Source: an uncultured virus (IMG/VR IMGVR_UViG_3300029955_000003) (Duplodnaviria > Heunggongvirae > Uroviricota > Caudoviricetes). From it: a stretch of DNA of 64,000 nucleotides. The notes under the pieces are model-generated. The model had not been told where the DNA came from. It searched no databases and saw only the letters and a program-made list of their open reading frames with translations. Each line of letters begins with the position of its first letter. The first letter of the stretch is position 1. The position numbers were made by a program, and so were the translations under genes. The DNA lies in IMG/VR virus record IMGVR_UViG_3300029955_000003. One strand, 5' to 3'. Shown one piece after another: positions 1 to 64,000 of the stretch.

Positions 1-273
1 ATTATCAACTTTCCATCCCGGAACAGTCAAATGTCCCCAAGGGTCAACGACAAATCCGGGTGACCCAGCGCCCGCTAATTTACCATTTAACACGCTAAGA
101 CCATCTACCGATGGTATAACCATAATTTTTTTGGATGAGTTGTTTCGGAAGAATAATTCATATTCTGAATTCTTTCTCCCTTCTATGTAGGTGCGTCCAT
201 TATACGAAACTTCCGTAGTAGGCGAGTCATTGACGCGCACGGAAGCTTCAAAGAAGCTAGTCTTTGAAAACAT
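1..273 (-). CDS. hypothetical phage protein, partial (runs off window start)
   Basis: Own translation: MFSKTSFFEASVRVNDSPTTEVSYNGRTYIEGRKNSEYELFFRNNS...SVDGLSVLNG...; open to position 1; AAGGAA SD before ATG 273. Confidence 0.7.
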   Translation of the reverse strand, partial: MFSKTSFFEASVRVNDSPTTEVSYNGRTYIEGRKNSEYELFFRNNSSKKIMVIPSVDGLSVLNGKLAGAGSPGFVVDPWGHLTVPGWKVDN

Positions 274-356
274 AACTTTTCCTTTTTCTGTCATAGGGCT
301 TAAAGATTCTCACTTTGACTCGTGAGCAATTACACTGCATATAACCTAAAAGGTAT

Positions 357-890
357 TTATTCCGCCGTGGGGGCTTTTTCAATAGGTTTTGATAAAATAT
401 CTAGTCTGTGTTTCATACCGTCACGTAAGGTGAGTTTGAAAACCACATATGATAAAATAAACGCAGTTAACATTATCATATAAAAATAATAACCGTGTGT
501 ATATGCTATAATTCCAAGAACTATAGAAACAAACATTTCAAGATCAAAAATTCTTTCTAGCCCGATACTATTAGTATTAAACAAAGCGAAATCTAATATC
601 TTTAATTTGTCTGCTTCATCTTTTATTTTACCATACCGTTCAGGACTAACATACTTTGTGGCGAATATATTCATAGCCACTATTAATGTCATATAAAAAG
701 ATGCTACATAAAGAGCAATTGCCGGATTCCATCCAATTAACAACAGTCCACCAATGATCATTGATGTGACTTTTAAGAAATGTTTGTTTATGAATGATGG
801 TCGTATCAATGTGCTTTCATATATCGGTTTAATATGTGCTTTTTGATCAGTAGACAACGTAACTTTTAAAAGTTTCTCAATTTTTTCCAA
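357..890 (-). CDS. hypothetical membrane protein
   Basis: 177 aa with about 4 hydrophobic segments; TTG start preceded by GGAG. Confidence 0.7.
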   Translation of the reverse strand: MEKIEKLLKVTLSTDQKAHIKPIYESTLIRPSFINKHFLKVTSMIIGGLLLIGWNPAIALYVASFYMTLIVAMNIFATKYVSPERYGKIKDEADKLKILDFALFNTNSIGLERIFDLEMFVSIVLGIIAYTHGYYFYMIMLTAFILSYVVFKLTLRDGMKHRLDILSKPIEKAPTAE

Positions 891-931
891 ACAAATAACT
901 CCTATTAAATTATATAGTACTCAACTACAAC

Positions 932-1174
932 TCACGCAACATTCTTTTTTAAATTATTCCAGTCATTTTCCCACATAACAACAAGATTGTATCCTGCTTC
1001 ACGGATAACCTTTTCTTCCGCTGTGGTTTTTGTGTATAATTCGTTGAAAGATTTTTTAATATGTTTATTACAATCATCAGGGTCAAAAACAGCCGGGTTT
1101 CCGTGCCAATAATCACCATGAATATCAATAAATTTATTAATAACTTCTTCTAATGTCATTCTGATTGGCATCAT
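932..1174 (-). pseudogene. internally deleted homing-endonuclease remnant (Vsr/DUF559-like C-terminus)
   Basis: N-terminal FxxxHG repeat start joined directly to DYWHGNP...GYNLVVMWENDW; only 80 aa. Confidence 0.55.
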
Positions 1175-1213
1175 ATTTATTTATTACTAAATAATATAAA
1201 AGGTAGTTAATAA

Positions 1214-1582
1214 ATGTATAAAGTACAGAGTTATAAAGTGGGAGATACTTTATTTGAAGCCTGTGGCCCGCAGACGGGTCAGAATTTCAATGCGTTCAAT
1301 ATAACTCCGAGTCCGACTCCATATATTAGAGTGGCAAATGATAGCACTGCAACCGTTCAACTATGGCAAGGACAGGCAAAATTAATAACATCTGATACCA
1401 GTGGTACGAATTTAATCAATATAGATTATAGTGTTCCTGATGCTGGTTGGACTTTAGTTACAACTTTTGCTCCGGGACAAACCGACTTCGCATGTCCTTA
1501 TTTTACTGCACAAAATCATCTAAAATTTACACTCAGTGTAGCTGGATATGGCTTTTTCTTTGCTCGTTTAGATTATAAATAA
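1214..1582 (+). CDS. hypothetical late protein, probably virion-associated
   Basis: 122-aa beta-rich ORF; TAAATA and AAGG upstream. Confidence 0.6.
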   Translation: MYKVQSYKVGDTLFEACGPQTGQNFNAFNITPSPTPYIRVANDSTATVQLWQGQAKLITSDTSGTNLINIDYSVPDAGWTLVTTFAPGQTDFACPYFTAQNHLKFTLSVAGYGFFFARLDYK

Positions 1583-1959
1583 TTTTTATTAAATTTTCTA
1601 CCCATACGCTTTTTGTATGAAGCAGAAACAATTCTTAAATTATTTTCGACATGCAATCCCGAAAACCTACGGTGGGCAATCGGATAAATGTGAATTACCA
1701 CAAATTCAATATTATGACGGGCAGTTTCAAAAACTGCCTGTTGATAAATTTTTCTAATTTTTCCTCTATCTGCCCATGACGGAGTGGCGCGTTTTAATAA
1801 CTTTCGCTTTCTGGCGTCCCGCTCAAACCATATTTCATCCGAATCTCCCAACATTACGACTATATCGGCTGTGTTAATAGTCCGGTACTTACGCATATAA
1901 TGCATACGTTTGGAGGGATTTTTTTCCCTCCATCTTTTAGATTTCTCTGATTCTGTCAT
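1573..1959 (-). CDS. HNH-like protein, degenerate
   Basis: RATPSWAD...HIYPI...SGLHVENNLRI resembles the phage ATPxW...HVDHxxPL...GLHVxxNL HNH family; Asp of DH is missing. Confidence 0.6.
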   Translation of the reverse strand: MTESEKSKRWREKNPSKRMHYMRKYRTINTADIVVMLGDSDEIWFERDARKRKLLKRATPSWADRGKIRKIYQQAVFETARHNIEFVVIHIYPIAHRRFSGLHVENNLRIVSASYKKRMGRKFNKNYL

Positions 1960-2040
1960 AATTTTCTCGGTCGGTTACGCAACATCAAAGATTATTTATT
2001 AACACCCTTAAATATATGCGTATGACAAGGAGTTAATATA

Positions 2041-4191
2041 ATGTCAAGTAATCAACTATTAGTTTCTCAAACATCAAGCGTTGGAACCGGAGCCGCAATA
2101 AGCCTCCAATCCGGCGAAAATGTGAGAACTCTTCAATTCAACCCTGCTGCTGGTACTGGTTTTACCGGAGAAGTGATCGTTCAAGGATCGTTCGCACTTT
2201 CTCCCGGAGCAAATGATTGGGTAAATCTAGTAACTATCGATTTTTCTAAGCACACTTATTCGTTATCTTTAGATGTTGCAAGTAATGTTCCTGTCGTTCG
2301 TGGTAACGTTAGCGTAGCTACAGGCGGCGCTATCTCGGTTTATGTTTCAGGACGTACCGGTACAATCAGTGGAAATACCGGAGTTAATTCGACAATTGCA
2401 ACTGCAATTATTAATTCTTCGTTAACCATCGGTGGTACAGGCACAAACTTCCACGTAAATGCTGCTATCGTTCCTAGCTTTACTTCAGACGATGTTGTTT
2501 ATGCTAATGACCTTTCCAAAACTGTTACCGACATGCTCGCTGGCACGAACGGCGCACCCGGCTTTCAGACAAAGATTGGCGACGGTAATGTTATTACCAC
2601 TAGCGCAGACCTTAATGTTTTAGCTGGTTTAGCTAATTATGGATTAACCAATGCTGATATGCAGCGTGTTGCTAACACGAATGCCTCGACTACTGAAATC
2701 AATAATCTTGTTGGTACCACTTCCAATATTCAGACTCAGTTAAACTCTTTCAGCGCATTAATGAGACTTAATAGCGTTACAGCATCTGCTGCTGATATAA
2801 ACACTCTTACTGGTACTGCCGGTACGTTTACAAGCGCCAATTTGGCTATGTTAGGTCAGATCACAGCATCTGCTGCTGATATTAACCGTCTTACGGGCTT
2901 TACTGGTAACTCAACCATCCTTAATCGTTTAACTGGATTGACATCTTCAACTGCCGATCTTAATGCAATTAATGGTCTTGCAGCAAGTGGTGTCAATGTT
3001 ACTCAGCTTGGTTACCTTTCTGGTCTAACAACAAATGTTCAATCTGCTCTTGCTACTATTCCAAACTTACTTGGTCTTACTTCGTCAGTGAATGATATTA
3101 ACATCCTAGCTGGCGCTTCCACTGGAAGTGGTAGTTATGTGACTCAAATCACCGCTACCGAAGTATCATATCTTGCCAATCTTACCGCCAATATTCAGGC
3201 GCAGTTAGACGGCAAGCGTCCAAGCTCTGGTACCATTGGTGTTAATGAAATTTCTGGTTCTTCTATTACAACTGTAGAATTAAACTATCTACAGGGAGCA
3301 ACCTTAAATATTCAAACACAGCTTAATAACCTTACGATGACTAAAATTGGCTCATCTGGTGGCTTGATTAATGGTGCTCTTCAGTTAGCAAGCGGAACTT
3401 CTGCTGCTCCTGCAATCGGATTCCAAGGTGCATATACCGGCACTGGTATCTATAAGTTACCTGTTGGTGCTGGATTAGGCATCGCTGTTGGTGGTACTGG
3501 ATTTGCTGCATTCGATGGTACCAATTTAATATTGGGCGACGGTGTAACCACAGGTGGTCCTCGTATTCAGGCAGTCGGTTTCTCTGCGACAGTTCCTACC
3601 TATTCGTTTACTGGCGATACTGATACTGGTATTAGCTACCATGGCACCAACGCAATAAGCATTGTTGCTGGCGCTAAAGAAATGGCTACCTTTGATTATA
3701 CCAATAAGGCTATCACTATCGGTGGTGCTGTTGCAGATAACAATGTTGTCTCGGTAGTTGGTAAATTTGCTGGTGAAAAGCTTCTTGGTTCCGTGGCAAT
3801 CAATGGTAAAGTTGGTGGTGTTACCGCTTCCAGCTATAATGTTCCTGCTGGCAGAAATGCGATTATAACAAAGGTTGTGTTGCTTCTTACCTCCGCAACC
3901 GGTGTTGCGCCTTCAACCAATGGTGGTTTAGCTATCAATCTAGGTTGGTCCCCGGCTCCTAGCTACAACCAGTTAATTGATAGCACATTAACTGCTACAC
4001 AGGCAAAAATCAATCCTTCTTATGGTTTCAACACCACCGGACAGACATTGATTATCAATGATATAGGTATCACTGCTGGTGCAAACTATCAGTTCGTTCC
4101 TGCGGGCGCAAACGTGGCTGTCAATGTTGTGACCGCTGCTACTGCTACCACATATAACTTCACGGTCTATATTTTCGGTTTCGAGTACTGA
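2041..4191 (+). CDS. virion fibre / structural protein with internal repeats
   Basis: 716 aa, Gly/Thr/Ala/Asn-rich; repeated TASAADINxLxG and NIQxQL units; PTYSFTGDTDTGI fibre motif; late promoter and AAGGAG SD. Confidence 0.7.
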   Translation: MSSNQLLVSQTSSVGTGAAISLQSGENVRTLQFNPAAGTGFTGEVIVQGSFALSPGANDWVNLVTIDFSKHTYSLSLDVASNVPVVRGNVSVATGGAISVYVSGRTGTISGNTGVNSTIATAIINSSLTIGGTGTNFHVNAAIVPSFTSDDVVYANDLSKTVTDMLAGTNGAPGFQTKIGDGNVITTSADLNVLAGLANYGLTNADMQRVANTNASTTEINNLVGTTSNIQTQLNSFSALMRLNSVTASAADINTLTGTAGTFTSANLAMLGQITASAADINRLTGFTGNSTILNRLTGLTSSTADLNAINGLAASGVNVTQLGYLSGLTTNVQSALATIPNLLGLTSSVNDINILAGASTGSGSYVTQITATEVSYLANLTANIQAQLDGKRPSSGTIGVNEISGSSITTVELNYLQGATLNIQTQLNNLTMTKIGSSGGLINGALQLASGTSAAPAIGFQGAYTGTGIYKLPVGAGLGIAVGGTGFAAFDGTNLILGDGVTTGGPRIQAVGFSATVPTYSFTGDTDTGISYHGTNAISIVAGAKEMATFDYTNKAITIGGAVADNNVVSVVGKFAGEKLLGSVAINGKVGGVTASSYNVPAGRNAIITKVVLLLTSATGVAPSTNGGLAINLGWSPAPSYNQLIDSTLTATQAKINPSYGFNTTGQTLIINDIGITAGANYQFVPAGANVAVNVVTAATATTYNFTVYIFGFEY

Positions 4192-4209
4192 TATTAGTTT
4201 ATAATAAAG

Positions 4210-4237
4210 AAAAAGGGCGCTTTATGCGCCCTTTTTT
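4210..4237. terminator. bidirectional intrinsic terminator
   Basis: AAAAAGGGCGC-TTTAT-GCGCCCTTTTTT between convergent genes. Confidence 0.85.
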
Positions 4238-4239
4238 GT

Positions 4240-5139
4240 TTATCTATGATAGTCGGCAATTAATTTACACCAATTAATAAATTCATCATTAGGTACTGAT
4301 TGTTTACATATATTTAATTTCTTATGAACCCACTGTACATTATCTATACAATAACCGGTATTAGAATCTATTCTATCTATAGATGCAGTCTGCTTGTTAG
4401 GGCTACCTAAAGTAATATCAACACCACTTAATGCACATTTACCATTTTGTTTTTGAAAAAGTGACCACATGTCTTCAATAGAAATATCAAAATTTAAATT
4501 TCTTATAATAGCACCATGATGAATTCTAGTCCAATATGTTTTATGAATATCTCCATACCCTTTAAATGAAGAGCTATTTTTTCCTAATTGACGCTTACAC
4601 CCACAATGGGTTTGTGATCCTCTGGATAAACAATACCCCGGAACCACATAATCTTTAGTACCACATGAACATTCACACAGCCATGTTATTCTACCTCTAG
4701 AAGAAGTACCATATCGTTTTAATACATACAATTCACCAAATAATTTATCGGTAAGGTCGTTAGCAGAAGACCCACGATTCTTTTGACATCCACAATGCAA
4801 TGCTCCTTCTTTTCTGGATATAGCACTCCCGACTTTTTCAGTTATATTACCACAATCACACTTAAATTCCCAAATAAACCCCTTACCGGGTTCGATCCGT
4901 AGCGGTTTAACGGCGGTCAAATATCCATATTTGTTACCAGTAAAATCTTTCTTTTGCGAACATTCATTACAACAACTATCAAATTTTTTCTTTATCGCTT
5001 GTTGTATATCTTCGGCGGCTCTTTTTACAATATTTCCACAATCACAACGCATTTCCCATATAATATTTTTAGCTCTTCTTTCTTCTGTTGGTTTTATTCC
5101 AATAAGTTTACCAACTCTTATTCCTGTAAAATCTTTCAT
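4240..5139 (-). mobile_element. free-standing HNH-type homing endonuclease
   Basis: Three WxCxCxCG repeats; C-terminal CALSG...SIDRIDSxxGYxxDNVQWV...N; perfect TATAAATA at 5170-5177 (-). Confidence 0.8.
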
Positions 5140-5208
5140 AGTATCGTCTTTCCAATTTTGTTATGATACTATTTATATAAGCCATCTAATATTCAATGCA
5201 CAAAATAT

Positions 5209-6114
5209 TCACTTTTTAATTTTGGTTTCATATTTTTCGATGATATTTTTAAACTCATTTATCATAATTCCAATGTCTGGATTTATTTGTACGGCAACCG
5301 AAAGATTTCCATAATGAATCTCCAAACAATTTAATAATAATCTTTTGATAAGTTCCTCATTTGGTTCTACTTGTAATGATGATTGAACATACAGACTGTC
5401 GATTTCCCTTTCCATATTAGCAAACCATTCAATTAATCTCTCTAATGTCCATTCACCCCGTCTAATAGGTTTTAAAATTTCACTATTACGTTCAATATCA
5501 AGATCACACTCTAATAAAAGTTGTCTAATTTCTAAACAATTCCGAACAAGATGAGCACCGTGCTTAACATCCCATCCCATCTCATCGATTAGCTCTTTTC
5601 GTTTAGAATTTTCATATTTTTTATTTCTAATTTTAGATAATTGTGCTGCCGCATAACCCATAAATTTTGGAACCGCAGCTTTAGAATAAAATAATTTTCT
5701 ATTTTTTAAAATCAACTCACCAATTTCCGTAGTATGTAACACACATCTTCGTGGAGTCGCGATTATATCCAATATATTTGGATTGTTTTCCATACAAAGG
5801 TGAAAAAATTTAACTATAGAATATAGTGTTATATCATATTCTCTGTTTTTTTCCTTATCATCAATATGGTGTTTCTGATATACGGTAAACGGTTGTGGTT
5901 TATCGCTAAACCCATACACATATCCCCCAACACTATACGGAAATATATCAGCCTTTGGCGGAATAACGACTGAAACAATGTCCATATCAGATAAGTCGTT
6001 ATTCATACCATAGGCGATGGAGCCAGTAAGCACCTCCAACACAATGTTGTTCTTAACCCAACGAGGTGGGTTTATCCATTCCTTTTCTAAACATCGTGTG
6101 ATTACTGACGCCAT
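5209..6114 (-). CDS. Pol-beta superfamily nucleotidyltransferase (RlaP/YcgL-like)
   Basis: GSIAYG...SDMD motif, NPNILD, KHGAHLVR, IRRGEW. Confidence 0.8.
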   Translation of the reverse strand: MASVITRCLEKEWINPPRWVKNNIVLEVLTGSIAYGMNNDLSDMDIVSVVIPPKADIFPYSVGGYVYGFSDKPQPFTVYQKHHIDDKEKNREYDITLYSIVKFFHLCMENNPNILDIIATPRRCVLHTTEIGELILKNRKLFYSKAAVPKFMGYAAAQLSKIRNKKYENSKRKELIDEMGWDVKHGAHLVRNCLEIRQLLLECDLDIERNSEILKPIRRGEWTLERLIEWFANMEREIDSLYVQSSLQVEPNEELIKRLLLNCLEIHYGNLSVAVQINPDIGIMINEFKNIIEKYETKIKK

Positions 6115-6119
6115 TTTGT

Positions 6120-6482
6120 TTACTCCCTTATTGTTTCAACTCTTGTAAACTTTTTACCATTGGAAATAGGTATGAAATAATCTTCAAGCATTGATATTGG
6201 ATTATATGTTTGTAATTCCTCTTTGCATTTAGCCACAATGTCTTGCGCCCGTTCGTCGCCTATAGCATCTGGACCAAGATCAATATACCAAACTTTCCTT
6301 GTTTCGGTAGGATCAACGTCTACCACTTCATATTCGAAATCAAGATTAGTATCCCATTGTTTTCTAATATGAACGGCTTTAATTCCCGGCAAAGCATTAA
6401 ACTTCCTAAGCTCATCAACCACTCGTTGGGCACCGTCGCCCATTCCAGATGACAAAATCACTAATTTATACTTATTACTCAT
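6120..6482 (-). CDS. small protein containing a copy of the portal clip region
   Basis: VWYIDLG...YNPISMLEDYFIPIS matches this genome's portal (VWYIDVG...YNPISQLEDYFIPIS); GAGG SD before ATG 6482. Confidence 0.75.
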   Translation of the reverse strand: MSNKYKLVILSSGMGDGAQRVVDELRKFNALPGIKAVHIRKQWDTNLDFEYEVVDVDPTETRKVWYIDLGPDAIGDERAQDIVAKCKEELQTYNPISMLEDYFIPISNGKKFTRVETIRE

Positions 6483-6623
6483 TTTTTGTATCCTCTCTCT
6501 CACCCCATAAAGAACGTATTCCCCACAGGTTTGATACTGCGCACCATGCGCAATTAATATCTATAACCGTCCTATTGAAAAAGCAATGATATTATATTAA
6601 ATAAGTCTTATAAGGAGAGTAAA

Positions 6624-7280
6624 ATGCAGCGTAAATTGATTATTACTCCCGCTGAGGGAGGAGAAGATAGCTATCTTCTCACACAAGACTTTATGAAAGC
6701 CTATACAAAATTTGCAAAAAATATGAATTGGTCATTCACTTGACTCAATGAATTTACCCTTATCATAGAGGGTAAAGATGTATCACGCCTTGAGCAAGAA
6801 TCGGGCGGTCATCGAATCCAAAGAATCCCACCAACTGAAAAACGCAACCGCACTCACACGAGTACGATAACAATCGCCGTTATTGATCCAACGATAAAAG
6901 AAATCATTATAAATGATGACGACTTTGAAATTCAATGGTTTAATGGTACCGGTTGCGGCGGGCAGCACAGAAACAAGAAGGCTTGTAGCTGTAGGGTCAT
7001 TCACAAGCCCACAGGGCTGACAGAACAGCGCCAGAGTAGAAGTCGTGAGGATAATAAACGAGAGGCGTTAGAGGCGCTTAAACAGCGTTTAACATCATCT
7101 CACTCATCTACAATTAATTCTGATAAAACCAAATTGATTAAAAAGCTTCAAGGGTCGGGCGAAAGGGGCGATAAAATCAGAACGTATCGTTTCCAAGATA
7201 ATGTCACAAAAGACGACAGAACTGGAAAGGTCGCGGCGACTGATAAGATCATGTCTGGTAGGTTCGATCTTCTATGGTAA
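6624..7280 (+). CDS. class-I peptide chain release factor homologue (RF1-type PxT, PrfH-like length) with in-frame UGA at codon 40
   Basis: Own translation: MQRKLIITPAEGGEDS...NWSFT*LNEF...ESGGHRIQRIPPTEKRNRTHTS...GTGCGGQHRNK...HKPTG...GERGDKIRTYRF...; AAGGAG SD; TGA at 6741-6743; TAA at 7278-7280. Confidence 0.88.
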
Positions 7281-7292
7281 AAGATGAATTAA

Positions 7293-7300
7293 TATAAATA
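7293..7300 (+). promoter_or_regulatory. T4-type late promoter
   Basis: TATAAATA upstream of 7322. Confidence 0.75.
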
Positions 7301-7321
7301 CTATTACAAGGATTATATCAT

Positions 7322-7597
7322 ATGGACCCTACTTTAAATCAATCTCCTGCTCCAATGACGCAAGACCCCGCCATTGCTCAGTTGCAGCAGCGCGCGGGCA
7401 TCAATCAACAGGTGCCTAATATTACAACAATTAATGGAAAGTTAACTGATATCGCTAATGAATTAAATTCACTAGGATCATTTTTCAAAAGCGGTGGGTT
7501 CTCTATGAATCAACAGTCGAAAATGACGGTCGGTGCTAATCTGCAAAGAATTCAAGCAGCAGTGCAAGGCTTAATCAAAGACGGACATTTTCAATAA
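7322..7597 (+). CDS. hypothetical late protein
   Basis: 91 aa; late promoter, AAGGA SD and downstream terminator. Confidence 0.7.
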   Translation: MDPTLNQSPAPMTQDPAIAQLQQRAGINQQVPNITTINGKLTDIANELNSLGSFFKSGGFSMNQQSKMTVGANLQRIQAAVQGLIKDGHFQ

Positions 7598-7619
7598 AAA
7601 GGGGGCTTTCGCCCCCTTT
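7598..7619. terminator. bidirectional intrinsic terminator
   Basis: AAAGGGGGC-TTTC-GCCCCCTTT between convergent genes. Confidence 0.85.
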
Positions 7620-7621
7620 AA

Positions 7622-8044
7622 TTATCTGATAGTAAATGATTTCCCTTGAACAACTTCGGGGGCTTTTCTTTTAAGAGGGATGGTCAGCATCCCATGCTCC
7701 ATGATAACATCATCCACAACTTCAAAATCATGTCCAACTTTGAAATCGAGCGAGAATGCTCTTTTTGCTATACCTTTATAGATATAATCTTTATCATCTT
7801 TTGTGTTGTCAACGTTAATTGATTTGACTGTTAGGATATCGTCCTTTACTAAAACATCAATATCGGATCGAGTGAAACCGGCAAGAGCCACAACGATATG
7901 TTGCACATCTTCTGATATTTTTTCTATATTAAATGGGGGATATGAAGGGCGTTCCGTTCTCATTAAGTCATCAAATTCACGGAATAAGTTATCGAACCCT
8001 ACAATACGGGGGTGTTTAAAAAGTGTTAGTGTTGAATTTACCAT
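7622..8044 (-). CDS. ibpA: small heat-shock protein (Hsp20/IbpA family)
   Basis: SYPPFNIEK, ALAGF, YIYKGIAKRAF, HGMLTI; likely start ATG 8044 with AGGAG SD. Confidence 0.92.
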   Translation of the reverse strand: MVNSTLTLFKHPRIVGFDNLFREFDDLMRTERPSYPPFNIEKISEDVQHIVVALAGFTRSDIDVLVKDDILTVKSINVDNTKDDKDYIYKGIAKRAFSLDFKVGHDFEVVDDVIMEHGMLTIPLKRKAPEVVQGKSFTIR

Positions 8045-8158
8045 AATTAATCTCCTTTTAAGCAAGATTGTTAATAATAAACTACCTTTTGGTTCTTCGT
8101 AAGACCCCACAAAGGCAGTCTATCCACGATCCTATCGGCATCGTGTATTATATTTAGG
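8045..8158 (-). promoter_or_regulatory. ROSE-like RNA thermometer 5'UTR with late promoter
   Basis: AAUCUUGCU-UAAA-AGGAGAUU hairpin over the SD, two upstream hairpins, TAAATA at 8151-8156 (-). Confidence 0.75.
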
Positions 8159-8175
8159 CAACCAAAACACTATTT

Positions 8176-8664
8176 TCAATAAGAATCTGTATAATTTTCA
8201 AATTCAGATGGGTCAGAAGATAAACACCCTATGTAGATATAATCCGCATCAAACGTGATGCCGTCAATGCGCTTCCATGTGAAGCCGCCGCCTGTCTCAT
8301 AGTTGCGCCAAGGCACGTCAATTTCAAACACACCATCGCTACATTGCGCAACGCAATAAACATGTTGTTCATTCATAGATGAAACTGATGCGCAATCAAT
8401 CCCATGATGATTCATTATTTCAGAAAGGGAATCCGCGATAAGATGACAAATTCCACCACCGGCATACTCGTCTTGAAAACCAATTTCATCCCCATCAATC
8501 ATTTCCCATTTATCATATTGATGTTGGGCAGCTTTAACAAATAATGGAATTAATGCTTTAATTGCTTGACTAGATGGCAAGGAACTAAAGTCAACTTGTT
8601 CATCATCATCATCATCGAAAGACTCTATTAGATTAATTTTATTGAGAATTGTGGAAAGTCGCAT
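8176..8664 (-). CDS. hypothetical late protein (possible internal head protein)
   Basis: Likely start MRLSTIL 5 nt after TAAATA; acidic. Confidence 0.65.
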   Translation of the reverse strand: MRLSTILNKINLIESFDDDDDEQVDFSSLPSSQAIKALIPLFVKAAQHQYDKWEMIDGDEIGFQDEYAGGGICHLIADSLSEIMNHHGIDCASVSSMNEQHVYCVAQCSDGVFEIDVPWRNYETGGGFTWKRIDGITFDADYIYIGCLSSDPSEFENYTDSY

Positions 8665-8675
8665 ATAGTTATTTA

Positions 8676-10343
8676 TTAAAATTTTAAAACCCATCGTGTC
8701 ATGCCACAATCCCATACCCGGTCGTACCCAAGGTCCTGTACCATTTCCCATTCTGTCGTACTATCCACCCATTTATGATCTGGCACCATAGAAATGATTC
8801 TATCTTTACGAAGATTCGATTTATGGATTCTCTCGGCAAATCGCTTTGTGTACCAGTATGTTGGATCAGTCATACCACCATTACTAAATCCAAGAGCGCT
8901 ATATAAATTTCCCTTTGACCAACGATTATCCGAGAATGATATTATTTCTTTTGGATTATATTTTTTAATAAAGGTTTTCAACATTTTTGATGCAATGCCG
9001 GGATTATTTTTTCCATCCGTGACAAATCTAACTAACTCATGTAGGTTCTTGTTGTGAGAAGACATGATATACCTACCCTTGGCGAACGTCATAACAGCAA
9101 CCATTTCATTTTCATTAAATGCTGCTAAATTTATCGCCGTTGATGCACCACTACCTTGTAAATGATTATTATCCATAAATTGTTTGACATCCCTCCATGG
9201 TAGTTCTTTTATGACTAACTTACGTGCGCCCACCCCTTTCTCGGATTTCTTTAAAATGTTGATGACACGTTTCTTACATGCACTATTTTTGGTAACCCAC
9301 TCATCATCAAAAATACTAACTAGACGAACACCAATTTCATTACATCTTTTCATCTTATCAAAATGATAATTCTTATCTTTACCGCCAGCTATCTCAGAAT
9401 GAAACCGTAATCCGTCTAATTCAAATGCTAAATTATAATCTGGTAAATAAAAGTCTAATTCTAATGGTTTGATTATCGATTTATTATTAGATATAAATCT
9501 GATATCTAAAGAGGTTAAGAACGATGCAAACGATCTTTCTAATGAGCTTCTGTAACCATCAGTGAGACCATATAAACGGCAATGCTTGTGGTATAGCACT
9601 TGGGATATATTAAGTTCAAAAATAGCTTCTTGAAAACTTTTAGTAGAAGCATATGCAATGAATTTATCTTTATTATCTAATATTTCTCGTGCCGCATTTG
9701 AAATATGTACCCTACTAGGGTGTGTTTTTCTTGCGTGGTCAGAGAATTCTTTCCTAATATGATGTTGTTTCATATAATGATCTACACCATATCTCTCAGT
9801 ATTAGTTGTCGCAATTATGGATTTAATTTCCGGCACTTGGGTAGGATTTACGTGTCCATACCTTTCCAACATACCAGCTTCTTTTACATCTTGTATACAT
9901 AAAATAGAATTAACTCCAAAGCGTTCCATGACGGTAGCTTCCCGCTTCTCGTTAATTTCTTCAACCTGAGAAACATTCTTTACGCCATATTTTACTAAAT
10001 TTGTATTTTCGCGCTTGACATTTATGGCGTCCGTATCTCTATCAGCAATGACAATACCTTTTTTCGTGAGGTCAGATACGCTATCCATATAACATTGACA
10101 ATTTTTACCTTTACCACAAAACGGTCTAAAACCACGATCAATATTATCCCATGCCCGCTTCTTGCCATTTCCACAAAAAGGGTTCTCGTCATGCATGATA
10201 CACCATGCTATTTCAGCATTGGTCATATCGGAATCTGGATAATTTTGTTCGATGAATGTGTTAAGTTCTTTGTCGCGTCTCATCCCTTGTGAGAAATGTT
10301 TCTTTCCACACTCTTCGATAATTTTTTTGACTCGTTCTTTCAT
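8676..10343 (-). mobile_element. free-standing homing endonuclease (Hef/Vsr-like), downstream of major capsid gene
   Basis: (K/R)YGV repeats, ELDFYLPDYNLAFELDGLRFHS, IFDDEW, HLQG, SFSDNRWS, RVWDCG; likely start MKERVKK. Confidence 0.8.
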
Positions 10344-10413
10344 AATAACATCCTTGGATACAAACACTTTTGTATTTGTATTTAACAATATCACTAATAC
10401 CAACTAATGTCAA

Positions 10414-10446
10414 ACAAAAAAAATCCCCGGAAGAACCGGGGATTTT
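10414..10446 (-). terminator. terminator after major capsid gene
   Basis: AAAATCCCCGG-TTCTT-CCGGGGATTT followed by a U tract on the minus strand. Confidence 0.85.
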
Positions 10447-10475
10447 GACTTGTATTTCTTCTGAAGTAGAATATA

Positions 10476-11699
10476 TCAGAGGAAGGAAAGCGAACCAGCG
10501 TTGATACCAACAAGACCAAGGTAATCGGCAGAATTGCCGAGCGAGGTTGCAGTATTAACGAACTCAACATAACCATAACGGCTGTAGAACGAGGTCACTA
10601 ATTCGAAGGTGTTCGGATCAGTCACAACGCCTGAAGTTGTCAACGGAACGTAGGGGCACATAAATGTTGCCGCGTCGGTTTCGTTTTCGCCCTTATAACC
10701 AATAAGGATCGGTGTGCTATCCGTTGCATAGGTGTCTACGAATAGACGCATTGCATTGTTTAGAGTACCAACATACTTGTTGTTAGAAGGAGCTTCGAAG
10801 TTACCTTCGGTCGTGCGAACGAACGCAGATGCACGAGCAGATTCAAGAACAGTCAAAGCTGTCGGTGAAAGAACCGCCCAGTTACCCTTACCGCGACGGG
10901 TACGGGTTGCGATCAAGTTAGCCTGACGATTGATGAGAACTGCGAGAGCCGCAAATTCGTCAACAACGCTGATAGCCTGACCAGAAACAGCGCCCTGATC
11001 GTAGGTGTTAGCAGCAGTCGGGTTAGAAGGAAGAAGACGAAGCGAACGGAGAATTTCCTGATCGATTTCGACAGTAATTTCCTGCGCAACAGCGGCAAGC
11101 AATTCTTCTTCAATATCCACACCATACTGATTGTTAGCATCAGTCTGTGCTTCTACCGTCCAACGGGCGGAAAGACGACGAGTCTGAGCAGTAACAGTCT
11201 GCTTGAGAATTTCAAGCTTCATGGTGTTACCCGGAACGCCTTCAAGCATACCGACCGGAGCAGCACCCGGATAAAGCTGATTTTCATTACCAGAATAAGC
11301 AACTGCAATGTCGCGAACATGCGCGGGCGCAAGAGCTTCGTTACCGGACACTACACCAGAACCGGCGTTGGTGTTGCCATAGGTATAACGCATGGTTACA
11401 ACCTGACCCACCGGAGCCTGCATTGGCTGGATTCCGACAATTTCGTTCGCGATAACGTTAGGCATAACACGACGAAGAATTGGTAGAACAACTCTCTGAA
11501 GTGTAGCAATATTACCGGTAGAAACACCGCTTCCAGAAGCGTTTTCCATTATGAGCTTCTGACGGTTCATAAATTCATTTCTAGTATTATCTAAGGCAGA
11601 GTCGAGAAAACGACCTTGCTTTGTAGTAAGACCTTCCTTGAGAGCGTCTTTCATACGGTCCCACTTAGTCATTGCATTTGGTTTAATAAGATTTGCCAT
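10476..11699 (-). CDS. gp23: major capsid protein (T4 gp23-like)
   Basis: RRVMPNVIANEIVGIQPM, RRLSARWTVE, EIDQEI, TRRGKGNW, CPYVPL, SRYG. Confidence 0.97.
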   Translation of the reverse strand: MANLIKPNAMTKWDRMKDALKEGLTTKQGRFLDSALDNTRNEFMNRQKLIMENASGSGVSTGNIATLQRVVLPILRRVMPNVIANEIVGIQPMQAPVGQVVTMRYTYGNTNAGSGVVSGNEALAPAHVRDIAVAYSGNENQLYPGAAPVGMLEGVPGNTMKLEILKQTVTAQTRRLSARWTVEAQTDANNQYGVDIEEELLAAVAQEITVEIDQEILRSLRLLPSNPTAANTYDQGAVSGQAISVVDEFAALAVLINRQANLIATRTRRGKGNWAVLSPTALTVLESARASAFVRTTEGNFEAPSNNKYVGTLNNAMRLFVDTYATDSTPILIGYKGENETDAATFMCPYVPLTTSGVVTDPNTFELVTSFYSRYGYVEFVNTATSLGNSADYLGLVGINAGSLSFL

Positions 11700-11732
11700 C
11701 TTGTTTATCTCCCTTTAGGCGATCCTGTAAAA

Positions 11733-11740
11733 TATTTATA
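11733..11740 (-). promoter_or_regulatory. T4-type late promoter for major capsid gene
   Basis: TATAAATA on minus strand. Confidence 0.8.
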
Positions 11741-11777
11741 TTATAACTTCAAAAACTATGTTAAATCATAGTGTTTT

Positions 11778-12833
11778 TTATCTTTTTCCGATATTTGACC
11801 TACGAACGAGTTCAACGATATCATCGTCTTCTGCTTCATCCTCAGTTAAAAGACCCGAAGCGAATTCAACTATTGTTGATCTATTGACAGTTTCTTTAAT
11901 AACTGGTTTCTTTTCAACAACATCAGGTAAAAACTTATTAAAGGTCTTGTCTAAATCTGACGACTTAGCACTCTCTAATAGAGCCTTCATCTTTACTTTT
12001 GATTCGCCTTTAAGACCGGAAAGAAGCTTTTCAATCTTTTCTTTGCGAACAACATTCTCCTTAAGAATAGTGTGAGCTTTCTTAGCGGCAAATGCTTCCT
12101 CTTTTGCTTCCTTAACTGCCTTAATAGCAGCCTTCTTTAACTTCGCCATATCAGCCTGTGTGGTTGAAACAGTTTCAGATAAAGCGCGGAATTCTTCAGA
12201 AGAATTAAAGAACTGGCGGCGGAAGGTGGTCATGAAGCTTTCGAAAATTTCACGTCCAAAATCAGCTTCCTTCGCTGCTTGAATATCCTCACGGAGTTCG
12301 TCAAGCTGCTTAGGCACCATAACATTAACAATATTTTCCAGAACTGCTCCTGCCTTGTCGCGGAACTTATTACGTTCGGCTTCTAGCTGCGCAGTCTTGT
12401 TGTTGATCGCATTAAGATATGCACGGCGAGTGTGAACCTCATTTTCATGCAACTCTCCAATATGCTCCTTAAGCAATGTTTCCATTGTCTTCTCAAGAGC
12501 ATTAATACGAGCCTTAACTTCTTTTTGGGCTGCTTCCTTGACAGTCGCAAGCTTTGTGGAATATTCCAGCTTGAGTTTGTCGAAAGATTCTACGCCCTTC
12601 TGTAAATCAATAACATGTTCCTTGAGTTCCTGTTCTACGAACTTCTCAAGAGCAAGGTGCATCCGCTCAGTATCAACATCATACTGCTCAGAAAGCTCAG
12701 CGCGAATCTTCTTTTCTTGCTTTACTTTTGCATCCTTAAGACTTACTTCGAAATATTTCTTAATTTCCGAAGAAGTATCCTCAGTTATGATTTTCTCAGA
12801 AATTAGTTTTTTGAGAATTTCATCCATTTTCAT
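11778..12833 (-). CDS. gp22: prohead core scaffold protein (gp22-like)
   Basis: Long coiled-coil between protease and capsid genes; FGREIFESF. Confidence 0.85.
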   Translation of the reverse strand: MKMDEILKKLISEKIITEDTSSEIKKYFEVSLKDAKVKQEKKIRAELSEQYDVDTERMHLALEKFVEQELKEHVIDLQKGVESFDKLKLEYSTKLATVKEAAQKEVKARINALEKTMETLLKEHIGELHENEVHTRRAYLNAINNKTAQLEAERNKFRDKAGAVLENIVNVMVPKQLDELREDIQAAKEADFGREIFESFMTTFRRQFFNSSEEFRALSETVSTTQADMAKLKKAAIKAVKEAKEEAFAAKKAHTILKENVVRKEKIEKLLSGLKGESKVKMKALLESAKSSDLDKTFNKFLPDVVEKKPVIKETVNRSTIVEFASGLLTEDEAEDDDIVELVRRSNIGKR

Positions 12834-13486
12834 CTCCTTGTGACATCGGTTTCAATAATTGAAAATAATTTTTTAAATTCATTTATTACGTGCTTTTGTG
12901 CCGCCGAACTATCATGAATGTACTTCGACATTTCCATGATTTCTTTTCCATACTGACTACCATAGATGCTTTCACCTAAAGACATTTTAGGATAAGCATT
13001 TGGTGCAGATGGATTAATTACTGCATCGATTGTAATAATTTCAAAATCCGACACTTTGCCAGAAGTTTCAACCCTACCGGAACCACGTGAGCTTACGCCA
13101 ACATTAATCCCTGCCTTAATACAACCTTCTATAATCAAACCTAGTCCAGCGGGGACAACTCTCATTGTTCCAAAACCATTGCTTCCTTCGAGATACATTT
13201 CAGTGATAGCAACAGCAACTCTATCAAAGTTGATGTTAATACCTTCTGGATGATCCAATTCACCAGCAACTGGTCCCCGCGTTTTAATTCTTTCGTTAAG
13301 ATCAGCTACCGCACGGGCAATTTCTTCCCGTGGGTAGATGCGTCCATTGTGATTCTTTACATCACCTTCGATAAAAAGACCCTTTAGGTAAAAGAATTTA
13401 CCAAGGGTATCTTCGCGGGCTTCCGCGAAGATTTGTTTGCGCTCTGGTAAAATGTCTTCCCTTAATAAGGTAATTTCTCTAATCAT
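12830..13486 (-). CDS. gp21: prohead protease (gp21-like)
   Basis: NHNGRIYP, GELDHP, GVSSRGSG, DAVINPSAPNAYP; likely start MIREIT. Confidence 0.95.
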   Translation of the reverse strand: MIREITLLREDILPERKQIFAEAREDTLGKFFYLKGLFIEGDVKNHNGRIYPREEIARAVADLNERIKTRGPVAGELDHPEGININFDRVAVAITEMYLEGSNGFGTMRVVPAGLGLIIEGCIKAGINVGVSSRGSGRVETSGKVSDFEIITIDAVINPSAPNAYPKMSLGESIYGSQYGKEIMEMSKYIHDSSAAQKHVINEFKKLFSIIETDVTRR

Positions 13487-13491
13487 TGTAA

Positions 13492-14451
13492 TTATTCTTC
13501 TTGCCCAGAGGTATCGCAACGACCGCTGTCGAAGCCAAGACTTGCACCTGCGGTGTTTGTTGCAACATCGCGCGCATCGCCTGCTTCTTCTTCAACCTCT
13601 TTTTTGCCTTTACCAAAGGAAACATTTACGTCTTTTCCTTTTTTACCGGCTTCTGGCTCATCAAAAGAAACATCGTCGGTATCGTCTTCGCTACCTTCTT
13701 CGCCGCCAAAGTCATCTTCTCCGGTGTCACCACCAAAATCTGATTCTTCCTCGCCGCCTTCTTCTGACCCAAATTCATTGCCTTCGCCGCCTTCTGGCTC
13801 TTCTAAAAAGGAAAGATCGAAATCAAAGTCACCATCAGATTCATCGGTCGCAGTACCAAGACCTTTACCACCATCTACCCCACCAAGAGTAGCTGGCGCG
13901 CTCCCTGCGCTGATTGTTCCAGTCGGGTCTTGACCAGCATCGCCCTGTGCGTATGCATCAGCAGACGGAGAAGCAAATGTCATAGTCGGTACCGGCGAAG
14001 CCATTCCCCCAAGATCATTACCGGTTTGACCAGAACCTAATGCAAACGAGTCTTCATCAACTTCGCCTTCGCCAGAAGGTTTGCCATAGTTATGAATATG
14101 AACGTCGCCATCTTCAAAAATAGAACCAAAATCAAAGCTTTCAGATACTTCGTCTTTGTCATCATCTGTTTCTTTTGAATCTTTATTTGTTACTTTGTTG
14201 GAAAGTTTGGTAGGATTACCTTCTTTCTGTTCAAAATCAATTTCATCAGCCATTTTAGCTAAAGAACCCTCAGAAGATTCCAATTGAATCCACCATTCGC
14301 GAGTTGTGTTCTTAAGCATTTCCAAAAGCTGGTTCTGTGCCTTCTTATAAAGTGTTTCGTTAGCAACTACTAATTGACCCTTGTCATTAAATTTGCAACT
14401 TTTCATGAAGTTCTCTAGCATATCGCCAGTAATCTTCGCTCCGTTAATCAT
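13492..14451 (-). CDS. acidic prohead core protein, paralogue 3
   Basis: Located between portal and protease; shares N-terminus and ESFDFxSIFED motif with neighbours. Confidence 0.65.
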   Translation of the reverse strand: MINGAKITGDMLENFMKSCKFNDKGQLVVANETLYKKAQNQLLEMLKNTTREWWIQLESSEGSLAKMADEIDFEQKEGNPTKLSNKVTNKDSKETDDDKDEVSESFDFGSIFEDGDVHIHNYGKPSGEGEVDEDSFALGSGQTGNDLGGMASPVPTMTFASPSADAYAQGDAGQDPTGTISAGSAPATLGGVDGGKGLGTATDESDGDFDFDLSFLEEPEGGEGNEFGSEEGGEEESDFGGDTGEDDFGGEEGSEDDTDDVSFDEPEAGKKGKDVNVSFGKGKKEVEEEAGDARDVATNTAGASLGFDSGRCDTSGQEE

Positions 14452-14510
14452 TATTGTGCTCCTTTTTAAAAAGAATAAACGTATACAAAAGATATTTAAG
14501 GAACCAAAAC

Positions 14511-14537
14511 AAAAGGGGGGTAAAAACCCCCCTTTTT
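14511..14537. terminator. intrinsic terminator
   Basis: AAAAGGGGGGT-AAAA-ACCCCCCTTTT. Confidence 0.8.
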
Positions 14538-14568
14538 ATTATCTTTTAACGTTTACTTAACATTATAT

Positions 14569-15462
14569 TCATTTATCCTCAACTAGGGGATGATCTAAAA
14601 ATGAAAGATCAAACGATTCATTTGAAGATTGATTATATTGTGTTGGATTTTGATAAGAACCGAATCCAAAACCATTCGCTGACGGCACAGTAGATGCATC
14701 TTGGGGAGTAGGAGTTATCGTTGTATTGTTATCATTAATACCATTATTCCAATTTTGGTTCATTCCATGAGATAGTGGTCCAAGATAATCATGTACGCCC
14801 ATGACTCCCGTCTCAGAATCGCCACCAGTCATTCCATTCCCAATAACATCCGTAGTCGTTTGTGACGGATATGTTGCTTGTGTACCTTGGTCGCCTAAGC
14901 GACCTCCTGAATACTGTTCCTCACCACCAATTTCCCCATCATTCTGTTGATATGGGTTTGTTGATGAGGAACCATCGCCTAATCCCCCATTATTCGGTTG
15001 ATTAGCTAATCCACCTTGTTCCAAGGTATCGTCATCATCGCCAGCGACAATGGGACCATCATCTTCAAAGATTGAATTAAAGTCAAAGCTTTCAGTCATT
15101 CCCTTATCAGATGAACCATCTTCGGCAGGTTCATCGGCGGTCATTCCCTTGTCGGATGATCCATCATCGCCAACGCTAGCCATGTCATCTTCTTCTATTG
15201 GTTCAGCATAAATACCTGTTCCCTTTTCGGCATTTGACGGTTGCTTTTCTAACGCGTCTGTACTGCAATCATCATGAACTTCATCTTCTTTGCTTTCAAC
15301 CCACCATTTACGGCTGTTTTCAAAAATAGTTTTACCAAAAATTTTCTTAGCTTTATCGGCAGCATCGCCATTGACTACAACGAGATTGCCTTTTTCATTT
15401 AATTTATATCCGCTCATAAACTGTTCTAGCATTAGACGAGCGGCTGATTTATCTTTAGCCAT
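14569..15462 (-). CDS. acidic prohead core protein, paralogue 2
   Basis: FMSGYKLNEKGNL N-terminus; duplicated DGSSDKGMT; ESFDF motifs. Confidence 0.65.
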   Translation of the reverse strand: MAKDKSAARLMLEQFMSGYKLNEKGNLVVVNGDAADKAKKIFGKTIFENSRKWWVESKEDEVHDDCSTDALEKQPSNAEKGTGIYAEPIEEDDMASVGDDGSSDKGMTADEPAEDGSSDKGMTESFDFNSIFEDDGPIVAGDDDDTLEQGGLANQPNNGGLGDGSSSTNPYQQNDGEIGGEEQYSGGRLGDQGTQATYPSQTTTDVIGNGMTGGDSETGVMGVHDYLGPLSHGMNQNWNNGINDNNTTITPTPQDASTVPSANGFGFGSYQNPTQYNQSSNESFDLSFLDHPLVEDK

Positions 15463-15488
15463 TTTAAAGTTCCTTTTTATTATTTAAT

Positions 15489-16064
15489 TTATCCAACCCA
15501 ATTTTTATTATCCATCCCAATCTGACCGGGGGGAGTAGGATCAGGATTGATACCATCATCGCTTCTATCAAACTGAATAGGAGCGCCACCCGGAGTTCCC
15601 ATAGCAGGAGGCGCTGTTATTGGAGCTATTGGTGCTGATGGGGATGTTATTGGGGCAATTGGTGTTGGGGTTATATTAAAGTTGTCTATCGGTGGACCGG
15701 TATTAATTGGAGTGAAATTTCCAGCAACTTGAGAATTATCAGTAGAATCCCCAAAGTCGCCATCTTCTTGCAAACCATGATCTAAAAATGAAAAATCAAA
15801 CTCTTCGCCAGAATCTTTTTCATCCATTTGCTCCGGTTCCTGATCGGCAGTTTCGGGCGGTGCGTCATTTCCCCATGTTTCAGGACCATCAGTCCCATGA
15901 TCCTCTGCAATCCATACATTACTAATATCAGCAATATTTTTTTTGAATAGCTCTTTGGCATTAATTGCCGCATTTTCATTAATAATATTAAGCTCACCCT
16001 TTTTATTCAACTTATATCCGTTTGAAAATTCTTTGATAAACTTTTTTGAATCGAATCCGACCAT
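15489..16064 (-). CDS. acidic prohead core protein, paralogue 1
   Basis: FSNGYKLNKKGEL N-terminus; EEFDFSFLDH. Confidence 0.65.
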   Translation of the reverse strand: MVGFDSKKFIKEFSNGYKLNKKGELNIINENAAINAKELFKKNIADISNVWIAEDHGTDGPETWGNDAPPETADQEPEQMDEKDSGEEFDFSFLDHGLQEDGDFGDSTDNSQVAGNFTPINTGPPIDNFNITPTPIAPITSPSAPIAPITAPPAMGTPGGAPIQFDRSDDGINPDPTPPGQIGMDNKNWVG

Positions 16065-16085
16065 GTTATTTCCTTAATACCTTAT

Positions 16086-18164
16086 TTACATTCCGCCCAT
16101 TCCACCCATACCGCCCGCTGGTTCGGCAGGAGGCTTTTTATAGATTTGTAGGGTCACATTTAATCTTCTCTGTTTATCAATGCGCTTATTCATATACGCG
16201 CGTCTAATTTTTTGTAATTCAGACAAGCTAACCATTATATTGCCATGCAATGGGTCTTCTGGCATTACACCCTCATCGTCTCTAGAGAAATCAAAGCCGC
16301 CGCCATCGCCCTTCTTTGATGGCACGTCGATTGAATCGAAATCAATTTTCTCTTCTTTAATTGGTTTGATATAATTAATAGCAAAAGGCATTTTAGGTTT
16401 AGTCCTAGAATATTGTTCTGTTAATTGAATTTTACGTGGATGAGCAGTTCTAGACTCCATCGCGCCACCATAAGCTGCTGCGCCCGCTGAAGTTCCAGCA
16501 GGAGCCATTCCGCCTACATCAGCGCCAGAAGAGCCTTCAGCGCCGCCCATCTTCTCATTTTCTTGTGGTGGTCCGCTGCTTGGTGGGGGTGGACCCATAC
16601 CCATATCGCCGCCCATGCCGCCACCACCCATTGCGCCCGCTGGTGCTTGCATCTGGTAATTTTCTTCTCTATACAATCTTTCATTTTCAAGAATTTGATC
16701 ATCAGTAAATTGCATTCCGTATTTCATAGCAAATCTAGCAGCAATAAACGGGGTGCCCAACAATGCCTGAAACACTGGAGTAGCTTCATTCATTCTCGAT
16801 AACTGCTTTGATTTTTCATAGTTATCAGGCGGATAGAATGCTAATGAGAAATCCCCCGGATTAAATTCAATATCGCGCCATTTACAAAACATTTTAAATT
16901 CATGGTCTAACGCCATGATTAAATTATTTTGAACACGTAAACAAAACCGAGAAAATTCAATTTCTTCCTGATATGCTACGCCCGCTCTACCATCATTGAA
17001 TACCGAGCCACCATCCTGCGATCCCTGCATCCATGCATAAGGGACACGTAATGCCGCCATCATTTTCTTTTTAAGATAATCTAAATCTGGCATATCATTC
17101 CATGGCGTACCTTCCAGTTTTTCAACTTTTGATCCGCGCTGACTTGCAGAAATCGGAATAAAATAATCTTCCAACTGCGAAATAGGATTGTAAACCGAAT
17201 CGACGCTCTTTGCAGCCGGGTTGCTGCCTAAGAATTGTGGAATACGTTTTTCATTTAATTCATTTTTAAAGTTTTCAACGATCCATGACGATCTATCGTT
17301 ACGATTCATACCAACGTCGATATACCAAACATTACGGGTAGGCGCGCGTTGAACTCTATGAATAACAGCGGCATCTTCTAAAAGCTCCCGTTGTTTAAAT
17401 GTTTTATAAATCTGTTCTAACCACGATTCACCGAATGGATACATCTGTTGATAGCGATCAGTTGATTGTTCATCATAAGAAGCGCCAGCAAATTTGCCTT
17501 CTGATAGCGAGAGTTGGATAATATGAATAGTCGGGATAACTTTAGCGTTTCTGACACCAGTGCCAGCGCCATTTACCGCCTTAACCATGTTATTATATTG
17601 GTCATTTTCCAAATCAATTTCTAAGTTTTCGATATTGAACCTGAAATTTTTTATGACCCAACCTAGAATATCACCGGAATTTTTCTCAATGACCGCCCCT
17701 AATACCTGTTTAGGATGCAGCGTGTATAATTCGAATGTTTTAGGATCACGGAATAGAAACCAATCACCGTATTTGATGACGTTTCGGATCATTCTCATCA
17801 TTCGGTTAAAGAACTGATTATCGGCAGACCACTGGTCTAACGTCTGTAATATGGTTTTGGAAATTTCTTCGGTAGCTTCTTCTGAACGCCAATTTATTTT
17901 GAAATAACGTTCATTGATATCTTTTTCCGTACAATGCTCTGCAATGATGTCAAGAGCGCGTGAAATATCTGAATCCTTATCCATCCAATCATACATATGA
18001 TAACGCTGTAATCGATCAGCACGACCGCGATAAACAGAATTAATAATATTAACGTTCTGAACATTTGCTCTAGAGTAAAAATTTTCTTCAAATGGTGAAG
18101 AACCATGAGCCTTTTTTCTCTTACGGAGAGAAGAACCCGGTTGTACCAGTCTAGTAATACCCAT
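16086..18164 (-). CDS. gp20: portal protein (gp20-like) with long C-terminal extension
   Basis: MDKDSDISRALDIIAE, LLEDAAVIHRVQRAP..VWYIDVG, EDYFIP, ALRVP, EEIEFSRF. Confidence 0.95.
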   Translation of the reverse strand: MGITRLVQPGSSLRKRKKAHGSSPFEENFYSRANVQNVNIINSVYRGRADRLQRYHMYDWMDKDSDISRALDIIAEHCTEKDINERYFKINWRSEEATEEISKTILQTLDQWSADNQFFNRMMRMIRNVIKYGDWFLFRDPKTFELYTLHPKQVLGAVIEKNSGDILGWVIKNFRFNIENLEIDLENDQYNNMVKAVNGAGTGVRNAKVIPTIHIIQLSLSEGKFAGASYDEQSTDRYQQMYPFGESWLEQIYKTFKQRELLEDAAVIHRVQRAPTRNVWYIDVGMNRNDRSSWIVENFKNELNEKRIPQFLGSNPAAKSVDSVYNPISQLEDYFIPISASQRGSKVEKLEGTPWNDMPDLDYLKKKMMAALRVPYAWMQGSQDGGSVFNDGRAGVAYQEEIEFSRFCLRVQNNLIMALDHEFKMFCKWRDIEFNPGDFSLAFYPPDNYEKSKQLSRMNEATPVFQALLGTPFIAARFAMKYGMQFTDDQILENERLYREENYQMQAPAGAMGGGGMGGDMGMGPPPPSSGPPQENEKMGGAEGSSGADVGGMAPAGTSAGAAAYGGAMESRTAHPRKIQLTEQYSRTKPKMPFAINYIKPIKEEKIDFDSIDVPSKKGDGGGFDFSRDDEGVMPEDPLHGNIMVSLSELQKIRRAYMNKRIDKQRRLNVTLQIYKKPPAEPAGGMGGMGGM

Positions 18165-18222
18165 TAATGTTTCCTATAAATTTTTGAGGATTTTCTTTTT
18201 ATTTAAAAATTCAAGTCACGAT

Positions 18223-18251
18223 TTGACTTAGCAATCCAACTATGCTATATT
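18223..18251 (+). promoter_or_regulatory. sigma70-type promoter
   Basis: TTGACT-N17-TATATT (GCTATAT context). Confidence 0.6.
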
Positions 18252-18265
18252 TACAATAAAAGGTC

Positions 18266-18883
18266 ATGGATTCTTATATAATGAAGTTTTTAGATAAAAA
18301 CATAGTGGGATTGTCATATGAGGAAGAAATTTCTCTAGCAAAATCGGTAATGAATGCTTTAAAGCAGAAGTTTATTGACGAAGATTTTGAAAAGTTTCTC
18401 ACCGAGCTTTTTTTTAAGAAAGCCGAACGGGGCGCTCCCATCAATATAACCGAGTTGGATTATATTTTAGGGAAGTACGAATTCTATAAATTTACGTTTC
18501 CTATTTTAGAGGAAGACGGAACCTATATTGGTAGTTCCGAAATTAAGAATTTTCAAAAGTTTGGAAAGTTCGACAAAGAAGGATTTTCATATCGAATAGC
18601 TAAGCAGGTATCCTATGCTTGGTACGAGATGTGGAAGTTGGACGAAAGATTTCAGAATTGCGCTGGTATCTTTGCTTATTTTCCTGACTTCAATAAGGAT
18701 GATCCAGATGGAATCAAGGCAAAAGAGAAAAATCTAGAAAAATTGAGAATACAAATACGAGAAGAATTTAATCAAGAAGTGACTCGTATTATTGCAGAAC
18801 ATGATTTCGACATTGACGAAGCCATCATGTGGGTATCTGAGTATATCCCAAATCCAGACAGTCCTGATTTCGGATTTGACTAA
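18266..18883 (+). CDS. hypothetical protein
   Basis: 205-aa ORF with its own promoter and terminator. Confidence 0.7.
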   Translation: MDSYIMKFLDKNIVGLSYEEEISLAKSVMNALKQKFIDEDFEKFLTELFFKKAERGAPINITELDYILGKYEFYKFTFPILEEDGTYIGSSEIKNFQKFGKFDKEGFSYRIAKQVSYAWYEMWKLDERFQNCAGIFAYFPDFNKDDPDGIKAKEKNLEKLRIQIREEFNQEVTRIIAEHDFDIDEAIMWVSEYIPNPDSPDFGFD

Positions 18884-18908
18884 TCATACAACAAAATTTA
18901 GATTAATT

Positions 18909-18935
18909 AAAGGGGGCGAAAGCCCCCTTTTTTTT
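18909..18935 (+). terminator. intrinsic terminator
   Basis: AAAGGGGGC-GAAA-GCCCCCTTTTTTTT. Confidence 0.9.
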
Positions 18936-19000
18936 GTTTCCTAAAAGAACGAAGTGAAAGGAGAACTGCGCGCTTCTAGCGCTGCCGCGATCTTTTCGCT

Positions 19001-19049
19001 TCTCTTTAGATTCTTTTATGAACGAAGTGAGTAAAAGAATCTAAAGAGA
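19001..19049. repeat. perfect 18-bp inverted repeat in non-coding region (origin-like)
   Basis: TCTCTTTAGATTCTTTTA-N13-TAAAAGAATCTAAAGAGA; the loop motif GAACGAAGTGA recurs at 18947-18957. Confidence 0.85.
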
Positions 19050-19235
19050 TTGAATTGATAAATTAAAGTTATTAAATGATTCTTTAAAAGAACTATTAAC
19101 CTAATGAATCTAATAATAGGGAGCTTTTTTGGATCGTCAAGGGGGTAATGAAAAATATTTTTTTAGTTTCGTATATTCTCTTGAAAAGGGTGGATATAGG
19201 AATATAATTATATATGTGCCCTAGAAAGGTTTTAA

Positions 19236-20267
19236 ATGAGCAATTTTCTCATAGATGATTTAATGAAGTCTAATCCAGCAGCTAAATCAGTCGCTGTATC
19301 GTTACCAACTAACGCTGAGTTTTATAACGTGGGAGAAGTTCTCTCCACAGAGGCTGATCCCGCTAATATAGAAATATTTCCTGTTTCGTTATTGGAAGAG
19401 AACATGTTCAATGATCCTTTCCTAATCCTGTCAGGAAAGGCAACAACCCAATTAATTAAAAGGGTTGCACCTGAGGTCATCAACCCTGATAAACTCGCTG
19501 AAGTGGACGTAGAAGCTATTCTATTGGCATCACGGCTAGCTTCTAACGGAGAAAAGCTTAGTGTCACACACGTATGTCAGAATCCCACAGTTAAAGAGGG
19601 AATTGAATTAGATGCTCAAAGTGAACGCAAGGATGAATTTTTCGAATGTCGGAATAAAACAGACATACAAATAAATTTGTTGCAAGAGATATTAATCAAC
19701 TATCGTCCATTTAATGAAATTGAAGGATTTTTAGATAATTTAATATGCGTATTACCGGGTTCAAACCAAAAGGTTTACATTAAACCGATATCTTTTGAAG
19801 ACGGGATGTACCTTTTTAAGAAATTATACACGACTTATGAAGCTGATAAGAATGAGAATTTTGATATTTTTGATGAGGTATCTGTTGAAAAATATTCAAA
19901 TAAATTTACCGAGATGCAAACCCTCGCAGTAGAAGCGATCTTATCATATATTATGTATGTTGAGAGTTCGTCTGGACAAAAAACATCAGACTTCGATATT
20001 ATCAGAGAATGGTTTGGAAAGTTGGACAAACGTCAAGTTGACGCCATCCAAGAAAAAATATCCAGTTTAAAAACTCATATTGAGGGTTTGGCAAAGGTAA
20101 AATATACCTGCGGATCATGTGGGCATGAAAACACATTTAGATTGGAGTTTGACCCGCAGAAACTTTTTACAAAAGCGGTGGACACCGTGACGCCGATTCA
20201 GTCCTCCGCGCCATTGAAGAAAACGGCAAAAACCGAAAAGACATCATCAAGAATCTTACAAAGATAA
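19236..20267 (+). CDS. baseplate hub assembly protein (gp26-like)
   Basis: LPT..FY, DVEAILLASRLASNGE, C-terminal CGSCGHEN...FDPxxLF. Confidence 0.7.
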   Translation: MSNFLIDDLMKSNPAAKSVAVSLPTNAEFYNVGEVLSTEADPANIEIFPVSLLEENMFNDPFLILSGKATTQLIKRVAPEVINPDKLAEVDVEAILLASRLASNGEKLSVTHVCQNPTVKEGIELDAQSERKDEFFECRNKTDIQINLLQEILINYRPFNEIEGFLDNLICVLPGSNQKVYIKPISFEDGMYLFKKLYTTYEADKNENFDIFDEVSVEKYSNKFTEMQTLAVEAILSYIMYVESSSGQKTSDFDIIREWFGKLDKRQVDAIQEKISSLKTHIEGLAKVKYTCGSCGHENTFRLEFDPQKLFTKAVDTVTPIQSSAPLKKTAKTEKTSSRILQR

Positions 20268-20407
20268 GCCTTGGGTTCGACGGCGCAATGAACTACGAAT
20301 CTCTTAAACGTTATCCATCATTTGAGATAGATTACATTTTAGAGGCTTTGAAAGAACACCGTACCGCAGAAGCTGAAGCGATAGAAAAAGCGGGGAGAAA
20401 AAAATAG
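20153..20407 (+). CDS. overlapping -1 frame ORF (gp51-like small baseplate/tail chaperone), possibly reached by frameshift
   Basis: -1 frame open from 20153 to TAG 20405-20407: ...IIKNLTKISLGFDGAMNYESLKRYPSFEIDYILEALKE...; no SD-led start. Confidence 0.55.
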   Translation, partial: PAETFYKSGGHRDADSVLRAIEENGKNRKDIIKNLTKISLGFDGAMNYESLKRYPSFEIDYILEALKEHRTAEAEAIEKAGRKK

Positions 20408-20430
20408 GGAATAGGTTGTTCCCTATTTTT
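20401..20430 (+). terminator. intrinsic terminator
   Basis: AAAATAGGGAA...TTCCCTATTTTT at the end of the -1 frame ORF. Confidence 0.7.
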
Positions 20431-20461
20431 ATAAATATTATTTGATTTAAGGCAAATTTAA

Positions 20462-21454
20462 ATGATTCAAACTTCGCTAACAGAAGAGCTATTAACAGAA
20501 TTCGGATTTTTGAAGAAGCAGAAGGCTAAAGCACTCGCTCAAAAATACGCTGATCACTTTGAACAAATGTCAGATGAGGATAAAAAGTATTGTAAGGATA
20601 ACGCTCCTGACTTCTTTGCGGCAATCGTGTTCAGATTTTATAAAGCAAATTATGAGAATTATGCTATCCCAACAGAAGATGCAAAATTTATAGATGACAA
20701 TTTAGATAATTATTGGTCTAAATTCATGTTGAACCGCTTCAGTGCGGATTTACCGATGTCTGTTTTGTCTCTTCGTCCTAACGATATGAGAATGTTAGCA
20801 AAAGACGCCACACTTGGTCCAAAATATTATGAAACTTTATTCGAGGTTCTGAAAACCAGTCCAGAAACACTTTTCGAAAAAAGTCCTAATGACAACAACT
20901 TAACGATTGCTCAGAAAAGAATTCTAAATTCAGATTTGGCTGGTAAGGGATTGTTATATAACCAGACTGTAGAATATTATAGGGCGCGTAATCAATTTGA
21001 AATAGACCCGCGTTATGATATGTCTAAGACAGGGAAAGCGCCGCCGCCAAAACCACAACCCGGCGCGCAACCAATACAACCTAATAATCAACCACCCGGA
21101 AAGGGAAAAGCTGGCGCGGCTCAAAACGCCCCACCACCACCCTCAACGCCTAAGATGGTATTTTCTAATAAGATAAAAGATCATGATATTAATAAACAGA
21201 ACAATAGACATCTGAGCGATCAGATTATTGATGAAATTATCAGTGACCCGGCATTATTCTTTTACGGTTCGGAAGATGATAAAAGAGTTGCTAAGAATAT
21301 AGTATTAAAAAATATTATTCCTCAGTTAGAAAAACAATCTGGTTTTCTTGAATATTTTTATGATTGGCTTAAAACTGGGCATCCTAAGACGCGTGGTCAA
21401 TTAGATAAAATGCAAGATAATTTGTCTAATTTAATGGTTAAACACCGGCAGTGA
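20462..21454 (+). CDS. hypothetical late protein with Pro-rich linker
   Basis: TATAAATA at 20430-20437; 330 aa. Confidence 0.7.
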   Translation: MIQTSLTEELLTEFGFLKKQKAKALAQKYADHFEQMSDEDKKYCKDNAPDFFAAIVFRFYKANYENYAIPTEDAKFIDDNLDNYWSKFMLNRFSADLPMSVLSLRPNDMRMLAKDATLGPKYYETLFEVLKTSPETLFEKSPNDNNLTIAQKRILNSDLAGKGLLYNQTVEYYRARNQFEIDPRYDMSKTGKAPPPKPQPGAQPIQPNNQPPGKGKAGAAQNAPPPPSTPKMVFSNKIKDHDINKQNNRHLSDQIIDEIISDPALFFYGSEDDKRVAKNIVLKNIIPQLEKQSGFLEYFYDWLKTGHPKTRGQLDKMQDNLSNLMVKHRQ

Positions 21455-21487
21455 AAAACACATAAGTAATTCATAAAGGAATTACTT

Positions 21488-22006
21488 ATGAAAGTATTAG
21501 GGATTGATCCGGGGTTATCTGGCGGGATTGCATTTTATGATGTGAGTGAACTACATGTGTTTGCTACACCAGTATTTTCAGTAATCTTTACTAAAAATGG
21601 TAAAAAAAAGAAAAGAAATGAAATGGATTTGAAAAAAACCGTTTCATTGATTCAAGAATTTGCTCCCGACATCGCAATCCTCGAAAGTGTGACGGCACGT
21701 CCCGGTCAAGGCTCAACGAGCATGTTCAGGTTTGGCGAAAATTTAGGGCAGTATGAGGGTATATTATCTGGATTACACATCCCCTTTTTCAAAATAAGAC
21801 CACAAAAATGGAAAGCAGCTTACAGTTTACATTCTGATAAGAATGACAGCTTGGCGCTGGCGCGCGTACTATTTCCAGACAATTTGAAAAGTTTTAAATT
21901 AAAAAAGAATGATGGTATGGCTGAAGCCGCCCTGATGGCAAAATATGGATACGACAATTATAAAGAGTCCGGGTTGTCTATTGATAATGGCGATGATCTT
22001 GACTAA
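21488..22006 (+). CDS. ruvC: RuvC-like Holliday junction resolvase
   Basis: LGIDPGLSGG, ILESV, SMFRFG, PQKWK, DGMAEAALMA. Confidence 0.88.
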   Translation: MKVLGIDPGLSGGIAFYDVSELHVFATPVFSVIFTKNGKKKKRNEMDLKKTVSLIQEFAPDIAILESVTARPGQGSTSMFRFGENLGQYEGILSGLHIPFFKIRPQKWKAAYSLHSDKNDSLALARVLFPDNLKSFKLKKNDGMAEAALMAKYGYDNYKESGLSIDNGDDLD

Positions 22007-22015
22007 CTAATAAAC

Positions 22016-22618
22016 ATGAAAATTATTGGATTAGCCGGTAAAGCCGGTTCCGGGAAAGACCATGCTCACCAAGTGCTCAAAGAATATTACGAGCAACAGG
22101 GATTAAAAACGACACGACTGTCGTTTGCCTCTAGATTAAAAGATATCAGTACCTTGCTTTTTGGATGGGACAGACATCGGTTAGACTATGATATAGATTA
22201 TAAAGAAACCATGTTGAATGACGGCGTGGTTGATCCAGCATGTGAAATGTTAGGCATGACTCGTAGAGTGTTTATGCAAAAGCTCGGCACCGAGGCTATG
22301 CGTGACGGTATTCATAATGATTTTTGGATCATCTGTCTACAGCTTGATATCAATTCGGGAATGTATGATGGCTTTGATATCGGGTTTGTTACTGATTGTC
22401 GCTTTGCAAATGAATTTGACTTCATTCATAAGAATGAAGGCGAGTTAATTAAAATTGTACGGACAGATACTGGCACTTTGACCACAGAAACTACCCATTC
22501 CTCTGAAACAGGGGTTGATAATTATTCAAATTGGTCTAAAATAATATTAAATGAAGTTGATTCTTCTCTTTCACTTGAAGAAAATAATCAAATCTTTCTA
22601 ACAAAACTCGTAGGATAA
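22016..22618 (+). CDS. deoxynucleoside monophosphate kinase (gp1-like)
   Basis: GKAGSGKD P-loop, SFASRLK, QKLGTE, TDCRFANE, HSSE. Confidence 0.9.
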   Translation: MKIIGLAGKAGSGKDHAHQVLKEYYEQQGLKTTRLSFASRLKDISTLLFGWDRHRLDYDIDYKETMLNDGVVDPACEMLGMTRRVFMQKLGTEAMRDGIHNDFWIICLQLDINSGMYDGFDIGFVTDCRFANEFDFIHKNEGELIKIVRTDTGTLTTETTHSSETGVDNYSNWSKIILNEVDSSLSLEENNQIFLTKLVG

Positions 22619-23758
22619 ATGATGAAGTATATTAAAGTTGCAGTCCCTGACGATTTCTCGGAAGAAACCGAGAGTTTTAACATTGGCGATCAAACGTTTC
22701 CAATTTGGAAGCCTGTTTATACTGATGTTTTAGATCATGGACATATTGGGTTAGTCGATTTTCTTGGCGCTGATCAATCCATTGTTAATGCAGCGAGAGT
22801 TTCTTATCAGAAGGGAACAACCCGAACGAGTAATAATCGCGGGCTTATCCGTTATATGATGAAGCATTTGCACATGACTCCTTTTGAAATGTGTTCTTTC
22901 GTTTTTCATGTTAAAGCGCCTATATTTGTATTTCGTCAGTGGCATCGCCATAGGACTGCGCATATCAATGAAATGAGCGGTAGGTACTCGGTGTTAGAGG
23001 AAACAACTTATTTCCCATCCTTTCAGAACTTAGCTCCCCAATCCAAAACTAATAATCAAGGAAGAGTTGATGAAACTTTGACTGAGAACGATTATTTTGC
23101 GGTTAGGGCAATCTTTGATCATGTTTATAGAGAAGCATTTATTGGTTATAATCACGTTCTTGGTCCTAAAGAAATAAAGGATGAAAGTGGTGCTGTAATC
23201 GGTACGGCAACGTCCAATCCCCCGGATGCAATTGAGGCTCGTAGACTATTTGTAGAACAAGCTGCTGTTAATGCGCTTCGTAAGGCTCGTGATCTTAATT
23301 CAGAAAAGGTATGGACGGAAGAAGACATTCAGGAAGTAATTGAAGATTTTTATATTGCTAATGATTTAGCTATTGTCTCTAAGGAATTTCCCGGAATAGC
23401 CAGAGAATTAGCGAGAATGTTGTTACCCGTGGCAACCTATTCGGAAATGTATTGGAAATGTGATCTAAGAAACATATTCAATTTTATTAGATTGCGCGCC
23501 GACCCCCATGCTCAGTATGAAATCAGAGTATATGCCGAAGAGATGTATAAATTGATTGAACCGTTTGTTCCATTAGCTTGTGAAGCCTTTAATGACTATA
23601 TTGCGCTTGCTAAAACACTTTCTAAGTATGAAGTTGATATTGTCAAGGGATTTGTTTCCGCGTTAACTGGTGAAGATAAAATAAAAATTGAAGCGTCCAT
23701 GTTAGAAAATGGGTCTTCTAAAAGAGAAATTGGAGAATTCTTCTCAACATTTTCCTAA
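22619..23758 (+). CDS. thyX: FAD-dependent thymidylate synthase with internal insertion
   Basis: AARVSY, HMTPFE, RQWHRHR..INEMSGRY, ARELARMLLP, HAQYEIR. Confidence 0.95.
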   Translation: MMKYIKVAVPDDFSEETESFNIGDQTFPIWKPVYTDVLDHGHIGLVDFLGADQSIVNAARVSYQKGTTRTSNNRGLIRYMMKHLHMTPFEMCSFVFHVKAPIFVFRQWHRHRTAHINEMSGRYSVLEETTYFPSFQNLAPQSKTNNQGRVDETLTENDYFAVRAIFDHVYREAFIGYNHVLGPKEIKDESGAVIGTATSNPPDAIEARRLFVEQAAVNALRKARDLNSEKVWTEEDIQEVIEDFYIANDLAIVSKEFPGIARELARMLLPVATYSEMYWKCDLRNIFNFIRLRADPHAQYEIRVYAEEMYKLIEPFVPLACEAFNDYIALAKTLSKYEVDIVKGFVSALTGEDKIKIEASMLENGSSKREIGEFFSTFS

Positions 23759-23833
23759 ATAATAATAGAAATATATAATATGCCTTCTGTCGGAGTGAAG
23801 CCCTGTGATTAAATATCATGGGGTTTTACTTTT

Positions 23834-26143
23834 ATGGCAACAAACACACCACAATCTAAATTTGATCTTAATAGAGACACGGCATATGGCAAGAGGTTAT
23901 CTACTGAAGTTCAGAGATTAACCAAGGCAATAGAAAAATCGCGTCGTGATGGTGATGCCGCTGCTGAGATAGCATTAAAAGCAGAGTTATCTAAAGTTAT
24001 TGCTGAATTCCGTGAGCTATCACGCAGTACATCCGCTTCTATTCAAATGATGAGTTCTTTAACTAGAAACATCAAAGAACTTACTGGGGTTACGGCGCTC
24101 TTAGAAAAGACACAAAAATATCATAGCTTAACACAAGATTTCCACGCCGCGCCATCTGATGAAACAAAATCAAGACTCCTGATGGGTGCAGCGATAACGG
24201 AATTTGCAGAAGCCGCACACTTATTTGGTCAATATGTTCATGAACTACTGCCATCCTTACGCCAAGGGCGTACTACTAGCGGTGAGATGACCGGTGGTTC
24301 TCTTAGTGCTATTTGGAATAATCTTAGTTCTTTTGGTAAATCGACAACATTTACTCCTGATCAAGTTTCAACGATGTTGAAAAACAATGTTGAAAACATG
24401 CAAGGAAATCTAGGTAATATGGGCATGGGTAAAACCCTTGGTCAGATTGGTGCGGATTTGGGTCAGGCTTTCGTAGCTGCGGAAAAGACAGGCAATGTCG
24501 CTTATAAATCAATGTCTAATGATGATAAAGCTGGTGCATTGTTATCATCATACGAAATGGAACGGCGTACCGGAAACTATCAATCCATAACTGATGCAAA
24601 ATTCTTAGGCGTTTTCACAAGCCAAATGGATGCATTGAAAACGATTAGAGATAATACCGGCGTTTCAATGGAAGTTGCCAAACAACAGTTAGCAAAAGAT
24701 AGAGCCGAAGCACAAGAACAAGCAGCAATTGGTACTATAAGTCAAGAGATGTTACAATCTTTCACTGGCATTAGTAGTATGTTACATGATTCTGGACAGA
24801 CAAAATTAGAATCCTTATATAAAAGATCAATAGCAGCCGGTGGCGTCCAAAATATGATGGTCTCGATGGACGAGAAGGAACGCACAGGATTAATTACTAG
24901 TCCTGATGTAATGAATATGTTACAGCAGTTATTAAATGCTACTAAACGAGGCGGTGATGCAAACACTGCGGGTAATGAAGCATTGGCTATAACAAAAAGA
25001 CAACAGTTAGATTTAAATCGTTACGGATCATATAGTCCCATTTTAGCAAGTAGACTTGATAATGGTATGGGTGCTATACGGTCACAGGCACAAACTTTTC
25101 AAACTGCTGGAATGCCAACTAAAGAATTACAAGATGCTCAAAATAGTCAGGATGGATTTGTATCAGCTATAAATCGTATGGAATTATTATATAATACGAC
25201 TATTGGATCACTGCCCGGTAAAATTGTTACATCAATAATAACTGGTTTTGGTTTAGTTGCCGCTAGGGGTCTTATTGGAAAAGGAATCAGTGGTGCTGTA
25301 GGAGCAATTGGGTCAAAACTCGGATTTGTTGGTAGTGCGTCAAGTATGGCTGGATCGGTCTTAAGTGGAACGCCGGGGGCGATCAATGCTACTGGTCAAG
25401 CTCTTGGAAGCGCCGCCGCAGCGAATTCTTTAGGAGCATCAGCCGCTTCGATTGGAAACACCGCAAGATCACTATCTATGTGGGAAAAATTTGCTGGTGG
25501 CGCAAGTAGTGCCGCTAAATCTCCTTGGGTTAAAGGTGGTGGGTTATTAGCGGCGGGCGGTGAGGCTATTGATGTATTTGCCAATAAAAGATATCTAGAT
25601 GCGGATGGCAATGCATCAGGAAAGAGTGTTGGTGGCGCTACTGGTGCTGTAGCGGGAGCGGGACTAGGTGCGTATGGCTCGGCAGTGGCGGGCGCTGCGA
25701 TTGGTACCGCGATTGGTGGACCGCTTGGAACGATACTAGGTGGTATTGCTGGTATGGGAATAGGTTATTTTGCTGCTCCTAAAGCAGCAAAAATGGGCGC
25801 AGCAGCCGGTGAAGCAGTTGGTGGATTGTTTGATACTGGAAAAGGGGCGGAAATTAAGAATGATTATGAAATTAGAGGTTCATTAGACAGCCAAACCGTA
25901 TACCTGACAAGTATCAAGGATATTCTGGCTCAGTCACTAACCATTCAGACTGAAACATATAATGCTATCATTGGTATGTCGGCAGGAGGAAGCAATACTA
26001 GATTGGCTCCTAAAGCATTACCCGGTATTGGTCGTGGACCTGATTTTTCAGGAGATAAAGCGACCGGCTCGATCAGTCAAAATCCTGTAATGCCCGGTGC
26101 TGGTGCCAGTGCAGGTACTAGTCCTGTAGGTCCAATGGCGTAA
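23834..26143 (+). CDS. tape-measure / baseplate hub-like protein
   Basis: 769-aa helical protein with C-terminal glycine-zipper hydrophobic repeats, in tail cluster. Confidence 0.6.
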   Translation: MATNTPQSKFDLNRDTAYGKRLSTEVQRLTKAIEKSRRDGDAAAEIALKAELSKVIAEFRELSRSTSASIQMMSSLTRNIKELTGVTALLEKTQKYHSLTQDFHAAPSDETKSRLLMGAAITEFAEAAHLFGQYVHELLPSLRQGRTTSGEMTGGSLSAIWNNLSSFGKSTTFTPDQVSTMLKNNVENMQGNLGNMGMGKTLGQIGADLGQAFVAAEKTGNVAYKSMSNDDKAGALLSSYEMERRTGNYQSITDAKFLGVFTSQMDALKTIRDNTGVSMEVAKQQLAKDRAEAQEQAAIGTISQEMLQSFTGISSMLHDSGQTKLESLYKRSIAAGGVQNMMVSMDEKERTGLITSPDVMNMLQQLLNATKRGGDANTAGNEALAITKRQQLDLNRYGSYSPILASRLDNGMGAIRSQAQTFQTAGMPTKELQDAQNSQDGFVSAINRMELLYNTTIGSLPGKIVTSIITGFGLVAARGLIGKGISGAVGAIGSKLGFVGSASSMAGSVLSGTPGAINATGQALGSAAAANSLGASAASIGNTARSLSMWEKFAGGASSAAKSPWVKGGGLLAAGGEAIDVFANKRYLDADGNASGKSVGGATGAVAGAGLGAYGSAVAGAAIGTAIGGPLGTILGGIAGMGIGYFAAPKAAKMGAAAGEAVGGLFDTGKGAEIKNDYEIRGSLDSQTVYLTSIKDILAQSLTIQTETYNAIIGMSAGGSNTRLAPKALPGIGRGPDFSGDKATGSISQNPVMPGAGASAGTSPVGPMA

Positions 26144-26163
26144 ATAATATTAGGAAAATATAA

Positions 26164-26964
26164 ATGTCATCTTTTACAATGATGGAACCGGTTGAGATTA
26201 AAGAATTAACTGCTGATGATAGAACATCTTTAGATAGAATGTTCTATCAGTGTTTTATTATGCTTGGCGGCTCTAACATCCGCGTGGATTTAGAGGATGT
26301 TGATTATGTCATGGCATTTGATAAGGCATTAAAAAAATATCGCGCGATGAGCGAGCGTTCGGTGGTACAAACATACGGCTGTCTCGAATTAAAAGCCAAT
26401 GTTCAAACATACACTTTGAATAAAAGAATTGACTTGGTGCAAAAAGTATTGAGACAAAACAGCTTGGGAATGTCGTCAGGACAGTTTGAACCTTTTTATG
26501 CAGGATTTATTAATTCTACTATGAATTTTTCCAACGGTGGAGCAAACGCCCCCGGTGGTTTGACAACTTATGAACTCATGATGGAATATCAAAATATGGT
26601 TAATAAGTTGTTTGGTAGAGAAATTCATTTCCTTTACCGTAATGAAACCAATACGCTTATTATAACACAGACTCCTAAAGAAAATGAAGTTGTGGCAATC
26701 AGAGTTAGTATGTTGAAAACAGTCGGTGAATTATTAAATGATCATTGGGCGCATGATTGGTTACAAGAATATACTCTTGCTCATGTCCGCGTAATATTAG
26801 GAGAAAAATATTCATTATACGGCTCATTACCGGGCGCACAGGGAAATACCACCTTAAAAGGTAATGAATTAAAACAACAAGGTCATGCTGACATAAAAGA
26901 ATTAGAACAAAGATTGCTAGATTGGGCAGACGGTCAAGGCGTTGCACTGGTTTCAAGAGGATAA
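26164..26964 (+). CDS. gp13: neck protein (gp13-like)
   Basis: LGGSNIRVDL, WLQEYTLA...LGE...LPGAQG..TLKG. Confidence 0.85.
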   Translation: MSSFTMMEPVEIKELTADDRTSLDRMFYQCFIMLGGSNIRVDLEDVDYVMAFDKALKKYRAMSERSVVQTYGCLELKANVQTYTLNKRIDLVQKVLRQNSLGMSSGQFEPFYAGFINSTMNFSNGGANAPGGLTTYELMMEYQNMVNKLFGREIHFLYRNETNTLIITQTPKENEVVAIRVSMLKTVGELLNDHWAHDWLQEYTLAHVRVILGEKYSLYGSLPGAQGNTTLKGNELKQQGHADIKELEQRLLDWADGQGVALVSRG

Positions 26965-26969
26965 TACTT

Positions 26970-27848
26970 ATGTTAACAAAACATTTATTACAATTCAATA
27001 AAATATTAATTAAAGAATCTCCGATATATCTTGATCCCAAAGATGTTCCCGAGTTTTTAAGACATGTTGATGGATATACCGGGCAGAAATTTAGCGCGTC
27101 GGTAACATCAAAAATAGACATTCCCATCACCGCTAACCGGTGGGATGGTGGCTCTAGAGATTCCTATTTTGGTGTTCAATTATCAACCCAAAGAGTGGCA
27201 CCATTAGAACCTAATTCCCAATTAACATTGGATAAGGATCATATGGTTGTAATACATACTATTTCCCGTGGTAAAGACGTAGGTTTGGAATTTATTACCC
27301 ATCCAGACGCAGTTAATAATCTAAAGGTCACTAATGACACTAATGATTTATCACCACTTGAAATGATTGTTTTAAATGCGATTGGTGGATTTACCAGCGC
27401 CGGTCGGGTACGGGAATATGAGGAATACAGGATATCTAAAGATGAGGTAGCAACCACTGTTCAATCTCTAGCATCAAAAGGATATGTTGCGAAAGCCGGT
27501 GCAGGATTTTCAGTAACAATCAAGGGTAAAAATTGGAGGTCTTCCCATAGAAATGAAGTTCCTAGCGCGGAAGAATATATTAAGGCAGCAGCAAACGAGG
27601 CTAAATCTTTCCCTGATAATGAACAAGTCAACATAGACGTATCATACATAGGCACTACCCCTGTTCGGCTATCTACTGGCGTATTCAATTTACTTATTTT
27701 TAGTTATAATGGTAAGTTTGTGGGAACCTTGAAGAAAAAAGACGAGGTACCAGAACAGATAACTCATATTACCGGTATTGCCACTGGATCAGTTGCTAAC
27801 TACGATGGGAAGAAAGTACAAATAATCAAGCGCCCTAAGGCAGAATGA
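26970..27848 (+). CDS. hypothetical protein between gp13 and gp14
   Basis: Likely start MLTKHL with GAGG SD; 292 aa. Confidence 0.7.
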   Translation: MLTKHLLQFNKILIKESPIYLDPKDVPEFLRHVDGYTGQKFSASVTSKIDIPITANRWDGGSRDSYFGVQLSTQRVAPLEPNSQLTLDKDHMVVIHTISRGKDVGLEFITHPDAVNNLKVTNDTNDLSPLEMIVLNAIGGFTSAGRVREYEEYRISKDEVATTVQSLASKGYVAKAGAGFSVTIKGKNWRSSHRNEVPSAEEYIKAAANEAKSFPDNEQVNIDVSYIGTTPVRLSTGVFNLLIFSYNGKFVGTLKKKDEVPEQITHITGIATGSVANYDGKKVQIIKRPKAE

Positions 27849-27857
27849 AGGTAACAT

Positions 27858-28988
27858 ATGCCAAAATTCACACCTATTAAACCATTTGAAATGTATGAGC
27901 CGGGGACCAATTTTGGCAACCCGTCGAAAAATAGCGCATTCATTTCAAACATCGTTGCCGACCAGATTAACATGTCTGGGGTTTGTGTTAACGTGTTTCG
28001 AATGTTGGGTACCTTCGATCAGGATCGCGATGCGCTCGGCATCAAACATGATGAGCATGGCACCAAACTTTCTGCGTTGGATATTGGTTCATTTATAGGA
28101 TTACAAGACCCGGTATTAAATGAAAACCGTGATAGGAAATATGATTTTGATAGTATCCCGGTATTAAAAGGGGTTTATAAAGTTTCTGCAAATGAACTGG
28201 AATATCTTAAATTCGGTATGGCGTTGTCTAATGATGTCATCACAATGGAATTTCATACTAAAACATTAGAAGAAATAATGGGACGTAGATTCATTGTAGG
28301 TGATGTGGTTGAATTGGAGCATTTGAGAGAAGTTGGTATTAATGGAAAATCAGGTAACAAATGGTATGAAGTATCATCGGTTACATGGTCGCCAAATGGG
28401 TATGACGCACAATATAATAGGCATATTCTGGCGATTATATTAAAACCGGTAAGAAATCAACAGGAATTTTTGGATATTCTAGAAAATGTTACAGACCAAT
28501 ATGGTAAAAACATACTTGAACAACTTGGTAATAAACAGAGTTTAGAAGCTATTAATATAGCTAATCAGTCGATGGCTGACGAACAAGCACATATCACTAT
28601 GTATGATACGCATGTAATGTATTTTGATCCAGACAAACGCAATGTAAACCCTTGGTTCCAAAGCGGGAAACCGCCGAATGGTGAACCGGTGCAATATGGA
28701 GCCGGGTTCCCCGGAAATCCTCAGGACGGAGATTGGTTCCTACGGGTGGATTTAATACCAAATAAATTATACCGGTTTGAAGGCGGTGTTTGGAGAATGC
28801 GTCAAGTTGATAACAAGCGTGAATGGCAGCAATATAATTATATTAATGAATTGAGAGAACATTTATCTGATCGGTCAGAGAAGGATAAGGCTCGTAAGTG
28901 GAAATTGCGGTCAATTCATGATGTTATTACCGACAGAGAGGAACGCTCTGATCCTACATGTTCCGATAGTGATGTGAAAGAACCATAA
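27858..28988 (+). CDS. gp14: neck protein (gp14-like)
   Basis: QDPVLNENRDRKYD, KFG, GDVVELEHL; position between gp13 and gp15. Confidence 0.75.
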   Translation: MPKFTPIKPFEMYEPGTNFGNPSKNSAFISNIVADQINMSGVCVNVFRMLGTFDQDRDALGIKHDEHGTKLSALDIGSFIGLQDPVLNENRDRKYDFDSIPVLKGVYKVSANELEYLKFGMALSNDVITMEFHTKTLEEIMGRRFIVGDVVELEHLREVGINGKSGNKWYEVSSVTWSPNGYDAQYNRHILAIILKPVRNQQEFLDILENVTDQYGKNILEQLGNKQSLEAINIANQSMADEQAHITMYDTHVMYFDPDKRNVNPWFQSGKPPNGEPVQYGAGFPGNPQDGDWFLRVDLIPNKLYRFEGGVWRMRQVDNKREWQQYNYINELREHLSDRSEKDKARKWKLRSIHDVITDREERSDPTCSDSDVKEP

Positions 28989-29851
28989 TGACTCAAGAAT
29001 TTCCTAATATTAAAAGACCAACTAATCCAATTTCATCTACAAAGAAAAGTGATAAACTTATTAGGAAACCTTTTTCATATGATGCACAGTTTAAAAGATA
29101 TATGATTCAGATATTAGCTATGTTTTCTGGATATCAGGTAAGAACTGGCAATCAACGAGACGGTAAAATAAGATTCCTAGACGTTCCGGTGGTATATGGA
29201 GACATGAGCCGAGTCGGCGGATATCTATTAAATGGCGGTAATGAAAACATTTTGAATACTCTTCCAGTTATGGCAATCACTGATACCGGGTTTAGAAGAA
29301 AACAAGATTGGGTTCAAAATCCAACACACCGAGAAAAATACAGTTATATCGAGCGCAGGAAAGATACCAATGGTAAATTTCTTATTGGTGTTCCGGGAGA
29401 GAAGAAGACTGTAGAACGCTTCATGCCGGTCCCATATGATCTTGCCTTTCAATTATCGATATGGGCACCAAATAATGATCAAGGTTGGCAGTTAGCCGAA
29501 CAGATAGCTCAAATTTTTAACCCACGATTGGAGATATTAGTTTCTAATTCACCGGTAGATTGGGGTGCGGTCAGTTCGGTACTGTTTGAAGGCGAGGTTC
29601 ATAAGGAAAAAGAAATTCCTACCGGTACTGATATTGACCCGGCTTATGTTTTCAATTTAAATTTTTCAACTGAGATATATCTTAGTCCTCCGGTCAAAGT
29701 ATATGAAACAAAATACATATATAACATTCAAATCCCAATAAGAGATTTAGATTATACCTTAGAAATCGATGAGATGATGGAATTAGATAAAGTTGTTATT
29801 AAGGCAACCGACGAAGAAATAATGATTTTTGAACAAGCAACAAAGATTTGA
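28988..29851 (+). CDS. gp15: tail sheath stabiliser / terminator (gp15-like)
   Basis: YDAQFKRY, VPVVYG, MPVPYDL, EQIAQIFNP. Confidence 0.85.
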   Translation: MTQEFPNIKRPTNPISSTKKSDKLIRKPFSYDAQFKRYMIQILAMFSGYQVRTGNQRDGKIRFLDVPVVYGDMSRVGGYLLNGGNENILNTLPVMAITDTGFRRKQDWVQNPTHREKYSYIERRKDTNGKFLIGVPGEKKTVERFMPVPYDLAFQLSIWAPNNDQGWQLAEQIAQIFNPRLEILVSNSPVDWGAVSSVLFEGEVHKEKEIPTGTDIDPAYVFNLNFSTEIYLSPPVKVYETKYIYNIQIPIRDLDYTLEIDEMMELDKVVIKATDEEIMIFEQATKI

Positions 29852-29890
29852 TGTTATTTCGGTCCCAAAGGAAACTGTTTTTTTAGTTCT

Positions 29891-29898
29891 TATAAATA
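29891..29898 (+). promoter_or_regulatory. T4-type late promoter for sheath gene
   Basis: TATAAATA. Confidence 0.8.
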
Positions 29899-29929
29899 AT
29901 ATTACAAGTTAATTTATAAGGATTATAAA

Positions 29930-32290
29930 ATGCCCACATTAAACTCAGCAGGCGTAGCAGCTTTCGTAAATGATGTATCTATCTACGCAAGTCCTAATCC
30001 TACTACAATCCCTTTAGTGGTGTTTGCTACCCGCGCCAACAAAACTGCTCCTGATGGTTCTGGAATTGCAGCAGGTACCGCCGAATCAAATAAGCTACGC
30101 ATTATTACGTCTCAGCGTGAGCTTCTATTATCATATGGAAATCCTGTGTTCGTAACCAGCGATGGTGAGCCGGTACATGGTGATGAAACAAACGAATACG
30201 GTTTGTTTGCTCTTTGGTCCTTTTTAGGAATGAGCAACTTTGCATACGTGATTAGAGCTAATATTGATCTTGGTCAATTAGTTCCGTCAACCCAAGAGCC
30301 GGTATTACCGCCCCCGGATGGAACTTACTGGATTAATCCATCCAAGGTCGTTGGAGGTATTTTCAAATATGATGGCACTAATTGGAGTGCTGTTCCATTT
30401 ACATTATTCACATCAACCCCAACCAACACAATTGGTAATGATGGGGATTTTGGATTTGATTATTCCACACTTAATGGAACAATCCTGTTCAAGAATGGTG
30501 GAAATTGGTTACCGGCAACTAACGCTAATCTCGTGACTGTTTATGGAGCCGGTGCAAGCATCGCAACACAGGGAACCGTTCCGATTGGGGCAGTAGCTAA
30601 TACCTTCTGGTATAAAACCACTTCGTCCAGCGGTGGTAATAATATGAATCTAACCAGATATCGTGCTGTTGATAATGTGTGGGTTACTATTCCGATAATC
30701 AGACAGCCAACAAGCCCGATTCCAAATCAATACACGATTTGGGAAGATATTTCGCAGATTTCTACAACCGGTAATCATCCATTATATATTGGAACTGGGT
30801 TAAATTTTATTCCCCTTCCTATTATCATTCAAAATGTTGCTCCTGTGACTGACCCGGTGCCCGGAACATTATGGTATAATGACACATTTACAGATTTTGC
30901 TCTTTATGTTGAGGGTACTGATTTTGGATATGGCAATCAGTGGGTCCCGATTACAACTACGACTGTTTTAAATCCGACTGCTCAACAAAAAGTTATTTCA
31001 GGTTCACCCCCACAATTCCCTAATCCGGGAGCAATTTGGGTTGATGTGTCAACCCCCGAAAATCTAGACAACTTCCCGGTCATGAAGCAATGGCAGGGTT
31101 CCCAATGGATTGACATTACTAGTTCGATATTAATGACTGATCAGGACCCTAACGCAACTGTGGTTGTCAATGGAACCTATTGGTTAAATCTAGGCGAATC
31201 ACTCACTACTAATACTGTTAAAATATTCACACCGGGGTACACTCCCGTAACCGTGGAAATGGTTGGTGGCTCATATGTTGTAGTTCCTCAGCAAGGTAAT
31301 AATTGGGCACCTGACACGGGTGGATTGTTTGGACGCCAAGCGGTGCGTCAGATGGTTGTTCGTTCTATGCAATCGGCATATAATAGTAATAATGATATTA
31401 GGGATGAGTCGGTTTACTTCCAGCTTATCACTTCTCCCGGATATCCAGAATTATATGATTCGATGCTACAATTGAATACTGATCAGGGTAACACCTCGTT
31501 TATGATATGCGATACTCCGAAATATATGGTTCCAGATGGCATTACCTCAGGACGTAACGTGACAGTTGCTGAATGGGCATCGAATTCTAATAACGTTGTG
31601 TCAACTGGTGAAAGCGGTTTCTCTTCTGCTGGTAGCCCGTATGCTGGTTTCTGGTATCCGTGGGGTATTGCTTCTGATCTATCAGGTAACAACGACTTTG
31701 TTCCGCCTTCTCATGCGGTTCTTAGAATGTTTGCTTACTCAGATCAAATGGCTGCGCCTTGGTTCCCACCAGCAGGATTTACCCGTGGTATGATCGATAG
31801 TTTTCAGTCAGTTGGATATCTTAATAATGATGATGTTTATACTCCTTTAAGATTAATTCGTACTCAGAGAGATTTGTTACAGTTGAATAAAATCAACCCG
31901 TTAGCATATATTCCAAACCGTGGACTTTGTGCATATGGACAGATGACATTCTCTCCAATCTCTTCTGCGATGGATCGTGTCAACGTTGCTAGACTTGTTG
32001 CTAAGATGCAGTATGACTTAAAGCTGCTATTACAGCCGTTCTTGTTCGAACTTAATGACTCGATTACCCGTCGCGCCGCGTTAATCACCACTCAGCGTTA
32101 TCTTGCTGGTCTAACTGCTCTTAGAGCATTATATGATTATGCGGTACAGTGTGATGATAACAACAACACCCCTGCATTAATTGATGAACATCAGTTGTGG
32201 GTGGACGTGGCGATCAAGCCGGAAAAGAGTATTGAATTCATATATGTTCCAATAACTATCCTAAATACTGGTGATAGTTTTCCATTTTAA
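29930..32290 (+). CDS. gp18: contractile tail sheath protein (gp18-like)
   Basis: ITSQRELL, VPPSH, PWFPPAGFTRG, RVNVARL, FLFELND, IKPEKSIEFIYVP. Confidence 0.95.
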   Translation: MPTLNSAGVAAFVNDVSIYASPNPTTIPLVVFATRANKTAPDGSGIAAGTAESNKLRIITSQRELLLSYGNPVFVTSDGEPVHGDETNEYGLFALWSFLGMSNFAYVIRANIDLGQLVPSTQEPVLPPPDGTYWINPSKVVGGIFKYDGTNWSAVPFTLFTSTPTNTIGNDGDFGFDYSTLNGTILFKNGGNWLPATNANLVTVYGAGASIATQGTVPIGAVANTFWYKTTSSSGGNNMNLTRYRAVDNVWVTIPIIRQPTSPIPNQYTIWEDISQISTTGNHPLYIGTGLNFIPLPIIIQNVAPVTDPVPGTLWYNDTFTDFALYVEGTDFGYGNQWVPITTTTVLNPTAQQKVISGSPPQFPNPGAIWVDVSTPENLDNFPVMKQWQGSQWIDITSSILMTDQDPNATVVVNGTYWLNLGESLTTNTVKIFTPGYTPVTVEMVGGSYVVVPQQGNNWAPDTGGLFGRQAVRQMVVRSMQSAYNSNNDIRDESVYFQLITSPGYPELYDSMLQLNTDQGNTSFMICDTPKYMVPDGITSGRNVTVAEWASNSNNVVSTGESGFSSAGSPYAGFWYPWGIASDLSGNNDFVPPSHAVLRMFAYSDQMAAPWFPPAGFTRGMIDSFQSVGYLNNDDVYTPLRLIRTQRDLLQLNKINPLAYIPNRGLCAYGQMTFSPISSAMDRVNVARLVAKMQYDLKLLLQPFLFELNDSITRRAALITTQRYLAGLTALRALYDYAVQCDDNNNTPALIDEHQLWVDVAIKPEKSIEFIYVPITILNTGDSFPF

Positions 32291-32319
32291 TATTATATAA
32301 AAATGATATAATATAATTG

Positions 32320-32353
32320 AATCTCCCAAGAAAATTTCTTGGGAGATTTTTTT
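32320..32353 (+). terminator. terminator after sheath gene
   Basis: AATCTCCCAAGAA...TTCTTGGGAGATTTTTTT. Confidence 0.8.
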
Positions 32354-32487
32354 ATCAGGGGTTGATAAAAATGTGGTTGACACCCGGTTTATTATGTGAT
32401 AGTTTTTTTTATGAAAATTTCATTAGTTACTATAATAGTATAGATTAAAATATGGACAAATCCCACTCCCCAAACTAAATAATACAT

Positions 32488-32973
32488 ATGATTTCATTTT
32501 TGAAACAACATGCAGAAGAAATAGCTAAAATAGTAATAAATCTATTCGAGGTTAAAATATTACCGACCGATTTTGGTACAGGTATGAAAGCTATTGTTCC
32601 TACTGTAGTTATGTTTGATAATAAAAAATATTATATTGAACTTGTAGCGGAACAGAAATTTCCATTTTATCCAAATAATAAAGATAATGGGTTTGACGAT
32701 GACGAGATTCTTGAGTTTTTAGGAATAAAAATCTGTCATATTATCGACGATAGCGGGATATCAAATCCGACCATGCACGGAGAAGTATTTCCCATTGATA
32801 TTCTTTTAGAATTAATTACCGATAAAAAACTAAAAACCACATTATGTAATAAAACAATAGAATTACTAGATGATGCGATGTTAGAAGATCAACATTTGAC
32901 AAAAATTAACGAAATGTGGTTAGAAAGAGCTACAGGGTCTAAAACTCTGGCAAGGAAATACATATATAATTAG
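32488..32973 (+). CDS. hypothetical protein
   Basis: 161 aa; TAAATA 6 nt upstream of ATG. Confidence 0.65.
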   Translation: MISFLKQHAEEIAKIVINLFEVKILPTDFGTGMKAIVPTVVMFDNKKYYIELVAEQKFPFYPNNKDNGFDDDEILEFLGIKICHIIDDSGISNPTMHGEVFPIDILLELITDKKLKTTLCNKTIELLDDAMLEDQHLTKINEMWLERATGSKTLARKYIYN

Positions 32974-32974
32974 T

Positions 32975-33532
32975 ATGCTAGTATTAATAGTTATTGGAGA
33001 TACAGATTTAGAAAAAAACGGTATTGTCTCTGGACAGATGGTAAGTCAATTGTCGAAAGAGGCACGAGAAGATTTCCGTGACACTGTTGATTCTTTAAGA
33101 GGATATAAATTTGATAATATTTTTTGTTCTGACTTAGAAGCAGGGCAGGATTGTGCTCGCATATGGACCAATAGAATCGGTAGTAAAATCTCATTTAGGG
33201 AAGAATTGCGCGAGCGGTGCCTTGGTATTTTTGAGGGAGTTTCTCTGAAAGAGCTTAGAGCTAAATTGTCGCCAAGGCACTATAGATTATGGGAACGTGA
33301 TTATTATGAAACCCCTGAATTTGGAGAATCATTGGATGATCTGGAAGATAAAGTTCGTCCATTCATCGTAAATGAAATGGTTCCTCTAATCGCAACAAAA
33401 AAGAATATTTTGATTATATCCCACCATGATGTTATACGTGTTATGATTGGTATTATTAGAAAAGATTCAGAAGAAGATATTCAAAAAACAAAACTAGAGA
33501 AAAGTACACCGTACTTCTTTTATAATCTTTGA
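32975..33532 (+). CDS. histidine-phosphatase / phosphoglycerate mutase-fold protein lacking RHG
   Basis: FCSDL, ELRERCLGIFEG, GESLDDL, ILIISH; N-terminal VIGDT in place of RHGxT. Confidence 0.75.
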   Translation: MLVLIVIGDTDLEKNGIVSGQMVSQLSKEAREDFRDTVDSLRGYKFDNIFCSDLEAGQDCARIWTNRIGSKISFREELRERCLGIFEGVSLKELRAKLSPRHYRLWERDYYETPEFGESLDDLEDKVRPFIVNEMVPLIATKKNILIISHHDVIRVMIGIIRKDSEEDIQKTKLEKSTPYFFYNL

Positions 33533-33679
33533 TATCCTTCGGTCCCACTATTACTTCTTTTGGAGATGTTGGTAGCATCGTGACCGACAAAATATATTTA
33601 GTTATATAGTATGTTTTTCTTTAATGTAATTAATTTTCCTAAATAATAATATCAACCTCTTTTATAAAGGAGAAGGAAA

Positions 33680-34420
33680 ATTAGTGTAAATTCATTAGCC
33701 AATTTTGGCGTTCCGGGGATGGATGGTAGCCGGAGTCCACAACTTCAACCCATTTTAACATATAAATATCGCGCTCAGTTCTATGATTTCGGTGGAAGTA
33801 CCTCACCTTCCCCTTACGCAATGACGAGACAGATCAAAAAAGTCACTCTGCCTAACATTGAATTTCCAGAAATTAAATTAGCTTCATATGTATCAGTAGT
33901 GTATCTACCCGGTCGTGGACAGTGGAAATCAATGTCTATGACTTTTGCTGACGATATCACGAACAGTGTTCGTGATCTTATTGAAAATCAGGTCGCAAAA
34001 CAACAGAATTTTTATGATCAGACCGTAAGCCGTGCTGGCGAAAACTTCAAATTTGAAATGGATATCGATATTCTTGCCGGTGGTGCTACTGCCGGTTCTT
34101 CTGCTTCTGACCCGAACGTTTTGCGTCGGTATTCATATGCCGGTTGTTACATTGCTGATTTGAATGATGGTGAAATGAACTATGATGAGGAATCACAGGT
34201 AAAGACGATTGATATAACCATAAGATTTGATAATTGTATCGTTTTCGATCAGTCAGGTTCTATGATGGCTACTATGACACAAACTTCAGAAATTGCTTCT
34301 ATGAGCGGGATTAGCTCAACAGGTATTGGAGCATCCGGTAGCACGGGAATTAATATTACTGGCGCATCAGTCAGTACGGATACTTCAAGTGTTGCAGTAT
34401 CTGGTGGATTAACTGGATAA
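33680..34420 (+). CDS. gp19: tail tube protein (gp19-like), probable ATT start
   Basis: QPILTYKYRAQF, VTLPNIEF, W..MSMTFADD, ITIRFDN; in-frame ATT at 33680 after AAGGAGAAGG (track start 33719). Confidence 0.85.
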   Translation: MSVNSLANFGVPGMDGSRSPQLQPILTYKYRAQFYDFGGSTSPSPYAMTRQIKKVTLPNIEFPEIKLASYVSVVYLPGRGQWKSMSMTFADDITNSVRDLIENQVAKQQNFYDQTVSRAGENFKFEMDIDILAGGATAGSSASDPNVLRRYSYAGCYIADLNDGEMNYDEESQVKTIDITIRFDNCIVFDQSGSMMATMTQTSEIASMSGISSTGIGASGSTGINITGASVSTDTSSVAVSGGLTG

Positions 34421-34422
34421 GG

Positions 34423-34448
34423 AAAAGGGCGCTTTAAGCGCCCTTTTT
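34423..34448. terminator. bidirectional intrinsic terminator
   Basis: AAAAGGGCGCT-TTA-AGCGCCCTTTT between convergent genes. Confidence 0.85.
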
Positions 34449-34737
34449 AATTAATAGTACCGAAAATGTTTGACTCGGTTATAATCACATAGTCTATATT
34501 ATTTATTTTCACTTTGGTTCCTGATGCTTTGTGAAACATAACATTGTCTCCAACCACAACATCTAATTGACGATAAGAACCATCATCTTTCAAAAAACCG
34601 GGACCAACTGCAATTACTTCACCTTCAACAATTAGTTCATTAATTGTTTCAGGCATAATGATTCCCTTCAATTTCTTCTCGATATTGGTATTTTTTAACT
34701 TTACCACAACACGATCATTGATTGGGTTTAATGACAT
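34447..34737 (-). CDS. groES: co-chaperonin GroES
   Basis: PINDRVVV, GIIMP, GEVIAVGPG, VGDNVMF. Confidence 0.93.
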   Translation of the reverse strand: MSLNPINDRVVVKLKNTNIEKKLKGIIMPETINELIVEGEVIAVGPGFLKDDGSYRQLDVVVGDNVMFHKASGTKVKINNIDYVIITESNIFGTIN

Positions 34738-34994
34738 TACACAGGCTTCCTTTTAATATATGGTTCTTTCTTTGGCTTGACAGGAGCGACGATAAGGTTC
34801 AATTCAATATACTTATCACGCTGCTTACGTGCCGCTCTCTTAACAGCCTCGGCGCGTTCTCTACGGCGCTTGACGGACGGCTGTTCGTAAAACTCACGCT
34901 TGCGCAATTCTTTAATGATTCCCTCATTAAACATTTTCTTCTTCAGCTTTCTTAAAGCTTGGTTTATATCATTGTTTTTTACAATTACTAGCAT
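34737..34994 (-). CDS. rpsU: 30S ribosomal protein bS21 (phage-encoded)
   Basis: NNDINQALRKLKKK...EGIIKELRKREFYEQPSVKRRR. Confidence 0.93.
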   Translation of the reverse strand: MLVIVKNNDINQALRKLKKKMFNEGIIKELRKREFYEQPSVKRRRERAEAVKRAARKQRDKYIELNLIVAPVKPKKEPYIKRKPV

Positions 34995-35064
34995 TAATTC
35001 CTCTTTAACATGAAATATGACTACCCGTCAGAAAAGTCAAGACATTTATTGAATAAATATTATC

Positions 35065-36309
35065 ATGGTTTCAATTAACGATAACGGATACAGAGGATTT
35101 CCAGCGGTCAACCACGCACAAAATGTGCGTGGTACCGAGACATCAACAGCTACAACAAGAACTTCAATCGTTTATCCACGGATGAAGTTTACTTATTTGG
35201 CAGAATTCGTGATTAATACAAATGCAGTTTCGGCATTTAGAACAGATTTGGGAACTTACCTCACTTCTGGAAGATTATATGCTCCATTGGAGAGTATAGA
35301 ATTACCTAAAGTATCTTTTGAGTTCGAAACGCTCAGATCGTATAATAAGTTTGTTGAATCGCCAACCACTTATAAATTTGAACCATCTTGTATGATTTTT
35401 CAGGATGATAACTCGTCTATGGCAGCAGCATTATGGCTTGAATATCAGAGCTTCTATTTGTATGGTGGTGATCTTGGAATAGAACTTGGAACACCAACAA
35501 ATATTATTAACAATTATGTTAGGCAGGGAAATGATCTAGTTGGTGCTAATGTGAGAGCATCGATGACTACCCGACCGTCATTAGGTGTCACGCCACGGTT
35601 TTCCACAAGTAGGCACTTTTTTAATGAAATCATAATTTATGATTTGGGTGCTGACCCAACAAGTGTTAATGTATATCATTATGTATGTCCGGTGATTACA
35701 AATTTCACGCCTGATGGAATGGACTCACAAAACGGCTCTGACTATAAAAAAATAGTTATGAACTTTAAATATGAGCATATGTATTTTGAAGTTGGACAAA
35801 GTGCAAATGATATCACACAGTGGTTTGATACCGACTTAGGATTAGATGCAGGGGTTTCATTTGCTACTGCGGATGGTCATAGTAATATGGTGGCACAACC
35901 GGGATCAACAAGCAGTGATGTTAGTTATGCCTCAACTGATCCTACCAATTTATCAAGTTATTTCTTTGCAGGTAATACTATTACAGCGGCGGCGGCATCA
36001 GCGCTATCAACAGCGAATGCTTCAACTACAGCGTCAAGTCCAATTGTATCAACTGGTGATCTTTCTGCATCGGCGGCACAAACTGTCGCATCGCCACAAA
36101 TGGCAGCAACGTGGGTTGCTAGTGGGACGGCACCATTAGTAAACGGGGTTCCTACAACAAATACTGGATTGAATAGTATTAATCTTACTACATTACAAAC
36201 TAATCCTCAATTTGTATCATCAGCGGCGGCGCTACAGGCGGATTTAAATAGTATGGGGTTAGGAGTTACCAGTAATCAAACATCCACTGTAGGACCGTCT
36301 GGAAGTTAA
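35065..36309 (+). CDS. tail-tube-fold baseplate/tube initiator (gp48/gp54-like) with Ser/Thr/Ala tail
   Basis: PRMKFTY, IELPKVSF..ETLRSYNK, FQDDN, FKYE motifs as in tube-family proteins. Confidence 0.65.
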   Translation: MVSINDNGYRGFPAVNHAQNVRGTETSTATTRTSIVYPRMKFTYLAEFVINTNAVSAFRTDLGTYLTSGRLYAPLESIELPKVSFEFETLRSYNKFVESPTTYKFEPSCMIFQDDNSSMAAALWLEYQSFYLYGGDLGIELGTPTNIINNYVRQGNDLVGANVRASMTTRPSLGVTPRFSTSRHFFNEIIIYDLGADPTSVNVYHYVCPVITNFTPDGMDSQNGSDYKKIVMNFKYEHMYFEVGQSANDITQWFDTDLGLDAGVSFATADGHSNMVAQPGSTSSDVSYASTDPTNLSSYFFAGNTITAAAASALSTANASTTASSPIVSTGDLSASAAQTVASPQMAATWVASGTAPLVNGVPTTNTGLNSINLTTLQTNPQFVSSAAALQADLNSMGLGVTSNQTSTVGPSGS

Positions 36310-36312
36310 TAA

Positions 36313-36942
36313 ATGGCACGATTTAAAAAACCTACTATATTTGAACCAAGGTTTCCTGAAAAGTGTCTTAATAGTGATGGTTGCGTCAGCCGCAGTAGTT
36401 GGGAAACTGATATGATGCATTATTGCGATGAAACACCAGACGTGTTACAATGGGCATCCGAGCCAGTTAAAATTCCTTATCATGATCCTTTGACCAATAA
36501 ACAAAAAGTATATATTCCAGATTTTCTAATTGTATTGATTAATGCAGCACGGGTTCAGGTCACTAAATTAATAGAAATAAAACCAGCAAAAGAACAATTA
36601 GCTTCTCACGCTAAATCAGCAGCCGATGTGGCATTACAAGCAAGAAATCAAGCCAAGTGGGTTGCAGCATTACAATGGTGTGCCCGTCGAAATATTGAGT
36701 TTGAAGTGATGAATGAAACTAATATTTTCAGTGGTAATGAAAAGGAAATAACAACCACTTACGCGCATAATAATTTAACTTTACCCAATCAAATCAAAAA
36801 AATAGATAAGAAGGTTTTACATCCAAAAGTTTATGCCGATAAATATGGGGATAATAAACCAAATGCTAAAAAAAGATCAAGGACAACAATTACAAAAAAG
36901 GTTGGGCGCGTTTCTAGGGTGAAACGAATTAAATCTATTTGA
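36313..36942 (+). CDS. gp4: head completion nuclease (T4 gp4 / TnsA-like)
   Basis: RSSWE, WASEP..IPY, YIPDF, IEIKP, NQAKW. Confidence 0.9.
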   Translation: MARFKKPTIFEPRFPEKCLNSDGCVSRSSWETDMMHYCDETPDVLQWASEPVKIPYHDPLTNKQKVYIPDFLIVLINAARVQVTKLIEIKPAKEQLASHAKSAADVALQARNQAKWVAALQWCARRNIEFEVMNETNIFSGNEKEITTTYAHNNLTLPNQIKKIDKKVLHPKVYADKYGDNKPNAKKRSRTTITKKVGRVSRVKRIKSI

Positions 36943-36961
36943 TAATTTAGTAAATAAATTT

Positions 36962-37447
36962 ATGGTAAACCCAAAAATTGCAGAAGCTCTCGGAATGGCA
37001 CCCCCACCAGAGCCAGAAAAAACAACACATTTAGTGACAGTATTGCCTAATGAGATAAGCATGATGAATGTTGAAAATTCGGAATTGCCGAATATGGACG
37101 ATGCGAATCAAAAACAATTAGAGGCTGAAAAACAATTAGAAAAAGTCATTGAATTGAGTATGAATCAGGCAGAAACTTTACAAGGTGAGGTTTCGACAAT
37201 AGAACCGAAATACCGAAGCCGAACGGTCGAAGTAGCGAATGATAGTATGAAAATAGCCCTTGAGGCAATCAAACTCAAAATAGATACTCAGTTTAAAACA
37301 AAAGAGACTAGATTGGAAGAATTGAATTATCAACGTAAATCTAAATCGGCGGGCGGTGAGAATAAAGCCAACTCAATCACAAATTTTTATGTTGGTTCTC
37401 GCGAGGAACTGATGAAATTAATGGATGATACCAATCAATCTAAATAA
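36962..37447 (+). CDS. terminase small subunit-like protein
   Basis: Helical, R..EVA motif, C-terminal VGSREELMK; upstream of large terminase. Confidence 0.6.
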   Translation: MVNPKIAEALGMAPPPEPEKTTHLVTVLPNEISMMNVENSELPNMDDANQKQLEAEKQLEKVIELSMNQAETLQGEVSTIEPKYRSRTVEVANDSMKIALEAIKLKIDTQFKTKETRLEELNYQRKSKSAGGENKANSITNFYVGSREELMKLMDDTNQSK

Positions 37448-37464
37448 CTAATTGGAGCCTAATT

Positions 37465-38118
37465 ATGAAGAATTCTTTTCGAAAGATTTTAGCAGAAACA
37501 AAACTTGAATACGAATATGATGTATATACTTGCGATAATAAAGGGTTTGATGCGTTTAGCGTGTCAGGAAGCCAATTAATTAGTTTACGAGTTTATAAGT
37601 TTGATTTTGTTAATTCAGAAATGATGAACAGTCAAAAAGAATTTCCAGAGTATATTGGGCGTAATTTATATCATTACAAGATTTCTTTGGGTTTTCCAGC
37701 CGACCCACGGTTAGTTAAATTTGAGTTAGCTAATATCTTTAATATTTCACAAGATGAAATAAATGTCGTCGCTCTGTTTGATGACTATAAAAAGGTTGAA
37801 GAAGAGCCTAAGGAAACAGACCCTAAAAAAATGGTGGGCACGGGGCGCATTACAGCATTAATGGCTGAATTAAAGAAAGAGCCAGAAAAGCAGTATGAAT
37901 ATAAATTAGATGATGACGATGATTATACCGTGAAAACATCAGTTAAAGAATCTACATGGGCAGTAAAAGTATTAGATACAGATACTTCCGAGAACTGGGT
38001 TCAAAAGGTCAAGGCTGAGAATGATATTCAAGCAAGGAACGTCGCGATCCAAAATATATCTACTCAACAGGGCATTTCTGTAGACAGATTATTTGCTGAA
38101 AACCCAACTATGGCATAA
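37465..38118 (+). CDS. hypothetical late protein
   Basis: 217 aa, SFRKILAETKLEYEY start; late promoter and GGAG SD. Confidence 0.7.
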   Translation: MKNSFRKILAETKLEYEYDVYTCDNKGFDAFSVSGSQLISLRVYKFDFVNSEMMNSQKEFPEYIGRNLYHYKISLGFPADPRLVKFELANIFNISQDEINVVALFDDYKKVEEEPKETDPKKMVGTGRITALMAELKKEPEKQYEYKLDDDDDYTVKTSVKESTWAVKVLDTDTSENWVQKVKAENDIQARNVAIQNISTQQGISVDRLFAENPTMA

Positions 38119-38156
38119 ATTAAAATAGATTTATTTAAATTTATATAAATAGATTT

Positions 38157-39971
38157 ATGGAATATTATACCTCTACAGCGGGATACACCGTTTGTGACCT
38201 AGAAGAAGACCAAAAAATCAAACCGGAAGGTATCAAATGGGAATTTTCTCAGTTTGATTTTTTGGAAATTAAGAGATGTCGGGAAGACATTGTTTATTTT
38301 GCAGAGACATACGTCTACGTCGAAAGTAAATTTCAAGGCGCTGTTAAAATCCGCCTTTTTGACTATCAGAAACATATGCTGCGCTGCTGGCAAGATAATA
38401 AGCTATCAATTGCTATGTTGCCCCGCCAGAGCGGCAAAACCCAGTTAGCCTCGATATTCATATTATGGTGGGCATGTTTCAAAAAGAACCAAAAAATTCT
38501 TATTGCGTCGAAGGATCAAGACGGCGCTGATGAAATCATGGATCGTATGTGGTATGCGTATGAGGAATTGCCGTGGTTTATCAAACCGGGCGTTCGTAAA
38601 AACGATGTTAAAACCAAAACATTTGAAAATCGTTCACGCATAAAATCAACAGCTACTACACCCACATCAGGACGTGGTAAAAGTAATAACTTAATTTATC
38701 TGGACGAATTTTCTTTCGTTAGACCTTCCGTAGCTGAACCATTTTGGACATCAATCTTCCCAACCATCAGTGGTCTTGGACATTGTATAATAACATCAAC
38801 TCCTAATACCGATGAGGATAAGTTTGCGAAGATATGGTTTAACGCCAAACCTTATAAAGATAGCATAATATGGCGGAACCAGTTCTTAAAAGAAGAAACA
38901 ATTGAAGTCGATAAAACGGAAACTCTGTATGAGACAGATGAGGTTAAAAAAGATTATTCGATAAAGAAGAAAAAAATAACCGTGGTTAATGAGGAAGATT
39001 CTGCCGCACTAACATTTGTTTCTTTTTATTCTCCTTGGACCAGAGTGCCAACAAAGCTAGACCCCATCACTGGTGAAGTTATTAGTTATCAGGGCGAAGC
39101 TTTCAAGGATATGAATTTTGCTGCTGGTATTGATGATACTAAATGGCAAGCGGAATATGAGTGTCAGTTCATAACGACTGATAACACACTTATATCCGGT
39201 CAGAAATTAGCAACTTTGAATTATTTTACCAGAGTTCCTAAATTTATTGATAAATGGGGTTGCCGTTGGTATGAAAAAATTCAACCCAATACAACCTATG
39301 GAGTGGTGATGGACCCTTCGGGTGATGGTGTGGGTGATGATGCGGCGATTCAAGTGTGGGAAATGCCAACATTAAAGCAAGTTGCGGAATGGAACACAAA
39401 TACGGCGGATCAAAATGAACAAGCCCGTATGTTAAAGAGAGTGTTACAGCGTTTATATTATAAACAGCAAGAAAATCCTGATCATGATGGAAGCTGCAAC
39501 ATTTATTTCTCGGTCGAACGAAATGCAATCGGTATTGGTATTATAAGACTGATCGAAATGATGGACGAACGAACATTCCCCGGCATATTCATCGATGCGA
39601 CTATTGTCTCGACAACTGCTAGAGGGCAAAAAATGGGTCCGGTTCCGTGGAATCGCCATAGAGGATTGGTGACGACTCCTGCTACTAAAAAACGCTTTGC
39701 TCAAGATTTAAAATCATTGATTGAAAGAAATCTTTTCACTGTCCGATCTGAATTTTTAGCGTCTCAATTAAAAACATTTATCAAATATGGTCCTACGTAT
39801 AAAGCGAAAGAAGGTAGTAAGGACGATTTGGTTATGAGCGCGATTCTCATGGTACACTTACTTGAAGAATTACGTAATCTTGAGGATGATTTGGATGATT
39901 ATATCAGCCCGATTATTGAAGACGATTACCCTGTTGAGGATGATGATATTTTTCTTCCGCAAATGGTTTAA
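38157..39971 (+). CDS. gp17: terminase large subunit (gp17-like)
   Basis: LFDYQ, PRQSGKT Walker A, IYLDEF Walker B, ITSTPN, DPSG..GDD, VERN, DDLVMS. Confidence 0.96.
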   Translation: MEYYTSTAGYTVCDLEEDQKIKPEGIKWEFSQFDFLEIKRCREDIVYFAETYVYVESKFQGAVKIRLFDYQKHMLRCWQDNKLSIAMLPRQSGKTQLASIFILWWACFKKNQKILIASKDQDGADEIMDRMWYAYEELPWFIKPGVRKNDVKTKTFENRSRIKSTATTPTSGRGKSNNLIYLDEFSFVRPSVAEPFWTSIFPTISGLGHCIITSTPNTDEDKFAKIWFNAKPYKDSIIWRNQFLKEETIEVDKTETLYETDEVKKDYSIKKKKITVVNEEDSAALTFVSFYSPWTRVPTKLDPITGEVISYQGEAFKDMNFAAGIDDTKWQAEYECQFITTDNTLISGQKLATLNYFTRVPKFIDKWGCRWYEKIQPNTTYGVVMDPSGDGVGDDAAIQVWEMPTLKQVAEWNTNTADQNEQARMLKRVLQRLYYKQQENPDHDGSCNIYFSVERNAIGIGIIRLIEMMDERTFPGIFIDATIVSTTARGQKMGPVPWNRHRGLVTTPATKKRFAQDLKSLIERNLFTVRSEFLASQLKTFIKYGPTYKAKEGSKDDLVMSAILMVHLLEELRNLEDDLDDYISPIIEDDYPVEDDDIFLPQMV

Positions 39972-40010
39972 TCCCCTTGACCGTTTTTAATGGCGATCTA
40001 TATCAAAATT

Positions 40011-40817
40011 ATGAGTAACGTTCGCAGACATAAAAATCCTCCAATTACCGTCAACCTTGATAATATATCAAGTTCTGGCTCGGCTCTTTTTAAGAAGACC
40101 GAACAGACAGAATTGGAGGAAGCTAAGGCTATATTACAGGAGCCAGAAACTGCGGATATTGCTTTGCCGCCCTCTACAGAAATTGATTTCAATTCCTTTA
40201 GAAAGACGGTATTGAATAGAAATCTTGAAGAAAATGATGGGAAACTTCAAGAGGAAGAAAATCTACAGAAAGAAGGTGATTTAATTATCGACACCCCATC
40301 TGTCACTACGGCACCATCAGCACCAGCGGTATTAAAACCATATATGATGGCTGATGGTGCCGTTCCTACAATACAATTAAACGTAAAATATATGGATCAT
40401 TATAAGGGTCTTCCCCCGCTTGAATATAAAAGCGATGGAGCCGTTGGATTTGATCTATATGCAGCAAACTTTGAACCGATTTACCTAAATAAACAAGGAA
40501 GCATAGAAATGATACCGACAGGTATCAGTATCGAACTTCCGCCCGGCTTTGAAGCTCAGGTAAGATCACGGTCTAGTTTGGCTGCAAAGTTTGGTATAGC
40601 TGTTGTAAATTCTCCCGGAACAATCGATTGGGATTATAGGGGAGAAATATTTGCAGCCTTGATTAATTTAGTCGGTAAACGATTTGTTATTGAAAGAGGT
40701 ATGCGAATTGCACAGGTAGTTATACCCGCACCTATTGTTCGTGCAACATTTGTTGATGTTGCGTCCTTAACGGAAACGGAAAGAGGGAGTGGGGGTTTCG
40801 GGTCTACCGGTCGTTGA
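40011..40817 (+). CDS. dut: dUTPase with N-terminal extension
   Basis: GAVGFDL, QVRSRSSLA, GTIDWDYRGE, RIAQ, RGSGGFGSTG. Confidence 0.93.
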   Translation: MSNVRRHKNPPITVNLDNISSSGSALFKKTEQTELEEAKAILQEPETADIALPPSTEIDFNSFRKTVLNRNLEENDGKLQEEENLQKEGDLIIDTPSVTTAPSAPAVLKPYMMADGAVPTIQLNVKYMDHYKGLPPLEYKSDGAVGFDLYAANFEPIYLNKQGSIEMIPTGISIELPPGFEAQVRSRSSLAAKFGIAVVNSPGTIDWDYRGEIFAALINLVGKRFVIERGMRIAQVVIPAPIVRATFVDVASLTETERGSGGFGSTGR

Positions 40818-40870
40818 TAAACTTGTTGTTATAAACATAAAATAAAACCCGATATATAAACTTGTTGTTA
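40817..40870 (+). repeat. 15-nt direct repeat in SSB leader
   Basis: ATAAACTTGTTGTTA at 40817-40831 and 40856-40870. Confidence 0.85.
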
Positions 40871-40883
40871 GAAAGAAATTAAA

Positions 40884-42026
40884 ATGGTTATTGATGTAAG
40901 AAAATATCGTGAAGAAACTGCTAAGAAGACTACCTTTGTTAAAGACAATTCGGTTTTCCCCTTTTGGAACCTGAAAAAAGGTAAGAATGCTGAAATCCAG
41001 CTTATTCCGTGGTTAGACCCGGTTACTCATAAATTTTTTACTGTTAAGAAACTGGTTCCAATGAAGTTCGTTGATCCAGAAGACGATTCCGCATTTGTGT
41101 ATGTCAATGCTCCGACTATCGAAATGTATGAACTTAATGTTAAGTGTGGAACTCTTAATCCTGTTCGCGCCCTTTATAAGGAAGCGGAGGTTCTTTCAAA
41201 GAGTGGTCAATCCAAGCAAGGCGAGATAGTTAAAAAGATTGCTGGTGAGCATTGGATTAAGCCTACTTATTATTATCAGGGGTTTGTTAACAAGTCTGAC
41301 TTTAGAGAAGATGAGGAAAACATTCCTGAGAATCCGATCAGAGTTTTCCCGTTTAAGAAACAGGCTCATACACCAATTGAAACCGCCCTCGAAAAGGGAG
41401 ATTATGGTGATAGCACTCCTATGGGTTCGTATGAAGTGGAAGATATCAAGGCATATTTTGATGGAAGCTTTCCTGCGGACATGATGAGCGCTTTCGACTG
41501 TGCAGAATTTAGAATTTCTGTTACGGCACAAGGTGATTATAATAATTATTCATCTTCCCAGTTTCTTCCTAGAATGCATCGTATGCCTGATGAGCAACTA
41601 GCGTTGATTTTGGAATATGGTATGCATGACTTACGTGCAAGATTGCCGGAACGTCCGTCTGATGAACAGTTTGTGATTTATGCGGAAATGATGAAGGTAT
41701 CGCTTGATCGCGCCTTTGGTCGTGATGAAGGACGGTGGAACCCTGAATGGGAAGAAGCCGGAATTAAAGCTTGGCGTCCTGATACTGCTGCTTCCTCTGA
41801 GGAAAGCGATAGCCAACCAGCTATTGCTGAATCTGGTCGCGCAACCGTCTCTTCGGCGGGGGTGGAAAATATAATGAAGAACCGTACTACGGTAAAACCT
41901 GCGATAGTCCATGATGAAGATGGGGTGATTGATGAAGATCAACCAGCTACCACATCGGCTCCCAATGACGTGCGTTCGCGCGTTGCGGCATTGACTGCGA
42001 AACATAAAGCAGCCGCTGCTCGATAA
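40884..42026 (+). CDS. single-stranded DNA-binding protein (gp32-like)
   Basis: DNSVFPFWN, YYYQGFV, PENPIR, YNNYSSSQF, low-complexity acidic tail; precedes UvsX. Confidence 0.75.
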   Translation: MVIDVRKYREETAKKTTFVKDNSVFPFWNLKKGKNAEIQLIPWLDPVTHKFFTVKKLVPMKFVDPEDDSAFVYVNAPTIEMYELNVKCGTLNPVRALYKEAEVLSKSGQSKQGEIVKKIAGEHWIKPTYYYQGFVNKSDFREDEENIPENPIRVFPFKKQAHTPIETALEKGDYGDSTPMGSYEVEDIKAYFDGSFPADMMSAFDCAEFRISVTAQGDYNNYSSSQFLPRMHRMPDEQLALILEYGMHDLRARLPERPSDEQFVIYAEMMKVSLDRAFGRDEGRWNPEWEEAGIKAWRPDTAASSEESDSQPAIAESGRATVSSAGVENIMKNRTTVKPAIVHDEDGVIDEDQPATTSAPNDVRSRVAALTAKHKAAAAR

Positions 42027-42045
42027 AGATTTATAAAAATCAAAT

Positions 42046-42071
42046 CTCCCGGCATTAAATTGTGCCGGGAG
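42046..42071 (+). terminator. hairpin / terminator after SSB
   Basis: CTCCCGGCA-N8-TGCCGGGAG. Confidence 0.6.
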
Positions 42072-42102
42072 TATTCTTATATAAACTTAAAAGGGAAAAA
42101 AC

Positions 42103-43278
42103 ATGGCTAAAAAGGCTTCAGGATTTAAAGATAAATTACTAAAAACATTATCCACTATCAGCACCCCATCTTTTAGATTGGGGTTTTCGCATATCGATTT
42201 ATGGTGTAGTTGTAAAAACTTTGCTATGAATAGACTTTGGTCTGGACAATTCACTAAAGGACTTCTATTTGGACGTTCCTATATATTTTATGGTGAATCT
42301 GGTAGTGGTAAGTCGTTGATGGCGGCAATAACCGCCGCTGATGCACAACGCCAGCACGGCGCATATGTTATTTGGATGGACATAGAACATGCTACTGATG
42401 ACACCGAGGGGAAGAAGTGGCTTGCTAAAGCTGGTATGGATTTAGACAACCTACAATATATTTCCGCCGCGACGATTGAAGAAGTTAAGACTGTTATTGC
42501 AAAAACTGCAAAACAGTATCAAGAAGCTATTGATAATAACGAGGGCGACGATTTGCCTCCTATAGTATTTGTCGTAGATTCTTATGCTGCACTAATGACC
42601 GAATCGCAGTTTGATAAAATTGCTGGTAAGGATATCGGTAAAGTTGTGGGTGATATGGGTCAAAAAGCCAAACAGGTTGGCGATCTTATTATTTCTATAA
42701 CTCACTTAGTCGCCGGTAAAAAACTATTATGCGTCGGCGTTCAACACATAATGGATAACCAAGATGGTTACGGTCCTAAGCATAAAACTACCGGCGGTAA
42801 TAAACTCGTTTATATGGCTTCTGGCTGTCTTATGCTAACTAAAAAACAGTTAAAATTAGATGATCTTGATAATAAGGATAATAAAAAAGCTATTGAAAGC
42901 AAGCGTGGTGACATGAGCAAAGACGTGTTAAAGCGTTCTTCTGATGTTGTGGGCATTCAGTGTACCATGGAAATTATCAAGTCACGGGTGTCTAAACCAT
43001 TCGAAAGAGTTGATATTCAAATTCCTTATGGAACAGGATTAGACCCTTACTCTGGACTATTTGAAGTCTTGATGCAAGAAGGTGTTTTCAAGGTAAGCTC
43101 GCAAGGCTGGTATGAATACACTGATCCAACTAAAAATGGAGAAATTGTTAAGTTTCAAAAGGGTAATTTCATGGCTCATGCTGATCATCTTATGGAAATT
43201 GCTGATGCAGACATTGGTAGTGGGGCGGAAGCACCAATTTCATCAACCTTAGCAGAAATAGCAGAGGAATTAGAATAA
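42103..43278 (+). CDS. uvsX: RecA-like recombinase
   Basis: GESGSGKS, VFVVDS, GDMG, GG..LVYMAS, KSR..KPF, IPYGTGLDPYSGL. Confidence 0.92.
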   Translation: MAKKASGFKDKLLKTLSTISTPSFRLGFSHIDLWCSCKNFAMNRLWSGQFTKGLLFGRSYIFYGESGSGKSLMAAITAADAQRQHGAYVIWMDIEHATDDTEGKKWLAKAGMDLDNLQYISAATIEEVKTVIAKTAKQYQEAIDNNEGDDLPPIVFVVDSYAALMTESQFDKIAGKDIGKVVGDMGQKAKQVGDLIISITHLVAGKKLLCVGVQHIMDNQDGYGPKHKTTGGNKLVYMASGCLMLTKKQLKLDDLDNKDNKKAIESKRGDMSKDVLKRSSDVVGIQCTMEIIKSRVSKPFERVDIQIPYGTGLDPYSGLFEVLMQEGVFKVSSQGWYEYTDPTKNGEIVKFQKGNFMAHADHLMEIADADIGSGAEAPISSTLAEIAEELE

Positions 43279-43868
43279 TGGTAATATCTGTATCAAAGAT
43301 AAGAGAAAATGCTAGAACGGGGGCTAACGCCCCTATTCAAGCTACCACGTCCCCCGCTCCCCCGCCTAAAGCAGAAATCAGAGGCGAGGGATGGTTTGAA
43401 GCTGTTAAGAATGATATGAAGATTGCCCCACAGGCAATTGAATATTATAAAACGGTGTTACAGGATAGTAAGAAACATATCAGCCTCATCGGGGCTTTGG
43501 AGACACTTCTATTAGAAACTCCCGGTCTAGCGCACTGGTACCGTCAAATAACAATTGACGCCCAAATGCTAGAGCGGCTGTTTATTGATAGGAAGGAATC
43601 TCTTACTAAAAAGAAATACCATGAGTATGCCGCCGATCCGAAATTTGAAGGAATGAAAACAACAGAGCTTCAAAAATTGGCGGCGTCAGATGAACAAGTG
43701 TTGGTGCTTGAAGAATGGACAAGATTATTTGAATATTATAAAAAATCTTTAGATAATGTTTGTCAGTTTTTTGAGGACCGAAAATATACTCTAAACAACA
43801 TTAAAGACATAAGAGTTAATAAGTTAGAAGAAGTATGGATTGATTCTTCGAAAGAAACGCATATCTAA
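43278..43868 (+). CDS. recombination mediator (UvsY-like)
   Basis: Helical protein between UvsX and UvsW. Confidence 0.55.
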   Translation: MVISVSKIRENARTGANAPIQATTSPAPPPKAEIRGEGWFEAVKNDMKIAPQAIEYYKTVLQDSKKHISLIGALETLLLETPGLAHWYRQITIDAQMLERLFIDRKESLTKKKYHEYAADPKFEGMKTTELQKLAASDEQVLVLEEWTRLFEYYKKSLDNVCQFFEDRKYTLNNIKDIRVNKLEEVWIDSSKETHI

Positions 43869-43874
43869 CTCATA

Positions 43875-45347
43875 ATGAGTAAAATTGCGTTAATTGAAAT
43901 TAAAGATGAAGTTAATATCCGTATAAAAAATGTAGATCAAAATACATTAAAAGAAGCGGCGAATCTTCTCACCTTCTATGTTCCAAATTATATGTTTACA
44001 CCAACGTATAGAATGGGACGATGGGATGGGAAGATTCGTTTGTTATCTATGACGGGTAAAACTTGTCTTAATCTGTTGCCAGATATCTTCCACGTTTTTG
44101 AAAATAGTGGATATACCTTTGATGTTGATGATCAGAGAAGAGATTTTTCCCACGTAGTAATCGATTTACCCACCGCCGATATGTTCTCTCAATATGAGAT
44201 TAAGGGCGAGTCTGTCATACTGAGAGACTATCAAATTAATGGAGCCACATTAGCCCTTACAGAGGGTAAGGGTCTATTAGAGATGAGTGTGGGTTCTGGT
44301 AAGACCTTAACGTGTGCAGCTATGGCTAAATGTTTAATGCCCCATGGAAATGTTATATTTATTGTGCCTAATATTGATCTTGTTATACAGACCCAATTTG
44401 TATTTAAACAGGTCGGAATCGATACTGGCATTTGGTATGGAGAAGCTAAGGACCGGCGTCATGTCACGATATCTACATGGCAATCCCTTGAAGGACATCC
44501 TGAATTATTTTCGGACGTTATAGGATTTGTCCTAGATGAAGCCCATCTAGGAACAGGCAAGACGATCAGCACTATTTTAAATGGTCCCGGTGCAAATGTT
44601 CCCTTCCGTATCGGATGTACTGGTACAGTGCCAAAAGAAGATATTTTTCGATATCAGTTATTGGCTTCTATTGGTCCAATCCTCTTCACTCTTGCGACGT
44701 GGGAATTGCAAAAAAGAGGTATACTGGCAAATGCGCTTATTCATCAGATTGTTTTAAAAGACACCAAGAACCCAAGATACCGGAAATATATAACTGAAAA
44801 GCGCCTAAATGATCAAGGCGATGAGGTTATCGGGTTTGAAGATTGGAATGAACAAGTTAACTTCTTGTATTCTGATCAGAAGAGACTTCAATATATTGCC
44901 AATGAAATACAAAGAGTATCATTAGACGGTAATACCTTGGTGTTAGTACAGTTTAGAGAAATGGGTAAAAAATTAGAAGAATTAATACCCAATGCAGTGT
45001 CGATTGATGGTAGGGATAAAACAGAATTTAGGAAAGAAGAATATGATAAGTTTGCCAACACGGACGGTAACATATTAATTGCCACTATGGGAATTGCGTC
45101 CACAGGATTGGATATTCCTAGAATATTTCATTTGTTTGTCCTTGAACCGGGTAAGAAATTTCATAAAATAATTCAGGCTCTTGGACGTGGAGTCAGAAAA
45201 GCAAGTGACAAAGACTTTATCGATATGTATGATCTTTATGGTGATGACGGCTTTTCAAAAAAACACGGAAAAGAACGATATAAGCATTTTAAAGATGCTA
45301 GACAAACAGTTGAAGTATTGGATGTAGATTATGTTGATATTGAATGA
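43875..45347 (+). CDS. uvsW: SF2 DNA helicase
   Basis: GRWDGKIR, LRDYQ, GSGKT, DEAH, CTGT, STGLDIP, QALGRGVR. Confidence 0.93.
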   Translation: MSKIALIEIKDEVNIRIKNVDQNTLKEAANLLTFYVPNYMFTPTYRMGRWDGKIRLLSMTGKTCLNLLPDIFHVFENSGYTFDVDDQRRDFSHVVIDLPTADMFSQYEIKGESVILRDYQINGATLALTEGKGLLEMSVGSGKTLTCAAMAKCLMPHGNVIFIVPNIDLVIQTQFVFKQVGIDTGIWYGEAKDRRHVTISTWQSLEGHPELFSDVIGFVLDEAHLGTGKTISTILNGPGANVPFRIGCTGTVPKEDIFRYQLLASIGPILFTLATWELQKRGILANALIHQIVLKDTKNPRYRKYITEKRLNDQGDEVIGFEDWNEQVNFLYSDQKRLQYIANEIQRVSLDGNTLVLVQFREMGKKLEELIPNAVSIDGRDKTEFRKEEYDKFANTDGNILIATMGIASTGLDIPRIFHLFVLEPGKKFHKIIQALGRGVRKASDKDFIDMYDLYGDDGFSKKHGKERYKHFKDARQTVEVLDVDYVDIE

Positions 45348-45840
45348 AGAAAATAAAGTTTTAGATACTGACATCATTAATGAAGAATGTTATTATTCTG
45401 TCTTATCATTTAAAGATTATCGTCAGCCTGACGTTTACTTTCAAAAATTAACTGAGATTGAAGTTTTTGAAAGCGCCAGTTTGGAGATTGAAATAGGTCC
45501 ATTTAAAACAGTGGTTCCTTATCACTGGTCGATAATGGTTAGTGATCATGAATATGTGGAAATGATGCCGATTGCTGATACGAGCGGACGGTCGATTTTG
45601 GCATTTTGTATTAATCCGATTGATGGTTTTTTACCACAATACTATCCGATTAGAATTAATAATATTTTTCCGATCAATCCTTGGAGTTGTCCACCCATAA
45701 AAGAAAAGGATTTGATCCTTTTACCATTAGGTGTTGTAAAGAAACCTAATGAAACTAAGGATAAGGGTCCTATATGTGTTATCATGACGCCACATAAACT
45801 AGACGTGACGCGTCCTATAGGAGATATTTGGGGTGTCTAA
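45331..45840 (+). CDS. conserved hypothetical protein
   Basis: 169-aa ORF overlapping the end of uvsW. Confidence 0.7.
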   Translation: MLILNEENKVLDTDIINEECYYSVLSFKDYRQPDVYFQKLTEIEVFESASLEIEIGPFKTVVPYHWSIMVSDHEYVEMMPIADTSGRSILAFCINPIDGFLPQYYPIRINNIFPINPWSCPPIKEKDLILLPLGVVKKPNETKDKGPICVIMTPHKLDVTRPIGDIWGV

Positions 45841-46321
45841 CATTGATTTGTTTCAGGTGCTGAAGTACCTTGATACGAACGAATTGGCTCTATATGAGTC
45901 GTTCGCTGATGATCCTGATTTGAAGGAAGAATATGATAAGTTAATATCATTCGTATTACCGGTGTGGTTTACGGGGCATTTTAATAATGAGAACCATATA
46001 ATCGCCACTGTCAAGTTTAATGATATCGTAAATCAAGCATGGTTTTATCTGGCTGATCATCCTATGTTACAAACAAAGCTGTTGGCGGTCGCCGGAATTG
46101 GGCGTAGTAGCAAGCATGTTTTTTACAATAAGAAAAGCAGGACTGTTGATAAATTAAGAATCGACGTGTTCTCGCAAATAGAACCAGATATTAACAATGA
46201 AGAGGTATTTACGTGGTGCAAAAGATTGAATGTCAAGGAATTTCAGCAGGTGTTAGACCGTTTGGGTTTTCAACAGAAAGAACAGAAGGTATACACAAAA
46301 CTATTCTCGGAAATGGTATGA
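45833..46321 (+). CDS. clamp-loader small subunit-like (gp62-like)
   Basis: HPMLQTKLL..AGIG...H motif, size and context. Confidence 0.45.
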   Translation: MSNIDLFQVLKYLDTNELALYESFADDPDLKEEYDKLISFVLPVWFTGHFNNENHIIATVKFNDIVNQAWFYLADHPMLQTKLLAVAGIGRSSKHVFYNKKSRTVDKLRIDVFSQIEPDINNEEVFTWCKRLNVKEFQQVLDRLGFQQKEQKVYTKLFSEMV

Positions 46322-47022
46322 CTTCAACACTACCAAAGGTTTTCAAATGTCAGTTTTGTAATAAATCATATGACAGAGAAAACTGGTTCAAAAAGCATAA
46401 GTGTAAGAAATCAAAAGTATTTTGGGAAGCCAGCGAAGATATCCTTATAAATTCATATAACTTGTTCGTTTATTGGCAAGCTCGGAACGGCTTTACCAAG
46501 CGTGGTAAAAATAAGACATTTGAAGAATTTCATAATTCATGGTTCTTTCAGATTTTCAAAGACCTGAATGAATATCTCGATAAAAAGAAGATTACTAATG
46601 GACAACGGTATGTTGATTGGTTAATTGAAGCCAGTATAAAAGAAAAGGATTGGAAAAATCCCAAAAACTTAAATGCGTTTAGACAATTTCTTATATTAGT
46701 CGAAACTCCCAAGGAACAAGCCCATAGCACAAGAGCTTTTATAAAGAACTATTGTGAAAAGAATGAGATTGATCCTAATGATTTTTTCACGTCCATAACT
46801 CATGGACAGTTGACAGAAATGATCAAAAGCTATAATATACGTCCGTGGGTTGTATTTTCTGTATCGATCATATTGAATATGATTGGAGACGCTGATTTTC
46901 CAGTGAATTTACTAGAAGACATTGATTCTGTCTACAGTTTCGATGTTTGGGAAAAGAAGATAGAAGCAAATCCAAATTTTAGCCGTGAAGTCGAGAGAAT
47001 GATTTTAGAAAGATATGAGTGA
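46318..47022 (+). CDS. hypothetical protein with N-terminal zinc finger
   Basis: FKCQFCNKSY...KHKC; likely start MTSTLP overlapping the upstream stop. Confidence 0.7.
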   Translation: MTSTLPKVFKCQFCNKSYDRENWFKKHKCKKSKVFWEASEDILINSYNLFVYWQARNGFTKRGKNKTFEEFHNSWFFQIFKDLNEYLDKKKITNGQRYVDWLIEASIKEKDWKNPKNLNAFRQFLILVETPKEQAHSTRAFIKNYCEKNEIDPNDFFTSITHGQLTEMIKSYNIRPWVVFSVSIILNMIGDADFPVNLLEDIDSVYSFDVWEKKIEANPNFSREVERMILERYE

Positions 47023-47647
47023 CATAGTACATATCCCAGATATCGATATTGATGTTAAAGACCGCGGGGGAAGCCTTGCGGTCTTATCAGAATATATAGA
47101 CTTTCGCTGTGCTTCCCAAATAGACAACAAACAACAATTAGTTAAACACAATACTGGAATATATTTACAAGATATTCCTAATGATCCGTTAAGTGGATTG
47201 GCAGTATTTCCGTATGAAACTGCCGAGGATTTAGGATATTATAAACTAGATTTGATTCCATATCATATATATATTGATATAACCAGTGAGGAACATCTTA
47301 AATTATTAATAGAAGTTGCCGAAGATGAAGAGAATTTTCCGTGGGAGATTTTCTTAGAAGAACGGTTTTATAATAATGAAAATCATGAATTGCAATTGAC
47401 ACAACTAGCAAGGCATTATTCTCTGTGCAAAAGATATCCCCCAAAGTCTATTTCAGACATTGCGATATTGAATGCATTAATTCGTCCGAGGAAACGGCAT
47501 CTGATTGGTAAGCCTTTTGCCCAAATTAAAGAATTAGTATGGGAAAAAATTGATGGTGAGACTGGATACTTTTTCAAGAAGAGTCACGCCATAGCATTTG
47601 CGCTGGCGATTATGGTGCATATTCAATTATTAAATCATAAAGTTTGA
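47015..47647 (+). CDS. minimal DnaE (Pol III alpha)-like catalytic-core protein
   Basis: PDIDID, KHNTGIY, GYYKLDL, ALIRP, YFFKKSHAIAFA. Confidence 0.8.
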   Translation: MSDIVHIPDIDIDVKDRGGSLAVLSEYIDFRCASQIDNKQQLVKHNTGIYLQDIPNDPLSGLAVFPYETAEDLGYYKLDLIPYHIYIDITSEEHLKLLIEVAEDEENFPWEIFLEERFYNNENHELQLTQLARHYSLCKRYPPKSISDIAILNALIRPRKRHLIGKPFAQIKELVWEKIDGETGYFFKKSHAIAFALAIMVHIQLLNHKV

Positions 47648-48045
47648 GTTGGTGGTTTAGCACGATTAACCAGATCGATCCGTTTCTTTTTTGGGCGTTT
47701 TAGATACAAATTATTCAGGGAAAAAATAGGTCCAATTGGGTCTTTGACGAATGACTTTTTGGTATATCCTACTAAGGTATAAGAAAACTCATCAAATTCT
47801 CTGCCGATAAACATATTGATAGGAACCATTTGGCTTGATTGCCACCACCAACGTTCCGCAAGCGCGAGAAATCTAACACGCGCTTTCTCATCTTTGATCT
47901 TGAGAAAGTCATATACCATGATTACTTTAGTAGCCTCGTTTTGAACTACACCACAAGTCATCATATCATTGTTAAAAAATAAAAAGGTAATGAACTCATA
48001 TTTTGTTCTTACTTTTTCCATTAGTTCTTCATTATTTTTAATCAT
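47635..48045 (-). CDS. conserved hypothetical protein
   Basis: 136 aa, ERWWWQS..VPINMFI; TAAATA 6 nt upstream. Confidence 0.7.
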   Translation of the reverse strand: MIKNNEELMEKVRTKYEFITFLFFNNDMMTCGVVQNEATKVIMVYDFLKIKDEKARVRFLALAERWWWQSSQMVPINMFIGREFDEFSYTLVGYTKKSFVKDPIGPIFSLNNLYLKRPKKKRIDLVNRAKPPTQTL

Positions 48046-48085
48046 TGCAATTATTTACATTGTAAGAAATGTAAATTTGATACTT

Positions 48086-48562
48086 TTAAAGTAATCTATT
48101 TGCAGATGGTAGACCGGAAGTGTTATCAAGAACGATATTACCAACTCGTTCGCCGCCTTGCGCGACTTCTAATGGTATGACATTGCTATGAACGTCAATA
48201 AGATATAACGCCCAACGCAGTGCGCCACCGCTGTTAATTAAACCTAATGTATCAGTATTAGTTAGGAGCAATTCAAATTTACCAGAATAAGGATCGTTAC
48301 ATAACAATGGTTTTCTGAGAATTATTGTTGAGTCTTCTTCTAATTTAATGTTATTAAAATAGTCTTTGGAAAAAATCACAAAAAGGATTTTGAATGGAGC
48401 CAAGTTAAGTGGTACTCCATCAGTATTACAGGCATAAAATTCTATACATTCAGTAATTCCGGGAGTAATTTTGATATCACCTGTCAGATGCCGGTTTTGT
48501 CTCCCCGGCATCTGTAAGTTTACTCTCGGTATATTATATTGAATATTCAGATTAGCGCTCAT
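48086..48562 (-). CDS. hypothetical late protein (possible virion component)
   Basis: 158 aa beta-rich; TAAATA 6 nt upstream. Confidence 0.6.
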   Translation of the reverse strand: MSANLNIQYNIPRVNLQMPGRQNRHLTGDIKITPGITECIEFYACNTDGVPLNLAPFKILFVIFSKDYFNNIKLEEDSTIILRKPLLCNDPYSGKFELLLTNTDTLGLINSGGALRWALYLIDVHSNVIPLEVAQGGERVGNIVLDNTSGLPSANRLL

Positions 48563-48577
48563 TAAAGCTATTTATCA

Positions 48578-48814
48578 TTACCTTATCGGAAATTTACGAT
48601 CTAACGTCTCTTTAATCTGTTTAAGATCGGTTCTTATCTCGATGATAATATCGTGATCTACTTCTAGCTTATCCACACGTACCTTTAGTACAGAGATATT
48701 CGCAGCATTAGTTTGAATATCATTCTTTAAAGAGAACGCAAAGCCGGTTAATCCTACGATAGTAGTAAGAATTAATAGTATTGGTTGAATGTTGTCATGA
48801 AATGCTTTTAACAT
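48578..48814 (-). CDS. small membrane-anchored coiled-coil protein
   Basis: One N-terminal TM segment plus coiled coil; TATAAATA at 48841-48848 (-), GGAG SD. Confidence 0.6.
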   Translation of the reverse strand: MLKAFHDNIQPILLILTTIVGLTGFAFSLKNDIQTNAANISVLKVRVDKLEVDHDIIIEIRTDLKQIKETLDRKFPIR

Positions 48815-48932
48815 AGCAGTTTACTCCAAGTTATATAAATTATTTATAACTTAATGGTATTATTCAATATTTTATAAGTGATATAAATTTTAAGTGTTGA
48901 CTTCGGATCGGGGTTATACTAAATATGAGCAT

Positions 48933-48980
48933 AACCACACAGGAGTTGTGTAGGTTCACATACACTAAAGGAGTTTTAGT
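48933..48980 (+). promoter_or_regulatory. GGAGU-loop hairpin plus SD leader (copy 1)
   Basis: AACCACACA-GGAGT-TGTGT(A)GGTT ... ACTAAAGGAGTTTTAGT-ATG. Confidence 0.65.
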
Positions 48981-50069
48981 ATGACAAAAAAGTACAACTA
49001 TGTGCTATTTCACGGCAGATTGCAGTTTCCCCATAAGGGACATAAACACAACATTGAAACAGCGCTTGAATTATCCGAAGTGGTAATGATCGGTATTGGT
49101 TCACCCAATAGAGCCAGTTCCCCCCGAAATCCTCTTTATGCGGAGGAACGTATTGAAGTTCTTACTAGAATGTTTCCACAAGAGGTAGCTGACGGGCGCA
49201 TACATTTTCTACCAATCCCTGATATTACTTATAACGATCAGGCGTGGGTTATCAACACGCGGAAAATTATAACTAATTTTATTTTGGATCATGGAAACGC
49301 ATATGGATTTCAAAATCATGGGTTGAAAGATTTCAACATTGGAATCATTGGTTATGAAAAAGATGCTTCATCTTCATACCTGAGAATGTTCCATGGGTGG
49401 GATTTGATCAGCTTGCCATCGCAGCACGGGACATTCAATTCAACGGAAATACGTGATAATTATTTTCAGCGGACTCCTATCTTTCCAGAACGGGTATGCC
49501 CGGTTGAAGTTGTCGATTATATGGAAAAATTCATGTATACCGATAAGTTCAAATGGTTGTTGGGTGAAGCCGAATATTACCGGGATTATAAGAAAAGTTG
49601 GGAACATTCCCCCTATCCTGTTATTATTCCTTGCGTAGACGCGGTATGTGTTCAAAATGGACAAATCCTTTTGGTAACAAGAGGCAAACGTCCCGGTTTA
49701 GGCTTGCTTGCACTTCCGGGAGGGCATGTCAATCCTGACGAAACATTCCGTAATGCTATTATTAGGGAACTGCGGGAGGAAACTGAAATAGAGGATAATA
49801 GAGGAAAAATGCCGCCAGCAGTTTTGGGAGCATATATTGAAGATAAGATGACTAGACTTTTCGATGATCCGTGGCGTTCTGAAAAAGGGCGAGTCACCAC
49901 CAATGCTTATAAGTTTACTTTCCCTGATAGGGACGAACCTTTCAAAGTGCTTGGTGCAGATGATGCGGAATTTGCACAGTGGTATCCGTTGGATTCTCTG
50001 GATGCTAGAGATTTCTTCGACGACCACGCCCATATCATTAGAGAAATGACCGGCGTTAATATTGATTGA
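48981..50069 (+). CDS. nadM: bifunctional NMN adenylyltransferase / Nudix ADP-ribose pyrophosphatase (NadM-Nudix)
   Basis: GRLQFPHKGH, RNPL, NSTEIRD, LPGG...RELREETEI Nudix box, ADDA, FFDDH. Confidence 0.93.
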   Translation: MTKKYNYVLFHGRLQFPHKGHKHNIETALELSEVVMIGIGSPNRASSPRNPLYAEERIEVLTRMFPQEVADGRIHFLPIPDITYNDQAWVINTRKIITNFILDHGNAYGFQNHGLKDFNIGIIGYEKDASSSYLRMFHGWDLISLPSQHGTFNSTEIRDNYFQRTPIFPERVCPVEVVDYMEKFMYTDKFKWLLGEAEYYRDYKKSWEHSPYPVIIPCVDAVCVQNGQILLVTRGKRPGLGLLALPGGHVNPDETFRNAIIRELREETEIEDNRGKMPPAVLGAYIEDKMTRLFDDPWRSEKGRVTTNAYKFTFPDRDEPFKVLGADDAEFAQWYPLDSLDARDFFDDHAHIIREMTGVNID

Positions 50070-50075
50070 AAACTA

Positions 50076-50105
50076 ATACTTGACTATGAGCTTATAGTCA
50101 AGTAT
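50076..50105. repeat. near-perfect 30-bp palindrome
   Basis: ATACTTGACTAT-GAGCTT-ATAGTCAAGTAT. Confidence 0.8.
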
Positions 50106-50122
50106 CCCATTACCTAAACCCT

Positions 50123-50168
50123 GTGTAGGGGAGTCCTACACTTATAGAAAACTGAAGGAGTTTTAGTT
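50123..50168 (+). promoter_or_regulatory. GGAGU-loop hairpin plus SD leader (copy 2)
   Basis: GTGTAGG-GGAGT-CCTACAC ... ACTGAAGGAGTTTTAGTT-ATG. Confidence 0.65.
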
Positions 50169-51638
50169 ATGAAACATTTTGTAAGATTTAATCCGCGCAA
50201 CCCTTGTTTAATGGCGGATGGTTATAAATTTTCACATGCCGCAGCGGGCGCTGTGCATAAGTGGGGACAATATCCCCCACACACTGAGCGGCAATTCAGC
50301 TATATCGAGGCGCGCGTCGGTTCTAAATTTAGCGAGGGCGTCTTTTTTGGTCTTCAATATTTTCTTAAAGAATATATGACCGTTCGTATAACGAAGAAAG
50401 ATGTCGAGGAAGCCGAGTATTTTTGTAAGCTTTATGGTGTTCCGTTTGATACGGAAAAGTTCATGGACATTGTGAATCGCACTGACGGATATTGGGATGT
50501 CACCATTGAGGCGATTCCCGAAGGATCGGTCGTTCCCAAATCCAATGTGCAGGTTCAAATCTATAACAATAGTCCAGAAAGTTTTTGGCAACCATCGTTC
50601 CTCGAAACGGTTTTGCAACGCGCCGTGTGGTACGGGAGTACCGTTGCGACTCTTTCGCGTGAAGCTAAAAAGGTTATCAGGCGCGGTCTGGAAATCTCGG
50701 CAGATAACTTAGATGGTTTGCCGTGGAAGCTTCATGATTTCGGTGCGCGTGGCGTTTCTTGCCATGAACAGGCGATGATCGGTGGCGCGGCGCATTTGGT
50801 TAACTTTATGGGAAGCGATACCGTTGAAGGCGTCGTGATGGCGAATTATTATTATGGTGAACAGATGGCGGCTAATACCATTGTTGCCACGGAACATTCA
50901 ACTACTATTAGTTGGGGTGAGATTAGAGAACCCGATGCATTGATCAATCTTATTGATCAATTTGGCGACAAATATAAAATTATCGCCAGTGTTGCAGACA
51001 GCTTTGATTTCTTTCGCGTGGTGGAAGAATATTGGGGTGAAAGGCTGCTACAGCGAGTGAAGGATTGGGGCGGCACGATTGTAGTCCGTCCTGATAGTGG
51101 CGACGCCACGACTATTCCTGTTGAGGGCATAGATCGTCTTATGAAGAAAGTTGGACACACTTTAAACACGAAACGGTTTAGATTACTGCCTAACTATTTC
51201 AGGTTTGTTCAAGGTGATGGAATGAATTTGGAATCGGTTGAGCAATTGGATAACAATCTTATTGCGGCGGGCATCAGCACTGATAACCTTACTCGTGGTA
51301 TGGGCGGCGGTCTTCTTATGAAGGTTGATCGTGACACCATGCATTATGCGCAGAAGCCGGGACTTATTGAAATCCGCAATCCTGATGGAACCATCGAGTA
51401 TCGCGAAATCCGTAAGACCCCCAAGACCGATACCGGCAAGACTTCTAAAGGCGGTCGTCTTGCCCTTATCGAAAGTTGTGGCATTGGTTCAAGCACCATC
51501 GAAACTATCAAATATGATGATTTGAATGGTCGCAGGAATTTACTTCGTCCGGTTTGGAAAACTGGCGAACTATTGATAGATTCTACCTTCGCACAAGTTA
51601 GAGAGAATGCTAAGCTTGACTATCACTACGCAGCGTAA
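50169..51638 (+). CDS. nadV: nicotinamide phosphoribosyltransferase
   Basis: DGYKFSH, FFGLQY, LHDFGARG, AHLVNFMGSDT, ATEHS, VRPDSGD, QGDG, GMGGGLL, KTSKGGRL. Confidence 0.95.
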   Translation: MKHFVRFNPRNPCLMADGYKFSHAAAGAVHKWGQYPPHTERQFSYIEARVGSKFSEGVFFGLQYFLKEYMTVRITKKDVEEAEYFCKLYGVPFDTEKFMDIVNRTDGYWDVTIEAIPEGSVVPKSNVQVQIYNNSPESFWQPSFLETVLQRAVWYGSTVATLSREAKKVIRRGLEISADNLDGLPWKLHDFGARGVSCHEQAMIGGAAHLVNFMGSDTVEGVVMANYYYGEQMAANTIVATEHSTTISWGEIREPDALINLIDQFGDKYKIIASVADSFDFFRVVEEYWGERLLQRVKDWGGTIVVRPDSGDATTIPVEGIDRLMKKVGHTLNTKRFRLLPNYFRFVQGDGMNLESVEQLDNNLIAAGISTDNLTRGMGGGLLMKVDRDTMHYAQKPGLIEIRNPDGTIEYREIRKTPKTDTGKTSKGGRLALIESCGIGSSTIETIKYDDLNGRRNLLRPVWKTGELLIDSTFAQVRENAKLDYHYAA

Positions 51639-51642
51639 TATA

Positions 51643-51670
51643 GTGGGGGCGCAAGCCCCCCCCTTATTCT
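51643..51670 (+). terminator. terminator after nadV
   Basis: GGGGGC-GCAA-GCCCCC. Confidence 0.65.
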
Positions 51671-51685
51671 TAAAAATGAGAAGTT

Positions 51686-52201
51686 ATGTATAACGATTTT
51701 TATAAACTTTCACAGTCTGAAAATTTTAATAAAATTATAAACTCGAACGGAATTTCCGAAAGTGTTATTTTTTTAAGTGATGCTGATAACGTTGTTTATA
51801 AATTTTATAAGAATGATCCCGCCTACTCCCGGTTCGTGAACTGGTGCGTGGGCAGGGACGACCCCCATTTGCCGGTGATCGAGTGTTTGCAAGAGACAGA
51901 TGATGGGTTTTCTAAGGTTAAATTAGAGAAACTTTCTCCGATCACTGAGGATGAATTTTATGATCTTGGTTTGTTTGATCTGATTAACTATGCGTTAGAT
52001 CAGGCAGAGTATGTTGATCACTTCATTCTCCCCACGGATGAATATCTTCAAGAAATTGTTATGCGCTATCCGGGGTTTGGGAGAACGATTGTTTCTCTTT
52101 ATACGGCACTCGTAGATAAACATAATAAGATTGATTTACATTACGAGAACATTATGATGCGTAGTGGTATTCCTGTTATTATTGATCCGTTGTTACCATG
52201 A
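51686..52201 (+). CDS. small Ser/Thr protein kinase (T7 gp0.7-like), paralogue A
   Basis: NGISESV, VVYKF..DPAY..F..WC, HLPVI, LEKL, DLHYENIM, IIDP. Confidence 0.7.
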   Translation: MYNDFYKLSQSENFNKIINSNGISESVIFLSDADNVVYKFYKNDPAYSRFVNWCVGRDDPHLPVIECLQETDDGFSKVKLEKLSPITEDEFYDLGLFDLINYALDQAEYVDHFILPTDEYLQEIVMRYPGFGRTIVSLYTALVDKHNKIDLHYENIMMRSGIPVIIDPLLP

Positions 52202-52773
52202 TTAAGGTCAAGAATGAGATAAAAACACGGTTAGCCAACAACGAGATACTTGATAAAAATCTTATTATTGGTTATTTTAAATTCTTTAACTACGAGTACT
52301 TGTCAGAAGGTGCGAGTAGTGTTGTATTCGAACACCCTACTAAACCTTATATTTTAAAAGTGTTTCAAAATGATGATGCATATTTTAACTATTTTGAGTT
52401 TTGTTTGTGTAATCAGAATAACCCTTTTATCCCGAAAGTTAAACCGGTTTTATTACATGGTCCCAATTCCGGTATTGTGAAAATTGAAAAACTATTTCCT
52501 ATTGACAAACGGGACCGTTTTGCATTAAAAGCAATGCAGTGGGTAGAAGCAGAGTTATATCTTGGTGATAAAATAGGATTACCGAAATTTAATGAAGATT
52601 TATACCATAAAGAAATTGGTGAGTGGATTAAGAACAATCCAGCGTTTGTCAGTTTAGCCAAACACTTACGATCACGCACGAAAGGAACCGGGCTACATTT
52701 TGATTTTCACGAAAGTAATATTATGAAGCGTGGGGATCAATTAGTTATTACTGATGCACTAATTCAAGGTTAA
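52198..52773 (+). CDS. small Ser/Thr protein kinase (T7 gp0.7-like), paralogue B
   Basis: EGASSVVFEHP, ILKVF..DDAY..Y..FC, FIPKV, IEKL, FDFHESNIM, ITDA. Confidence 0.75.
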   Translation: MIKVKNEIKTRLANNEILDKNLIIGYFKFFNYEYLSEGASSVVFEHPTKPYILKVFQNDDAYFNYFEFCLCNQNNPFIPKVKPVLLHGPNSGIVKIEKLFPIDKRDRFALKAMQWVEAELYLGDKIGLPKFNEDLYHKEIGEWIKNNPAFVSLAKHLRSRTKGTGLHFDFHESNIMKRGDQLVITDALIQG

Positions 52774-52854
52774 AAGGTGAGTTATATAAGAGTATCTTTA
52801 ATACGAGTCTTAGGATCATTAAAGATTATGAGGATGAATATTTACAGGAAAATT

Positions 52855-53313
52855 ATGATGGAGACGAGTTGGATCAAGAGTGAAGGGGCTATAGTATATG
52901 ATCCCCCGCGAGACACTATGAAACGGAACACCAAAAACTGGTGCATCGTTCAGACTTCGCGTGGTATTACCGGTCTTTATCGCTGGTTCCTCGACCGTAA
53001 TTGGTGGGAAGTGGAAAAAAACAATGTTAAACGTGGGTACTTTGAACCCGCGTTCCCCGGTCATATTTCCATTATCCGGGGCGAACAGTTGCGGCAAAAT
53101 GCCGAAGATTGGAATAAAATCTTTAAGAAAAAAGTAGCGTTTGAGTATGCAAATGACATTCGTATGACTACTCAAGACGAAAAATTTTACTATATTCCAG
53201 TAAGGTTCCCTGAATATAATGAAATCAGGAAGCACTTTGGCTTGTTGACGCACGATCCGCGCAACGGCAAGGAGTTTACAGGACATATCACGATAGCAAA
53301 GACGTATGGATAA
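52855..53313 (+). CDS. 2H phosphoesterase superfamily protein
   Basis: Two HxS/T motifs (HISII, HITIA); start uncertain between 52777 and 52855. Confidence 0.65.
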   Translation: MMETSWIKSEGAIVYDPPRDTMKRNTKNWCIVQTSRGITGLYRWFLDRNWWEVEKNNVKRGYFEPAFPGHISIIRGEQLRQNAEDWNKIFKKKVAFEYANDIRMTTQDEKFYYIPVRFPEYNEIRKHFGLLTHDPRNGKEFTGHITIAKTYG

Positions 53314-54310
53314 TATACCAAGTTTATTTGAGCAGTTATTCGTTGCAAGGAAACATTATAGAGCGCGCGGGTGGATCAATATAGATTGTCCTGAGTGCGG
53401 AGATACGCGCCAGCGTTGTGGGTTCAAACGAACTGACAACGCTGGTTTTCTTGTTTCTTGCTTAAATGGCGGCTGCGCACTTAATGTGGAAAGCGCTGGC
53501 TGGACGCCGGGATATTTCTTTAGTGGTCGATTGAAAAAGTTGTATAGCGATTTGGGTGGTGACATTAGAGAGCTACCGCTTAAAGATATGGCATTCCAAA
53601 ATAGAAAAATAATTCATGATAAGAATGGTAATGTTATTGGGCAAGAACAATTAGAGATTGTCACCAACTTTCCAGAAATAGAGTTGCCGGAACGCGCCAT
53701 CCCGCTGCTCGATGCCGCGGAAAAAAACCACGATGCGTTGGAAGTCTTTGAATATTTGATTGATCGTTGGGCTGACTATCCAAAATATTACAACTTCTAT
53801 TGGTCACCTAAATGGAGAAATAATCTTATCATTCCGTTTTTTCATAAAGAAAAAGTAGTTGGTTATGCCAGCCGTAATATTAAGATAAAAACCGGTAAAG
53901 GTCGGTACTATCAAACATGTGCTGCGGACTTTATGTTCAATCAAGATAAAATTTTTAACAATGATGAGGGTGTAGCAATTGTAGTTGAATCACCGTTAGA
54001 CGCTATTGCATTAGATTGTTATGCATCTAAAGCGTCCCATCTAACAAAGAAACAAATAAACCTATTAAACGCGTCAGGTAAAGAAATAATTTTAGTACCT
54101 GACCATCGCATAAAAGAATATGAATCCTTTCTTAATATTGCGATTGATAACAATTGGTCATTAGCTGTTCCTGATTGGGGTAGTTCATTATTAGATGCGG
54201 GAGATTCTATCAAAAAGAATGGTGCGTTGTTCACCTTGGATATCATTGTCACATCAGCTTCAAAGAACTATATACGAAGTAGGAGTTCTTTGAAATTAAA
54301 AGCACAATGA
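53306..54310 (+). CDS. DNA primase (gp61-like)
   Basis: CPEC Zn finger..CLNGGC, IIPFF, GYASR, TOPRIM VESPLDA and PD motifs. Confidence 0.85.
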   Translation: MDNIPSLFEQLFVARKHYRARGWINIDCPECGDTRQRCGFKRTDNAGFLVSCLNGGCALNVESAGWTPGYFFSGRLKKLYSDLGGDIRELPLKDMAFQNRKIIHDKNGNVIGQEQLEIVTNFPEIELPERAIPLLDAAEKNHDALEVFEYLIDRWADYPKYYNFYWSPKWRNNLIIPFFHKEKVVGYASRNIKIKTGKGRYYQTCAADFMFNQDKIFNNDEGVAIVVESPLDAIALDCYASKASHLTKKQINLLNASGKEIILVPDHRIKEYESFLNIAIDNNWSLAVPDWGSSLLDAGDSIKKNGALFTLDIIVTSASKNYIRSRSSLKLKAQ

Positions 54311-55773
54311 CAGCAGCCGTACACGCAAAATCACCAGAAATCGATTTAGATCAGATTCCAGAGCATGATCCCGTTGAAATTGATCAGTTTATCATGCTTT
54401 CGAGCATGGTTGCGAATCCCGATATCTTGAGAAAATGTCAACCCATATTAAAGAAGGAATATTTCACAAGGGAATATCAGAAAGCTTACGAGTTTATTAA
54501 TAAATTTCTGTTAGAAATGAATCGCGCCCCCACTAGGAATATAGTATGGAGCGAGACAGGCGTTAAGCTTGACCCTGCCGAGGATTACCGCGATGCAGAA
54601 ATTGCTGATTACATGGTAACATCTATTGTTGATCATTGTCGGCATTCGCAGTTAATAGATTTTCTAAATGATTCTTCTGAACAGATTAATAAACTTCGGC
54701 AGTCACAAACTGCGATTGATCGTGGCACATTATCGTCCTTTATGAAGACAATTGAGACTATTTCAAATACCAGCGTTCAACAGAACCTTGGATATGAATT
54801 TCATAAAGACGTTGAAACCTTGATAGAAATGTCAAAGTCTCACGATGGGGTAGCGACAGGTTTAGATTTTCTAGATGAAGTTCTTGAAGGGGGTGTTACA
54901 CAACCGAGTGTTAATGTCGTGTCGGCTGCTTCTGGACATGGTAAATCGGTATTCTTACAGAATATGGCAATTTATCAATTAAGAAGAGGCAAGAACGTTA
55001 TATATTTCTCCCTTGAGCTTCAACCGGAAATGTTGGCAAAGCGTTTCGCCGCTATGATGACTGACACGGCAATGGGTAAAATTTATACCGAGGTCGATTC
55101 GGTTGTTTATCAGGTTCACCGTAATGGGAAAAAAGAAGGCAAACTGCGTATTGTAAAATACAATATGTCTGGTACTACCGTAGCCGACTTGAGAAACTAT
55201 CATAAAGAAGTTAGTGAGCATGATGGAGTTTTATATGATGTAGTTTGCGCCGATTACATGGATTTGTTTTGGGCGATGCGACCGGGAATACAGGCTGATA
55301 ATGTATCTGCCAAAGATAAAGCTGTTTCCGAAGAAATGAACGATTTTGCTCATGACAAATATTGCAAGAAAGTGATTTGGACGGCATCACAAATGACCAA
55401 GGGTCAGGATGAAGAAAAGGCAACCGGGCAAGGACGTGTGGCGGGCGGTAAATCTAAAGTTGACGCCGCCGATAACCTATTCATATTAAAGCGTACTATA
55501 GAAGACAAACAGGAAGAACGCATATGGTTGCATATATCTAAGGCGCGATCTTCTAGAGCAGAAGGTGCTTCGATCCCGCTGCACTGGAATCCTGCTACTT
55601 TACGAATAGGGAATGGTGATAGAAGCCTGTTAATGGAAGCAAATCCATTTCTTTATGGTAAAGTTGAAAAACCAAAAGAAAATGTTGAAGGTAATGTTGC
55701 CGCCGCCGAAAATAAAACCATAACTACTATTAGAAGTAGACTAGCTCAAAACAAGGAAGCAAAGAATGGCTGA
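54307..55773 (+). CDS. replicative DNA helicase (gp41/DnaB-like)
   Basis: TG...LD..L.GG, SGHGKS, FSLEL, DYMDL, WTASQ, KAR. Confidence 0.9.
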   Translation: MTAAVHAKSPEIDLDQIPEHDPVEIDQFIMLSSMVANPDILRKCQPILKKEYFTREYQKAYEFINKFLLEMNRAPTRNIVWSETGVKLDPAEDYRDAEIADYMVTSIVDHCRHSQLIDFLNDSSEQINKLRQSQTAIDRGTLSSFMKTIETISNTSVQQNLGYEFHKDVETLIEMSKSHDGVATGLDFLDEVLEGGVTQPSVNVVSAASGHGKSVFLQNMAIYQLRRGKNVIYFSLELQPEMLAKRFAAMMTDTAMGKIYTEVDSVVYQVHRNGKKEGKLRIVKYNMSGTTVADLRNYHKEVSEHDGVLYDVVCADYMDLFWAMRPGIQADNVSAKDKAVSEEMNDFAHDKYCKKVIWTASQMTKGQDEEKATGQGRVAGGKSKVDAADNLFILKRTIEDKQEERIWLHISKARSSRAEGASIPLHWNPATLRIGNGDRSLLMEANPFLYGKVEKPKENVEGNVAAAENKTITTIRSRLAQNKEAKNG

Positions 55774-56095
55774 AAATAAACCAATTGGGATGTTCATGGG
55801 ATCGTATGATTTTTTACCGGAAAAGACTATAACACAGGATGACTTAAATATTGTAACTATAGAGTTTTTAAGAAGACTGTTTGTTAAAAAGATTGACGGT
55901 AAGGAAGAACCGTTTCCTTATCCCGATGGTGCGACTACACAGGAACAACTTATTAAATTGTATACTACTATGAAAATTTCATTTCGTCCTGACGTGTTTG
56001 AAGGTTTCCCTGCCGTAGTACGCAAACATTTTATGATCAGGGAGCGCAATGGTGCATTTTATAGATACGGTCACAAACCAAGGGCACTGCGTTAA
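55766..56095 (+). CDS. hypothetical protein
   Basis: 109-aa ORF overlapping the helicase end. Confidence 0.65.
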   Translation: MAENKPIGMFMGSYDFLPEKTITQDDLNIVTIEFLRRLFVKKIDGKEEPFPYPDGATTQEQLIKLYTTMKISFRPDVFEGFPAVVRKHFMIRERNGAFYRYGHKPRALR

Positions 56096-56121
56096 TACAT
56101 AAATATTTTTGAAAGCATTTA

Positions 56122-56379
56122 ATGAACGAGCGGTTGTTTCATAGTTTTATTTCTGATCTGAGTCGGTTTTCATCTCCCGGTGAGGTATTGATGCGCGCCC
56201 AAGATGCATTTGGGGTGGCAATTAAATTGTTCACGTTGATTGATAACACCGTTCCCGATCCAGAAAACAACCACAAGATAAAAATGGCATGGTTCAAAGC
56301 CGTAAGAGATAATGATTTTCGCAAGTTCAATAAGGCTTACAAAAAATATTCAACATTAGGAAAAGATAATATATCATGA
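56122..56379 (+). CDS. hypothetical protein
   Basis: 85 aa; TAAATA upstream. Confidence 0.6.
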   Translation: MNERLFHSFISDLSRFSSPGEVLMRAQDAFGVAIKLFTLIDNTVPDPENNHKIKMAWFKAVRDNDFRKFNKAYKKYSTLGKDNIS

Positions 56380-56564
56380 AAAAGAAAACATTATTGGAGC
56401 TTTTTGATGAAGTGCAAGAAAATTGTTCTGCTGGCGCTGTAGGAGCAGGGGCGATTAGCGGCGGATTGGCGATTGGTACCACAGAGGCTCCCAAGGTCAA
56501 GATTATTAAACGTTCACCAAAAACAAAAAAGCGGGATAATAATACAATTTCAACAGAAAAGTAA
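56376..56564 (+). CDS. hypothetical small late protein
   Basis: 62 aa, ATGA overlap; LLELF..EN.SAGA motif. Confidence 0.55.
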   Translation: MKKKTLLELFDEVQENCSAGAVGAGAISGGLAIGTTEAPKVKIIKRSPKTKKRDNNTISTEK

Positions 56565-56643
56565 CTTTAATCCTAAATACTTTTTGACACAAATGAAATG
56601 AATTAATCATTTTAGATATAATGTGTAATAGGAGAAAAGTAAA

Positions 56644-57267
56644 ATGACATATGATGTCTACTCAGCAAATGTACTGAATACCGTAAGCTTTATCGTTGAA
56701 CCACAGTTAGTGGGTGAAAACGTGGCTGGTTTGTTTGGTATTTTTCGCGGTCCCGAAAATGCTCACCCATTTTTTGGTCAGCTTACAACCACCCCGACTG
56801 CTCTGCAAAATCTTGCACAGCTTCGTACAGACTACATCGTGCGCGCATTGACTGCTTACGCCCCAGTTGTTGGTGTTCGTTTAGTAACTAACGCTTCTGG
56901 TTCAATCGTACCGACCGTGAACTTCGGTTCGGCAATTAAGGTTACCTTCGAAACCAATTCAATGGGAATTTTCGAAGACCCTGCTTATATTTCAAGCGGT
57001 GGTGTTGGTAACAAAGAAAGAACTACGGATATCGTGGACACCCTTGGTGTTGGTGGTATGTCTTATACCAAGACAAAGCCCGGCTTACAGAGCCTATTAA
57101 ATGCTCTTTCGACCGTTTCGTTTGATAATGGTGTTACGGGTCCGTTCGGCGCTCTTGCTGCAACTGGTGCGATCACTCTTCCTGATACAACCGTAACAAC
57201 CGGTGCGCCTACGCTCACCGCTGCTGGTGGTTTCACCGCAGGATTGAAGATTTATTTTGCCAACTAA
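56644..57267 (+). CDS. hypothetical virion structural protein
   Basis: Late promoter, AGGAG SD, Gly/Thr-rich, strong terminator. Confidence 0.65.
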   Translation: MTYDVYSANVLNTVSFIVEPQLVGENVAGLFGIFRGPENAHPFFGQLTTTPTALQNLAQLRTDYIVRALTAYAPVVGVRLVTNASGSIVPTVNFGSAIKVTFETNSMGIFEDPAYISSGGVGNKERTTDIVDTLGVGGMSYTKTKPGLQSLLNALSTVSFDNGVTGPFGALAATGAITLPDTTVTTGAPTLTAAGGFTAGLKIYFAN

Positions 57268-57292
57268 GTTAGTTAAGTAAATGTTTATGATT

Positions 57293-57318
57293 AAAGAGGG
57301 GTTCGCCCCTCTTTTTTT
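57293..57318 (+). terminator. intrinsic terminator
   Basis: AAAGAGGGG-TTCG-CCCCTCTTTTTTT. Confidence 0.9.
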
Positions 57319-57355
57319 ATTGCATTTTTATAAAATAATATCTAAATAACAACAA

Positions 57356-57775
57356 ATGAGCAATAATTTAAATTTTAATATACTAAAACAAGCTTGGAAA
57401 AAGCTTATACGAAGTAATATTACTTCAATACTTAAAGTTGCGCCCGGTTTTGATAACCCACAAAATGTCTTTTTGAAAAACATGAAAGATTCTAGTGATT
57501 CTTTAGAAGTTAAATTTGGTGGGTTTGAGAGTGCGGTCAAAGATACCCGCGATGTGCAATCAGCTAAAAGAGTTATAATCGACTGGTTAAAAAAAATAAG
57601 CATATCCGTGCAGATAATACCTTCAACCCCCACAGAATTATATGTTAGAATATCTAAAGATTTAAAATTTTCTGAAGATATACAGCCTGTTGTGGTTGAA
57701 AAACCGATAAAAGAAAATAAATACCCATTATCTGAAAAAAAATTAGTTAATATTGTACGGAGTAATCTTAAATGA
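57356..57775 (+). CDS. hypothetical protein
   Basis: 139 aa; TAAATA 7 nt upstream. Confidence 0.6.
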   Translation: MSNNLNFNILKQAWKKLIRSNITSILKVAPGFDNPQNVFLKNMKDSSDSLEVKFGGFESAVKDTRDVQSAKRVIIDWLKKISISVQIIPSTPTELYVRISKDLKFSEDIQPVVVEKPIKENKYPLSEKKLVNIVRSNLK

Positions 57776-58509
57776 ATGGGTTTGATGATTTTGATAATGT
57801 ACCGACTTACACACACCTAAAGCCAGTTAATAATGATAGACAGGCGTCGGAAACCGGATGGAAGGTGCGAGAACCGCTACAAGATAATGCGGATATAGAC
57901 ATTTCATATAAAACGCGTAGACCAAACTTAAATCACGAGCTTGCTGTCGATATCCATAATGGATTGGGAGGCGCTAGAGTAATTGCTGAGGCGCGGCGCA
58001 AAATGGATGAAATTGGTGATTTAGACATTACTGATTTCATGGATGCAAAAGTATCGCCTGATGTAAAACGAGCTTTTGCCGAAAGTATGAAAAGACAAAG
58101 ACCGAGGTCTTCTGCATCTACACCATCACAAAACTACGATAATCCTTTTGATGATAGCGAAACGTCCAGTGGTGGCAGATTTGTTGTGGAAAAAGCTATG
58201 GCTGCATTGAAGTCAGGAGCTAAAATTCCAGTATGGATGATCGTTGATTCAAATAATGGTCAACAGTTCCAAAAACCATTTAAAATACATGAAGCTGCTA
58301 TAGCAGTTTCGAATTTATTAAACGAGCATGGTACTATTAAACATCCTTCTGTCAAGAAAGCGCTCACGGCATATGACACTTATAATGAAATTCTTAAGAA
58401 GGTCAATATCGTTAAAAAGGCTATCAATGAGGGCGAAGAAGAACAAAGACCCGTTCTGACCCGTCTCAGAGAGCAACTTAAAACCTGCGGAAAAGCCATA
58501 GGACTGTAA
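57772..58509 (+). CDS. hypothetical protein
   Basis: 245 aa, ATGA overlap. Confidence 0.7.
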   Translation: MNGFDDFDNVPTYTHLKPVNNDRQASETGWKVREPLQDNADIDISYKTRRPNLNHELAVDIHNGLGGARVIAEARRKMDEIGDLDITDFMDAKVSPDVKRAFAESMKRQRPRSSASTPSQNYDNPFDDSETSSGGRFVVEKAMAALKSGAKIPVWMIVDSNNGQQFQKPFKIHEAAIAVSNLLNEHGTIKHPSVKKALTAYDTYNEILKKVNIVKKAINEGEEEQRPVLTRLREQLKTCGKAIGL

Positions 58510-58552
58510 TAGAAATGTTTTCGCTAAATATTATTAATATTAGGAATTTGAT

Positions 58553-59719
58553 ATGAGTCTTGCTTTTTTACGCGAAACACCAGAGATAAAACTTAGAAAG
58601 ATCGAAAATGATCTTTCTACTATTAATGAAGAATTTAATTTCTCTACATTTAGTAAGTTACCTATTCAAAAGGTTCAAAAGTGCATTTCTTACTATAATG
58701 GTAAAATAGGTACTCTAAAAGAATCCACGTATGGGTCTTGGTTGTTTAATCCAAAATTTAATGAATTTTCTTTAATTAGAGAAGGACTGCTTTCTATATT
58801 AGAAAAGAAACAATCCTTAATTGATAATGAACAATTAGTTCGTGGTTTTGTCTATTATAATAATGTTAAACATTTCGATAAGCAATTGGTTGGTGAAAGA
58901 TGTTTTTACAAGAATAATTTTGATGCGGATTGGGTTCCTTTTAAGGAGCATATCGCCGTCACAAAAGCAAAAGAATTATTGCGTTATGGATCAGAAGAAG
59001 ATTTTAAAAAGATTTATTTTGAATTTGCAGATGGAAATTCAATTTCTTTTGGAAAAGTAGATTTATCCCATGTGTCAGAATCTACTGACAGCGCTTTAGA
59101 AGCAATTGAAGAATATTGTGATAGTCGGTGGAATGGTCCATGGGCTTGGGAAGCTCCTTCTTCCGAAAAATTAATGATGGTTATAGAGGATAAAAAAATG
59201 GATTTGGCTACCGCTAGAAAAAAGAAAATCGACCTTGCTAAACAAATAACTTCTTTATATGAAGAGCAAATGGATAAATTTGCGTTGGTTGGCGCTATTC
59301 AGGACATGCAGAGCCGCGTAGATTCGATGATCGCAGACGTAGGTAAGATTATGAGTGACTCGATTGAATTAGGGGTGGCTGCTCAGACCACTCCCGGAAC
59401 TGGTAATAGTAATTTACATGGCACAATCGAAGCCCCTGCGAATAATGTTGCGCAAGGATTAGCTCAGTTAAAAGCAGCAATTCAAAATGCATTGGGGGCA
59501 ATTAGTGCTAACGTGGAGTCGCCTACCCTTGACGGGCTTGATCCTACAATGGGTAATGATGGTGGCGCTCCCGGCGCTGTTCCCGGCGCTGAGGGTGGAT
59601 TACCTCCTGCGCCTACCGGCGACATGGGTCTTGGCGGCGACCCGGCTGCTTTAGGTGACACTCTTTCTGGTGTCGGTGTTGAAGGCGAAGATGGCGAACG
59701 TATTAAGAAGGATATGTAA
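58553..59719 (+). CDS. hypothetical late (head-associated?) protein
   Basis: 388 aa, coiled coil plus Gly/Pro acidic tail; TAAATA upstream. Confidence 0.65.
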   Translation: MSLAFLRETPEIKLRKIENDLSTINEEFNFSTFSKLPIQKVQKCISYYNGKIGTLKESTYGSWLFNPKFNEFSLIREGLLSILEKKQSLIDNEQLVRGFVYYNNVKHFDKQLVGERCFYKNNFDADWVPFKEHIAVTKAKELLRYGSEEDFKKIYFEFADGNSISFGKVDLSHVSESTDSALEAIEEYCDSRWNGPWAWEAPSSEKLMMVIEDKKMDLATARKKKIDLAKQITSLYEEQMDKFALVGAIQDMQSRVDSMIADVGKIMSDSIELGVAAQTTPGTGNSNLHGTIEAPANNVAQGLAQLKAAIQNALGAISANVESPTLDGLDPTMGNDGGAPGAVPGAEGGLPPAPTGDMGLGGDPAALGDTLSGVGVEGEDGERIKKDM

Positions 59720-60084
59720 TGCTTGATTTAGACGATGGATTTTATGATGCCAGTTCTGCTAGAAATATGTCACTTGGTGCTCGTGCCAGCGTGTCAATTA
59801 TTTTAACTGAAATAAGTGCATTGAAGCTTGCCGTTGATGCCGCAGTATTTGCTGGTAACACGACAGTTAAGATTGACACGACTGCAATGGCAGTTTCTTC
59901 GACGTATTTTACTGCGTGGAGCGATCCATTTAATCCTGCTAACACAAGCATATATGTCGCTCAACGGTTCGCAATGGACTCGGTTATTAGGTATTTCACT
60001 AGATTAGGATATGACATTTTTCGGGTCAGAGGCACTGTCGCTGATCCTACTGCTAATAGTTTTACTTGGGTGATTAACTGGTAA
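59719..60084 (+). CDS. hypothetical structural protein
   Basis: 121 aa, VIRYFTRLGY...FTWVINW; TAATG coupling. Confidence 0.6.
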   Translation: MLDLDDGFYDASSARNMSLGARASVSIILTEISALKLAVDAAVFAGNTTVKIDTTAMAVSSTYFTAWSDPFNPANTSIYVAQRFAMDSVIRYFTRLGYDIFRVRGTVADPTANSFTWVINW

Positions 60085-60102
60085 GTACTATATACATTTT
60101 AA

Positions 60103-60513
60103 ATGACTTCCACTAAAGAACATAATTTAATAATTTTTGGTTTAGATTTTAAAGATGAGCTTATCATTCAGGACAAAGCTGAATTAGAAGGTTATCTTTC
60201 TGTAGACCATATGTTATATGATTATTTTCAATTTCCTAAAATTGAAATGTTTGATTGTATGCGCCGCTATCATATGGCGGTCACTCAACACTGGTTGAAT
60301 ATCGGTGTTGAGTTTGTCTCAATGGAAACGAGTCAAGGGAATCATAATTTTATCGCAGTAAGTGGTAAAAAATGCTTTGTTAAAAAAAATGATGTGTCTA
60401 CCTTAGAGACAGGTTTTTTCGAAATTGATCCGACACATATTTTAAAATTAAAGAAATTTTGTGAAACATTGGATATTCCTTTTTTCAGTCCTAACTGGTA
60501 CGTTGTGGCGTGA
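60103..60513 (+). CDS. hypothetical protein
   Basis: 136-aa ORF. Confidence 0.6.
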   Translation: MTSTKEHNLIIFGLDFKDELIIQDKAELEGYLSVDHMLYDYFQFPKIEMFDCMRRYHMAVTQHWLNIGVEFVSMETSQGNHNFIAVSGKKCFVKKNDVSTLETGFFEIDPTHILKLKKFCETLDIPFFSPNWYVVA

Positions 60514-61904
60514 CCCAAAAGACTTTGTTACAATTTATTGAAGAAGCTAATAATATACATGATAATAGATATACCTATTTGAACAGCGTATATAATGGAG
60601 CGCGGAAAAAAATTATAATTACATGTAAATTACATGGTGATTTCGAACAAATGGCGTATAGCCATTTGGCTGGATGTGGTTGTTCTATTTGTGCAGAAGA
60701 AGATAGAACATTAAAAAAGAGAACTACTGTTCCGGTATTAATTAACCAATTTAAAAAAATTCATGGTAATTTGTACATATATGATAAAGTTAACTATATC
60801 AATGCACGTACTCCAATAGATATAGTTTGTAATACTCATGGAGACTTTAGACAGGAGCCGAGGGTTCATTTACGTGGTAATGGTTGTCCTAAATGTGGTA
60901 TAATTTATAATACCACACGACATACCAAATCATTAGACACCTTTATTCAAGAAGCAGCTAAAACTCATAATGATTTTTATGACTATTCAACAACAATATA
61001 TATTAATACTATGTCTAAAATTATTATAACTTGTCCTAAACATGGTGAGTTTAGACAAACTCCTGATGCCCATTTACGTGGTCAATGGTGTTCTAAATGT
61101 AAACCAAAGGATTCTAAAGCTCAACGTGAAATTAATGAATTTATTTTAAGTCTTGGATTTGAAACAATTTATGGTGATAAAAACATTATTAAACCAAAAG
61201 AATTGGATATAGTTATACCGTTGAAGAAATTAGCTGTAGAATACAATGGACTTCATTGGCATCATGATAAAAGAATAAAAAAGGACAATCATATAATTAA
61301 ACAACAATTAACTAATGATGCAGGATATGAATTAGTAACCATATTTGAGGATGAATGGTTGACTAAACCTCATGTAGTTAAAAAACTAATTTCGCGCCGT
61401 CTTTTGGATAAACTACCAGATATCCACTCCTACTCTATCGGTACTATTGATCCAATAATGGCTAGAACTTTCCTAAATGAGGAACATATAAACGGAGCGC
61501 CGGAAATACTAGGAGTGTGTTTGGGATATTTTGACGAAACAGATACGCTGATATCATTATTAACATTAGATTTAATTAATAATAATGATTGGAATTTATC
61601 ACGTATTGCTACAAATAATTATTATGATGATGCAACGATAGATAAATTATTTTATTATTTTATAGAAAACTATCAACCACGTACTATATCGACTATATCA
61701 GACAATAGGTTCTCAGATAATAAAATATATTTAAATCTTAAATTCAACGTTTCGAAAAAACTTCCAATTGACTATATGTATATTAAGTCATCGCGTAGAT
61801 ATACAAAATCAGAAATTGAGAAAATAACACAAACTACAATTTCTAAAAAATCAAAGAAAATTTGGGATTGTGGCAAAACCGAGTGGGTATGGAAAAGGGA
61901 TTAA
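60510..61904 (+). mobile_element. homing endonuclease (three DUF723-like repeats plus Hef/Vsr-like nuclease)
   Basis: 3x H..xYxY..Y...IxCxxHGxFxQ...HLxGxxCxxC; ELDI..LAVEYNGLHWH, IFEDEW, SDNRFS, IWDCG. Confidence 0.82.
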
Positions 61905-62611
61905 TTGTGATAAGATATAATGGACCGAAGCTGGCGTATCCAGAATTAGAAGCAGTAACAACAGAAAAAGGGCGCGTATACACTACCCCAACCGGTCCAG
62001 CACCTTCAGTCACCACTATTTTATCTAAATTACCCCACCCGGAATTAGACGCTTGGAAAGAGCGCGTGGGAGAAGATGAAGCAAAACGGATTTCCACCGA
62101 AGCCACAAATATCGGCACCGCAATGCATAATTTATGTGAAAGTTTCATAACAAAGGAGCCTTACAAAAAAACCACTACCGATGAATTGGAAGAAATCGCG
62201 GAACAAATGTTTCGTAAAGTTAAAATGTACGGCTTACGTAGAGTTACTGAAGTCTTTGGGATTGAAGTGTGTTTGCATTTGGATAACTTGGTAGCTGGGC
62301 GTACCGATCTTATAGGAATTGAAGATGGTAAATTCAGCATCATGGATTATAAAACTTCCAAGTTCTTTAAAAAAGAATCAGAAATTGAAAACTATTTCAT
62401 ACAGTTGGGCTTTTATGTCAACATGCACGAATTTATGTTTCCTGAACATAAATTTGAACAGGGAGTGTTGTTCATAGGCACCAGACCTAACCCGGCGTAT
62501 AATAAAACCGCAGATATTCAAGTGGTTAGATTAGATAAAGTTAAATTAGAGTATTACAAAAATAAGGCATTAGATACTATTGAATGGTATTACCAAAATT
62601 TTCATAAATAA
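61889..62611 (+). CDS. PD-(D/E)XK exonuclease (Cas4/RecB-like)
   Basis: PSVTTILS, W..RVG, GTAMH, AGRTD, IMDYKTS, YFIQL..Y; start ATG 61889 or GTG 61907. Confidence 0.85.
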   Translation: MEKGLIVIRYNGPKLAYPELEAVTTEKGRVYTTPTGPAPSVTTILSKLPHPELDAWKERVGEDEAKRISTEATNIGTAMHNLCESFITKEPYKKTTTDELEEIAEQMFRKVKMYGLRRVTEVFGIEVCLHLDNLVAGRTDLIGIEDGKFSIMDYKTSKFFKKESEIENYFIQLGFYVNMHEFMFPEHKFEQGVLFIGTRPNPAYNKTADIQVVRLDKVKLEYYKNKALDTIEWYYQNFHK

Positions 62612-62615
62612 TAAC

Positions 62616-63329
62616 ATGAAACGCCATATTTTATTAGAATTAACAAACACTAAGGACATGCAAACTGACTTAGATGCTGAGGCTAAACGCCTCGCGGGTG
62701 GGGATGAAGCGCAGAACCCTCCACAGCAGCCTTTAAACGGTGCAGCAGACCAACCAGAACCAAACCCGCAGATTGACACCCAAATGGGTGGTGAAGTCCC
62801 TGACGGCGATGCTGCGCCCCCTGAAGAAGGTGCGCCCTCTGATGAGGTTTCTGATGGCGAGAATGCCGTAGAAGATGAGATTGATAATGATGAGCCGGAT
62901 GAAGAAATTGACGGCGATCTAGTTGGTCAATTAAAAGACCAATCTTACGTTAAAGATTATAATCATGACAACGATAAATCTCCGGTAAGCCCGATTAAGA
63001 TTGCAGGAATGGCAATTGACTCATTATATCAATTAAAGAATCAAGTCCGCTTTCAACTTAATAAGTTAACCCTATCTGATGACTCCGGGATATCAGACGA
63101 TTCTAATTTAGAGTTTTACCAAGATTTGATGGCATACGTAAACGCAGTCATTGAATATAGAAAAACGGAAATAAGAAGCAATGATGACGAGGATACCGGG
63201 AACACCCGCCCACAAGTTGCTAAACAAAATCCTCCTAAGAATATAAAATATGGAGAAGTTAAGCCGCAGAAATTCAAAGAAGATATATTCTTGAAGCGTT
63301 TTAATGATCTGTTATCAGATAATATATAA
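62616..63329 (+). CDS. acidic hypothetical late protein
   Basis: Likely start MKRHILLE 5 nt after TAAATA. Confidence 0.65.
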   Translation: MKRHILLELTNTKDMQTDLDAEAKRLAGGDEAQNPPQQPLNGAADQPEPNPQIDTQMGGEVPDGDAAPPEEGAPSDEVSDGENAVEDEIDNDEPDEEIDGDLVGQLKDQSYVKDYNHDNDKSPVSPIKIAGMAIDSLYQLKNQVRFQLNKLTLSDDSGISDDSNLEFYQDLMAYVNAVIEYRKTEIRSNDDEDTGNTRPQVAKQNPPKNIKYGEVKPQKFKEDIFLKRFNDLLSDNI

Positions 63330-63353
63330 CATAATTTAATGATTTGATATTAG

Positions 63354-63387
63354 AAAACTCCTACCTATATCCATAGGTAGGAGTTTT
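63354..63387 (+). promoter_or_regulatory. 15-bp hairpin covering the SD of the next gene (terminator-like)
   Basis: AAAACTCCTACCTAT-ATCC-ATAGGTAGGAGTTTT. Confidence 0.7.
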
Positions 63388-63390
63388 GGT

Positions 63391-64000
63391 ATGCGGTTTA
63401 CCATTTTTGATGCAAACAATTTAGTTCACAGGGCTTGGCACTCGTTGCATAGGCGAGTGAAGGGTTTTACTGATTCTGAATATTCTCAACGGAAAATGGT
63501 TATGGAAAATCTTTTTCAGACCGTTCGTATGTGTAATAATCATTTTTACCCAGACTGTTTGGTGTTTTGCTTTGATTCTAGGTCTTGGCGAAAGTCGTTA
63601 TTTGATGATTATAAAATATCTCATAAAGCACGGATTAAAACTCCTGATGAGATTACGAGAAATGATATTATTCATAAGATAATAAATGAATTTGCTGATT
63701 TCATCAAAACAACCAACAATATATTTTTAGAGAGAAGCGGTGCAGAAGCCGATGACTTTATTGCTTTCTGGACTTTCATGCACCCTGAGGATGAACATAT
63801 CATTATTTCAGGCGATTCTGACTTTAAACAGTTGGTTAAGGCTGGCGTGTCATTGTTTGCTCCGGTTCCTAAAAAAATGTATACTGTTAGAGGGGTGTTT
63901 TATCAAGATAACAAAATTGACGACACCCAAATTGAATATCTCTTTGATGAAGTGTGGAAAATTTCTTTCGAAAAAGACGGCACACGAGAAGTGTTTGATC
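63391..64000 (+). CDS. rnh: RNase H / 5'-3' exonuclease (T4 rnh-like), partial
   Basis: Own translation: MRFTIFDANNLVHRAWH...FCFDSRSWRK..YK...AEADDFIA...IISGDSDFKQL; open to window end. Confidence 0.88.
   Translation, partial: MRFTIFDANNLVHRAWHSLHRRVKGFTDSEYSQRKMVMENLFQTVRMCNNHFYPDCLVFCFDSRSWRKSLFDDYKISHKARIKTPDEITRNDIIHKIINEFADFIKTTNNIFLERSGAEADDFIAFWTFMHPEDEHIIISGDSDFKQLVKAGVSLFAPVPKKMYTVRGVFYQDNKIDDTQIEYLFDEVWKISFEKDGTREVFD

Follow-up and report, generated by a model that had tools for sequence, protein, structure and literature searches.

Can a single domain of a phage portal persist as a gene of its own, and what would such a gene do? The question is raised by a short open reading frame, hereafter the mini-gene, in an uncultured giant T4-like phage from peat, the predicted product of which (mini) resembles in its C-terminal half the clip of the portal encoded by the same phage. 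Head assembly begins from the portal ring, whose clip is a hub of contact with the packaging motor, the neck, and certain immune sensors of bacteria. According to the accessible text of PMC4493910, the T4 clip comprises residues 279–358 of gp20, which form three strands and helix alpha6 and are exposed outside the capsid, and its strands form a sheet that is the sole main-chain contact between neighboring portal subunits. The same domain is the attachment site of gp17, with contacts at N291, M292, R295, and K296 (PMC4493910), and later of gp13, 12 subunits of which attach after gp17 (accessible parts of PMC4493910 and PMC9958956); assembly of the T4 portal requires the helper gp40 and host chaperones (PMC9958956, same scope). 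Within the accessible part of a recent preprint, the portal-sensing Avs families are Avs4 and Avs11, and Avs proteins recognize folds via extended interfaces (bioRxiv 10.64898/2026.01.04.697583). A preliminary description of the locus had named the terminase-docking clip of gp20 and portal sensing by Avs4 as its background; both points hold in these sources, with Avs11 as an addition to the second.

The window, i.e., the whole 64,000-nt stretch of DNA analyzed here, carries the mini-gene some distance from an intact portal gene (Table 1). An alternative in-frame GTG at 6503 would extend the product to 127 aa, and the gene callers of public collections call it as 113 or 120 aa on eight contigs. 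The ATG of the RlaP-type nucleotidyltransferase gene lies 5 nt past the TAA of the mini-gene and its GGAG sits within the last codons of the latter, and the two genes together with the HNH endonuclease gene, which comes last, apparently form one transcription unit. The terminator-like hairpin at its end is a pattern match only, and no convincing sigma-70-type promoter was detected on the minus strand upstream of the mini-gene, where the number of sites equaled the shuffled expectation. Upstream of the mini-gene, the opposite strand carries a release-factor-like gene, after which come a small gene without an assigned family and an Hsp20 gene (7622–8044) at 1.1 kb from the mini-gene; farther on are a gene for a homing endonuclease of 575 aa and, after it, the head module with major head protein, protease, and portal. 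A single RNA run yielded one 257-nt contig at 7328–7584, which is outside the mini-gene and hence uninformative on it.

Table 1. Position of the mini-gene, its parts, and associated features in the window
Feature	Position	Strand	Description and basis
Mini-gene	6120..6482	minus	120 codons plus TAA stop, ATG start (ORF list and sequence)
GAGGA ribosome-binding site of the mini-gene	6491..6495	minus	8 nt before the ATG at 6482 (sequence)
N-terminal orphan segment of mini (aa 1–60)	6303..6482	minus	Predicted strand-helix-strand, low-confidence AF2 models
Clip-like segment of mini (aa 61–118)	6129..6302	minus	Portal homology
RlaP-type nucleotidyltransferase gene	5209..6114	minus	Pfam RlaP, E 3.5e-16; phrog_388, E 1.2e-41
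HNH endonuclease gene	4240..5139	minus	phrog_374, E 7.5e-36
Terminator-like hairpin	4210..4236	minus	Directly 3' of the HNH gene; consensus scan, 11-pair stem then T run
Resident T4-type portal gene (692 aa)	16086..18164	minus	Pfam Portal_T4, E 1.7e-60; phrog_213, E 5.8e-67
Clip-coding part of the resident portal (aa 276–350)	17115..17339	minus	Paralogous to mini; corresponds to T4 gp20 281–350

Several neighbors have peculiarities of their own. The divergent gene at 6624–7280 (plus strand) is a truncated RF1-like release-factor gene with PCRF and RF-1 domains and the GGQ present, the nearest NCBIfam model being prfA (161 bits, under the model cut-off), and it adjoins the RlaP RNA-repair-type nucleotidyltransferase. 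It contains a single in-frame TGA (6741–6743, codon 40) within the PCRF domain; UGA is not read by RF1, so this codon might act as a sensor of RF2 activity or else undergo readthrough. Near the 5' end of the same gene, at 6661–6680, lies a perfect 20-nt palindrome, GAGAAGATAGCTATCTTCTC. The homing endonuclease gene (8676–10403, minus strand; phrog_3339, Pfam DUF7487) directly follows the major head protein gene and has relatives in just 6 of 85 related loci. In the resident portal, residues from about 503 to 692 (16086–16660, minus strand) form a Gly/Met/Pro-rich C-terminal extension of ~190 residues that matches neither T4 gp20 nor the Pfam profile, which reaches only to residue 501.

The C-terminal half of mini had been proposed to align with the phage's own portal at 17148–17330, with an intervening loop deleted and an unrelated N-terminus. 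Both a pairwise and a profile alignment turned out to be significant: BLASTP against the 692-aa resident portal gave 49.3 bits (E 4e-12) with 30 identities in 77 columns, 21 of which are gap columns, and hhalign against a profile of 31 family portals gave a probability of 97.8% (E 1.1e-12, 62 columns), pairing mini 55–118 with portal 270–350. The proposed location was thus correct, and the extent is slightly wider (17115–17339). Mini matches the resident portal solely over portal residues 270–350, and the portal's clip stretch aligns without gaps to T4 gp20 281–350, inside the clip domain; the resident portal as a whole matches the gp20 structures 3JA7 and 6UZC at E about 3e-17. By hhalign and the mapping to gp20, the homology of mini extends over all three clip strands and helix alpha6, which in mini follow the order strand TRKVWYIDLG, remodeled tip and helix, strand TYNPISMLEDYFIPIS, loop, and strand RVETI. 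The deletion of the loop was equally borne out, since 19 residues (portal 303–321) between the helix and the second strand are absent from mini in the MAFFT alignment, and the tip of mini is two residues longer than that of the portal. As to the N-terminus, residues 1–54 have no match to the portal, including traces of wing or stem, by hhalign against the family profile, and the N-terminal segment has no match in the window, the 85 related loci, Pfam, PHROGs, NCBIfam, PADLOC, or 1.84 billion representative proteins.

These matches identify a domain fragment, and mini is not a portal. Pfam Portal_T4 reaches exactly its curated cut-off on mini (22.9 bits) over merely 28 of 433 profile positions, and phrog_213, the PHROG portal family, matches with E 1.2e-4 over 27 of 528 positions. 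Mini, at 120 aa, is without the full wing-stem-clip-crown architecture of portals (about 500 aa or more), and neither the stem helix that precedes the clip nor any part beyond portal residue 350 is present. The whole protein has no PADLOC, anti-defense, or NCBIfam family match, and a search of solved structures with its sequence gave nothing under E 0.009, that match being a repeat protein. Structure prediction of mini with AF2 was of low confidence, with a mean pLDDT of 50.8 when the clip-segment alignment was supplied and 48.0 for the sequence alone. In both models, the N-terminal half is drawn as a strand (about residues 5–10), a helix (16–27), and a second strand (34–44), and a helix spans residues 76–92; a strand at 63–68 appears in the alignment-based model only, which leaves the last 27 residues unmodeled, and strands at 99–103 and 114–118 are drawn only by the weaker model. 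This order of predicted elements fits a clip-like order and is no proof of the fold. In the ESM Atlas, mini feature scores were at most 0.78, and the look-alikes were only the generic alpha/beta ones of a poor model.

In the collections searched, the mini-gene is a singleton. Public protein collections hold identical copies only (three records on eight contigs), a word-based search for homologues gave one match, mini itself, among three candidates, and none of 85 candidate longer proteins contained a homologue at E up to 10. HMMER against the 1.84 billion representative proteins recovered only mini itself and a low-complexity false match (P0004), phage GenBank records contained no homologue, and none of 13 pattern matches in viral contigs was confirmed. 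A scan of metagenome contigs found one locus with mini, 100% identical over 8360 bp, and the contigs of three further peat DNA runs showed no difference across the mini-gene, so that no pN/pS could be calculated. In the 85 related loci, tblastn with mini matched only within portal genes, and a clip profile that scores mini itself at 69 bits matched just once, in the portal, in each of the five near-complete relatives (90–100% complete, including the L006 and L007 genomes), i.e., a second clip copy was found in none. L006 has adjacent nucleotidyltransferase and HNH genes on divergent strands (L006:19004–20496) and no mini-gene, none lies upstream in the relatives of the downstream nucleotidyltransferase (L003–L005), and the nearest record (G001) ends inside the portal gene, short of the mini-gene locus. 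Since mini is a singleton absent from relatives, a function has no backing from cross-species conservation. The HNH and RlaP nucleotidyltransferase genes adjoin both here (4240–6114, minus, same strand) and in L006 (divergent), which suggests that they travel jointly. On an unrelated viral contig, the RlaP-type nucleotidyltransferase gene (L004:5989–7794) is interrupted by a long intein-like insert, the open reading frame comprising more than 602 aa compared with about 300 aa elsewhere.

No cultured phage has a portal more than about 36% identical to the one encoded here, and the best matches come from jumbo phages such as Atu_ph07, Phosso, and PA5oct. Its major head protein has 598 confirmed relatives among 600 pattern matches in viral contigs, many of which are 350–385 kb long, with identities of 77% to L006, 75% to L007, and at most 58% to the rest. 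When compared with 22 clip segments of the portal family, mini is 52% identical to the resident portal, 45% to L007, 41% to L006, and 29–38% to the other 19. In a maximum-likelihood tree built from 75 columns of 23 clip segments, mini falls in a clade with the resident, L006, and L007 portals (ultrafast bootstrap 99, SH-aLRT 96), on a terminal branch of 1.18 changes per column that is ~10 times longer than those of the three portals (0.11–0.13); the tool warns of long-branch effects, and the amino acid composition of mini was flagged as unusual. No DNA repeats are shared between the mini-gene and the portal gene, and their DNA identity is 58%. A dN of 0.45, a dS of 1.0–1.9, and identity at only 26 of 61 third codon positions indicate an old split and no recent gene conversion. 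From these comparisons, mini very probably originated from this portal sub-lineage. Inteins occur in the clip-coding region of two relatives: the portal gene at L021:2030–4993 has one, between YNPM and SILEDYFF, and that at L053:3179–6877 has two, after RTGGGQ and after GGENLG, which makes the clip a hotspot for mobile elements in this portal family. Whether the deleted loop and the end of the homology in mini mark former intein sites was considered and set aside, as the intein positions in L021 and L053 are close yet prove nothing.

Is the mini-gene, then, a gene or debris? Its codon-usage score is 0.234 per codon (N-terminal half 0.301, C-terminal half 0.225), and both halves lie inside the distribution of 200 real 60-codon windows of long genes in the window (mean 0.302, sd 0.117); 400 off-frame windows average −0.458, and none reaches the values of mini. 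Only 14 of the 30 residues identical between mini and the portal use the same codon, and for the second motif strand this is the case for just 5 of 13, so residues were held while silent sites turned over. Identity to the resident portal is 8/10 in the first motif strand and 14/16 in the second (TYNPIS...PIS; an alternative 16-codon window counts 13). It is 6/18 in the tip and helix, which have a two-residue insertion and are more acidic, and in the inner loop RGS has become KFT, with basic residues still present. Among the columns that are invariant in the three closest portals, 0/7 and 3/14 are changed in the motif strands, 5/9 in the tip and helix, and 6/8 in the inner loop and last strand; the two strands (3/21) differ from the remainder (11/17) with a Fisher p of 0.0022, which is weakened by segment limits drawn after the alignment had been seen. 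Across the inner loop and last strand, the family conserves five columns, and four of these are changed in mini.

When neutral decay was simulated from the portal clip to the observed protein identity, the frame stayed open in 11% of 3000 runs, which makes the stop-free test weak when taken alone. The same simulation predicts identity at about 45/61 codons for both second and third positions; the observed values are 45/61 and 26/61, respectively. Both indels in mini are in frame. A neutrally decaying fragment with neither homologues nor expression would have counted against the preliminary description. Homologues are indeed confined to identical copies, and plain decay is unlikely in view of the gene-like codon usage, the strands kept despite synonymous changes, and the uneven spread of changes. 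On this evidence, we regard it as likely that the mini-gene is under selection.

The explanation that we tentatively prefer as a whole, at slightly less than even chances, is that mini is a portal-derived, selected clip mimic acting by strand pairing. The clip-coding segment of the lineage's own portal gene would have been copied, and the copy would have shed the loop that links helix and second strand, been fused to an unrelated N-terminal segment of 55–60 residues, and since been kept as a translated gene that is co-transcribed with the RlaP nucleotidyltransferase and the HNH endonuclease. In the course of this, the two clip motif strands would have been kept nearly unchanged and the exposed tip, helix, and inner loop rebuilt. 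Such conservation of the motif strands next to rebuilt tip, helix, and inner loop, taken together with the joining of subunits by the clip strands in T4, suggests a soluble clip mimic that might pair by beta-sheet complementation with the clip of a portal subunit or with its own copies. It would then hold, cap, or time portal subunits prior to ring closure, or, as an alternative outcome, poison the portal ring of a related co-infecting phage. Action through pairing of clip strands with the portal or with itself is a conceivable mode, closer to doubtful than to probable. A point against a role in head assembly is the neighborhood, as the RlaP nucleotidyltransferase and HNH endonuclease genes and the release-factor-like gene transcribed divergently from them rather suggest RNA repair or mobile DNA.

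Other accounts of origin and of gene status have to be weighed against this explanation. Instead of being duplicated within the genome, the clip piece could have been acquired in recent times from the portal gene of another, related phage, e.g., alongside the nucleotidyltransferase-HNH cassette that it directly adjoins. The best tree, in which mini is sister to the resident, L006, and L007 portals and thus branches outside them (support 89/61), the near saturation of synonymous sites, and the hotspot for inteins and homing endonucleases in the clip-coding region of L021 and L053 would all suit a capture. However, no portal closer than the resident one was found among the 22 family clips, the 85 loci, or the wide searches, a pairing of mini with the resident portal is not rejected (AU p 0.214), and the motif DYFIPIS is common to mini and the resident portal only, and we consider capture improbable. 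Somewhat less improbable, if still unlikely, is that the open reading frame is a by-product, i.e., a piece of a portal gene without selected function that was left by duplication or recombination near mobile genes and happens to stay open, perhaps expressed and heading for loss. Such a piece could well be a singleton missing from the closest relatives, sit on a very long branch, lose family-invariant residues (e.g., in RGS and the RIP loop), lack a confident AF2 fold, and keep its clip part open as in the 11% of simulations; the region is rich in mobile genes (the HNH gene and the homing endonuclease gene), and L006, the closest relative, has its nucleotidyltransferase and HNH genes arranged otherwise and without a mini-gene. 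What a by-product would explain poorly is that the changes are far from even, that strand residues were kept through many synonymous changes, that both halves have the codon usage of real genes, that both indels are in frame, and that the gene is preceded by a good ribosome-binding site and leaves no intergenic space unused.

If the mini-gene is selected, its product could still serve as a decoy instead of pairing strands; a decoy against portal-sensing defense, a packaging regulator, and a competitor of co-infecting phages had been suggested as roles in the preliminary description. Binding to the large terminase or to a neck protein would time or limit packaging and head completion, to the advantage of the phage or at the expense of a relative infecting the same cell; homology in the copy does not extend beyond the clip, which in T4 is where gp17 and then 12 gp13 attach (PMC4493910; PMC9958956, accessible parts). 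Yet the stretch that bears the gp17 contacts in T4 ranks with the least conserved portions of mini (6/18, with the insertion and a more acidic composition), a comparison that is weak both ways, as the resident portal does not keep the T4 contact residues either, and one clip presumably cannot mimic the ring surface seen by a pentameric motor or a 12-mer neck. A docking decoy therefore has little probability in our view. Even less probable is a decoy that occupies or misleads portal-sensing host sensors such as Avs4 and Avs11, so that the real portal goes unnoticed. Portal-sensing Avs families do exist, and a fast evolution of exposed parts would suit an arms race, but Avs proteins use extended interfaces (accessible part of bioRxiv 10.64898/2026.01.04.697583), and 58 residues make up a small part of a portal. 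A binding decoy would moreover be expected to trigger the sensor and not to silence it, unless oligomerization were blocked, and mini matches no PADLOC or anti-defense family.

Mini is thus a paralogue of the portal clip of its own phage that is specific to one lineage, evolves fast, and is joined to an orphan N-terminal segment; it is probably the product of a real gene, with its two motif strands under constraint. The case shows that clip genes can arise from a phage's own portal within one lineage, and the division into kept parts (the two motif strands) and rebuilt parts (the exposed tip and inner loop) narrows the mechanisms that are worth testing. A clip that occurs naturally on its own would offer a ready probe of motor, neck, and sensor contacts and would hint at an unrecognized layer of control or counter-defense in giant phages. 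It might even be, and this we hold to be rather doubtful, that giant phages have repeatedly and independently split off the portal clip as a soluble protein and that mini is such a birth caught early, a strand-donating helper or gatekeeper of ring assembly or a blocker of portal recognition by host sensors that would keep only the strands zipping neighboring portal subunits. Neither a ring-assembly helper nor a sensor-blocker role for a free clip was described for any virus in the accessible parts of the literature searched.

A portal domain that lives alone is unusual and, in the same literature, undescribed in print, and no description of stand-alone clip proteins was found there, most subscription journals being outside its reach; the copy in this phage is, in addition, a singleton. 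In comparison with the T4-type clip (gp20 279–358; PF07230; 3JA7, 6UZC), mini has a homologous first strand, helix, and second and third strands. It differs from T4-type portals in being free-standing at 120 aa, without stem helices, wing, and crown and with an orphan N-terminal segment added, and from the portal clip in the deletion of the 19-residue loop, a tip that is longer by two residues and recoded, and the loss of RGS from the inner loop. Pilus chaperones of the PapD/FimC type are helpers that complete the open edge of a subunit's sheet with a beta-strand until that subunit enters the polymer. This donor-strand complementation would resemble the proposed action of mini as an idea only, without any relation in sequence or fold.

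The closest counterparts emerged from a clip-profile search, in which 202 short proteins matched and 58 sequences were read. Most of the short matches had to be rejected as stand-alone genes, being portal fragments from frameshifted or short contigs, and six true small clip proteins were left among the 58. Three of them (P0103, P0104, P0113) have an N-domain of their own followed by a clip, two (P0114, P0120) have the same N-domain and a circularly permuted clip, and one (P0098) has two clip copies. The permuted order, with the motif strand YNPLSILEDYFF first and the FKIDVG strand and helix after it, is found in P0114 and P0120 and in the genes at L104:5992–6552 and L145:6004–6498, and the permuted proteins share an 'IYxRIG' N-domain with the non-permuted members. 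The 'IYxRIG' clip genes lie about 10–13 kb from the portal (about 12.5 kb in viral contigs of 174 kb and 360 kb), after a DNA polymerase B gene and ~2 kb from a GroES-like gene, and cultured homologues annotated as 'hypothetical protein' exist in Salmonella phage PHA46, Klebsiella phage fENko-Kae01, and Cronobacter phage GAP32.

Like mini, these clip proteins of Rak2/GAP32-like jumbo phages and their metagenomic relatives are encoded by a small gene separate from an intact portal gene and have a non-portal N-terminal domain, and their YNP(L/I)S.LEDYF motif strand and VF.IDVG-type strand with helix resemble the elements of mini. BLASTP of mini against P0104 aligns only round the YNP motif and is out of register elsewhere, and tblastn of eight 'IYxRIG' family members against the window matched only the portal and the motif strand of mini. 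The Rak2/GAP32-like proteins form a family across many phages, with some members circularly permuted, whereas mini is a singleton, and they have DNA polymerase and GroES-like genes as neighbors in place of RlaP, HNH, and, at 1.1 kb, Hsp20. Since the 'IYxRIG' N-domain of the Rak2/GAP32-like proteins is absent from mini, the latter is a separate case that probably arose independently of them.
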